Assembly: GCA_951406725.2 (NCBI GenBank)
Contig: OX597828.1
Coordinates: 29,264,001-29,328,000 of the forward strand
Direction: 5' to 3'
DNA length: 64,000 nt
Source of the DNA: Octopus vulgaris
Lineage: Eukaryota
Part shown: one piece after another, positions 1-64,000 of the stretch
How positions within the stretch are numbered: position 1 is the stretch's first letter
How the letters are laid out: each line of letters opens with the position of its first letter
Notes under the pieces: generated by a model
Database searches by the model: none
Told to the model about the DNA's origin: nothing
What the model saw: only the letters and a program-made list of their open reading frames with translations
Translations under genes and position numbers: made by a program

Positions 1-477
1 AACTGATGAACGGAAAGTACTTTCTAAAAAGTAAGTTGTCAAGGGGAAGTTACTCTAGGTCTTTCTTGACTCTTTTTTTTATAAAGGGGAAGTAACTCGA
101 AGAGGACGCGGGTAATCCAAGTTTTTTTAAAAGATTTAATAACAGAGTGATCCATCGCCCTATTCTCAGCAAACATTTATTTATTTGCAAAAAACTATGG
201 TTGACACCTAGAAAAGTTTCCGAATTTTACTTGAGATTTGCTTTTACTTGAGAACATATAGTAATTAATGATAATGGTTATGGTGCAGCAATTGTAGATA
301 ATTGTAGGATAAATTTGCTTTTTAATAAGTAGTAGTAGTAGTAGTAGTAAGAGGACATGCACTGTAATCATGTGTTGCTACATCCACCATTTGATGGTGA
401 TTCCTTATTTCTGGTGGATGACTGGCACCACTCAGGTGGCAACCCACCAACCCAAGAGTCTGTTCGGGTAGTCATTG

Positions 478-851
478 AAGAAGCTTGAGAGGCAGTTGGA
501 TGGAACCTATACTCGCCTCCTTATGAGAGCTCAAAATCTCTCGTGGAAGCGCCATCCAACCAAAATGCAAATATATTGGAAACTACCACCTGTGTCATCT
601 CTTGTGAAAGGTAGGAGAGTCCAGTTTGCTGGACATTGTTGTAGAGCTGAAAAAGAAGTAATTTCTACTCTCCTCCTCTGGAAGCCATCTACTCGCAATA
701 CCAGAGGGCGCACACTCTCCTACCCTGATGTAATCTCCAGGGATACAGGCATCCAGCAACAGGACCTCCGTAATGCTCTGATGGACCGTGAAGTCTGGCG
801 TAACATAGTAAATTCCATTGTCTCGACCACGGTCGAACAATGTTGATGATG
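478..851 (+). mobile_element. 5'-truncated RTE-like non-LTR retrotransposon fragment (C-terminal ORF2)
   Basis: ORF 475-846 carries post-RT LINE motifs (LDGTYTRLL..NLSWKRH, RRVQFAGHC, LLLWKP, DREVWR). It ends in a (TGA)n tail and is flanked by the 8-bp direct repeat AGTCATTG (470-477, 852-859). Confidence 0.8.
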
Positions 852-1489
852 AGTCATTGTTGGTGAGGATTTTACAAGGTCAGAATTCGAATCCTATCTC
901 AACCTTGTTTAGTCCCCTTTTGTGAGACTCAGAAGAAACGTTGGGTCTGTTCTTTGACACACTGGTCTCCAATGTTAATTTATTTATTAAGTAATTGTTA
1001 TTCAAATCCGATTTTTCAACTTGTTCTTGTTGCTGCTTAATCCTGATGGAGCAATCAGGTCAAGGCGATGCTGTAGCATGGTCACAGTTCAGTGACTGAG
1101 ACAAGTAAAAGATAAAAGAAAGTCAAGGCCTCTCCAGCCATAGCCATCCAATGGGAACAACATTATTTAATGTACTCTTTATCTTTTAAGATGGTTAGTT
1201 ATGGTTTAAGGAAAACTTGGCTGCTCTTTTGACAACAGGGTACTTCTCTCGTTCACTGTGTCAGAGGTGACCATTCCACCCTTTTACTAAATGCAATGTA
1301 TTTAGGGCCCCATTATTCCTTCTTTAGATCATTAAAGTGTAATTCAGGTGCTATATTTACAAGATAGAGTGGGGCCTCTTAGGGTAACCAAGGGACATAA
1401 AAGGGGTTAGTAGTTTGTGCAGGGAATGGAATTTTGGTGATTATTATGTAAAGTTTGCATTTCTTTAAAAAATGATTTCGTCGCTGCAG

Positions 1490-1610
1490 GTCCCTGTGCT
1501 GGAAATGTCCTGTGTGTGGTTCTGTAAATAATGTGTTGAAATCCTTAACTGATGCTTCCAAGAAAACCAGTGAAGAAGCTAAAGATTTAGCTTCAAAGAT
1601 TAATTTTCAG
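1490..1610 (+). CDS. UBE2J1: Ubiquitin-conjugating enzyme E2 J1, penultimate coding exon (upstream UBC-domain exons lie outside the window)
   Basis: Acceptor tgcag|G at 1489/1490 and donor cag|gtgaga at 1610/1611. Translation SLCWKCPVCGSVNNVLKSLTDASKKTSEEAKDLASKINFQ resembles the vertebrate UBE2J1 segment CxxCG...EAKELARQISFK. The phase-0 end fits the next exon. Confidence 0.8.
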
Positions 1611-2468
1611 GTGAGAAATATATTCATGTTTCCACTTCATGTGTGTGTGTGTTATTCAGGAAAGATTAATTACATGCAATGTTATTTTCAATATTTAGAA
1701 GGAGTGTTTTTTTAGGTATGGCTGTGTGGTAAGAACCATGTGTTCCCAACCACATGGTACCAGGTTCAGATCTATTATGTGACACCTTAAGCAAGTGTCC
1801 TCTACTATAAATCTGGGCTGATCATCCTCATTTAGCATCTGTTTTTCATGCTGGCATGGGTTAGACGTGTTGGTTGGAACTGGTAAGCTGGACGGCTGTA
1901 CCAGGCTCCAGTCTGGTCTGGTTTCTTTGTCTGGATGGCCCTTCCTAATGCCAACCACTCTGAGTGTCGTGGGTATCCTTTACATGTTACTGGCTTGGGG
2001 TACTTTTTCTGTGAATAAAACAAATAAAAAACAAATGATAAAAGATATGACTCTGCAGGCCTAGTATTTGTCTCTAGATGTTTAGCAGAGAGAAAGCAGT
2101 TCTATCGTCTTTGGTCGTTACAGGCAGCAACTTTTGCTGGGAAATGAAGGAATTTGGGGAGGGATAGGGACAAAACTTGATTCTGGGGTTGGATCAAACT
2201 TCTTCTCAGTTTCTTCCATGGCACACAACATACAGAGGTGAAATATATCACTCACTTGGGTGACGCTTCACAAGGTACGGTCGACAAGATACGAACCACT
2301 GACCTTCTGTTTGCTTGTCCGCTGTTCTGACCGGTCTCTTCTACAACCCCCTGCTCTCTCCAACAAATTTATGCTAAACTAGCGAAAATATTCATGGGAG
2401 ATAACTCTTTGCTAGTAAGACGATCCTTGCACGAATGCATTTGGTAACTTGATAGATTTATTTTACAA

Positions 2469-2693
2469 GGCGAGCTGGCAGAAACGTTAGCACGCCGGGC
2501 GAAATGCGTAGCCGTATTTCGTCGGCTGTTACGTTCTGAGTTCAAATTCCGCCGAGGTCGACTTTGCCTTTCATCCTTTCGGGTTCGATTAAATAAGTAC
2601 CAGTTACGCACTGGGGTCGATATAATCGACTTAATCCGTTTGTCTGTCCTTGTTTGTCCTCTCTGTGTTTAGCCCCTTGTGGGTAGTAAAGGA
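2469..2693 (+). mobile_element. SINE family B (tRNA-like head, Meta/MESC-like core GCCTTTCATCCTTTCGGGGTCGATAAA..AGTACCAG)
   Basis: Full-length copy with 17-bp TSD ATAGATTTATTTTACAA (2452-2468, 2694-2710). More than 10 related copies occur in the window. Confidence 0.85.
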
Positions 2694-3326
2694 ATAGATT
2701 TATTTTACAAATTCAACAACAACTTACAATAGAATCGGTAGAATGCTAAGTAAACTGTATTGTAGTATTGAGTTCTCTGTAGGTTCAATCCACATCTACA
2801 TAGAATCGATTTTGTCCTTCATCTTTCCTAAAATCTATGAAAAAAGTACCAGCCTCAACTGTTCTTTCCTACAACGTCTTGTTTATGGATTTACTGTAAT
2901 AATCTGGTACTAGATGATCTCTTATCGTTAGCTTGTTTCATTCATTGGAATGTGGGCCATGCAGGGCCACTGCTATGATGAGTTTAGTCCAGTACTTACT
3001 TTTAAAGTGTAGAACTCATTCTATCAGTTTCTTTTGCCAGACCACTAAGTTATGGGGATTTAAACCAGCACCTGTTGTCAAGCAGTTGTGAGGAACACAC
3101 ACATACACGCGCCACACACACACACACACAAAAGATATGATGGACTTCTATACAGTTTCCATCTAAATTCACTTACAAAGCATTTGAAGCTATAGCAGAA
3201 GACACTTGCCCAAAGAACCACACAGTAGAACTGAATCTTTAATAAGACTCAACTGACAATGCTGGGCGTAGGAAATTGGTTTCACTTCCCCACTGCAGAA
3301 TAATTTCTTTAGACTTCGCTGTTTAA

Positions 3327-3546
3327 CCCTTTCGTTACTGTATTTATTTTGAGATGCTCTGTGTTTCTTTCAATTACTTTAAATATAACAAAGAATTTAG
3401 AAAAATAACCTAGTCATCATTCAGCTAGTGTTAGGAACATAAATTGTGACTAAGGTATGATGGAAGATTTTAATTCAAAACTTATGAAAACAAGATATTT
3501 GTACTCAGAACCAGAGCTGGTTTCAGCCATGTTGTTAACGAAAGGG
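3327..3546. mobile_element. piggyBac-like MITE
   Basis: TTAA|CCCTTTCGTTA ... TAACGAAAGGG|TTAA: terminal inverted repeats starting with CCC, with TTAA on both sides. Confidence 0.8.
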
Positions 3547-3737
3547 TTAACATAAGATGATAGAATTCTTTAGAGATGAAATAATTTAGACATAAGTTTT
3601 AACAGACAATGAAGTTGGAGAGAACATGAGTGAGAGGAAAAAGATCATATTATATATACATTTGTGTAATTTTGTTTATAAATTTACCATTAAAATCTGT
3701 AAGTTTTTGCACACATGGTTGTGTGTGCATATGCTTG

Positions 3738-3781
<44 letters not shown>

Positions 3782-3969
3782 GTATGTATATTCGAAAAAA
3801 ATTAATAGAAATGGTTTTCCTGATAATTTTTCCTCTTTAATAATTAGATGTTTATAAGATAATGAAGCGTTTACAAAAGCTTACTCTGATGTGAGTTCTT
3901 CACTTAAAAGCAGTTTTTAAACTGATATTTTAGAGTTTGTTATCCACTGTTTAAATAGGGCTGTTTAAC

Positions 3970-4000
<31 letters not shown>

Positions 4001-4024
4001 CCATACACATGCCAATTCAGGCAT

Positions 4025-4508
4025 TTAATCACCTTTGAAATAATCGTCTTCTGAAGCCACACTCTTCATCCACCAATGTCTCCATTGATGGAAGGAATCC
4101 TGGAACTCCTTTTGCAAAATACTGAACAGCTGCCTTGTCACATTCTCTTGGATTTTCTCGACGTCTTGAACTTTTGTTCCTTTCAAGTGGAATTTGATTC
4201 TTGCCTTGGTGTCAGGGTTGTAGGCATAGACCCGCAATTCTTCACCTGTTTTCACCGTTTTTGTCTTCCTCGAAACAACCCAAGAAATCCTGCACACCTG
4301 AAACCTGATCTCCTTTTTGAGATGATCACACTCTACACACTTTACTTCCAAGCACTGCTATAAACAATGGAAACATGTGAGAACGTTATAAACTTAGTGT
4401 GCATGCAAGACAGAGTTTGAGGTCAGTCTGTGCCAAGTGGCTTCATTTTGCATACTTTAGCTCCATTACCATAGCAACAGTCCTGATACTTTTTGATTAG
4501 ACTTCATA
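4025..4508 (-). mobile_element. Internally deleted mariner element remnant
   Basis: The ORF joins a degenerate TGDETWVYxYxPETK-like motif (TGEELRVYAYNPDTK) to the mariner C-terminus (FQDSFHQWRHWWMKSVASEDDYFKGD). A TIR-like sequence lies at about 4482-4508. Confidence 0.7.
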
Positions 4509-4711
4509 TGTATGCACACAACAGCAATTCCTTTGCCTCTAGAACTTGTATAGCTGTTAAGAAATAAAGAATTTATTCAATTTTCGATAATAGTTTCAAC
4601 ATTGATTTAAAATTGATATTGAAAAAAAAAAGAATATTTTTAATGACTTTAATTTTTAGATGCTTGAAAATCTGGTTTTTCTTTTGATATTTTTAAAATT
4701 TAAAAGAATAT

Positions 4712-5111
4712 TCTCTTTCTCTTTCTCTTTCACTTGTTTCAGTCATTTGACTGCGGCCATGCTGGAGCATCGCCTTTAGTCGAGCAAATCGACCCCGGGA
4801 CTTATTCTTTTGTAAGCCCAGTACTTATTCTATCGGTCTCTTTCGCCGAACCGCTAAGTGACGGGGACGTAAACACACCAGCATCGGTGGTCAAGCAATG
4901 CTAGGGGGACAAACACGCACACACACACATATATATATACATATAGACGACGGGCGTCTTTCAGTTTCCGTCTACCAAATCCACTCACAAGGCTTTGGTC
5001 GGCCCGAGGCTTATAGTAGAAGACACTTGCCCAAGGTGCCACGCAGTGGGACTGAACCCAGAACCATGTGGTTGGTAAGCAAGCTACTTGCCACACAGCC
5101 ACTCCTGTGCC
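4712..5111 (-). mobile_element. SINE family A (tRNA-derived head, internal TA/TG microsatellite, (TAAAAGAG)n-type tail), intronic
   Basis: Near-identical to the copies at 35841, 46883, 48518, 58214 and 60564. A/B-box-like head TGGCTGTGTGG...GGTTCAGTCCC. Confidence 0.85.
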
Positions 5112-5218
5112 ATGTTTAAAATATGTTTAAAATTTCTTTTTGTTTTGATTTTGAAATTTAATCCACAGACTCAATATATGTTCTTTCTGCTTTTTCTTTT
5201 TCCGTGTTCTTGGAACAG

Positions 5219-6505
5219 AGTGAGAAGGGAAGTAAATCCGGCTCTGATAAGGCTTCTACGACTGCAACCACATCATCTAATGCTGGGTTTACTGGTAGCA
5301 GTACAGTAGCAGGAGCGGAAGGAGGAGGAGGGGCAACAGCAGCAGGTGCAGCCACTGCAGCAGCAGCAGCAGCAACAACATCTACCCCGGCCTGGATGAT
5401 GCCACCCAACATGAACTACCCTTCACCCTTAAACATGGGCAGCATGCCAGGGATGTTTCCTCAGTCATCTCCTTTCTTTGCTCCGATGACCGGGCAGTTT
5501 CCTTACCATTTCAGATTTCCATATCCTCCCACCAGTATGGACCCAAATGTCAATTCCATGCCAAACTGTCGAATGATGCCCCCGTTTCCAAATCCATTTT
5601 TACCCCCAATGTTTCCCGCTAATTATGCCTTCCCCCAGCCTGGTGTCACCGACAACTCAAACGCTTCCGCTGCGAATGCTATGCCATTTTCTTTCCCTTT
5701 CATGCCCGGTTTTCCAACTATGCCCGCTGCCGTGTCTGCGACAAGTGCAAGTGTCACGACCTCTGCTCCTGTTTCAAGCCCTGCTACTGTAACATCCAGC
5801 TCTACCAGTTCAACAGCAGCTTCCCAGTCGAAACAGCTGGCTTCATCTTCTGCATCCAAACCAGCTTCTACTAATCCGTCCACCACAACCACTACTACTA
5901 CAACCACTACTGCTACTACTAATAAATCATTACTCAATGCCACTGGAGGCGTATCCCAGGACAGTACAGATTCTGCTAGCACCCAAGCTCTTTCAGTTCC
6001 AGACCCGTCGACGTCATCACAGCGAGTCTCAGATAATGCGTCAGACAACACATCGCCAAATGTAGAGACCATCACAGCTGGCAGGAATGATGTGGATGTT
6101 GTAGCCTGTCCTTCACCTTCCTCTTCTTCTCCCCATGCTTCTGCCACACAAAGCACGACTTCACCTGGAACTACACTTCGGCATCGTACGACGACTGCTG
6201 TTACGACGCCTTCGTCGTCATCAGAAACATCACTGTCATCAACGACAACAACAACAACAGCAACAACAACACCAGCAAACACGTCTAATACAAACACATC
6301 TGCCACTACAACAACATCATCAGCTCCACAGATGGAGACTGCAGACGTAGCTTCACCGCCAAACGCTACTACGCAGAGACCGTCTTCAAGGGGTACGGCC
6401 AGCTTTGTCCTGATGGTCATGCTAGGAGCAATGATCCTTTTGCTGTGTTTGCGCCGTCTTTATGTCAGTGTAGACCATTTACCATATTCAGATTATATGC
6501 AGTAG
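5219..6505 (+). CDS. UBE2J1: UBE2J1 terminal coding exon: long low-complexity linker plus C-terminal tail-anchor TM helix
   Basis: Polypyrimidine tract and cag acceptor at 5216-5218, phase 0, 428 open codons. Ends in ASFVLMVMLGAMILLLCLRRLY..., matching the UBE2J1 TM plus RRIY motif. Stop TAG at 6503-6505. Confidence 0.8.
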   Translation, partial: SEKGSKSGSDKASTTATTSSNAGFTGSSTVAGAEGGGGATAAGAATAAAAAATTSTPAWMMPPNMNYPSPLNMGSMPGMFPQSSPFFAPMTGQFPYHFRFPYPPTSMDPNVNSMPNCRMMPPFPNPFLPPMFPANYAFPQPGVTDNSNASAANAMPFSFPFMPGFPTMPAAVSATSASVTTSAPVSSPATVTSSSTSSTAASQSKQLASSSASKPASTNPSTTTTTTTTTTATTNKSLLNATGGVSQDSTDSASTQALSVPDPSTSSQRVSDNASDNTSPNVETITAGRNDVDVVACPSPSSSSPHASATQSTTSPGTTLRHRTTTAVTTPSSSSETSLSSTTTTTTATTTPANTSNTNTSATTTTSSAPQMETADVASPPNATTQRPSSRGTASFVLMVMLGAMILLLCLRRLYVSVDHLPYSDYMQ

Positions 6506-6670
6506 ACACGTGAGAATCTCCACATTTAGCAAACTATTTCGATTGCACTGAAACTTGAGTGAACCCAACTTGAGTACCCCCACTATCGTCGTCAATTGTC
6601 TTTTTAGACCAGATTCCACTCTCCGTTATTTGAAGTGGTGATGGGGGTAAATATACAGATACAGGCATGC

Positions 6671-6709
<39 letters not shown>

Positions 6710-7527
6710 AATATATATACATAATTATATATATAATTTATATATATGTATATAAGTATATATACATATATATATTATATATATATATATATACATACAT
6801 AATTATATATATACATATATACACATAATTATATGTATATATAATTATATATATATGTATGTGTGTATGTGTGTATGTATATATGTCTGTATATATGTAT
6901 GTATATATATATATATGTATATAAATGTATATATATTACATGATGATGATGATATTTATATGTATAAATATATATCTAAATATATATATGTGTATTATGT
7001 ATGTAAACATACATACATGTATGGATGCATACACACACACACACATTTCATTTATATTTTATTTTTAATTTAAAAGGAAAAAAAAAACCATGATTCCTAT
7101 ATTATCTTGACATGACATATCAATCGTGTCAGAGGAAAATCTTGCAAGGCATAAAAGATGGAAGAAGAGAAAAAATAAAATACAAAAACAAACAATCCCA
7201 AAATAAAATAAAATAATAAAAAAAAATGTATGAAATTGAATTTCTTAAAAAGTAACAAAACAAAAATGAAAAATAAAAAAAAAATAACCACACTGTCTTT
7301 CTCTCTCTAAAAGGTTTTTTTCTCTTTATTTTTATTGTTGTTTAAAAAATATAGAATTTACAGTTTTGTATCCTTCCTTTTAGGAAAAAAAACTTGACTG
7401 AAATTTAGGACAGTTTTACAAATTTTTTTTTTTTTTTGAATTAATTTTTTTTTCAAAATAAATGAAAATGGGGGAAGAGAGAAAAAGAATGGGATGAGAA
7501 TGAAGGAGAAAGTAAAATATTTGAAAA

Positions 7528-7533
7528 AATAAA
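7528..7533 (+). promoter_or_regulatory. Candidate polyadenylation signal of UBE2J1
   Basis: AATAAA followed by a T-rich tract, about 1 kb after the stop codon, just before repeat-derived sequence resumes. Other AATAAA occur near 7173-7275. Confidence 0.3.
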
Positions 7534-8671
7534 CCTGTATTTTTTTATTATTTCTTTTTGCTTACCTTCATTATAGAAAATATTTTGAATCATCATCATC
7601 ATCGTTATCAACATCATGTTCATTTGTAGCTTCTATCCATGCTGGTATGGCCTAGATGAGTTGATATAATCCTCACCATTTCATATTGGTAAGAACTGCT
7701 TTCATAGACGAATGTATGTGTCATTTGACCCTTGTTGTCCTTTCTGTTACTGACCCTGCTTTTCTAGAATGTACCAAGTGCATTTTCTCATTGCATCAAC
7801 ACTATGGAGGCTGGATGAGTGGTGATAATTCAATTCCGTTCTTATTAGGGGTCAATGTTCTCTTATACTAGTCATCATCATTTTCATTTTATGTCTGTTT
7901 TCCATACTGGCATGGGTTGGATGAGTCGATACAGTAATTTCATATTGGGAACCACTGCTCTCCTGGACTAGTGCTTGTATGTTTCCCTTGGCTGGATGTC
8001 CTTCCTGTCATTGACCATTTTATTGAGTGTCCTGGCCACATTTTATCATGGCACCGACTCTAGAGAGGTAGATAAGTCATTGACAAGGTAAGACTTGAAT
8101 TTATTTTTATTTATTATTATGATTGAGTGGGAGAGCTGCACATGCCATCAAAGTGACACTGGGGTGCAGTTATACGAAACTCAATATACCTATCATGACT
8201 ACCCGTCTCATAAGGGTACACCAGGCACATGCATCACAACCATATGTGCGCGACATGGGGATCTCATATCAAGATAAACAGAGCATGGGGCCCAGTTAGA
8301 AATTTCTTCAGGTCGAGTAGCCCATCCTGCTCAAAAGGTCCCTGAATAAAGTTTAAGGATGATGAATGAAACACTCATGTTTCCAAAGGTAAATCATTGA
8401 AAACCCTAAAGGATTCCTCTCAACACATGGCAATGATGCTCCCCTACTACTTCTACTCATGATGAGAGATGCACATATCATCAGCCACCAAGGGACATGC
8501 TCAACTGGTTAAGGTCAAACAACTGACAAGTATATGTGATATTGAGCAGAATATTTGCTGTAGCCTATCTTTTATACCAACACAAAACAATGTACATGAT
8601 AACACTACCACTCATTTAAGATCAAAATCCATGAGAGCCACTGCCTGGAACTGTATCAGGGCATTTATTAT

Positions 8672-8710
<39 letters not shown>

Positions 8711-9029
8711 TAGTAGTAGAAGTAGTGTAAAGGTGGCGAGCTGGCAGAATTGTTAGCATGCTGGGTGAAATGCTTAGTGGTATTTTGTCCGTCTTTATGT
8801 TCTGAGTTCAAATTCAGCCGAGGTCGACTTTCCCTTTCATTCTGTAGGAGTCGATTAAATAAGTACCAGTTATGCACTGGGGTTGATGTAATTGACTTAA
8901 TTCGTTCCCCCAAATTTGAGGCCTTGTGATTCCACTAGAAAGGTTTATTATTAGTATTATTATGAAATGATATGCTGTGATTGAGAACACCCGGGAAGTA
9001 AAGTGAGAACTCAGCCTACAATAGCGTCA

Positions 9030-9497
9030 CATAACATGTCCATTTAAAAATTGTCATTGAACCTTCGGGTGACATGCTATGCTTGAGGAGCCCTATTGAG
9101 TCAAGTAAAGTCGAAATCACAATCAAATGGAAATTGTAGTTGTGGCTGATGTCAGTGCCGCCTGGCTGGCTCTCGTGCTGGTAGCATGCAATAAGCACCA
9201 TTCATGCGTGGCTTGTTGCCAATGCCGCCTGATGACTCCCATGCCAGTGGAACGTAAAATGCACCATCCGGATGTGGATGTGGCTGATGCCAGTGCCACA
9301 TAACTGGCTCCCGTGCCGGTGGCACGTAAAAAGCGCCCACTACAACTCTCGGAGTGGTTGGCCTTAGGAAGGACAGCCAGCTGTAGAAACATTGCCAGAT
9401 CAGATTGGAGCCTGGTGCAGCCCACTGGCTTGCCAGATCTCAGTCAAACCGTCCAACTCATGCCAGCATCGAAAACGGACGTTAAACGATGATGATG
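9030..9497 (+). repeat. Interspersed repeat with GGTTGGC..TAGGAAGG..CCAGC..AGAAAC motif and (GAT)n tail
   Basis: Related segments at about 1825-1990(-), 7890-8050(-), 11320-11410(+) and 49475-49640(-). Confidence 0.55.
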
Positions 9498-9809
9498 GTG
9501 AGTTGGCGGAATCATTGGGATGCTGGACAAAATGCTTTGCAGTATTTTTGTGGTTTTATATTCTGAGTTCAAATTCTGACATGGTTGCCTTTACCTTTCA
9601 TCCTTTCAAACTGAAAAGAATAAGTACCAGTTGAGTGCTGTGGGTGATATAATTCAGTACCTCTCCCCTCCCAATATTTCAGGACTAGTGACTATAGGGG
9701 AAAGAAATACCTTGAGACAAGCTGAATTAACATATTTGTGTTCTTATACTTGTTTGCCTGCTTCAAACATCCTAAAAAATAGATTATTCACAGACTGAAA
9801 TACTTCATT

Positions 9810-10420
9810 TCTACTCTAGGCTCAAGGCCCGAAATTGTTTGGGGAGGGGTGCGAGTCGATTAGATCGACCCAGTACGCAACTGGTACTTAATTTATCGAC
9901 CCCGAAAGGATGAAAGGCAAAGTCGACCTCGGTGGAATTTGAACTCAGAACGTAAGGACAGATGAAATACCTATTTCTTTACTACCCACAAGGGGCTAAA
10001 CACAGAGAGGACAAACGGATTAAGTCGATTATATCGATCCCAGTGCGTAACTGGTACTTATTTAATCGACCCCGAAAGGATAAAAGGCAAAGTCGACCTC
10101 AGCGGAACTTGAACTCAGAACGTAGCGGCAGACGAAACACTGCTAAGCATATTGCCTGGCGTGCTAACGTTTCTGCCAGCTCGCCGCCTAGAACTGCAAC
10201 AAATATTCCTTTCTACTCTAGGCATAAGGCCCGAAATTTTGGGGAAGGGGCTTGTCGATTAGATCGACCCCAGTACGCAACTGGTACTTAGTTTATCGAT
10301 CCTGAAAGGATGAAAGGCAAAGTCAACCTCGGCGGAATTTGAACTCAGAACGTAAAGACAGATGAAATACCGCTAAGCATTTCGCCCAGCGTGCTAACGC
10401 TTCTGCCAGCTCGTCGCTTT
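9810..10420 (-). mobile_element. Head-to-tail multimer of SINE family B
   Basis: Three core motifs (about 9890-9950, 10060-10120, 10290-10350) in the same orientation. Confidence 0.8.
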
Positions 10421-11589
10421 ACAGACTAAAACATTACTGCAACATTTATTGAGCAAAAGAATAACAATTTTGTGGATTTATTTTTTAAAGGTTCTGCGTT
10501 TCTGAAATGCATTTGTATATTTCGTTACAAATGAATCCTGAAATTTCTCATTCAAACAAACCTGGAATAAAGACCTCAAACTATGAGGATTGACTGCTCA
10601 AATGTTTTATTCAACTGGATGCAGACATGGTTGTATGGCTGAGAAGTGTGCCTCCCAATGTCATGGTTTTGAGTTCAGTTTCACTGCGTGGCACTATGGG
10701 CAAGTGTCTCCTAATGAAGCACAAGCCAGTCAAATCCTGCTGAGTGGATTTGCTAGATGGAAACTGAAAATAGCCCATCATACAATATGTATATGGCTTA
10801 ATGGGTTGAGCATTCAGCACTCGATTGTAAGGACATAAATCCAATTTCCAGCCGCACATTGTGTTCTTGAGCAAGACACTTTATTTCATGTTGCCCCAGT
10901 CCACTCAGATGGCGAAATGGTGTTGTACCTGCATTTCAAAGGGTCCACCTTGTCACATTCTTCGCAAGAACTACACTAAGGGTACTCGTATCGCAGCCAC
11001 TTGCAAGTTAATTTCACGAGCTGGCTCTTCTATTGATTGGATCAACTGGAACCCATTGTCATAACCGACAGAATGCCAGTATATATGTGTGTATGTATGT
11101 TTATAGGGACCATGTAGATCTTTGTTAATACCTTGTTAGCATCCAGCATGTGCTGAACTGTGACTGTCCAATCTTGTTTTATGTGTGTGTGTGTGTGTGT
11201 CTCCTTCTCATGACATCCCATAATAGCTGTCATAGAAGCAGTGTCGTTCATTTCCAATATTCTGCAAGAAAATGTCTGGCCATGAGGGGAGCTATAACCT
11301 TGCCAACAAACAGGTGAGGCTTAGCAAAGGGAATGGTTTCCAGCTATAAACAATCTTCCTCAGTAAATACTCATCTGATCCATGCAAGCATGGAAAAATG
11401 GATGTTAAAATGAAGATAAGGATAGTATATATATATATATATATATATATGAACATAGCTCTATCTCTATAAACCAAACAGAGGCAATTCAGTCTGTTGA
11501 TTGATAAAGAACCAAGTGTTCTTTATCCACCTACAATTACATAAAAGATGAGGGAATGACAGTATTTTAGGCATCAATTTTATAAATCA

Positions 11590-11590
11590 A

Positions 11591-11677
<87 letters not shown>
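11590..11677. repeat. (TATC)n microsatellite
   Basis: Read directly. Similar tracts at about 24657, 38632, 48137 and 49996. Confidence 0.95.
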
Positions 11678-11678
<1 letters not shown>

Positions 11679-12062
11679 CTCCCTGTTCTCCCTTCTGTTC
11701 TTTCATTCCTTCCTTTCTCTTTTGCTCCCTCTCTCTTGCTCTCTTTGCCCCCCTCTTTCTCTCAGCTTTGTGTTCTAGAACATGGCACCACCACTAAAGA
11801 GGTAACCTTGTCTTGGGCAGGACGTAATGATTTTTCTAATGATCTACGTTATTTCCTCACGTTTGAGACAACATGACCGAGAGAATGAATACGAGTGAGT
11901 GACGAGGAGGGAATCTAGACGAGAGGGTGATAGAAGAGAGAGTGTGATAGGAGCGAAATGAGTGATAGAGGAGAAAGTGGTGTGAGAAAGAGAACGATAG
12001 GTGGCAATTAAGATGAAGGATGGCAGGAGTGTAGAGTGTTGATTCCTTGGAATAAAAACGTT

Positions 12063-13187
12063 TTTGGCAAGTTATCCGATTTCCAGTCGACTTCGATATA
12101 TATCTGCACTCTCCAAAGATCTTAACAAATATCGAAATTAAGATTATTTTCGAAAAAAATCAAATATTGTAAAAATATTTTAGTGTTTCCTTTATTGTTT
12201 TATTTTATTTTATTTTATTTTATATCATTGGTGTTCCGGCTACAGCAACAACAATATCAACAGCAATGATAGCAACAAGAGAGTATGTAGGAAAATATAC
12301 AACATCGAAAGCAGATGATAGGGACAAGGGTTTCAAAACGATGCTACATCGAGATTTGTTGGAAAAGTGCAAGGATTGTTTTCACATACAAGTGTTGAGA
12401 TATCACATAGATACACTTTCACCGTGGTTACGATGGTGGCGGCGGTGGGATGGAGATGGAGGGTGACGAATTCAGTTGTGTGGATAGACTTCTTGTGTAT
12501 TTCATAAAAAAAACCCACCAGGGCCCTCCAAAGAGCTGATATTGAAGAGATTGGGGATGTGGTAAATATCAAGCAAATGAGAAACAGATTCCCCAGTCAT
12601 TCACTGGATTGGTCTCTAGTTGCTTTCATGTAAATGTCCCAGAGGTTCGCAGTTAAGTGAACCCGAGCTTATGGAATATTTCCTGCCTGCTTCGGTTCCA
12701 ACATCGGCATGGGAATGACCCGTTGCGTAATATGAACTTACAACGTCAAGAGTTAGTGGTTTGCTAGCAAAATCATTCGGTTACTTCGCCAAAAAGTAAA
12801 CGAGAGTGAAAGTGTGATCAAGTTGTCCTCATCGTTGAATTTGTTACCCCACCCAATCATAATCTTAGTGAAATGTACCTAAATGGTACGTGTCTCAACA
12901 ATTGTCTGTAAAAGGGAACGGAAATGCTCCAACAAATGTCGTCCTACCATCATTACGAAACTCATGTCCTTGCATTCAATGTAGCATCTTATCCAATACC
13001 CAGTCTTATTGTTTCTGTCAGCGTTGCTGATATTCTTGTTGCTGCAGCAGGAAGACAAATGTAAAAGAATAAATATAAAAGTAACAATAAAATCTTTTTA
13101 CAATATTCGAATTTTTTCAAAAACAAGTTTTGCTTAAATATTTTCTCAAGATCTTGGAAGTCAATTGGAAATCGGGTAAAATGCCGG
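12063..13187. repeat. Old, diverged inverted repeat (~300-bp arms, ~550-bp spacer)
   Basis: 12063-12370 aligns by eye to the reverse complement of about 12930-13187 (ccgatttcca..gacttc, caagatctt, aatattgtaaaaa, cagcaacaa.aatatca, gatgctacat). Confidence 0.6.
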
Positions 13188-13632
13188 AAAAGTCAACGAA
13201 GTGTCGATTGCGATATTATTTAGCTCCCAACGGCTCATTTCGTTTAACTATAAATCGACACATCTCACACGCTTCCGGCTGTGTCCATTTAAAACTAGGA
13301 AGGCGAGATCTATGTTATTTAAATATTTATCCACACGGACAAAATACGTCTACAGGTTATCAACAATTGGCTCTTCAACTGGGGAAATGACATCGTTTAT
13401 TAGAATCGTACAAAACTGCGTGGACCTTATTACATTTCTCGTGCTTTATAGCCAGCTTCTTTCACTGACCCATCAGAAAGGATCGTGTTTATTTGCACCA
13501 CATTTGTAGCACAAGGTTCTTTGGTTAATCCCTAACACTGAATCTTCTTTAAGGGAATTCGTGGGATATCCGAAATGTGTTTGATGCTTGTTTTTACATT
13601 TTAAACTAGAATTTGAAGAAGACATTTCAAAT

Positions 13633-13711
<79 letters not shown>
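13633..13711. repeat. (GA)n microsatellite
   Basis: Read directly. Confidence 0.95.
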
Positions 13712-13715
<4 letters not shown>

Positions 13716-13720
13716 ACTTG

Positions 13721-13877
13721 TTCAAATTCCGCCGAGGTCGACTTTGTCTTTCATCCTTTCGGGGTCGATTAAATAAGTACCAGTTATGCACTGGGGTCGA
13801 TGTAATCGACTTAATCCGTTTGTCTGTCCTTGTTTGTCCCCTCTGTGTTTAGCCCCTTGTGGGCAATAAAGAAATAG
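13721..13877 (+). mobile_element. 5'-truncated SINE family B
   Basis: Core and tail match the 2469 copy. GGTAACT is repeated on both sides. Confidence 0.8.
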
Positions 13878-14373
13878 GTAACTGTTTTAAGCAAGTAAAT
13901 CAACATCATTAACACTATACTGTATCATGGAAATTGATGAGTGAATACCCTTGAGACATAGACAGAAATCGAGAAAAGAGAGAGAGAGAGAGAAAGAGAA
14001 AATTAGAAGTCAGTGACAGAGCATACATGCGCACACAATAGCTCGTATATACACCTACTGTAATCTAATTGACATACATGGTTTTCACATATTTGTAAAT
14101 AATATATTACTGAAGCTACAGTTTTTGTTACTGATGTCAGCCACATTTTAAATTTATCTCCGGCTGCAGGCTGTCCTATTTACATAAAATTATTGTCAAG
14201 TCTAAGCTTTCTTTCAACGTTATCTATACTTTTTTTCTTTTGATATTGATGACATTCTGAGATTCACTCCAGCGAAATTAGCGACAATTTTTACTGTCTC
14301 ACGCACGCACGCACATACTCACACTCACACACACACACATACACACACAGACACACACACACACAGACACACA

Positions 14374-14415
<42 letters not shown>

Positions 14416-14496
14416 CACACACACACACACACATATGGGTATAGTTGTTTGTATGTGTATATGTATGTATGCATGTATGTATGTATATATATATAT

Positions 14497-14617
14497 CACC
14501 GTGATCACCGTGACCGACCAGGCTATCAGATGTTGCAACACATCGCTGGTCACAATGCGCTTCGCATTGTTTTAAGCCTTCAAATGACGTCACCCCGCAG
14601 GCTAAGTGAGCAGGCCA
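14497..14617. repeat. TA-microsatellite-embedded interspersed repeat (~120 bp)
   Basis: A second copy lies at 41275-41392. Both copies are flanked by (TA)n on each side. Confidence 0.7.
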
Positions 14618-14700
14618 ATATATATATATATATATATGTATATAAAATATATAAATACGGAGAAAAAGAGAGAAAGAAAGAGAAAGAAAGAAAGAAAGAA

Positions 14701-14734
<34 letters not shown>

Positions 14735-15718
14735 CATATTTTGATGGTCAAATCAGATAAACCAAGATGTCGTCATTTTTTTTTTTTCTCAAGCGACGCT
14801 ATAGTTTAGATGGAGAAAATATGCAGCAATGGATAACGAAGGACCCTCTGCACCAGGGATTCTTAACCATTTTTTTTTTATCTACGGACTCCTTTGATTA
14901 CTATTTTAATCTTGTGGATCCCCATAGCCATTCGATGTTTAAAAACTAGTTTTATAGAAACTGCTTTCAAAATTCCTATTTTGCTTTTCCCTCCATTCAC
15001 TTGTGGAGGTTGAACGAAGTAAAATGTTAGAGAAGGAAACCGGATCTTTTCGGTTTGAACGGCAGTTTTTAGCATAATTTCTAGGTAACTAAAAAAATGT
15101 TAAACTTCGTTTACTGGTAGAATGTGTTTATAAAACATCTTTTTCTCTTGGCTTTATTGAGAAAATTCTATAGTTTGTAAGATATTTGTTGTTTTTTTTC
15201 TTCAATTTCTGCAATTTCAACCAATCAATGACGTCTATTGCGGTGAAAACATTCTGTGCCGTATGACTATGTCCCTCGGTTAAGAAACAGATTGGGTTTA
15301 TTTACATTTCTGAAGAAAAAAAGATACCCTTCCCCCCACCGCTAACCGGATCTTTTCTTTTTGAAAGCCAGATTTTCCTAGTTAACTAAACAATTTGAAA
15401 CTTCGTATACTGGTAGAATGTGTCAAAAGAAAACATAATTGTAAACCAAAATGAAAACGGAATTGTAATTTCTAAGTTTAACGTTGTTTAATAATTCGAA
15501 TTTTAACCAATGGTATTCTTTCTTTCGACCTCATATTATTTACTGCCTCTCAAAATATTGTTACTGTGACGTAAACAGCTATTTTGTGACGTAGTTAACG
15601 TAAACATGTAAATAGCTAACTAAAATGTAAACATCTCCGCTTATCATAAACTTCGTGGAGTATATATAAAATTTGTGTAGATCCTAAATAGCTACACACA
15701 CACATGTATACAAACATA

Positions 15719-15785
<67 letters not shown>

Positions 15786-16745
15786 CTATACACACATATT
15801 CTAATGCATATGCATATATGTGTATATATTTATAGATGCATACATTATATATATATATAAAAGATGTTTACATACAATATATATATGTTATATACATCTA
15901 CATGTATATGTATGTATGAATATATAAGTACCACAGAATTTGGATCAAACTGTTTTGATCCATACATACACACACACACCAACACTACCATCCATGAGAC
16001 ATCCTAACATAATCAATGCTACTACTACTATCATCATCATTATCATCATCATCCACTGCCGCCACCACCACCACCTCTACAAAAACACCAACACTATAAT
16101 TGCTGCCATCATACACATCCACTGTCACCACCACCACCACTGCCATGATAACCACATCTACCACAGCTGTTTGCTTACTGCTTACCCACTCACAAAATAG
16201 CTATCTACGTCACATTAACACTATGCAGCTAATAATTTCAAATGGAAACAGAAAATATGATTGGTTAAGGATAGAATAAGTACTGGGCTTACAAAAAGAA
16301 TAAGTCCCGGGGTCGAGTTGCTCGATTAAAGGCGAGGCTCCAGCATGGCCGCGGTCAAGAGTAACATTAAAAGTAAAATATGTTTTATACGACACATTAG
16401 GGTTAGGGTTAGTGTCCGAAGGTTGAAAGTGTTTAGTTACAAAAAATATATTTCTCGATCTGCCGTTGAAAGGGTAAAGATCCCTTATATTATTTATTTA
16501 AACCCTTTACAAACTAGAAGGGTTATGGGTCAAGAGGAAAATACATCAATCAAATGTTGGGAAGGCCATCGGTTGAATAAAACAACATTGTTCCTCAACA
16601 GAACAATAAGGCTCTATAGTTAGGGGGAAATTTACCCATTCAGTTTCAAAACTCAGGTGGAGCCAAAAGAGGTCTCTACACATACATACGTATACACACA
16701 CACACATACATACATATATCCAGACAACTTCAGCTTATATATATA

Positions 16746-16802
<57 letters not shown>

Positions 16803-17605
16803 GCTTGGATCGCTTTCAATGCCACTACATCCCGTCCGATTCGCTCCAAAATTTACAGGGACATGTAGAATGTAGGTAGCCCACGATGCTCGTGGGCTAC
16901 CTTAGAAATCCCTATCTTAAAAGGTGTGGTTGTTAGGGGCCATCTTCCTCACTCACGCTATTTCCTCCAGTACCCTCTCACTCCCCTTCATGTATAACTT
17001 TGATAAGTCCACTACCGTTATTTAAAGTATCTGTCACTCTCGCTATTTCCTCTCTTTTTCACTCACTCTGTTTCTTACCTTCCCATTACATCGGCGTTCT
17101 TTTACGTATCTGTCTGTCACCAACAACACACGAGCATGAGAACAAATATTATGAATCAGATATTCTTGCGTTCATTTATATGTATGTGTGTGTATGTGTG
17201 TTCTATATATAAATATGTATATATAATGTATATATACAAAGTGTATATATCTGTATTTATGTATATTAAACTTTTTCATAGTTATATATATTTTTAAACA
17301 AATTATAAATATAATTTAATAATTTTTATTTTCAATATTATATTTTTTTTAATGTTTTTGTTTTTTCACTGTTTGATTTGCCTAAAAATTCCATTTTTTC
17401 ACTTTTATGATTATACCCAGAGTGCTCTAATCGAATATGAACTGTCTTCCCATTGGCGGACGTTTGTCTTTTTTATTTTTGAAACAAACACATTGGCTCT
17501 TTTGTTTTAAAACAATACTACCTTAATACTCCAACAAACAAAACATCACCCACTCTCATTCTTTTATGTATCTGAGAATGTGTGCCTGTCTGTCTGTGTG
17601 TTTCC

Positions 17606-20068
17606 CTAAAACCTGAGAACTACACGGTTCGGTTCGGTTCGGTTCGGTTCGGTTCGGTTCGGTTCGGTTCGGTTCGGTTCGGTTCGGTTCGGTTCGGTTC
17701 GGTTCGGTTCGGTTCGGTTCGGTTCGGTTCGGTTCGGTTCGGTTCGGTTCGGTTCGGTTCGGTTCGGTTCGGTTCGGTTCGGTTCGGTTCGGTTCGGTTC
17801 GGTTCGGTTCGGTTCGGTTCGGTTCGGTTCGGTTCGGTTCGGTTCGGTTCGGTTCGGTTCGGTTCGGTTCGGTTCGGTTCGGTTCGGTTCGGTTCGGTTC
17901 GGTTCGGTTCGGTTCGGTTCGGTTCGGTTCGGTTCGGTTCGGTTCGGTTCGGTTCGGTTCGGTTCGGTTCGGTTCGGTTCGGTTCGGTTCGGTTCGGTTC
18001 GGTTCGGTTCGGTTCGGTTCGGTTCGGTTCGGTTCGGTTCGGTTCGGTTCGGTTCGGTTCGGTTCGGTTCGGTTCGGTTCGGTTCGGTTCGGTTCGGTTC
18101 GGTTCGGCTCAGGTTCGGTTCGGTTCGGTTCGGTTCGTTCGGTTCGGTTCGGTTCGGTTCGGTTCGGTTCGGTTCGGTTCGGTTCGGTTCGGTTCGGTTC
18201 GGTTCGGTTCGGTTCGGTTCGGTTCGGTTCGGTTCGGTTCGGTTCGGTTCGGTTCGGTTCGGTTCGGTTCGGTTCGGTTCGGTTCGGTTCGGTTCGGTTC
18301 GGTTCGGTTCGGTTCGGTTCGGTTCGGTTCGGTTCGGTTCGGTTCGGTTCGGTTCGGTTCGGTTTCGGTTCGGTTCGGTTCGGTTCGGTTCGGTTCGGTT
18401 CGGTTCGGTTCGGTTCGGTTCGGTTCGGTTCGGTTCGGTTCGGTTCGGTTCGGTTCGGTTCGGTTCGGTTCGGTTCGGTTCGGTTCGGTTCGGTTCTGCG
18501 TTAAGCAGAGTGATGGGCCTGAAATTATCTATTACATCCCCCTTGCTCTGGTCCTTCCTGATTAGCGTCACCACTCCCCGGCGCACAGATCTGGGGATAA
18601 ACCCATTCTGCTGCCAGTTTGCGTAGACGCCCGTCAGTAAGTCCCCGAACAAGTCCGGCATACTTTTATAAAGCTCGTAGGGTAGACCATCCAGTCCCGG
18701 CGCCTTACCCGCACCGCAGTCTGCCATGACCTCTATTACCTCCTCAGGTGTGATCGGCTCCTCACTACACTTCACATCCTGCCCCGAGAGGCGCGGCAGC
18801 CCGTCGAGGAGGTCCGTAAGGTCCCTCCCCCTATCCGGTCCGCCGCTCCCCCCGAAAAGCTGGGCGAAGTGGTCCTGAAAAGCTTGACACATCTCCTCGG
18901 GCTCGTCTGTCAACTTACCCTGTTGGTTCGCCAGAGATCGAATTGTAGCATCGTTGCCACGTTGGGCTTCCACCACTCGGGCCCATCCTGCAGCCTTGAT
19001 TCCTTCGCTCCCCATCGTACGTTGTCTAGCCCTGACAATGCAACCCATGTGTTTGGCTTCGAGGTGCTGGTTAAGAACCAGTCTCTTGACCTTCACCTGG
19101 TCTGCATTGCCAGTTCGCATTGCTTCCTCTAAGTCCTTAACTAGTGTAGTTACCTTTCTAGCCACTCTAGCTACAAGATTAGTACTATATCTAACGGACT
19201 CATATTTTATGGCTCGCTTAAGGGCATACCACCATTTGTTGTTACAAATGGAGCCGGTCATGGCCCTCTGGATTATTAACCTAATCCTGTCCCTGTACTC
19301 CTTAATCGCCAAAAGGGACGTATTAAGTTTCCAGTAACCAGGACCTCTAGTTATCTTATCTACGTGTAGCCTACAGGTGACCATCTTGTGGTCACTGTAG
19401 CTGATTATATGGAGTTGTGGACTCTTAACTAGGTTCTTATCTACCTTCCTAATTAATATCCTGTCTATGTATGGCTTTAACGATCCGTCGCTATTTGACC
19501 ACGTCCACAGTGGAGCGCCCGGATGTTCCAGTCTATATGGATCTACCAGCTCAAAACGTCTTAGTAGATCCAGGAAGCAAGCATTTCCTTTTCTGTCTGT
19601 TCGCGAGCCTTCACAGTCTACCCGCACATCGCAGATTGTGTTGAGGTCCCCTAACATTACTACTGGGCACGATGTACTCAGAAACTTCTCCAGGTTCCGA
19701 TAATAATCACTTTTCCCCTTACCGGGGGGAGCGTAAACCGCAACCAGCCTGATTGTCTTACGGCTACTGAACGTCAACTCAATGACGACCAGCCTACCTT
19801 CCGGATCTGTAAAAATCAACTTTTTCTCAGAAACCCAGTTCTTTTTACACAGGACCAACACCCCGCTTCCGCCGCACGACGGGTCCGGAGAGATGACACT
19901 CTCGTAACCGTTGAACAGCGGGAGCAGATCTCTTGGCCCCTTTAACCGGGTTTCTGTGGCAACGACAACATCTAAATCCCGTGACCTGATGTTATTTAGG
20001 AAGCGCCCTTGCTTCCAGCCCGTCATCAGGCCACGCACATTCAAACACCCTACACAAATATGAGACAT
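17606..20068 (-). CDS. Tx1/L1-clade LINE ORF2: APE endonuclease and start of RT, truncated at 18497 and read through the (GAACC)n array as (PNRTE)n
   Basis: APE motifs LNVRGL, ATET, VYAP, GDLN, YIDRI, SDHK. GPGYWKLNTSLL. RT-proximal KAPGLDGLPYELY and NFRPITLLNAE. The YADD core is absent. Confidence 0.88.
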   Translation of the reverse strand: MSHICVGCLNVRGLMTGWKQGRFLNNIRSRDLDVVVATETRLKGPRDLLPLFNGYESVISPDPSCGGSGVLVLCKKNWVSEKKLIFTDPEGRLVVIELTFSSRKTIRLVAVYAPPGKGKSDYYRNLEKFLSTSCPVVMLGDLNTICDVRVDCEGSRTDRKGNACFLDLLRRFELVDPYRLEHPGAPLWTWSNSDGSLKPYIDRILIRKVDKNLVKSPQLHIISYSDHKMVTCRLHVDKITRGPGYWKLNTSLLAIKEYRDRIRLIIQRAMTGSICNNKWWYALKRAIKYESVRYSTNLVARVARKVTTLVKDLEEAMRTGNADQVKVKRLVLNQHLEAKHMGCIVRARQRTMGSEGIKAAGWARVVEAQRGNDATIRSLANQQGKLTDEPEEMCQAFQDHFAQLFGGSGGPDRGRDLTDLLDGLPRLSGQDVKCSEEPITPEEVIEVMADCGAGKAPGLDGLPYELYKSMPDLFGDLLTGVYANWQQNGFIPRSVRRGVVTLIRKDQSKGDVIDNFRPITLLNAEPNRTEPNRTEPNRTEPNRTEPNRTEPNRTEPNRTEPNRTEPNRNRTEPNRTEPNRTEPNRTEPNRTEPNRTEPNRTEPNRTEPNRTEPNRTEPNRTEPNRTEPNRTEPNRTEPNRTEPNEPNRTEPNLSRTEPNRTEPNRTEPNRTEPNRTEPNRTEPNRTEPNRTEPNRTEPNRTEPNRTEPNRTEPNRTEPNRTEPNRTEPNRTEPNRTEPNRTEPNRTEPNRTEPNRTEPNRTEPNRTEPNRTEPNRTEPNRTEPNRTEPNRTEPNRTEPNRTEPNRTEPNRTEPNRVVLRF
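17625..18496. repeat. (GGTTC)n / (GAACC)n pentanucleotide array, ~174 units
   Basis: Read directly. Only three variant sites (about 18108-18111, 18137, 18365). Confidence 0.95.
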
Positions 20069-20080
20069 TTACTTACCTTT

Positions 20081-21137
20081 TTATGTCAGTGTCCCTGTTG
20101 GTCGGGGGGTGAAGTCCGCATTAATCAGTGGCTCGTCCACTTCGAGTTGCGGACCCTTTATGTCCCCTGCGAACTGTGCATTTAACATATTAAAATTTCG
20201 TAAGTCCAATTTATAAATTGCTACATTTTTTTGTAGATTTCTGTGGGTTTTCACCCTTACTGCGCTTGGGATATTTCCCATTCCACTTTTAAGTCTGTCA
20301 TTATTTTTGTTTATTGCCGCATATACTATTTGGGCTTCTGTAAATCTGTTTTTTTGTGGGCTTTGTGGGGGTGATATGGAGGAGGTCGGGGAGTATGATA
20401 TGGGGGAAACTGGGGAGGAGTTTGGGAGGGGAGGGAGTTGCTCGGGACTGGGGAGTGGGGTTAGCTTGTGTTGGGCTGGGGGGGTCTTCTCTTTTTTCTC
20501 TTTTTGTCGGGGTGGGGTAGATTTCTCCCCCTGTATGTTGGATTTCTTTTTGTGTGTGTCTGGGTTGGGTGGGTTAGTATCAATGTTTTTCCTCTTTGGG
20601 TTTTTCCTTGGCCTCACCGTTGTGAAGGCATTTTCGTCCTCCTTTGTCTTTTCTTCCTCCCTCTTCTTCTCCTCTTCTTCTGTCCTTTTTTCTTCTTCCA
20701 CTTTTTTCCGGGTAGGGCACTCCATACGAATGTGTCCCTTTTCCCCACATTCGTAGCATCTAGGCTTTCGCCCTTCCACTACCACCCGTAAGTTGATTTC
20801 TTCGTCGAACTGGATGTTTTCTGGGATTTCTTCCATCGTTTCTGGGGTTGCCTGTGCTATTATATGCAGAGTTTGTCCTCTCCAATGTTCTCTTTTAATC
20901 TTCGTGATATTCACCACCCTTATCTTCTTCTCCAGCCCCATCATTAATGCTGGGAGCAACCACTTCACCTCGATTTGTGGTGGAATATCTTCGACCCTTA
21001 TTTTGGCAGTTCGCCTCCCCAAATACGAGGGTAATAGAATTACCTCGCTTGTTTTAATTGGGTTCAGTGAATGTTTCTTTGCCATTTCTTCATCTCTAAA
21101 GTGTACCTCGATCGTGGCGTACTTTTTCCCCCAATTA
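20081..21137 (-). CDS. Tx1-clade LINE ORF1 (gag-like, zinc knuckle), 5' truncated
   Basis: Open frame with CCHC knuckle CYECGEKGHIRMEC, then K/E-rich and P/S-rich tracts, ending 12 nt upstream of the ORF2 ATG. The ORF-track start at 21181 lies in AT-rich flank. Confidence 0.82.
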
Positions 21138-21675
21138 ACATAATTAACATAATTAATGTTTAAATAAGAAATGAAAATCATTTAAGTTAATCATGCAATT
21201 TTGGGAATATTCCATTTTTTACTGATATATACTACAATAACAAAGAAATTATTTAAGATTTTAGATTTATGCATAAGTATTCTTATGGTTCCAAAACACA
21301 TGGTTCTCAGTTCAGCCCCACTGTGTGGTAACTTGGCATGTGTCTTCTACTATAGCCTGACACCAACCAAAGCCTTGTCAGTGGATTTTGTAGACAGAAA
21401 CTGAAAGAAATCAATCGTATATATATCTATGTATGTAAGTCTGTGTGTGTGTGTCTTTGTGTTTCTCCCTCATCACTGCTTCACAACTGGTGTTCGTTTA
21501 TTTACATCCCCATAACATACTGGTTTCACAAGAAGAAACTGATAGAATAAGTACCAGGCTTATCAAAATTAAAAAAAAGCTCTACGCAGTGTCTCGCATA
21601 TATATGGATTTCGTGGACAGGAACTGAAACAAATCAATCGTATATATATGTATGTATATATGTAAGTGTATGTGT

Positions 21676-24378
21676 TTTAGTATTGGCAACATGAATGACA
21701 ATGGCCAGAGACTACTTGAATTTTGCACATACCATAACCTGTGCATCACCAACACAATCTTTCCCAACAAGATATCCCACAAGGCATCTTGGAGACATCC
21801 AAGATCTCACCACTGGCATCAGTTGGATCTCATCATTACACGAAGATCCTTTCTGAATTCTGTTCAACTGACCCGTAGCGCGGATTGTGACACAGATCAT
21901 TCACTAATAAGAAGGGTGAGGATTCTGCCTAAAAAGTCCATCACTCCAAGAAAATGAGCCAACCACGCATTAACACTGCCAGAACCTCGGACCCTACACT
22001 GTGACAATGTTTTGCTGTTTCTATCAAGGTTGCCTCAGTAGCTGCCCAACCTCCTCTGCTGAAAGTAGGTGGAATTATATCAGGGAGGCTTTGTATATCA
22101 CATCAATAGATACTTTCGGAATGAGAGAAAGGTAAAACTCAGATTTTGTTCAGTGCTGGGCTCTCAGAGCTGGAAACAGTTATCGAAGCAAAGCGTGCAG
22201 CTCTGATGCAATACAAGAGTGTTTCTTCTACAAAGTCACTCGAAGAACTCAGAAAGGCAAGAAATAAAACCCAACTCACTGCCAGACGCTGTGCAAATGG
22301 GTATTGACAGGAAATCTGTCAGAGTATCCAGTCAGCTGCTGACAGTGGTGACACCCGTGGGATGTATGCCGGTTTGAAGAAGGCCCTCGGTCCATCCGCA
22401 ACCACCTCAGCCCCTCTGAAATCAACTACTGGAGATCTCATCAAGGACCAAAGCAAGCAAAAGGATACATGGATGGAGTACTACCAGGATCCCTACACAC
22501 GAGAGTTAGCTGAGGCTGCAATCGAGGGTGTCAAGATCTTGCCAGTCATGTGTGAACTTGACAGTCTGCCATCTATAGCAGAGCTCACCAAATCTATTGA
22601 CTCCCTAGCAAGTAACAAGGCTCCGGGGAAAGACGGCATCCCCTTAGAGATCATCAAAACCGGCAAAAATACCATCCTGCTTCAGCACATTCATGAGCTT
22701 CTGTGTCAGTGCTGGTAAGAGGGTACAGTCCCTCAGAATATGCGGGATGCTAACATCATTACGCTTTACAAAAATAAAAGTGACCGTGATGATTGTAACA
22801 ATTACCGTGGAATATCTCTTCTAAGCACAGTTGGAAAGGCCTCTGCTCGCATTATCCTGTCCAGGCTGCAACTAATTGCTTCTCGAATTTATCCAGAATC
22901 GCAGTGTGGCTTTAGAAGCAGATCAACTATTGACATGATATTCTCCATACGCCAACTTCAGAAGTCCAGAGAGCAGAACATGCCATTATATATGGCCTTC
23001 ATTGATCTGACAAAGGGCTTTGACTTGGTAAGTAGAAAAGGCCTCTTCATCCTGCTCCAAAAAATCGGATGTCCACCAAAGCTGCTGAGGATCATCAAAT
23101 CATTCCATGCTAATATGCAAGGCACCATACAGCACAATGGTTCAACATCAGCCGCCTTCCAAATAAAAAATGGGGTAGAGCAAGGTTGTGTCCTTGCTCC
23201 TACATTATTTGGCATCTTCTTCTCGCTGCTGCTGTCACATGCCTTTGAGACATCAGATGATGGAGTGTTTCTGCACAGTAGAAGTGATGGGAAACTGTTT
23301 AATCTCTCGCGTCTGCGTGCCAAGACCAAAATCTCAGAAGCGTCCTGATCAAGGAGATGCTATTTGCTGATGATGCCGCTCTGGTATCACACACAGAAGA
23401 AGCCCTACGAAGGCTCAGCAACTGTTTTGAGCAAGCATTTGGCAACTTTGGCTTAGTTATCAGCCTCAAGAATACCAACATCATGGGTCAGGCTACATCG
23501 GACATCCCAAACATACATATTGGAGACCACAGAGTATAGGAGGTGGAGAAGTTTACCTATCTTGGCTCTACCGTCACCTACAACCTATCCCTTGATGCTG
23601 AGCTCAATATACGCATTGGCAAGGCAGCTGCTGTGATGGCCCAACTCACCAAACGCGCATGGGACAACAATAAGCTGACCAAGACCACAAAAATGAAGAT
23701 TTACCAGGCATGTGTACTTAGCACTCTACTGTATGACTTTGACGCCATACACACGCCATACGACGCCATACGTCGCCTAAATATCTTTCACTTGCGCTGT
23801 CTCCGGAAAATCCATCGCATCAAATGGCAGAATCATGTCCCTAACAAAGATGTCCTCAAGCAAGCAGGAATACCAAGCATGTTTGCACTCTTCACACAAA
23901 GACGTATGAGATCGCTTGGACATGTTAGCCGTATGGAAGATGGCAGAATCCCCAAGGACATACTCAACGGAGAGCTTGCTAGGGGCACTAGGTCTGTGGG
24001 AAGACCGTTCTTACGATACAAGGATGTTTGCAAAAGGGACATGAATGCCTGCAACATCAATATTACCAACTGGGAATCAGTTGCCAGCAACCGTGGAGAT
24101 TGGCGATGTATCGTAAAAGAGGGAACACGAAGGAGTGACATAGTGAGAAAGGAGAAATGGAAAGACAAGAAAAGACGTCAACAAAAAACTATGACATTAA
24201 GACCAGTCAGGCAAAGTCTTCGCTACATTTACGGCACCTGCCAGAGGGAGTGTTTGTCCCGGATAGGACTACACAGCCACAGCAAGGGATGTATTAGGAC
24301 ATGAAATGTAAAAGCCGGACTAGATTATTTTATGCGCAACTCCATTGTCTCCTGAGACAAAAAGGATGCCAACAACAA
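21676..24378 (+). mobile_element. Degraded RTE (BovB-like) LINE, 5' truncated in the endonuclease domain
   Basis: Frameshifted fragments: NDNGQRLLEFC, HQLDLII, NYRGISLL, QCGFR, AFIDLTKGFD, QGCVLAP, LFADD, FTYLGS and a C-terminal CxxC..H zinc finger. (CAA)n tail and a ~75-bp flanking direct repeat. Confidence 0.9.
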
Positions 24379-24656
24379 TATATATGGATTTCGTAGACAG
24401 GAACTGTAACAAATAAATCGTATATATATGTATGTATATATGTAAATGTATGTGTGTGTCTTTGTCTCTGTGTTTCGCCCTCATCACTGCTTCACAACTG
24501 CTGTTCACTTATTTACATCCACATAACTTACTGGTTTCACAAGAACAAACTAATAGAGTAAGTACTAGGCTTATCAACATAAAAAAGCACTAGGCTGTGT
24601 CTCATATTTTTGTTTGCCCACTCAGTTGTATCTATCAATTTATCTTTGTGTGTGTG

Positions 24657-26088
<1,432 letters not shown>

Positions 26089-26449
26089 TTATATATAAAT
26101 ATAAATAAGTAAAAGATATGCAATAAATATAAATATGTATATAAAAGTAAAAATGTACATATATATATATATATATTCTTTCTTTTATTCTTTTACTTGT
26201 TTCGACCCGAACACTTCTTTAAAGTAATTCTATATATTTCGCAAGAAAGAACAATAATATTATGTATATACATGCCACCATCGGGGGGACAAACACAAAC
26301 ACACACACAGTTTCCGTCTACCAAATTCACTCACAAGGCTTTGGTTGGCCTGAGGCTCTAGTAGAAGACCAAGGCGTCACGCAATGGGGCTGAATCCAGA
26401 ACCATGTGGTTGGTAAGCAGGCTACTTACCACACAGCCACTCATGCATA

Positions 26450-26499
<50 letters not shown>

Positions 26500-26760
26500 T
26501 GTGTGTCTGTGTGTAGTTTGACAAGTGTCAATGAACGAAACTCTCGCCCCTCGAGTCACTCTGTTGCTTCTGCTAAATATTGATAAACACATATATGATG
26601 AGCTTTTTCAGATTCCGTCAACCACATCTACTCACAAGGGTTTAGTCGACTCAGGACTATAGTAGAAACACCCGCTCAAAGTGCCACGCAGCTGGACTGA
26701 ACCCGGAACGGCTTACAACACAGTCACGCCTGCTTCTATTCACATATATACATGATATAT

Positions 26761-26990
26761 ATTTCTTTTGCTACCCACAAGGGGCTAAACATAGAGGGGA
26801 CAAACAAGGACAGACAAACGGATTAAGTCGATTACATCGACCCAGTGCGAAACAGGTACTTTATTTATCGACCCCGAGAGGATGAAAGGCAAAGTCGACT
26901 TCGGCGGAATTTGAACTCAGAACGTAGCGGCAGACGAAATACTGCTAAGCATTTCGCCCGGCGTGCTAACGCTTCTGCCAGCTCGCCGCC
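26761..26990 (-). mobile_element. SINE family B
   Basis: Full-length match to the other family B copies. Confidence 0.85.
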
Positions 26991-27687
26991 TCTTGCATAT
27001 AAATCTATGTGCGTATATAGACACAGTTATACATACACATACCTAGTCATAGATGGCTACACACACTAACACACACGTACACATACACATGCAAGTAGTC
27101 ACACGAGTGTACACACAACCACACACATACGCACGCACACACACACACACACATACACACTCGCACGCACGCACATAATCTCCTTTCCTCTCACCCTTAT
27201 TCTTCTAAGCAAACACACATCTACACACACATAGAAAGGCATGCATGCACGCAGACATAAGATTAATTCGCGGCCAAATTCAGGGCAGACGTTGAAGAGA
27301 AAGGACAAGCTATTGAAAAGGTCGCGAAAAATAGCGACGAACGGACATTCACGAAGAAATAAAACCTTGATTGTTTAACCAGCACGTTAAACAAACGATT
27401 GATTACGAAGTTGGTCAGATGTGTAACCATATCGTTATTGGCATAATGACCCTCCCAAGAAGCAACAAGATGTGTGTGTGTATACGTGTGTGAGTGTGTG
27501 TGCGTATGTGTATATATGTATGTGTGTGTGTGTGTGTGTATGTATGTGTGTGTGTGTGGCAAAAACAGATCGATAGAATAAGTACTAGGCTTACAAAGAA
27601 TAATCCCTAGAGTCGATTTGCTCGACTAAAGGCAGTGCTCCAGCATGGCCAAAGTCAAATGACTGTAACAAATAAAAGAATAAAAGA

Positions 27688-27757
<70 letters not shown>

Positions 27758-27758
<1 letters not shown>

Positions 27759-28153
27759 TAGCAGTGTCGCCCACCGTTGCTCGGGTTTGTAAGGGAAATA
27801 ACTATATAATCATTTTTAGAGATGTAAAGTATAATAGCCTTCTCAATATGGCTAACTACAAAGGGGGTGGGGTGTTACTGTAGCTTTTTACATTCTGAGA
27901 TTTAATAATACATTTTAGAGAGTTACTTCCCTTATATAAACCGAGCGAAAATGCATTAAAAATGCGGAAAAAATTATGGTAATTTTTTTTTTAATCGTAA
28001 ACTCAGCGTAGACGTGCGCTAATACCCAGAAGGGCTCGATATGAATCACAACTATAAGATACCCGCTTTTGGTTACACTGCACCGCAAAATGAGGGAGTA
28101 GTTAGGAATCTAAATCGTAGGAGACAGACACACAACTTCACTTTTATATATAA

Positions 28154-28156
<3 letters not shown>
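27758..28156 (-). mobile_element. Non-autonomous Helitron family H1
   Basis: On the - strand it starts TC(TTTATATATAAAAG) and ends with the hairpin CCCGAGCAACG..GGGCG plus CTAG, inserted between A and T. Copies at 33455 and 43301. Confidence 0.8.
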
Positions 28157-28213
<57 letters not shown>

Positions 28214-28296
28214 ATAATAAATATTAGGGAATAAATCCAAATTTACAGGGAAAAAAAATCAGATTTAGGATTAAATCCAATTTTATAGTAAAATAT

Positions 28297-28452
28297 TATA
28301 AAATATTATTAGAGACAAAACCACTATTTTGCAAAACAAACAAGGAAATACTTAATCAATACATAAAATTTTAATTTATTAAAATTTTATGTATTGATTA
28401 AGTCTTTCCTTGTTTGTTTTGCAAAATAGTGGTTTTGTCTCTAATAATATTT

Positions 28453-28455
<3 letters not shown>
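28297..28455. repeat. Near-perfect DNA palindrome (~79-bp arms, 2-nt loop)
   Basis: 28297-28375 is the reverse complement of 28378-28455 with 1 mismatch. Confidence 0.9.
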
Positions 28456-28483
<28 letters not shown>

Positions 28484-28496
28484 ACATATATATACA

Positions 28497-28565
<69 letters not shown>

Positions 28566-28841
28566 GAGGGAATATTATTCATAACTTACAGGGAAAAATT
28601 CAATTTAGAAATACTAAATCAAATTTCACAAAATATAATATATATATATATATATATATAAAATTATTAAAAAAAAACACCTTTTATCAATTCAAAATGA
28701 ACAATTAAATTACACCATCTAGAAAATTACATATAATAGAAATATTAAATATAAAATAATAATATACGATAATTAAGTAATGTGCAAAATAATAAATAAA
28801 TCGTATATATCATGAATTGATAAAAGGTGGGTTTTTTTCTA

Positions 28842-28906
<65 letters not shown>

Positions 28907-28958
28907 CATAATTAAATCTCAGAATGAGATTGAAACAGTAATCGCTCGATAATGTAAT

Positions 28959-29036
28959 GTATAGAAGCCATCTTATCATGGCTAACCACATTGGGGATCC
29001 CCAATGTGGTTAGCCATGATAAGATGGCTTCTATAC
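28959..29036. repeat. Perfect 78-bp palindrome with no loop
   Basis: GTATAGAAGCCATCTTATCATGGCTAACCACATTGGGGA|TCCCCAATGTGGTTAGCCATGATAAGATGGCTTCTATAC. Confidence 0.95.
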
Positions 29037-29038
29037 TT

Positions 29039-29092
<54 letters not shown>

Positions 29093-29094
<2 letters not shown>

Positions 29095-29316
29095 TCTTTA
29101 TTACCCACAAGGGGCTGAACATAGAGGGGACAAACAAGGACAGACTAACGGATTGAGTCGATTACATCGACCCCAGTGCGTAACTGGTACTTAATTTATC
29201 GACCCCGAAAGGATGAAAGGCAAAGTCGACCTCGGCGGAATTTGAACTCAGAACGTAACGGCAGACGAAATACGGCTACGCATTTCGCCCGGCGTGCTAA
29301 CGTTTCTGCCAGCTCG
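29093..29316 (-). mobile_element. SINE family B
   Basis: Near full-length match to the other family B copies. Confidence 0.85.
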
Positions 29317-30232
29317 ACCGGAGTAAACACATAAATATGAAACAAGGTGGAAAAAAAGAGTACTCAAATACCAGTGGTAGAGTAATATGCTTTATTTTAA
29401 GCAGCAGAAAATTCAACAAAATCTGTTACTCTGAGTTTCTCGTTGCCGTTCATCAGACAGTTTTTGCTAGAATGGAACCGATATATCAATTCAATCTATA
29501 CTCTTACAAACGCTACACCTTTAAAAAGAAATGGACTTGTTTGATTGGCCCTTTAGAAAAAACGGTCAATCTTCGAGCAATAAACAAAAAGGTCAAAAAT
29601 ATATGTATATATATATATATAAAAAACTTATAAAAATTATAAAATCTGAGGAAAAAACCTTACATTGAATAAAATACATATTGACGTTAATGAAGAAAGT
29701 GCAAATTAATGCATAGAAATTAAACCTGTTATAAATATTACACTGCAATACATATTTATATTAAAATCTACATATATATATCAACATACACAAAAAACAC
29801 AAAAAATGTTGATATATATATGTAGATTTTATGTATGTTGATATATATATGTAGATTTTAATATAAATATGTATTGCAGTGTAATATTTATAACAGGTTT
29901 AATTTCTATGCATTAATTTGCACTTTCTTCATTAACGTCAATATGTATTTTATTCAATGTAAGGTTTTTTCCTCGGATTTTATAATTTTTATAAGTTTTT
30001 TTATATATATATATATACATATATTTTTGACCTTTTTGTTTATCGCTCGAAGATTGACCGTTTTTTCTAAAGGGCCAATCAAACAAGTCCATTTCTTTTT
30101 AAAGGTGTAGCGTTTGTAAGAGTATAGATTGAATTGATATATCGGTTCCATTCTAGCAAAAACTGTCTGATGAACGGCAACGAGAAACTCAGAGTAACAG
30201 ATTTTGTTGAATTTTCTGCTGCTTAAAATAAA

Positions 30233-30233
<1 letters not shown>
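29317..30233. mobile_element. Penelope-like element remnant in inverted (foldback) pseudo-LTR configuration
   Basis: ~400-bp inverted arms 29390-29790 and 29832-30233, a one-sided ~70-bp extension, and a hammerhead motif in each arm. Abuts (TA)n. The same family recurs at 41043-41177. Confidence 0.65.
30158..30205 (+). ncRNA. Putative minimal type-I hammerhead ribozyme (mirror copy at 29418-29465 on the - strand)
   Basis: AAAAACUGU-CUGAUGA-ACGGCAACGA-GAAAC-UCAGA-GUA-ACAGAUUUU: both core boxes, GUA cleavage triplet, stem I CUGU/ACAG, quasi-palindromic stem III ACUC-A-GAGU, weak stem II. Confidence 0.6.
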
Positions 30234-30268
<35 letters not shown>

Positions 30269-30638
30269 TTATTACACACATGTGAGTGAGAACACTTTGA
30301 GATATTTTTGGTATCTAACATATGTCAGATACTGCGAGCGCTGCTTCTGATTGGTCAATCGATGGTGATGACCCGAGGTCACGGTGACAGCGCTGCTTCT
30401 GATTGGTCAATCCATGGTGATGACCCGACGTCACGGTGACGGTACTACTTTTGTCATTCATAAGTTACAACTAAACGTGAAGAATTTAGTTATTGGGTTA
30501 ATAAAATATGGTCGTTTATTCGTGTGTAATAAATAAAATACCAAACTCATTCCCTATGGATACCGTATTTATTACAACTCGTTTACAAGCCACTCGTTGT
30601 AATAAATACGGTATCCATAGGGAACTCGTTTGGTATTC
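30269..30638. mobile_element. Small non-autonomous element(s) with TTATTACAC/GTGTAATAA ends, a 52-bp tandem duplication and an adjacent hairpin (possibly Crypton-like)
   Basis: Tandem repeat at 30338-30441, which contains TGATTGG. Inverted arms at about 30537-30578 and 30596-30637. Confidence 0.4.
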
Positions 30639-31145
30639 TCTATATATATTCAGTCAAACTAATGCACCTGCTTGTTATTCCTGCACCTGTCTTCGTCTTT
30701 TGTTGTTTTCTGTAAATATATCCTTTTATATATGTGTGCTGCAAGATTCTTGATGTGAAACCGTGCGTTGAAACAGATATTGTATTTTTTTTCCTCTTTT
30801 TGCCAAATAAACAGGCGCACTATATAATTCCCTTTTCACTCATTTATTACTGTTCTTATTCTAATTTATGTTTATCGCCCGGAAATCTTTCGTCACACCT
30901 CTGTGAACTCTTCAGCGACACTTTCTGTCTTCGTGTGTACTCTTGCTCCGCTTTTATACATATACACACATACGCGAGTAAATATACGGGTAAAACACTT
31001 GTGGTATGCTATATAAAGCTCGTATAAAGTCTTACTCAAAGAAGGTGCATTTCACACCTTGAATTGGTGATAATGATTACACAACATCTCACCAATGAAC
31101 AAGTGTAAAAATGTGTCGAAACAATTGTAATGTTTATAGATAATG

Positions 31146-31225
<80 letters not shown>

Positions 31226-31230
<5 letters not shown>

Positions 31231-31447
31231 AATCAAGGAACGGCCATAATAGGCCATTCACCCACTAGAAATAACAGCCAAAAGCTTCAACGCAAAATAA
31301 CATCAATTCCGTAAACCAGAGAAAATTAAAAAAACATTTTTTAAATTTTCTCCTGGTTTACGGAATTGATGTTATTTTGCGGTTGAAGCTTTTGGCTGTT
31401 ATTTCTAGTGGGTGAATGGCCTATTATGGCCGTTCCTTGATTGTGAT
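31226..31447. repeat. Near-perfect inverted repeat (~105-bp arms) adjacent to (TA)n
   Basis: ATCACAATCAAGGAACGGCC...GGCCGTTCCTTGATTGTGAT, with few indels between the arms. Confidence 0.9.
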
Positions 31448-31544
31448 GTTGAACTTAAAAATGGTTTATGACTATTTAATTTTTTCCCACTAGGCCGCTG
31501 GTGGCAAAGAAATTCTACAAAATTTTTTTGCCACCCTATATTGA

Positions 31545-31585
<41 letters not shown>

Positions 31586-32032
31586 CATGCATGTATGTAT
31601 GTATGTATGTATGTATGTATGTATGTATGTATGTATGTATGTATGTATGTATGTATGTATGTATGTGTGTATGTATATACTTACATATATATGTATATAC
31701 ATATGCATATATGGGTACAGGACGTCACAGAAGGTAAACAACAGGAAATACGAAAATATAGAATACGAACTTTTTTGCGAACAGCGAAAGAAACAATATT
31801 ATCGATAATGCCCGAAATTGCGTTTGACTCCTCTTGCTGATAACTGATGAAGAATTTGTGACCTTGTGTGTTTTCTGTTCGCCTGTGAATTTAGTATGTG
31901 TTCGTTTGTTTATTTACATACGTTTATTTTTAATTATATATATATAGATATGTCATATTTTCCGTTTGTTGTCTTTTTATTTAATCCTGAAGATATTATT
32001 TATGTAACGCACGCACTCATTAATCTTTTACC

Positions 32033-32063
<31 letters not shown>

Positions 32064-32285
32064 ATGTGTGTGTGTGAGAGAGTGTGCGCGCGCGCGCGCG
32101 TGTGTGTGTGTAGTTCAAATTTACAGAAAACAAACGACGAAGACAGGTGAAAGAACAACAAGCAGAGTTTGAAGGTTTTTTAGTTATAGAAATCGACCCC
32201 AGGACTTACTCTTTGGAACCCTAGCACTTATTCTATCGGTTTCTTTTTCCAAAACGCTAAGCTACGGGGACGTGTATATATATAC

Positions 32286-32349
<64 letters not shown>

Positions 32350-32794
32350 CGTAGGAGTGACTGTGTGACAAGAAGTTTGCTGCCTGGTCACTAGGTCAAA
32401 TAGATTTGGACGATGGAAACTGAAAAAAGCCCGTCGTATATACGTGTTTGTGGGCCGGAGGGGCTAGCTTCGTGCTTGTCCCAGACAACCGCTTGTTGAC
32501 TTCCTTTCCATCCCCGCAACTTAGAAGTTCGACGAAATTAACCGATAGAATATGTCGAATGACTGAGACAAGTAAATGTTTTTTTAGATATATCGTAGTA
32601 ATATCTAATGTAGTTGTGGTTTACGACCAGTCAGGACGTTACCATTGGTTTCACACTTTTTATACTCTTAGCAATATAGACGTCTCCCACTGCTAAGAAC
32701 GTAAAAGGCGCGAAAGCAATGGTGACTCCCTGACAGGCCATACCAGCCACATAGTTTCGGGTTCATTCACACTGCGTGGCACCTTAGAACCTAG

Positions 32795-32950
32795 GGTTGG
32801 ATTCAAAATTCTACCAGGACACCTGATGAAGGCTGGAGAGTAAATCAGCCGAAATTTTGTGGTAGCAACAAACAAGATGAGGACAAATATCCGTCCAATG
32901 TAAAAAATGTAAATATTGTACAGAATTCCTCATCTCTAAAATATAGAACA
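32795..32950 (+). mobile_element. Penelope-like 3' fragment with hammerhead-like motif
   Basis: CTGATGA-A-GGCTG-(loop)-CAGCC-GAAA at 32823-32854. Stem III and the cleavage site are degenerate. Confidence 0.45.
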
Positions 32951-33454
32951 ATTTATGATTGTTTCAAAAATTCCATGTTGACTTAATCTTGCATTGTGTT
33001 TTTAAACGACTCCACAATTAATGATGTAGTCATATCTGTTGTACAGATACCCCGTTCATAGAAATGATCCCTCGCAACTCTCTACAAAAAATAATATGCT
33101 GAAGTGTTTGTCTACCGCTTAAATATAGGACATTAATCAATGTTTATAGTGGACGGCACAGCGGTCACGTTTATAAACATGATTGAAGATAAGTCAAAAT
33201 GAATTTGTAGAAATAATTGTAAACTATGAAACAAAAATAATAACACAAACTCCACTTTTCAGTGCTTATTACTTCTGTAACCTCTCAGAGGAAACATGAC
33301 TCCTCCTTCACTCCTCTCCACCCTTCATTTATGGTTTGAGAATAATTCTATAATTGTTGTAAACTGGAATGGAACTTACTCTCTTTCTGCTCACATCCAT
33401 TCACCATTTAATGCTACTTGCTTTGCATCTTTCAGAGAGATAGATTAGATATAA

Positions 33455-33839
33455 CTAGCAGTATCGCCCGGCGTTGCTCGGGTTTGTAAGGGAAATAACT
33501 ATATAAGCATTTTTAGAGAGTTATAGCCAAAAAATGCATTAAAAATGGAAATAAATGATGGTAAATTTTTTTTAAATCGTTGACTCATCGTAGACATTTT
33601 TAGAGAGTTACTTCCCTTATATAATAGCAAAGAAATGCATTAAAATGGAAAAAAATGATGGTAATTTTTTTTTTAAATCGTAGACTCATCGTAGACGCGC
33701 GCTAATACCCAGAAGGGCTCGATATGAATCACGACTATAAGATAACCGGTTTTGGTTAAACTGCACCGCAAAATGTGGGAGTAGTTAGGAATCTAAATCG
33801 TAGGAGACAGACACACAACCTCTCTTTTATATATAAAGA
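33455..33839 (-). mobile_element. Non-autonomous Helitron family H1
   Basis: Same termini as the 27758 copy, with an internal tandem duplication. Confidence 0.8.
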
Positions 33840-35840
33840 TAAACTCAAAGAGCAACTAGAAAGTGAAAGTAGTATCTAACTTAGGATGTCTCATAGATAG
33901 TGGTGGCAATGGTGTTGGAGGTGGTACATGTGGTTATCATGGCAGTGGTGGTGGTGGTGGTGTAGTGGTGACAGTGGATGTGTATGATGGCAGCAATTAT
34001 AGTGTTGGTGTTTTTGTAGAGGTGGTGGTGGTGGCGGCGGCAGTGGATGATAATGATAATGATGATGATAGTAGTAGTAGCATTGATTATATTAGGATAT
34101 CTCATGGATGGTAGTGTTGAAGACATTGCAGAGTGTAGTGGTGGTGAAATTGGTGATTTTGAATATGATGCTGGTATTGATCTTGGGGTTGTGGTTGCAG
34201 AAGATGGTTGTGGTGGTGGCAGTGGAGGTTGTAGTAATGGTTGTAGTGGTGGTTGTGAAGATGATTCTGATATTGATAGTCTTTGCATTGAGGTGGTGGC
34301 AGAGTCAGAGTAAATAATAAGAGCCCAGTTAACACAAGATTCTTAAATTTCGGAGATCATAAGATAGAGAGCAAGAAGTTAAAAGTTCCAATACTGGCCC
34401 AATACCTACACCCCAGATTCTTCAACTATTTTATAAGAAAGGGGTTAATGGCAGGATAGGGATTCAGCTTTAAGATAAATTGTATAACAAAAAATACATA
34501 AATAAATTACTGCTCCAACGATGTAATTTTAGTATGTGTGTGTGTGTAAGCAATGCAAACAATGGAAAATAATTTAAACACTCATTTTCTGATGTCTAAG
34601 GATGGATATTTATGCGTATGAATCTTTTTCTTTTTATTTTCTTTCAAATATAATTCTAGGGAACTGAAAAAGCTGTATACGGTGCCAAGCGAATTTAGCT
34701 ATTTACGATGAGCGGATGTTTACGTTACAAACGAATCTCTAGGTCTGTTTACATGTTTACGTTAACTACGTCACAAAATAGCTGTTTACGTCACAGTAAC
34801 AATATTTTGAGAGGCAGTAAATAATATGAGGTCGAAAGAAAGAATACCATTGGTTAAAATTCGAATTATTAAACAACGTTAAACTTAGAAATTACAATTC
34901 CGTTTTCATTTTGGTTTACAATTATGTTTTCTTTTGACACATTCTACCAGTATACGAAGTTTCAAATTGTTTAGTTAACTAGGAAAATCTGGCCTTCAAA
35001 CTGAAAAGATTCCGCTAACCTAACCCTAACCCTAACTAATCCTAACTTTAACCCTAACCCTAAAACAGATTGAAATGCAATAGATCAATACTAGGGTCAT
35101 AATTATGGGTGACAATTTCATATGACACCGCTAGAAAAAACTGCCGTTCAAACCGAAAAGATCCCTATTTTGTTATATGGACACCTAAAAATCTTATATG
35201 GACTCTCAGGGGCCATGTGGACCCCAGTTGAAAACCACTGCTCTACACGGTCGCTTGAACGGTTAGAACTAGCAGCCTCATCTCCCTTAAATCACGTAAT
35301 CTCATCTTAAATAAAGATTTTCACTGGCGAGTGTAGATACCGAGAAACAACAACAACAACAAAAACCAAAAAAACAAACAAAAAAAAACAAAAAAGGAAA
35401 AAAGATGTAATGGTCACATATGGAACGCTTTGATCAAGTCATAAGTTTGTTCGATTAGGGCCGAACTGAGGTTAAGCATCATCATCGTCATCATCATCAT
35501 CATCATCACTATCATCATTATCGTCGTCGTCGTCGACATCATCATTATCATCGTCAACAACAACAACAACAACAGAAGCAACAACAATAACAACAACAAC
35601 ATCGTTTATAACTGAAATAATTCACAGATTTTTATGTTTTGTGTCTAAAGCTCGAGAAGCAACGCATACTTTTTTGTTTATGATTCAACCAGTGAGTTTC
35701 GCGATTCATCAACCTTCCAGGCACAACAGCCAAATCTTCCGCCAACCACACACGACTATGTGAAACAGAGGAAGGAAATATTCCTTCATACAGTTCTGGA
35801 GGCCCATAACCTGAAAAGGAAAAAGAAAAAAATAACAATA

Positions 35841-36260
35841 GGCGCAGGAGTGGCTGTGTGGTAAGTAGCTTGCTTACCAGCCACATGGTTCTGGGTTCAG
35901 TCCCACCGCGTGGCACCTTGGGCAAGTGTCTTCTACTATAGCCTCGGGCCGACCAAAGCCTTGTGAGTGGATTTGGTAGACGGAAACTGAAAGAAGCCCG
36001 TCGTATATATGTATGTATATATATATATATATATGTGCGTGTGTGTTTGTGTGTCTCTGTTTGTCCCCCTAGCATTGCTTGACAACCGATGCTAGTGTGT
36101 TTATGTCCCCGTTACTTAGCGGTTCGGCAAAAGAGACCGATAGAATAAGTACTGGGCTTACAAAAGAATAAAGTCCCGGGGTCGAGTTGCTCGATTAAAA
36201 GGCGGTGCTCCAGCATGGCCGCAGTCAAATGACTGAAACAAGTAAAAGAGTAAAAGAGTA
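35841..36260 (+). mobile_element. SINE family A, full length
   Basis: GGCGCAGGAGTGGCTGTGTGG head through to the (TAAAAGAG)n tail. Confidence 0.88.
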
Positions 36261-36329
36261 AGTAAAGACATGATGAGCGCACGACGAATACGCTTCATAA
36301 CGCGTCTGTTCCTCAGCCAGAACAGAAAT

Positions 36330-37030
36330 GAAGCTAAACAATAATTTAGCTCTGAGAATCGTAATTCCTGTCGTTGGGGACATTGCGTTGGACAAAACAC
36401 ATCGCTAAAATTGCCAAGAAGGCTGAAGATGTCTTGGCATCACTCACCAAGTCCTTTGTGAGCTGCTCTCCGGCTAATCTATCTGCGGCTTTATGGAAGC
36501 ACTCCGTCGGTTACGACGACGAGGGTTCCGGTTGATCCGAATCAACGGAACAGCCTGCTCGTGAAATTAACGTGTAAGTGGCTGAGCACTCAACAGACAC
36601 GTGTACCCTTAACGTAGTTCTCGGGGATATTCAGCGTGACACAGAGAGTGACAAGGCCGGCTCTTTGAAGTACAGGTACAACAGAAACAGGAAGTAAGAG
36701 TGAGAGAAAGTTGTGGTGAAAGAGTACAGCAGGGATCACCACCATCCCCTGCCGGAGCCTCGTGGAGCTTTAGGTGTTTTCGCTCAATAAACACTCACAA
36801 CGCCCGGTCTGGAAATCGAAACCGCGATCCTATGACCGCGAGTCCGCCCTAACCACTGGGCCATTGCGCCTCCACCTGCGGCTTTATATAGCTATGGCAA
36901 ATGCCTGATGGAATTTGCATCACTCGTCTGGAACCCCTATCTTGCCCAGAATATTAATCGTCTGGAAGCCGTTCAGCGTCGTGCAACCAAGAGAATACCC
37001 TCCATCAGGCATTTGCCATATTCTGAACGT
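36330..37030 (+). mobile_element. CR1-group LINE ORF2 C-terminal fragment, interrupted by SINE C
   Basis: EFASLVWNPYLAQNINRLEAVQRRATKRIPSIRHLPYSER motif. The upstream HIAKIAKKA..SF..LY segment rejoins after SINE removal. Confidence 0.75.
36495..36875 (-). mobile_element. SINE family C (tRNA-Arg-like head)
   Basis: Head GGCGCAATGGCCCAGTGGTTAGGG..GGTTTCGATT. 12-bp TSD CTGCGGCTTTAT (36483-36494, 36876-36887). Confidence 0.85.
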
Positions 37031-37090
37031 GGGTGGGAAGCAAGCTTCTTACCACAGAACCACTCCTGCGCCTATGAAACACCTTTATAA

Positions 37091-37490
37091 GGCGGCGAGC
37101 TGGCAGAAGCGTTAGCGCGCCGGGCGAAATGCTTAGCGGTATTTCGTCTGTCGTTACGTTGTGAGTTCAAATTCCGCCGAGGTCGACTTTGCCTTTCATT
37201 CTTTCTGGGTCGATAAATTAAGTACCAGTTACGCACTGGGGTCGATGTAATCGACTTAATACCTACGTCTGTCCTTGTTTGTCCCCTCTATGTTTAGCCC
37301 CTTGGAAATAGTTATTTCGTCTGTCGTTACGTTCTGAGTTCAAATTCCGTCGAGGTCGACTTTGCCTTTCATCCTTTCTGGGTCGATAAATAAAGTACCA
37401 ACTTCGCACTGGGGTCGATGTAATCGACTTAATCCCTTTGTCCTTGTTTGTCCTCTCTATGTTTAGCCCCTTGTGGGCAGTAAAGAAATA
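37091..37490 (+). mobile_element. SINE family B dimer
   Basis: A full unit followed by a second unit that starts at the internal TATTTCGTC. Confidence 0.85.
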
Positions 37491-37599
37491 TATATACGGA
37501 GTTTTTTTATTGCGTGTTGTTTCTTTTTTTATATACCTTTTTCACCAAATCGAGGTAACTGCGGTACGTCTGAGAAATGAGCCACGCGAGGTAGAGTTG

Positions 37600-37746
37600 A
37601 TTTCTTAACTACCCACAAGGGGCTAAACACAGAGGGGACAAACAAGGACAGACAAAGGGATTAAGGCGATTACATCGACCCCAGTACGCAACTGGTACTT
37701 AATTTATCGACCCCGGGAGGATGAAAGGCAAAGTCGACATCGGCGG
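37600..37746 (-). mobile_element. SINE family B, 5' truncated
   Basis: Tail and core match the other family B copies. Confidence 0.75.
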
Positions 37747-38331
37747 TTGCAGCGAGTGCCGTGGGCCATTCTCTTTGAAATCATGTCCACGAGGCGCGGC
37801 TGAACATTTCATATTTGGACAGGGGTGTATTATATAACCTGTAACTCCCCCCCCCCACCATCCGCCATCTTCTGCTACTTAACCCTCTCCCTCTTATTCT
37901 TTTTACTTTTTATTTCCTTGGTGAGGTCGTTCTGCGTTTTTTTTTTACCCCCTCTCTTTCGATAATTTGATTCTTTATAAATTTTAATGTCTTGTTTTCT
38001 TCCTTTTTTTTCTTCCTGAGTAAAAAAAAAAAAAAATTGCTAAATAATTTTTATTGCCAAAAAAAAAAAAAAAATAATAATAACTGTATCTGATGTCGCT
38101 AACACAACATTTAGTATAGGAAATAACATTAATAATAATATCAATTATAAAGCTTTCTTTCTTTCTTTACTGAAGTAGATTCAACAAAAGAAAACTTCTA
38201 CTCATTAAAATGTGTCGAATATAAATAAATACACCCATTGGCAGGATTTTTAACTGAATGCTTTTGAGATAAACACATACTTTATAAACGTAGCTCTCTC
38301 TCTCTTCTCTCCCCTTCCTCTAATATATGTG

Positions 38332-38395
<64 letters not shown>

Positions 38396-38630
38396 ATTTA
38401 ATATATATATATATAACATATATATATTTAGTATGTATATATAATATATATAACATATATATGTTATATATATGTCGCATATATATTAAATTATATATAT
38501 AATATATATTGACATATATATATAGAATATACGCGCGTGTGCACAGACACGTGCACATATCGGTAACGATGTATGTGTGTGTGTGTGTATGTGTGTGTGC
38601 GTGCGTGTGTGTGTATGTATGCATGTGCGG

Positions 38631-38701
<71 letters not shown>

Positions 38702-39212
38702 ATATACATATATATTTTCATATATGTATTATAGGAATAGATATTGATCAAAGTATATAGTATTATAGATCCATTACAGCCAATCTTACTAATTGGTTTC
38801 GCACTGAGTACTAAAACCAGATGTTAAGTAATACCGTATGCTCTTCAGAGAGAGCCTGTTTGAAAAAATATTAGGTGACTGCTTTCCGGTTTTGGAGGTG
38901 AAAAAACTCACAACCGGTTTGTGGGTGTTGTGAAAAATGATGAAACGAAGCCATGGTAAGCGAATTGAACAAGGATTCTATCAAGAGTTATGTTATTTGG
39001 CATCACAGTCTTTGAAATGCTGCAAGGCGGCATGAGTTTTCTGAAAATACGTGCAACGGTACAAAACGAACACACAGAGACAAATGCACCCGAACATGGG
39101 CTTAAAAGCTTCGTACACCCCCTCGACTAACTGGATAGTCAACCTGTTTTGGGGAATGTACTTTTTGGCACTGGAAGTAAACGAACACGCGCGCAAGCGT
39201 AGAAATATACAT

Positions 39213-39269
<57 letters not shown>

Positions 39270-39649
39270 AAACGAGAGAAAGATTAAAACGCGTGATGTC
39301 AAATAAGACAGCGTCTAATCAGGGACGTCGAAGAGGCATCGCTAAAATGACAGTGACAAAACGGCTCATACCCCCCTCCCCTCCCATACACGTACATACG
39401 AACCGTGTTTATTGAAAATTTTAATATTGTGACTTCAGAAAATATCTTTTTATGTTATGCTTTATATATTTGCCAAAAATATTAAATTGATATGCAAAAG
39501 ATGTCGAGAAGTAGCTGTAACTGAGATGTGTTTCAGTCATCAAAGTCTATTGAATATTTTTTGTTGTTCAATTTGGATTTGCAGCATAAAACTGATCGTG
39601 CAATTTAGTGCTTTGATGCAAAGGTGCCGCGTCAATTGAGTAACATAGA

Positions 39650-39931
39650 ACTGATTGTAGAATATAGTGCTCTGACGAAGATGTGCCTACTTGCCTCTTA
39701 TCGTCAGCATGCAACACAGAGGTAACCATGAAAGAGACGCAAGGATGAAACCTAGCGGTCTCCTTCCCTGGAAACCCACGAACGGACACGTCCAGGTATC
39801 GGCAGACCGAAAAGAGCATATATTATCAGGTTAAGGATATGAAAACTATTAACGAAAATTGGGGCCTCTGGACTTGAAGAGTTGCATTGGTCAATTCGCG
39901 AGACTTGATGATGATGATGATGATGACGATG
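39650..39931 (+). mobile_element. Decayed RTE-like LINE 3' end
   Basis: LLPWKPT-like motif similar to the 478-851 copy, followed by a (TGA)n tail. Confidence 0.45.
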
Positions 39932-40039
39932 ATATATATATATATACACACACAGGGTTTGGCCAATATTGAATCAAAACCATTTATTTCCATGATTTAT
40001 TTATGTTTAACAACTGAACGAATTTAATAAAAGCATCTA

Positions 40040-41035
40040 CTGGGTTGGCAACTAAGTTCCCGCCGTATTTTAAAATTTTGGAATTTATTGCGTTTTAAAA
40101 TTTTGGAATCTATTATTTTCGAGATTCTGTTTTTGAATCATTTTGGAATCTATTTTGTTTTTTTTTATTTCTAGGTAATTTTAGTTAATTTTTGTTTATT
40201 TTCAGATCATTAAAATGGAATGTCAAGTTAAGAAAAACGAGCATTTTCGACACCTCCTTCTTTTTGCTTTTAATCAAGGTTCTAAGGTCGCAAAAGCTGC
40301 TCGCGACATTTGTGCTGTGTACGGAGAGGGTGCCATCACTGAAAGAACCGCTCGTGATTGGTATGCCAACTTAAAAAATGGAAATTTTGACCTCAAAGAC
40401 GCACCTCGTTCTGGCAGTCCAGTTGAGTTCGATAAAGAGCGATTAAACTTTTGCACGAAAATTCTCGTCAAACGTCAAGGGAACTGGCAGAGAAAACGGA
40501 ATGCTTCCACACTGCTTTAGAGAAGCATCTTCACTCGATGGGAAAGATCCAGAAGTATGGATCGTGGCTTCCGCATGCTTTAAGTGACCCCCCACCTCAA
40601 AAAAAAATCAATGAGCCACAATCTCCGCTGGTTTGCTTGCTCGTCCCCGCTCAACTCATGGACACAAGCAATGATTTCTTTACCGAATCATTACTGGCGA
40701 CCGACGAAAAATGGTGCCTGTACATCAATATGAAGCAGCGTAAAGAATGGCTTAGCCCCGGTAAACAAGCGACACCGTGCGTGAAACAAGATCTTCATCC
40801 ACGTAAAATGATGTTGTGCGTATGGTGGGACTGAGGAAGGATTATCCATTACGAATTGCCTGAACGGAACCAAACGGTCAACGCGGAACTCTATGTTCAA
40901 CAGATGGAACGACTCAACACGGCTATTCAAGAGAAAAGACCTAATCATCAGCATGGAGTTCTGCTGCACGACAGCGCCCGCCCTCATATCGCCAATATGA
41001 CCAAAGAAGCCATTCAAACGCATGGCTGGGAAGAG
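40040..41035 (+). mobile_element. mariner transposon pseudogene, 3' truncated
   Basis: TA|CTGGGTTGGCAACTAAGTT TIR. Frameshifted transposase with HTH (FRHLLLFAF, WY..KNGNFDLKDAPRSG), WLPHAL, TDEKW, LCVWWD and LLHDSARPH. YSPDL and the right TIR are missing. Confidence 0.9.
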
Positions 41036-41177
41036 TAATATGCTTTATTTAAAGCAGCAGAAAATTCAACAAAACCTGTTACTCTGAGTTTCCCCGTTGC
41101 CGTTCATCGGACATGAACGGCAACGGGGAAACTCAGAGTAACAGGTTTTGTTGAATTTTCTGCTGCTTTAAATAAAG
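41036..41177. mobile_element. Short foldback copy of the same Penelope-like family as 29317-30233
   Basis: 65-bp inverted arms 41043-41107 and 41113-41177 with a 5-nt spacer, followed by (TA)n. Confidence 0.7.
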
Positions 41178-41230
41178 TATATATATATACATATAATATG
41201 TACATATATTTATACACACACACACACACA

Positions 41231-41280
<50 letters not shown>

Positions 41281-42287
41281 ATCACGTGACCGACCAGTCC
41301 ATTAGATGTACTTACACATCGCTGGTCGCAATGCGTTCCCATTGTTTTAGCCTTCGAATGACCCCACCTCGCTGGCTAAGCGAGCAGGCCAATATATATA
41401 TATATATATAATATATGTATAAACATACATACACATATACATATATATAAATACAAGCACACACACACACATACATACACGCGCGCGCACAAGCAGCTGG
41501 AGTTAATCTGGAATGCTGTTCGTAATTATATATTAACAAAGAGAGTTCTTGTTTGGCTTTTTTCTGTCGATTTTCTTTTGTTATTTTCATATAAAAAAAA
41601 AAATCATCTCTTTTCGTTAATAACAGAAATATATAAAAGATGAAAGTATTGTAACTGAATTGTTTTTTTTTTTATCTGTTGTTTTTAAACAAAAGAAATT
41701 AAAAAAAAAAGACGCGAAAATAGCAAAGCCAGGAATTATCGTTGAGCACATGAAGAACGAACATGCATTTGTCTTAGTATTTGTTAATTGCGTAAAACAA
41801 AAGATATGAAAATCTATAAGGTTGCAGTTTTTTGTCTTTTTAGGCTCCACGATGTTTCCCAGCACTTATTAAACGAATATAAAGGATAAAAAAAAAAAAC
41901 AGGCTGACCAAAAGAAAAAAAAAGAAGAAAAAAATGTGAAAAATACAATGGAGCAAACCCCTTTTTCGAAAATTGCTTTCTTGTAGCGTTAATGTATTAA
42001 TTTACATAAAGGAGAGAGAGAATAACAAGGAGAGGAAAGAAGGAAAAGAGAGAAGAAACTGGTCTAACGATCAAATAATTTTGATATCGATTTAGAACAA
42101 AAAAAGATTTCCTTTGAGATGCACCAAATGCGCTACCGACCAGGTTTAGATGTTCTGAACAAACGCCAACGAGTGAGTCTTTACGAGGGCGGTTATCTTG
42201 TTGGTAGAAATAGCAGCAGAATCTCTCATATATCATAGGCTGTTGTCTTAAGAAGGTGGGTAGCACATGGTATAACATACTCCAAGA

Positions 42288-42711
42288 GAGCTGGCGGAAT
42301 CGTTAACACGCCGGGCGAAATGCTTAGCAGTATTTCATCTGCGTTACGTTGTGAGTTCAAATTCCGCCGAGGTCGACTTTGCCTTTCATCCTTTCGGGGT
42401 CGATAAATTAAGTACCAGTTACGCACTGGGGCCGATGTAATCGACTTAATACCTATGTCTGTCCTTGTTTGTCCCCTCTATGTTTAGCCCCTTGTGGGTA
42501 ATAAAGAAATAGGCATTTCGTCTGCCGCTACGTTCCGAGTTCAAATTCCGCCGAGGTCGACTTTGCCTTTCATCCTTTCGGGGTCGATAAATTAAGTACC
42601 AGTTACGCACTTTCGGGGTCGATAAATTAAGTACCAGTAATCGACTTAATCCGTTTGTCTGTCCTCGTTTGTCCCCTCTGTGTTTAGCCCCTTGTGGGTA
42701 GTAAAGAAATA
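42288..42711 (+). mobile_element. SINE family B multimer inserted as one unit
   Basis: A 19-bp TSD GGTATAACATACTCCAAGA (42269-42287, 42712-42730) flanks two units plus an internal partial duplication. Confidence 0.88.
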
Positions 42712-43071
42712 GGTATAACATACTCCAAGATACACGCAGTCGGACTAAAAAGACAAATGAAACATAGACGAGATGTCTTTGATCCTGGGTCTGCCCGATC
42801 AGGACAGCAACGACGACGACCACGACGATGATGACGACGATGACGATGACGACGACGACGACGACGACGATGACAGCAATTTCTGAGATAAGTAATCTTT
42901 CACCTTTTACTTGTTGCAGTCATTGGACTGCGACCATACTGGGTCACTGCCTTGAAGGGTTTCAGTCGAATAAATAGATTCCAGTGCTTACCTTTTAAAG
43001 TTATTGATCTGTTTTGCTGAACAGCTAAGTTACGGGAGTGCAAATAAACCAACACTGGTTGTCAAGCGGTA

Positions 43072-43106
<35 letters not shown>

Positions 43107-43300
43107 GCACAAAAACAACGGCAGACATATACGATGGGTTTCCCCACAGTTTCCACCCACCAAATCCACACACAAAACATTGGTCAACTCAGCGTTATAG
43201 CAGAAGACGCTTGCGCAAGATATCGCGCAAACCACGTGATTTTTAAAGCGCGCTTCTTAACTACCACCACAAACATATATATGTACGATTTATATATATA

Positions 43301-43697
43301 CTAGCAGTATCCCCCGGCGTTGCTCGGGTTTGTAAGGGAAATAACTATATAAGCATTTTTAGAGAGTTATAGCCAAAAAAATAGCAAAAAAATGCATTAA
43401 AAATGGAAAAAAATGATGGTAAATTTTTTTTTAAATCGTTGACTCATCGTGGACATTTTTAGAGAGTTACTTCCCTTATATAATAGCGAAAAATGCATTA
43501 AAATGGAAAAAAATGATGGTAAATTATTTTTAAAATCGTAGACTCATCGTAGACGCGCGCTAATACCCAGAAGGACTCGATATGAATCACGACTATAAGA
43601 TACCCGGTTTTGGTTAAACTGCACCGCAAAATGTGGGAGTAGTTAGGAATCTAAATCGTAGGAGACAGACACACAACTTCACTTTTATATATAAAGA
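43301..43697 (-). mobile_element. Non-autonomous Helitron family H1
   Basis: Same termini and body as the 33455 copy. Confidence 0.8.
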
Positions 43698-43708
43698 TAT
43701 ATATATAT

Positions 43709-44385
43709 GATGATGATGAATGCCACTTCTTTACAGAAGAAGGCCATCTCTTCAATTAATAAATACTGTCATGAGATCTTATATGACTAGCAAGTTCTGC
43801 TCTTGACAAACAAACACTACTGCAGATCTGACAAATATTTTAAAGCAGAAAAGTGTCTGGGATTGTAGTTAAGTCCTGACTACGAAGTGCTCGTTTCAAG
43901 ATAGATTGTTCAATTCTTCGAGCTTCAAATGCTTTGCATCCATTGGAGATCATTTGTTTCCAAACCGATCGATCTAGCGTCATCTTCTCCCAGTCTTCTA
44001 CTTTCACTTTAAGGGCTTTCAGGTTTCTTTTGACAGCATCCCTAAAACGTTTCTTAGGTTTATGTCTCGGACGTTTGCCACGCAGCAACTCTCCGTAAAA
44101 CAACTGCTTTGGTAACCTGTAATCCTGCATCGTAGTAAGATGCTCAACCAAACGCATCTAATTGCGTATGAGGATCATTACAATACTGGATGTGTTTAGT
44201 TTGCTGAAGAACAACGGTGTCCGGTGTTAAAGACTTCCATTTGATGTCTAGTATCGTCCTTAGGCAAGTCTGATGGAATCTTCCTAAAGCCTTGATGTGG
44301 CGCCGATATGTCGTCCAGGTCTCAGAAGAGTACAGGAGGACTGTTAAAATGCAAGATTCATAGATTATAAGTTTGGTTTGGAAGG
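43709..44385 (-). mobile_element. RTE LINE 3' fragment
   Basis: LLYSSETWT, RFHQTCLRTIL, RLPKQLFYGEL..GKR and DRSVW motifs. (TCA)n tail. Confidence 0.82.
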
Positions 44386-44639
44386 TATGTATATATATAT
44401 ATATATAACGGTAAGCTTTATGAAAATAGACAAAAGACGAAGGCAGGTTTACGGAAATAAACAAAAGACGAAGGCAGGTGGAATACAAACAAACAATTGT
44501 ATATATATACGAGGGTAAGTCAAAATTTATCTACACTTTCGCCATAACATCTTTATTATTGTCACACATATTGGTTATTTCTCGCAGGTTCATTGTCCCT
44601 AACCCCACATAGGGACTCTGTTTTTGCTAGAAATCATAA

Positions 44640-45530
44640 TAATGTTGGTTTCTAGAATTGGGACAAGGTTATTATCCGTTTTAGGGGAGGGAGGAAGGGA
44701 GGATATTGTCGACTGCATCGACAACCAATACTTTACTAAGTCTTTATTTCATGAATCCTAGATGAATGGCTGAGTAATCCCTAATCAGATTTGAACTCTG
44801 GACGCGAAGGGACGTAATTAAAGGTCACATGATATTTTGTACGGCGCTTTATCGATTCTGCCGATCTACAGGCAGGCCTTGTGATTAGTTGTACTGTTTT
44901 GATTTCATCCTATCGTAGCCGATAAATTTAATACCGATCAAAAACTTGGGTTGATTCAATCGACCCCTTTTCCAACGAAAATATGTGGCCCTGTGCCAAA
45001 GTTTGATATCAATATTGATTCATTATCAGATTGGATAATCGATACAAGATTGAGTCCAGTGTTTTGATAAAGCTGATTTCTAAATTTGGTGCAAATCTTC
45101 AAATATGTAAAGAAGGGATGTAATCAATTGAAGAGAAACCCCTCCCATCTATATAAAAGGTTCTTATTTTATCGATCTCTTAGTGAAATGCAAAGTCGAT
45201 CACAGCAAGCTTTGAATCCCCATTGTCAAGGTACGTAACTCTGTACACTCCAATGTTCGGAGCTTTATCGAATCTGCTCTGTGCGTTTTAATGATTTTTA
45301 TATTTGACACAAAGCCAGAACAACAGGACTGTGGTCTATTTAATCAACTCCATTCCCAACATCTGACTGTTTCTTGTTTTATCGATCTCGGTAGAATGAA
45401 GTGAAATGCAAAGTCGATTCCTGAGGGATTTGAATTTATATTGTAAAGGGACGGCCATTAACTAAATACTGTAAGACGTTTTGTGTGGTTTGCTCTTGAG
45501 ATTTTTCTAGCTATCGTCTTTTGCTGCGTG
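44640..45530 (-). repeat. Cluster of highly decayed SINE-B-related units
   Basis: Recurring TTTATCGA..GCAAAGTCGA..TTTGAA motifs. Confidence 0.5.
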
Positions 45531-45732
45531 TGTTAATAACATCAAGTTCGGATTAGGAATATTGATGTCTGCAGAAGTGGAAATTCTGAGAATTGAAACA
45601 TTTTACAGCGTACAAAATGGGGGAAATATTAAGCGGGGTTATATTAAAAAGGGATGTTCGAAAAGAGGAACGAAAAAGAAAATAATTACAAAAAAAGAGA
45701 AAGTAAAAATGGAAGTAAAACAGAAAAGGAAA

Positions 45733-45794
<62 letters not shown>

Positions 45795-45985
45795 AATTGG
45801 ATGAGAGAGAAAGAATGAGGGAGAGGAAGATATATATTGAGAGATGAAGTGAAGAAGGGAGAGGAAGTGAGAGAGAAACAGATAGAGATATAGAGAAAGC
45901 GGTAAGAGAGAGAGAGATTTTGAGAAAGAGAATATGTATACGAGATTGTGTGTGGTGTCAATATATGCATGCGAGAATGATTGAA

Positions 45986-46017
<32 letters not shown>

Positions 46018-46109
46018 CAAGGAAAAACGGAGAAAGACAAAAAGCGGAAAAAGAAAAGATTTCAAACGTTGAGTGAAAGAAAGACGGAGAAGCAGAGCAA
46101 GAAAGGGAG

Positions 46110-46153
<44 letters not shown>

Positions 46154-46312
46154 AGGAGAGGGGAGGAAAACGAGAATCGAAGACGAGAGTGAATAAAAGA
46201 GATATTGAGAAGCTTGAATATGTATGTGACTGTGTGTATGTATTTGTATGTGTGTGTTTGCATGTATGTATGCATGTATATGGGCGTGTGCTTGTATGTA
46301 TGTGCATGAGAG

Positions 46313-46386
<74 letters not shown>

Positions 46387-46882
46387 AAAGAGAGAGAGAG
46401 AGAGAGAGAGAGTAAAAGAGAGGGAGAGAGAGAAAGAGGGTGAAAGAGAAACAATGAGTGGTAAAAGGGAGAGTTGATGGATAAAGACGGAGTTGAAGAG
46501 GGAGAAACGATAGGGAACGAGAAGAGGAAGCTAACGATAAACAAAAGAAGACCAATCCAAGCAGCAGATATTTCCAGAGAGAGCACAAAAATCCTTAATG
46601 AGAAGCGACAAAACCAAGAAAAGAAACAAAACAAATTTAGGGCGTATTTAATTATTGTATTAAGTTTTGGCGTGGTTACTGATCGAAAACGAGTCCTTTG
46701 TGAATGGTTTTAATGTTGGTCAGCTTAAGAGTCTGAACAATAGGTTGCCATAGTAACCATAGAAGATGATTACAGTACAAATATAGACAACTGTACTGGA
46801 AATTGCTTGTGGTAAAGTTTGATTTTCTCACAAGGTTTTCATTGAGAAGTTGTCTTTCTTCTGTTCCTCTTCGTGTCTATAT

Positions 46883-47094
46883 ACTCTTTTACTCTTTTAT
46901 ACTCTTTTACTTGTTTCAGTCATTTGACTGCGGCCATGCTGGAGCACCGCCTTTAGTCGAGCAAATCGACCCCGGGACTTATTCTTTGTAAGTCCAGTAC
47001 TTATTCTATCGGTCTCTTTTGCCGAACCGCTAAGTGACGGGGACACAAACACACCAGCATCGGTTCTGAAACAATGCTAGGGGGACAAACACAG

Positions 47095-47146
<52 letters not shown>

Positions 47147-47308
47147 GACAGGCTTCTTTCAGTTTCCGTCTACCAAATCCACTCACAAGGCATTGGTCGG
47201 CCCGGGGCTATAGCAGAAGACACTTGCCCAAGATGCCACGCAGTGGGACTGAACCCGGAACCATGTGGTTGGTTAGCAAGCTAGTTACCACACAGCCACT
47301 CCTGTGCC
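46883..47308 (-). mobile_element. SINE family A, full length
   Basis: Matches the family consensus seen in the other copies. Confidence 0.88.
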
Positions 47309-47665
47309 TATATGACAAACAAGAAAAATATTTGTTGAGGAATTTTTCTAATTTTAAGCTAATTTTAGTTGAAACATGGTTAGACAAACAATATATTATA
47401 GTGAAATTTAGTTATGAAAAATTGGAATTATTTGAAGTTTTTTTTCTAGAAAACAAACAAACAAACATACGACGAAAGAAATGCACAAATAAAGAAACGT
47501 AGATTAAGGATGGAGATCAGAGACACACAGAAAGGGAATAAACAAAACAGAACAACAATAAAACAAAGAAAAATAACAAACAAGAGTACAAAGTCAATAA
47601 TGTAAATATTTAATTCAATGAAAGCAAACATGACGGTCGTCAAGAGATTACTGGCTATGTTTGCC

Positions 47666-47840
<175 letters not shown>

Positions 47841-48136
47841 GCATATGTATACATGCATATATACGTGTGTGTATGTGTGGTATTGATAAAATAGAGAAAA
47901 TATACTGGGTTTCATATTTGATATTTTAGGCATTATTAAACATACTCGGGTTTCGGTAAATCAACCGACATGATTACACAATTGCTTGTTGAAAAATGAC
48001 ATAATCTTATCAATTCCCCCGTTGTGAAAATTATCATCAGTAGGGTGATGGAATACAGGGCAACAGTATCAGTAGGATACAGCAAAAAGCATGTAGAAAG
48101 GTTGAAACTACGCATCATTTCTCTCTCTCTCTCTCA

Positions 48137-48214
<78 letters not shown>

Positions 48215-48426
48215 ATCTATATATGTGTGCACTGGGACTTATACACTGGGGTGGAGGGAAGAAAAGAGAAAAAAAAAACGAATGCTAAAATATTTATTAC
48301 AGTAAGAAGTATGTTTAAAAGGTGAGTCTGAAACTTTCAGAATGCAACCAATCAGGTAAATTCATTTTACGGAAATGGACACAGTCGCCTTGAATCTGTA
48401 TTTGTGCAAATGAGGCAGCTCATGTA

Positions 48427-49046
48427 CCTTAATCCCTCGACTATCGCGGGTGTTACGTTCCAGAGAACCTCGGAATAGGTGAAAATCCGCGAAGTAGAAA
48501 CAGTACTGTACTGTATATACTCTTTTACTCTTTTACTTGTTTCAGTCATTTGACTGCGGCCATGCTGGAGCACCGCCTTTAATCGAGCAACTCGACCACG
48601 GGACTTATTCTTTTTGTAAGCCCAGTACTTATTCTATCGGTCTCTTTTGCCAAACCGCTAAGTGACGGGGACATAAATACACCAGCATCGGTCGTCAAGC
48701 AATGCTAGGGGGACAAACACACACGCGCATATATATACACATACATATATACGACGGGCTTCTTTTCAGTTTCCGTCTACCAAATCCACTCACAAGGCAT
48801 TGGTCGGCCCGAGGCTATAGCAGAAGACACTTGCCCAAGATGCCACGCAGTGGGACTGAACCCGGAACCATGCGGTTGGTAAACAAGCTACTTACCACAC
48901 AGCCACTCCTGCGCCTATATATATATTTAAAAAAAAGTATTTTCTTAATTTATATATATTTATTTTATTATAAATGCAAAACAACATGATGGAGCTTAAA
49001 TGATAAACCGCGATAGGTGAACCGCGATATAGCAAGGGATTATTGT
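48427..49046. mobile_element. Tigger/pogo-like MITE split by SINE A
   Basis: Ends TAATCCCTCGACTATCGCGG / CCGCGATATAGCAAGGGATTA with TA flanks. Confidence 0.6.
48518..48916 (-). mobile_element. SINE family A, full length
   Basis: Matches the family consensus. Nested in the MITE. Confidence 0.88.
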
Positions 49047-49130
49047 ATATAGAAAAAATTGAATGTGCTCTTACAATTTTACATCACATCCATTCAACTT
49101 TAATATATCTGCCTCGGTGTAATATAATAT

Positions 49131-49475
49131 CTATCCGCTCAGTCGAAGTCGACTCTCTGTTACTCGATGGATCAGTGTCCTCCAGTCAGTTCTCTCCTGG
49201 GCCGCTTCTTTCAGATTGGCTATGTCCATTCCGGTATCACACTTGATGGTGTCAAGCCAGCAGGTTCTTGGTCGGCCTCTTCCTCTCTTGCCACTGACCA
49301 TTCCGAGCATGATGTCCTTCTCCAGGGATTTTCTCCGCATAATATGACCAAAATATGCCAATCTATGCTTGGTGATCCTAGCTTCTAGCGACATTTCGGC
49401 CTTATCTGCTTAAGAACTTCTCCATTGGTGAGCCTCGCTGTCCATGGAAACCGTAAAAGTCTTCTCCAACACCAA
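49131..49475 (-). mobile_element. RTE/BovB-like LINE 3' fragment
   Basis: WCWRRLLRFPWTAR.TN.EVL, LAYFGHIMRR, SLEKDIMLG, KRGRGRPR..W and WR.LIHRVT motifs. Confidence 0.85.
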
Positions 49476-49994
49476 ATTTTGACAGGGTTTTTATGGCTGG
49501 ATGCCCCTCCTAACACCAACCACTTTGCAGAGTGGGCTGAATACATTTTACATGGCATAAGCACAAGTGAGGTCAGTTCTGGCATGGGTTTTATAGCTGG
49601 ACGGGCTTTCTGAATGCCAACCACTTTACAGTGTGGACTCAATACTTTGTAGATCTCTCATGGCAGATAAAATGTTGACACAAGAAATGAAAAGACATGC
49701 CATCATTGTTACCATATGTGCAGAACACAGATTCAGAAATTACCAAAATATGCCAATCTATGCTTGGTGATCCTAGCTTCTAGCGACATTTTCGGTGTAA
49801 TAGCGCTATTAAAATTTTATTTTTAACACTCTGTTATCAAAATCTAACTACATACATACAACGAACATCTAAACCTACAACAGCATAAATGAGTTTTTTT
49901 ATAAATATTTTACTTTCAAGCTGTAAATGTGAATTTCACATTTTGAGCCATAACTGCTGCACATACTCGATCGCGCATGCGCACGCACTCGTAA

Positions 49995-50074
<80 letters not shown>

Positions 50075-50174
50075 GTAAACGTTTATATGCACATGTATGC
50101 ATAACCCATGTATGTATAAATGTGTATTTATATGTGTGTGCGTGTATCTCTCTCTCTCCCTCTCTCTCTCTATA

Positions 50175-50209
<35 letters not shown>

Positions 50210-50249
50210 GTATATATGTCTTGTCCCAGTTTGTATTTTTCTACATATA

Positions 50250-50290
<41 letters not shown>

Positions 50291-50298
50291 TAAACATA

Positions 50299-50357
<59 letters not shown>

Positions 50358-50568
50358 CTGTATATTATATGATTATATCGAATTTTAACTACTGAAGTTA
50401 CGAGTTTCGAGGCAATAACCATTAAATTCTCTACTTTCCGTAAATTTGAATGAGACGTGCGTTTCCGCTACAGTAGAGGAATACACTTAGTTATATAGAG
50501 GCATACATACTTGCATACAAACATACATAAATGCAAACAAAAGCGTGTGCATATATAAGTATATATAT

Positions 50569-50700
<132 letters not shown>

Positions 50701-50756
50701 TATATATATATATGTTTACGTATATATCTACATATATCGATATGAAGCTGTATCCT

Positions 50757-50796
<40 letters not shown>

Positions 50797-51221
50797 TCTT
50801 TGTGTTTACGACTCGGACGACGGACCGACCCCATCACCCATGAAAAGAAGCGTTCTCTTCGACGGACATTCAACACAATCTCCTGTCAACGAAAATCTAC
50901 TCACAAGACTTCGGTCGATCCGAGGTCAATGATAGAAGATACCTGGTTCTATGCTTTGAGTAGTTGGGAGGATCGAACCGGAAACCACGAAGCTGCGAAA
51001 GTGAACGCCTTAAGCACACAGCCACGTTTGCGCTTATGTCGAAAGTTACAGAAAGTAACAATGTTTTGTGAAATATGAAATGTCTTTACTTGGAAAGCTG
51101 TTAGGGGTTAGGAAAAAAGTTGTTATCTCGTTGTAAAGCAATGATTCTGTAACAAATTTGTTTAAAACGTATCGCGAATTAATACGCTACCTTTTCGAAC
51201 AATTCATTCCTGGTTATTATT

Positions 51222-51614
51222 GGTGGAAGCACTCCGTCGGTTACGACGACGAGGGTTCCGGTTGATCCGAATCAACGGAACAGCCTGCTCGTGAAATTAA
51301 CGTGTAAGTGGCTGAGCACTCCACAGACACGTGTACCCTTGACGTAGTTCTCGGGGATATTCAGCGTGACACAGAGAGTGACAAGGCCGGCCCTTTGAAA
51401 TACAGGTACGACAGAAACAGGATGTAAGAGTGAGAGAAAGTTGTGGTGAAAGAGTACAGCAGGGATCACCACCATCCCCCCCCCTGCCGGAGCCTCGTGG
51501 AGCTTTTAGGTGTTTTCGCTCAATAAACACTCACAACGCCCGGTCTGGGAATCGAAACCGCGATCCTTTGACCGCGAGTCCGCTGCCCTAACCACTGGGC
51601 CATTGCGCCTCCAC
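51222..51614 (-). mobile_element. SINE family C
   Basis: Near-identical to the 36495 copy. 13-bp TSD CCTGGTTATTATT (51209-51221, 51615-51627). Confidence 0.88.
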
Positions 51615-51992
51615 CCTGGTTATTATTATAATGTTATTTAAACACTTGCGTAGAAAGCTTGAAGTGTTGGGCTGATCAATAAAAAACAATCAAAAGCAAA
51701 ACAAAAAGTCCCAAAACAAAATGGAATGGAATTCTGTTGTAGATTTGTGTAGTTTTTGGCTCAACATACAAAGGCCTATAGTTTTATTAGGAGCTTACAG
51801 GATTATTTGGTCCGAGCTAGTCCAGATTTTCGCGGTTGATAAAAGAACGAGACACCAGCCCAGGGCAGAGTTAATCCCCACGGATGCTGGGACACATTTT
51901 CAGCTGAGTGAAACTGGAGCACCATGAAATGGATTGTTTTGCCTAAAAGCACAAAACTCTGCTCGGTTTTGGGACCCGAAACTACGACATTA

Positions 51993-52056
<64 letters not shown>

Positions 52057-52198
52057 TTACGTATGCATCTACATATATCGATATGAAGCTGTATCCTTAT
52101 ACACACACACACACACACACACACACTAGGACCACTAGGTGAAACTCTTCTGCGTTTCGGCATAAGTAGATTTAAATAGAAAAGCTATCTGACTATAT

Positions 52199-52431
52199 AT
52201 TTCTTTACTACCCACAAGGGGCTAAACACAGAGGGGATAAACAAGGACAGACAAACGGATTAAGTCGATTACATCGACCCCAGTGCGTAACTGGTACTTA
52301 ATTTATCGACCCCGAAAGGATGAAAGGCAAAGTCAACCTCGGCGGAATTTGAACTCAGAACGTAACGGCAGACGAAAATACGGCTACGCATTTCGCCCGG
52401 CGTGCTAACGTTTCTGCCAGCTCGCCGCCTT
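52199..52431 (-). mobile_element. SINE family B, full length
   Basis: 18-bp TSD AAAGCTATCTGACTATAT (52181-52198, 52432-52449). Confidence 0.9.
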
Positions 52432-52441
52432 AAAGCTATCT

Positions 52442-52568
52442 GACTATATGGTGACTTATATGAAGGCCATGTGGAGACTATATGGAAACTATACGTAGAT
52501 TATATGAATGCTATATGGAGATTATATGACGACTATATGGAGAAAAATATGGAGATAATATAGAGACC
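52442..52568. repeat. Degenerate 11-bp minisatellite (GACTATATGGA)n
   Basis: About 11 imperfect units, read directly. Confidence 0.7.
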
Positions 52569-53104
52569 TGTTATATAGTTCGGTGTGCTTTTCTATCTGC
52601 ACGAATCTGATTCTTGGTTGGAAAATGATGAATTTTTTTATAAGGATTTCCTTGTGTTTGTTTCGACTTGGAAATAATTTGAAAGCTATCCAATCACCGC
52701 ATAGGCTTTTCGTTTGCCAGACCCCATTTTTGTAATTTAATGAAAAAATTGATAGCTTCTAAACTCCCCCAGGTTGTATTTGAAAGAAGCTTTTAAAGAA
52801 ATCTCTACATGTTGGCTCAGACTGTCAGATATAACAGACAAATCGCTCTCTAATAATGCACCACAGCCTTGGAGGTCACACTGGATTTATAAAATCCTAG
52901 ATACACTGTCCATTCAAAAAGAAGTTGGAATGGTCACGGCTTAAACACCTTTAATCATACACCTGCTCATTCAAGGCTGACCTGAATAAGAAAAACAAAA
53001 CAAAAACGAAACGAAGCAAAAATCTTCCGCATTTTCAGGCATACTTCCAGGATGTTTCGATTCATGATGCGACTTTAAATAAGACCTGTGGTCAGATGCT
53101 ATAA

Positions 53105-54650
53105 AATTGATTTCTTACATTGGCACAAGATATGAAATTTGTAATGGAGGGTTATAATTGGATAAACTTGTTTAATTGTAGTGATGTATGCATTGTACAT
53201 ATTTTATCGATCCAACGACTCACCCGGAAGGACAAAACAAAAGCAGATACATGAACACTGCTCAAATGACAGCCAGATGTTGTATATTTTATTCACAATG
53301 AGTTTTACAATGTAAAATGGTTTCTAATTAGGCACAAGGCCAACAGTTTTGAGGGGAAGGATTCTTCTATATCATCGATCGCAGAATTTGACTGGCACTT
53401 TATTTTATCGACCTTGATTGGATGACAGGCAAAATTGACCTCGGCAGGATTTGAACTCAGAACCCAATAAGCCGGAAGAAATGCCGCAAAGCATTTTGCC
53501 CATTGTTCTAGCGATTTTTCCAACCCGTTTATGGTGTTAAATTGCAAAATAAAAAATTACAACGCACAAATAGTTCCCGAGATAAACAGATGACCGCAAA
53601 TTCTTCAGGGAGAGAGTTTATCGATTAAATTACCCGCAGTATTTAATTGGTGCTTATTTTAGTCAACAGCAGAAACATGGAAGTATAAAAGTTGGCCTTG
53701 GCGGGACTTGAACTCAGGGCATAAAGGAAACAAAATAAATACCGTAAGGCATTTTGTCCGTCAAACTTGGGGCTCTGGTATCCATTGCGTTTTTCATACA
53801 AAGTACTAATTGCTTCTCATTTAGACACGACAGATTTTTAGAGTAGGATTTGTAAATTAAATTAACCCCAGAATGTCATTTGTATTTTAATAAATCTGGA
53901 GGGATGATAGGCAAAGTTAAAGTTGCCAGGTTACAAATAACCAAAGAATACAAACAGCCAAAGCAAATATGAGATATTTTGTTCGATGCACCTACGATTC
54001 TGTCAGTCCACTGGTCTGCAGTACAGAATAGTAATGATTTAAAATTTTGGTACTCGGCCAGCAATTTCAGGGAGTGGGTAAGTTGATTACAGCGATCTAA
54101 GTGATCAACTGATACTTATTTTATCGACCCTTGAAGGATGAAAGGTAAAGTCAACCTCGACGGAATTTGAACTCTGAACGTAGAGACGGACAAAATGCTG
54201 CTAAGCATTTCGTCCGTCGTGCTAACGATTATGCTAGTTTGTCGTCTTACAACATAAAATAATAATGATTGCTGATTTGGGCAGAAGAGCATCAATTTTG
54301 AGGGGAGGGGCTTGACTGGTTCATTATTTTATCGATCCCGCAATGACGAAAGACCAAACTGTCGACAATAACGCGACTTGAACTCAGAAAGTACAAAACT
54401 GGAAAAAATACTGTAAGGTCTTTTTTTTGGCCGATGCCTTCACGATTCTAATAGCAAGAAATAATTATTATGATTTAGGTCAGCCGAGGGCAGAGGGTTA
54501 AACGATACCGTCAAGTAAGAATTTGACTGATACCTTGCTTATTGGGCCCTTAGAAATGAAAGGCAAATTTAAAGTTTTGAACACAAAAAGCCAGAGAAAT
54601 ACAGCAAAACATTTTTTTCCAGAGTTTTAACGATTCTGCGAAACCTCTGG
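53105..54650 (-). repeat. Head-to-tail array of about 7 decayed SINE-B-like units
   Basis: GGCACAAG..TTTT.AGGGG..TTTTATCGA..TTGAACTC..CATTTT recurs about every 220-260 bp, all in one orientation. Confidence 0.6.
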
Positions 54651-54778
54651 TACTCTTTTTGACGAGTGACAACACCACTAAGTTATGCAGAGATAAGAGA
54701 AACGGTCAATAGAATATAGCTGTATATATTACTGGTACCTAATTTGTCAAAATCAACGGAATTTGATATCGGAATTAT

Positions 54779-54861
<83 letters not shown>

Positions 54862-54995
54862 GCACACACAAAGCCAAAATGTACTGATATCAGTAATATA
54901 CACACGCATATATATTTATACGAATGTTAATATTCAGGTATATTATATGTTTCTACATAGAATAAATATTTGCATAAATAAATACTTATATATCG

Positions 54996-55034
<39 letters not shown>

Positions 55035-55273
55035 TGCACACACACAGAGACCCACTCACGAATACCTAGATATTAAGCATTACCCATATTGCTTATATTC
55101 ATTGATGCATAATTCTTTGCTTAGAAAAATACATATGAAATGTGAGGCGGTAATAAAAAACGTCCAATGTTGTGTAGGCGTAAATCCAATTTGTTCAATT
55201 CAGATATCTATGGATTTGCTAAATATAATCTAACAAAATATGTTATATAATACATATGAATATATATGTATAT

Positions 55274-55386
<113 letters not shown>

Positions 55387-56619
55387 CTGTTCAATCACTA
55401 GAACACATGGAGCGACATATTTATTAACGGCTTCTAGATACTTCTTTCATCTCAAAGAAGGTCGAAAGAATTATCATAAAAGAACTAAAAGGGAAAAAGA
55501 ATTGGTTTATATCTTCTAAATTATTGATATATAACATATCAATATAAATATGACAAAACTGTTTAAAAAGGCCCCCCCACCCCGCAATAACAAAAAGCAA
55601 AATTGACATGTTTTTTAAATATTCTTTCCCTTTTTTTTTTATTAGCGAATCGACAGAAAACTCCACAATAGAGTCTATTTTGAGAGGAAGAATTAAGAAA
55701 ATGGTCTCAGTAGTCGACTGGTATTTTATTTATAAATCTCCTAAGGCAGGGGTTCTCATGAGGCTGCGGGCCAGCACCGGCTCCGTAGATTATTTGACAC
55801 TTTGTCACACAGAAAGAATTTTATAATTTTATTTCTATTTTTATTGACAATCGCAGTCTGCAGAGCCATTCGACTAGAAATTTTTCAAGGCGGTGCCCCA
55901 GCTTTCGGACGATTTAATGACATCATAGTAGTGTTTTTAGTATAAGCTTCCCCACCCCATTTGATTTCGTCGCCGTTGCGAGAGTTTGTCTGCTACCCGC
56001 GGACAACATTGGAATTTTCCACATGGTAAGATATTTTCGACATTTTTGATAATTAGTTATTTTGGATATTGTTTAAGACTGCATTATGTGTATGAAACCT
56101 TAAAGAGTTAGTAGAATATCTCTCACGACCCTATAGAAATGAATTCTTGCGAAACCCTAGTGGTTTACTCTCAGTGTTTACATTTACGAGGGAAATGGGG
56201 GTCGGGGCAAGTTGACACATGTAAACAGGGCCACGTTGACAGAGTGTGTCAACTTGCCCCGGCCTATGATGAAGTTGTTGTAGGTTGCTTACATTGATTC
56301 ACAGACTGTACCTATCCCGTTTTAACTAAGAGTGTTTGCTATTTGATTCATGTCTGGTACATTGGATCAATTCATTGAATAATTTATGTATTGCTTGCTA
56401 TAGTTTTAGATCAGCTATCTTTATCTATACCAACCTATTCTATCGTCATACCGCTACCTACTTAGTCAACAGTTTGTCTACGGCCTCAGCTTTGTAACCT
56501 GTACCACTGATATATAAGCATGAAGTTATGCCGTGACCAGGCATGCTTGAAACTAAAAAGTAGGTAAACACTCAGAGCTTCGTTTTGCTTTCACTGTTGG
56601 ATTATGCAATGAGCTAAAT

Positions 56620-56885
56620 TGCTTTTTTTCTCCATCTCTCTTGAAGGAATCTATCCAGACTCCGTTTAAAGTTGGAGTCCTTTTCCTCTTTGATCTCTTT
56701 CGGGACAATGTTAAACAGGACAGGGCCTATATGCTGTGATCCTGAATTGGGCAGAGGACATATGGCCCGTGGTCCCAGCCTTGGATGAACCTTGAAACTA
56801 ATTTTCAGGTCGTTTGGGCAAAGTTGGCGGTATATTCTCCACATCGTACAAATGATGTACTGCTCGCGGCGGAGCTGGAGAGAGT
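56620..56885 (-). mobile_element. CR1-group LINE ORF2 C-terminal fragment
   Basis: YSLQLRREQYII, GPVLFN.VP.EI and FKRSLDRFL motifs. Confidence 0.7.
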
Positions 56886-57302
56886 AGATTACGTCGTTGA
56901 TTTCTTTCAACGTTGATTTTATTGTTAAACGTTGCAAAAGGCAGAAACAGAAAAAAATATTATAGAATAACATGAGGAAACGGTAAAAAGAGAAATCAAA
57001 CGGAAACCAAAATTGGTTCTGTTTTTTTTTACTTCATAGATATTAATTTGTAACATATGTTCTGTGTGTAAGACATCATATAACACTAGGTTTATACCGA
57101 AGCGCTGCTTTATTTATGTGTACATCTAGAATTCTATAAACTGTTTTTTAGTAACTAGATTGCTGCGATGCTAAGGCGCTGGCTTATTTTTATCGATTTC
57201 TGTTTAACGAATCTCTATGGTGCGATTTTAAAGTAAAAGCAAACAACTCGACAAGCTGTTGTAAATCGGCAAACATTAACGAGGACACGTACACCTACAT
57301 AT

Positions 57303-57361
<59 letters not shown>

Positions 57362-57574
57362 GGTCGTACATACATATATACATATCGTGTCCATGTGTGT
57401 GTGTGTGTGTGTTGTGTTGTGTTTGTCCCTATCCCGTTGCTCGACAACCTATGTTGGTTGTTTATGTCATCGTAACTGAGTGGTTCGGCAAAACAGAACC
57501 GATTGAATAATTATCAGCCTACGAAATAAAAAAAACTGGGGTTCGATTTCTTCGACTAAAATCTATACACACAC

Positions 57575-57669
<95 letters not shown>

Positions 57670-58213
57670 ACGCACACACACTCACACGTACGCACACACA
57701 CTCACATGCGCGCGTAAGCACACACATATATGCATAAATACGTACACACACGCATACACACACACACACACATACACACACACACACGTACGCACACACG
57801 CTCACACGTACGCACACACGCTCACACGCACTCACACGCGCGCGCAAGCACACACATATATGTATACATACGTACACACACGCATACGCACACATACACA
57901 CAAACACGCATACGCACACACATATTTATAATTGTATACATACGTAAACACACATACATACACATACGCATACACACACACGTGCGCGAACATATATGTA
58001 TACATACGTACACACACACACACGCATTCACACACATACACACATACGCAGACAGATTTGTATATGTATACATACGTACTCACACGTACACATACATACG
58101 CACACACACATATTTATATATGTATAAATACGTAAACACACACACAACATTCACACATACACACACACACATACACATACATATCTATATATGTATACAT
58201 ACATATATGGCGC

Positions 58214-58611
58214 AGGCGCAGGAGTGACTGTGTGGTAAGTAGCTTGCTAACCAACAACATGGTTCCGGGTTCAGTCCCACTGCGTGGCATCTTGGGCAAG
58301 TGTCTTCTGCTATAGCCCCGGGCCGACCAATGCCTTGTGAGTGGATTTGGTAGACGGAAACTGAAAGAAGCCTGTCGTATATATGTATATATATATATGT
58401 ATGTGTGTGTGTGTTTGTCCCCATAGCATTGCTTGACAACCGATGCTGGTGTGTTTACGTCCCCGTCACTTAGCGGTTCGGCAAAAGAGACCGATAGAAT
58501 AAGTACTGGGCTTCCAAAGAATAAGTCCCGGGGTCGATTTGCTCGACTAGAAGGCGGTGCTCCAGCATGGCCGCAGTCAAATGACTGAAACAGGTAAAAG
58601 AGTAAAAGAGT
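58214..58611 (+). mobile_element. SINE family A, full length
   Basis: Matches the family consensus. Confidence 0.88.
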
Positions 58612-58621
58612 ATACGTACAG

Positions 58622-58662
<41 letters not shown>

Positions 58663-59429
58663 TACACACACTCGCACACACAACACACACACACACAATC
58701 GCTTAGTCAAACATCAACCTCCATGATGTTTTTCAGATCTTCCAAGAATGACGGAAAGAAGGGAGGACGTTTGTCCATCAACCCGGAGAGATGGATTAAA
58801 TGCTTACAACAGAATATAACCCGCTAAGGACGCTCCAGCACCTAGCAGGGATGCTAACCGAGTGGCAGATTGAGTCACCATCCAAGAATAGGAAGTGTTC
58901 CATCGGCAGGCTTCTACATAAGTTTCCACCTATGAAATGCCTCGCACAAGCCGTTGGTTCAATCTGAGTCTGCAGTAGCTGTTACATGCCAAGATGCGAT
59001 GCCGTGGTTACGAACAGAATTTACAGCGTTGTCTGCGATGGGCTCAGAAAGTTAACAACGGTAAATAGTAATGTCCTTATCCTTAGCAAATACATTAACC
59101 ACCAAAGTGGAACCGGTATGAGACGTCTTGGCGTCTTGGCGTTTTGGCACAGCCGTCCTGGCCCCTACTTATTGGGCGGTGCCGATTTGACGCTGATTTA
59201 TTTGACATTAAGCGTTTTAATGTCTCTCCTTCTGTTCCCGTCCCGTTCCCCCCTCTTCTCATCGCCTCCCCCTGTTTATGTGTGTGAGTATATTTCTCTT
59301 TATATATTTGAGGAGAGCGAACATATTTTTGTCAGTAGCGTTTAATTAATATGTTGTTATGCTTCAATTTACCCCCTCTCTCTCTCTCTATGTATCTACA
59401 CATATTTCTGTGCCCGTGTGCGTGCGTGT

Positions 59430-59515
<86 letters not shown>

Positions 59516-59852
59516 CAAAAAAGTACCGTCGCCAAAACAGGTTCAATATCTAGTCTGCCGTGCCAAATTGCCAGCGCTCAAACAATCGCCTTCCAATCGT
59601 CAAATTCCGGGTCAAAACTATTGGCTAAAAAACTGAATTGAAATGAATACTGGTTGTTGTTACCTTACTCCTATCTAACCCTACTCGTCATTAAGACATG
59701 CGGTGTTGCACTATGCCCTAGTGTATCTACATGCCATTAATAATATGCGCGTTGTACAGTACTGTGCAGCAATGTACTGTGGAAGGGACTTGGTGGCAAA
59801 ACTGTCGTGTAACTTCTATGTTCTCTTTAACGGTGTTCGCCATTATTATACA

Positions 59853-60072
59853 TACAAAGGAGTGCTGAAAGGTTTTTGCCTTTAAGGGTGTCGCGAAAGG
59901 CCTGGCTGGGGGTCCAACTTTCCGAGTTCTTTTACAGGACTTAGAAAAACTGAAGGACCGCTGCAGTAAATGTATGAACCTGAGAGGGGGATATGTTGAA
60001 TAAAATCTTAATTAACTGATCCTCCTGTATTTTCTTTTACCCAAAGCCAGGAACTTTTAAGTTCCACCCCAT
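59853..60072 (+). mobile_element. mariner-derived MITE
   Basis: Degenerate TIRs GTGCTGAAAGGTTTTTGCCTTT / AAAGCCAGGAACTTTTAAG. Internal remnant RCSKCMNLRGGYVE* of the mariner C-terminus. Confidence 0.6.
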
Positions 60073-60563
60073 CCTACTGTATGTACTCTGCTTTACTGTA
60101 CTTCACTGTACTCAGATGTTCTGTTTAACAGTGTTTACCATCAGTACATGTGCTGTAATTGAGTGTATGTGATGTGTATAACATGTACATTATACAGTAT
60201 ATTATAGTCTACTGTATTGCGCGTGAAGGCGTGTGGCCTTGTGGTTAAGCAGTTGCCCTCATGATCATAAAAGCGTGGGTTCATTTCCTGGATCGGGTGT
60301 TCTTGAGTAGAACGCTTCATCTCGCGTTGCTCTGCAATCATTTCGGCGTCTGACGTGTTTGTACACCGTGGCACCTGTTCAGGAGACGTCGATTTGATGG
60401 AGGGAGACAGTGTGCTAATGTACAGTGCAAACATTTGATCACTATAAAACAAATCATCTACGCAGGCTGTTTTGCAAGAAATAGTGGAATCCTTATCAGT
60501 CATCTGCGACAGGGGAGTTCACCCCACAACTGAAAAAAAAAACCAAAACAAAAAGAAAAAAAA

Positions 60564-60726
60564 CGCAGGAGTGGCTGTGTGGTAAGTAGCTTGCTTACCA
60601 ACCACATGGTTCCGGGTTCAATCCCACTGCGTGGCATCTTGGGCAAGTGTCTTCTGCTATAGCCCCGGGCCGACCAATGCCTTGTGAGTGGATTTGGTAG
60701 ACGGAAACTGAAAGAAGCCTGTCGTA

Positions 60727-60797
<71 letters not shown>

Positions 60798-61008
60798 TTG
60801 TGTGTCTGTGTTTGTCCCCCTAGCATTGCTTGACAACCGATGCTGGTGTGTTTACGTCCCCGTCACTTAGCGGTTCGGAAAAAGAGACCGATAGAATAAG
60901 TACTGGGCTTACAAAGAATAAGTCCCGGGGTCGATTTGCTCGACTAAAGGCGGTGCTCCAACATGGCCGCAGTCAAATGACTGAAACAAGTAAAAGAGTA
61001 AAAGAGTA
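60564..61008 (+). mobile_element. SINE family A, full length
   Basis: Matches the family consensus. Confidence 0.88.
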
Positions 61009-61139
61009 ATAGAAACAAACGATTCTGTGAAAAGCCATTGATATCAGAATCTGTCTACATTCTGTTTAGCAATGCTGGTCATTAATACATGTGTTACATT
61101 GTAATAGTTTGTATATGAGGAATCATATACTAAGGCTGT

Positions 61140-61335
61140 GAAACGTTAGCACGCCGGACAAAATGCTTACTGGCATTTAGTCCGTCTTTACGTTCTGAAT
61201 TCAAACGCTCCGAGGTCAACTTCGCCTTTCATCCTTTCCGGATCGATAAAATAAAGTACCAGTTGAGTACTGAGGTCGATGGCATCGACTAGCCTCCTAT
61301 CTCCAAATTTTAGGCCTTGCGCCTACTAGAAAAGG
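61140..61335 (+). mobile_element. Older SINE family B variant
   Basis: Core GCCTTTCATCCTTTCCGGATCGATAAAATAAAGTACCAG with an alternative tail. Confidence 0.7.
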
Positions 61336-62981
61336 GTCATGAGGTACCGTGGAAGGTGATTAATGACAGAACTGTAGCCAGGCTTTCAGTTTAGCGGTGT
61401 TCGTCATTAATATAGGCATCGTATTGCATATACTGTGTAAAGATGCGTCACCTAACGGTTAGGATGTTAAAATTACGATCGTAAGGTTGTAGTTTCCTTC
61501 CTCAGGCCGAGCGGTGTGTTGTGTTCTTTGAGCAAAATGCCTTCATTTCACGTTGCTCCAGTTCACTCAGCTGCAACTGAGTTCCAGCAATAACTGGGAA
61601 GTTAACCCTGAGACACACCGTCCTCCCGTTCAAGCTGGGAACTGTCCTACTCTCGGTCCCTTATGCGCCATGAATAACAGGTTAATATCCAGTCTCATTT
61701 AACCCTAGGAATGACTGACCTGAGTGATGTGATTCTATTTATAGTAATCCACTGTAATATAATGTGGAAAACAATTGATGGAAGGTGTGTAGTGTAACTC
61801 CTACATTCTATCGTACAATGCTCGCTATTAACAATTGTATTGTGCTGGATGATTGACTGCAGAAGCACAATGTGTCTTTCTTGGTTCGATTTAGCGGTGA
61901 TCACCATTAAAACATGTTCGAAGGATTTCTGATTCAGACAAAAGGCCAGCAATTTTGAGAGGAAGAGAGGAATTTTTTTTGATATCACCAACACTCAATA
62001 CTTGACTTGTACTTTATTTATCGACCCCGAAGGGATGAAACGCAAATTTGACCTCGGAAAGATTTGAACCTTGAACGTAAAGAGCTGGGAGAAATACAGC
62101 AAAGCATTTTCTTCGCAACGAGCTGGGGGAATCGTTAGAGCGTTGGGGGGAAAAAAACATACTCAGCGGTGTTTGTTCCGGTTCTTTATGTTCTAGGTTC
62201 AAACCCCACCAAAATCAACCTTGCCTTTCAATTTCTCAGGGTCGATGAAGTATCAGTCAGGTCCTGGGGTCGACGGTGACGACTGATGCCCTTTCCTTCA
62301 GACTGCTGGCATTATGCGTGATTGACGGCAGATTTGTAACTGGGCCTTCTATCCTCTATATAACGATGCTCGCCATTAATACGTGTAGCCTTATTAATCA
62401 TTGAGTCATTCACCACTGATCCGGGATTAACACGGTTCACTCAATTGTGAATCATGTTACGCTTATCACGAATCTATCTGTGATAACACGGATCGCGCAG
62501 AAACTCACTGCAGCAATTACCCACAATGCCACGCTACCCAGAATGCCCTGACTGTCGCTTCTGCTTACATGACCCTGCTGCAAAACTACATTTTTTTAAT
62601 GTACTGATTTACGTACTCGTACCCTACAAAATGGGAATGCGAAGGCATCTGATCTTAACAAACGACGCAGACGAGTGTATTCGCTGAAAGGAAAGGTTGA
62701 GAGAATTAAGGAAATACGTCGCGATGGAAGCTTGGCTCTAGAAGACTCAGTCTCCACAATTCTCTCAGGAATAGCGGGCGGAGAAAATGGATGGATGGAG
62801 AAGAGGACACCAAAGTAGCATCGGGAGGAGCAAAGAATGGTTAGAATCTATAGTCGTGTTCTTTAGAGTGTCAGTCGAAGTCAAAGACTTTCGTTATCTG
62901 TTGCACGGCGTTTTCACGGTTCCGGAATGTATGTTTCAGTTTGCATGTGCTTGAGTCAGGTGTGAGTGCGCGCATTTGAGT

Positions 62982-63039
<58 letters not shown>

Positions 63040-63180
63040 CTTTATTCACCACAAGGTTGAGAAAAAGAGGGGACAATACGGGGACAGACAAAACAAACGT
63101 TGGGGTCATGAAAGTATGAATAAACAAACAATTAGAATATATACAATTAAATGAGAATGAGTGATTAACAAAAAATGAAG

Positions 63181-63253
<73 letters not shown>

Positions 63254-64000
63254 CGAGAGAGAGAGAGACTGGTGGCGATGGTAGCGAGGAAACTTAAGCT
63301 TGAATGCGTGTTTGAAGAGAAAACACCGTCCCTAATATGTTTGTTAGTGTTGTTGTTGTCGTTGTTTGGCCCCTGGTCAACCCGGATCGAGCAGATCACT
63401 GATTAAAAGCATTCACGCCTAGCCATCTCGTCTTTTTAACCCCGATGGTCAAAGGCATGACCGTCCCAACATCTTTTTCGAGAAGCCTAGGGCCACATTG
63501 TGTCCTTTCCTTATTTCGATATGTAGATTAGATACTATTTGAGGAAGGTTGGGTTGCTCTACCTTGCATGCCGAGTGACTGCGCAGAGGCTCATCCATTG
63601 GAAAGGGGGCGTTGTTGGGAGTAATGGTGATAACGATGATGACGGGGTGACAGTGATGTTGATGATAGTTATGGTGATGTTGTTTAACCCCCAGGTAAGT
63701 CGTGATCGAGTAAACCTATGACAAAAGGCACTCGGGTCTCGAACATCCCTTCTAGGATTACATTATCAAATGTGCTCTCTTTAAAAGGATGGCTGCGTGT
63801 GATTTGACGAAAATTTGGCAGCTATTTCTAGCATCTTTGAACGGCTGTTTACAGACTGCCCTGTTTGATGGTGATGGTGAGGATGATACTTGATGATGAT
63901 GGTGGAAGTGTAAATAATACCGAAGATAGCAGATAGTGATGCTGTTATTATTGTTTTCTTTTCTTTCTAATTTTGGCACAAGGCCAGTAATTTTTTTGAG

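Follow-up and report, generated by a model that had tools for sequence, protein, structure and literature searches.

A dead L1/Tx1-like LINE copy of Octopus vulgaris that breaks off within its reverse transcriptase region and runs into an 872-bp (GGTTC)n array

The locus raised the question of how a LINE with open reading frames free of stop codons came to end within its reverse transcriptase (RT) region, directly at a long pentanucleotide array. It was analyzed in a window of 64 kb, i.e., the whole stretch of DNA under study. The minus strand carries a LINE with two ORFs, both stop-free, with a zinc knuckle in ORF1 and an endonuclease and linker in ORF2. The features of the locus are the following:

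17559..17624, plus strand: left flank of the array, with a tentative likeness to a non-autonomous Helitron whose 5' end would be cut short by the array
17606..18493, minus strand: read-through of ORF2 over the array into (PNRTE)n, a by-product of the stop-free pentamer
17625..18496, no strand assigned: (GGTTC)n / (GAACC)n pentanucleotide array of 872 bp, with 171 perfect units and interruptions at 18105-18115, 18136-18139 and 18365
18494..20068, minus strand: 5' half of the LINE ORF2 (525 aa) with AP endonuclease, linker and the start of the RT region; its last codon, 18494-18496, is common with the array
20081..21140, minus strand: ORF1 remnant, stop-free and 5'-truncated, with a CCHC zinc knuckle and an RRM-like N-terminal part
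21133..21150, no strand assigned: 5' junction of the LINE, where LINE-like sequence gives way to AT-rich DNA, with a 9-bp tandem duplication and without a GAACC repeat

The open frame from 20068 to 17606 on the minus strand encodes 820 aa, i.e., 525 aa of LINE ORF2 ending in ...RPITLLNAE, followed by (PNRTE)n. The ORF2 part matched the Pfam domain Exo_endo_phos (PF03372, E=1e-13) and aligned with residues 6-538 of human L1 ORF2p (E=1.6e-28), and six of six conserved catalytic motifs of the AP endonuclease are present at its N-terminus. The open frame of ORF1 (20081-21181, minus strand) contains no stops and a zf-CCHC domain (E=5e-4), and in a feature search the CCHC and ZCCHC3-type RBD clusters matched (0.88-0.92). 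The protein search with ORF1 gave no match. For ORF2 the closest retrieved protein was P0003 with 56% identity, and the search found no relative above this value; P0001 and P0002 are absent from the searched collection. In a quick tree of endonuclease plus linker with 27 rows, ORF2 grouped with P0003 (99) and with a further clade (100), while the rows of P0104, the sole match named Tx1, and of P0005 and P0053 were lost. Judged from its sequence, the remnant is built like a LINE of the L1/Tx1 group, an assignment made with the RT core missing and with a tree that holds no named Tx1 reference.

The age of the copy was estimated from its 2631 coding bp, given that 4.3% of substitutions create stops. 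The probability that neither a stop nor a frameshift is present is 0.10 at 2% divergence with substitutions alone, and 0.018 if modest indels are included; beyond about 2-3% divergence a copy free of disablement is unlikely. With the rate of 0.0036 per million years given in the available text of PMC13282606, a divergence of 2-3% corresponds to a few million years. The same text counts 421 recent L1-Tx1 insertions from 13 families in Octopus vulgaris, so that stop-free L1-Tx1 ORFs are ordinary in this species.

The original prediction described an ORF-intact Tx1 LINE. This holds insofar as ORF1 and ORF2 contain no stops, but the element is truncated at its 5' end: the GC content drops from 43% to 10% at the LINE edge at ~21140, and the sole ATG upstream of ORF1 lies inside the AT-rich flank. 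ORF1 seems to start midway through an RNA-binding domain, a placement of low confidence that draws on the feature search and on a structure model with a pLDDT of 39, which served as a hint only. The truncation at the other end is larger. ORF2 breaks off at the equivalent of residue ~538 of human L1 ORF2p, and the YADD motif of the relatives lies 159-163 residues further. Past the break the relatives continue for 569-900 aa (median 639; n=58 of the 93, those with more than 500 residues left). The missing 3' half (~1.9 kb) was found nowhere in the 64-kb window when tblastn was run with four relatives (4/4), three of them near-full-length and one without the endonuclease; the matches of these relatives in the window were confined to the LINE 5' half and one unrelated RTE element. 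Also absent from the window are the complete RT, the C-terminal domain, the 3' UTR and the tail of an autonomous LINE. Because it cannot reverse-transcribe and its 5' end is missing, the copy is dead.

The array had been described as 872 bp of about 174 near-perfect units, entered directly at ...RPITLLNAE. Length, copy number and break point were all borne out: the unit CGGTT/AACCG is present in 174.2 copies with 99% matches, and the translation of the ORF agrees. The perfect units form four runs of 96, 4, 45 and 26, and the three interruptions consist of one substitution and three single-base indels. The longest perfect run of the array is 483 bp, compared to 95 bp elsewhere in the window, a five-fold difference, and further GGTTC dimer or trimer arrays were not found within the window. 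The window as a whole is rich in microsatellites, and its SINEs look octopus-like. On its two sides the internal array is followed by at least 17 kb and at least 45 kb of further sequence. Fragility driven by hairpins was considered and rejected; the repeat strands have an MFE of 0 and form no hairpin, and thus there is no structural ground for fragility.

The junction between ORF2 and the array was compared with the relatives at the break codon. The search had given 105 matches, of which 12 lacked the motif, so 93 were counted. Asp or Glu is present at this codon in 92 of the 93, and a microhomology of 2 bp (GA) is therefore safe. Pro after that residue was found in none of them (0/93), so that GAACC is no part of the element's own coding sequence at the break. 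The microhomology with the repeat that had been noted for this junction is thus real for 2 bp, but it is short, with ~4 bp at most, and a match of at least 2 bp arises by chance in 6% of random breaks if the phase is fixed and in 32% if the best phase is taken. Microhomology alone does not separate DNA repair from template switching of an RT. At the 5' junction of the LINE no GAACC repeat is present. The earlier statement that there is no target site duplication (TSD) was confirmed: the best candidate, the 6-bp sequence ACTACA, was rejected as a chance match, as 22% of random positions match it. Insertions without TSD are on record in the available part of PMC4494074.

Much weight had been given to the reading frame, i.e., to a replacement of the RT in frame, a repeat without a stop in any frame, an open endonuclease-(PNRTE)n fusion of 820 aa and an open antisense (VRFGS)n frame. 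Five of the six frames are indeed open, but one minus frame is closed at 18109-18111 by an interruption. The fusion frame is open as well; this follows from the lack of a stop codon in the repeat and from nothing else. A 5-bp unit is translated into one and the same peptide whichever of the three frames is read, and of the 102 pentamer classes 94 lack stops on one strand and 62 on both; the fusion being in frame is therefore uninformative, and a meaning of the open fusion frame or of the antisense frame is not supported. A fusion protein of endonuclease and (PNRTE)n maintained by selection, i.e., a domesticated LINE fragment, is hardly credible. The intact endonuclease motifs and the open frame of 820 aa would fit it, but an open frame is expected by chance, the three indels within the array speak against any frame constraint, the element 5' end needed to drive expression of ORF1 and ORF2 is missing, and the exact 820-aa protein is absent from a 15-billion collection.

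The surroundings of the array were inspected for further clues to its origin. Its left flank might represent ~65 bp from the start of a non-autonomous Helitron that the array cuts short, but it aligned poorly with the 5' end of the window's own Helitron; the global score was 4-8 and dozens of unrelated loci scored equally well or better, so that the likeness is a tentative lead only. A Helitron-like 3' end on the plus strand at 26061-26090 is apparently a separate element. A fold-back seed of the array in the left flank (AACC-3nt-GAAC) was discarded, being a post hoc match that 4% of random 20-mers share, as was an snRNA, tRNA or rRNA target near the element, for which Rfam gave only low-complexity matches below the gathering score. 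No host gene spanning the array was found, the Pfam scan of 271 of the 405 filtered ORFs revealing a mariner transposase only. Two pairs of inverted, near-identical segments (15350/34745 and 15980/33921) do not extend to the array.

Arrays of the same repeat in other organisms served as controls. When bacterial and archaeal genomes were scanned for at least 25 perfect units, three loci emerged: L001 with 71 units within a compound microsatellite in animal-like DNA, L002 with 27 units at a contig end, and L003 with 86 units at the start of, or before, a DNA methylase gene. LINE sequence was not detected by tblastn within 2 kb of any of the three (3/3). The possibility raised with the original prediction, that (GGTTC)n arrays are unlinked to Tx1, is thus true for these three long arrays outside this genome. 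Searches with the repeat peptides listed 7 + 150 matches, 12 of these 157 with at least three exact units. Among these 12 of the matches listed, the Pfam data contained no LINE endonuclease; the data comprise 10 scanned proteins (7 of the 12) and precomputed domains for four more, with P0208 left out. Arrays and repeat proteins elsewhere without a LINE show that the motif expands readily without Tx1. In P0224 a fragment of an unrelated RT runs into (PNRTE)n, and a read-through from an RT into such an array is therefore not unique to this locus. Conversely, none of the 138 retrieved LINE relatives, which are at most 56% identical, contained three or more PNRTE or VRFGS units. In the open-licence literature no description was found of GGTTC/AACCG arrays in cephalopods or of such a junction between a LINE and an array, and the available parts of PMC12564688 and PMC9115989 contain nothing on the GGTTC motif.

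The explanation that we favor, at somewhat better than even chances, is a recent dead copy that lost its 3' half by a microhomology-type deletion or repair event into a microsatellite expanded by slippage. A 5'-truncated LINE copy of the L1/Tx1 group would have been inserted recently. Either afterwards or while the insertion was being repaired, 1.9 kb or more of its 3' part, with the RT palm, the thumb, the C-terminal domain and the tail, would have been lost, and the broken end would have been joined to a (GGTTC)n microsatellite via the 2-4 bp of microhomology. This microsatellite might have pre-existed at the far end of the deleted stretch or have been seeded at the junction, and ordinary replication slippage could then have enlarged it to 174 units. 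The order of these events, the repair pathway and the slippage are what we infer. Against a deletion count the length of the array, five times that of the next perfect run in the window, the short life of the copy, within which the array must have arisen or been joined, and the lack of a hairpin in the repeat. Of the three origins originally proposed, deletion into a satellite or repeat-associated break repair is nevertheless the best supported, whereas telomerase-like synthesis fits the strand orientation only. The locus is single and probably ordinary.

Several other origins were weighed against the deletion. An assembly artefact, in which two unrelated loci were joined via (GGTTC)n and the Tx1 copy is in reality longer, is rather unlikely; a collapsed longer array, a chimeric read and a gap fill were considered as routes. 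All three single-base indels of the 3.5-kb element plus array lie inside the array and none in the 2631 bp of ORF (P=0.015), a clustering as in a poorly polished stretch, but indels also cluster in genuine microsatellites. A young copy severed in the middle of its RT would likewise suit a misjoin, and there is no array-spanning host gene to prove colinearity (within the 271 of 405 filtered ORFs scanned). On the other hand, the window contains no N bases, i.e., no gaps, and even after a misjoin the array would have to adjoin one of the two flanks. An array of 872 bp is, moreover, easily spanned by long reads, which counts against an artefact. The RT itself might also have made the array, albeit with low probability. 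During target-primed reverse transcription it would have slipped ~174 times on an RNA end bearing GAACC, either the tail of the family or a satellite transcript, would then have jumped to an internal or broken Tx1 RNA via 2-4 nt of microhomology, and would have stopped in ORF1. The array indeed lies where first-strand cDNA synthesis starts and the 5' truncation where the cDNA ends. Simple sequence repeats (SSRs) made by slippage at LINE 3' ends are on record in the available text of PMC2887409, as are tailless 3'-truncated retrocopies, template-switch chimeras and insertions without TSD in that of PMC4494074. However, the unit is not templated at the break, a TSD and a second example were not found, and the LINE-made SSRs described in the part of PMC2887409 available lie at the true 3' UTR between TSDs, unlike here. 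The lack of at least three repeat-peptide units in the 138 relatives (0/138) also argues against it, with the limit that these are at most 56% identical and that the family itself lies outside the sample. Similarly improbable is an RT of the Tx1 type acting like a telomerase, which would have reiterated a 5-nt RNA template ~174 times from a nicked target and then jumped to a site within its own RNA. Such an activity would be in line with strand orientation, 5' truncation, youth of the copy and purity of the array.

Two further origins were judged less probable still. The family might target (GGTTC)n as Kibi and Koshi target pyrimidine microsatellites, the 3' half being lost thereafter. Many Tx1 families are target-specific, including ones for (TC)n, (TTC)n, (TTCC)n and (TTTC)n, according to the available part of PMC4494074, but the repeat would be expected on both sides, the LINE 5' junction is without a GGTTC repeat, and a second deletion would still be needed, which makes targeting quite unlikely. 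Telomerase-type healing, or an interstitial telomeric sequence with the motif TTCGG, is very unlikely: the array is long and pure, but its G-rich strand grows out of the left flank rather than out of the Tx1 break, and the array is internal. Molluscan telomeres are generally described as TTAGGG, which also counts against a telomeric origin. In earwigs TTCGG does serve as a telomere motif, as the available text of PMC11829193 reports, and the parts available of PMC5646656 and of the PMC10767889 supplement give no octopus telomere motif.

What the locus means depends on which of these origins applies. If the deletion is correct, the locus amounts to one dead copy at a repair junction and serves only as an example of a microsatellite-associated deletion. 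Should sister copies share the array, this would be evidence that a LINE RT synthesizes repeats with high processivity in vivo, which would link non-LTR RTs with telomerase, or, alternatively, evidence for a new microsatellite-targeting Tx1 family. If a Tx1-type RT acted like a telomerase, pure microsatellites of kilobase scale in the genome would come directly from LINE RTs. A misjoin would flag (GGTTC)n arrays as assembly break points.

Compared with known systems, the remnant is a new dead member of the L1/Tx1 group with an unusual, single junction. With LINEs of this group, e.g., the L1-Tx1 families of Octopus vulgaris covered in the available text of PMC13282606, it shares the two ORFs, the CCHC knuckle of ORF1 and the N-terminal AP endonuclease and linker of ORF2, and it is likewise young, stop-free and 5'-truncated. 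It differs from them in lacking the RT core, the C-terminal zf-RVT region, the 3' UTR, the tail and a TSD, and in ending with an 872-bp pentamer array. With the microsatellite-targeting Tx1 elements Kibi, Koshi and crocodilian Tx1 (PMC4494074, available part) it has in common that a Tx1-like element adjoins a simple repeat, but these have complete 3' ends in pyrimidine repeats, whereas here the break is internal and the repeat is on one side only. The SSRs at the 3' ends of RTE elements (PMC2887409, available part) also directly follow ORF2 sequence in the orientation of first-strand synthesis. In contrast to the present case, they come after the RT C-terminus and the 3' UTR, lie between TSDs and have a unit derived from the element; here the junction is inside ORF2, and the unit is encoded at that position in 0 of 93 relatives. 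The (AACCG)n arrays of L001, L003, P0224 and P0194, finally, have the same motif, tens of pure units and the (PNRTE)n read-through, but they are shorter (15-86 units) and without an adjoining LINE endonuclease. The repeat of P0224 grades from a related unit, which suggests that it expanded in place.

At the junction between the array and ORF2, the interrupted LINE reading frame, a hairpin with a 5-bp stem lies within ORF2 (window 18497-18511, -) and terminates at the array. On the opposite side, the first two units of the repeat recur in the left flank, inverted and with a gap (17609-17620, +), a match that is also reached by 4% of random 20-mers. The hairpin and the inverted copy hint only weakly, and post hoc, at fold-back repair.

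A protein found in the peptide searches, P0224, is a case of a reverse transcriptase (RT) running into an array that is independent of the ORF2/array junction. Its frame continues from an RT fragment, probably Penelope-like, into (RTAPH)n and then into (PNRTE)n.

The following further features were located in the window:

5162-6505, +, Ser/Thr/Pro-rich frame of 447 codons
21598-24455, +, decayed RTE-type LINE with endonuclease and RT matches
26061-26090, +, 3' end of a non-autonomous Helitron-like family
27756-28160, 33453-33841 and 43299-43700, all -, three near-complete copies of this family, whose members begin with TC and end in CTAG
40185-41035, +, broken mariner transposase with HTH_48 and Transposase_1 pieces

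The RTE-type LINE ends with a short (CAA)n tail, and SINE sequence of 78 bp is directly duplicated on its two sides (21598-21675 and 24378-24455, 95% identical), a TSD-like repeat that is unusually long. Two inverted segment pairs were also present, i.e., 15350-15615 versus 34745-35010 (98.5% identical) and 15980-16164 versus 33921-34119 (91% identical). The partners are about 18-19 kb apart, 15350-15615 and 15980-16164 are neighbours, and the relative order is kept; the pairs represent either a local inverted duplication or paired repeats. The 447-codon frame probably belongs to a host gene, as its last exon. At its end it encodes a transmembrane-like hydrophobic segment followed by a short tail, and a Pfam search of the frame yielded no match.

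Outside the window, two of the three repeat-carrying loci from the scan of bacterial and archaeal genomes show further features:

L001, 1-4250, contig of a bacterial MAG record with compound microsatellites and (TA)n
L003, 1940-2377, N6/N4 DNA methylase gene whose 5' end carries 86 AACCG units

In L001, 71 GGTTC units are followed by other pure arrays. The contig reads as animal DNA because of its compound microsatellites and (TA)n, and it is probably host contamination of the MAG. The layout of L003 is presumably that of a phase-variable methylase.
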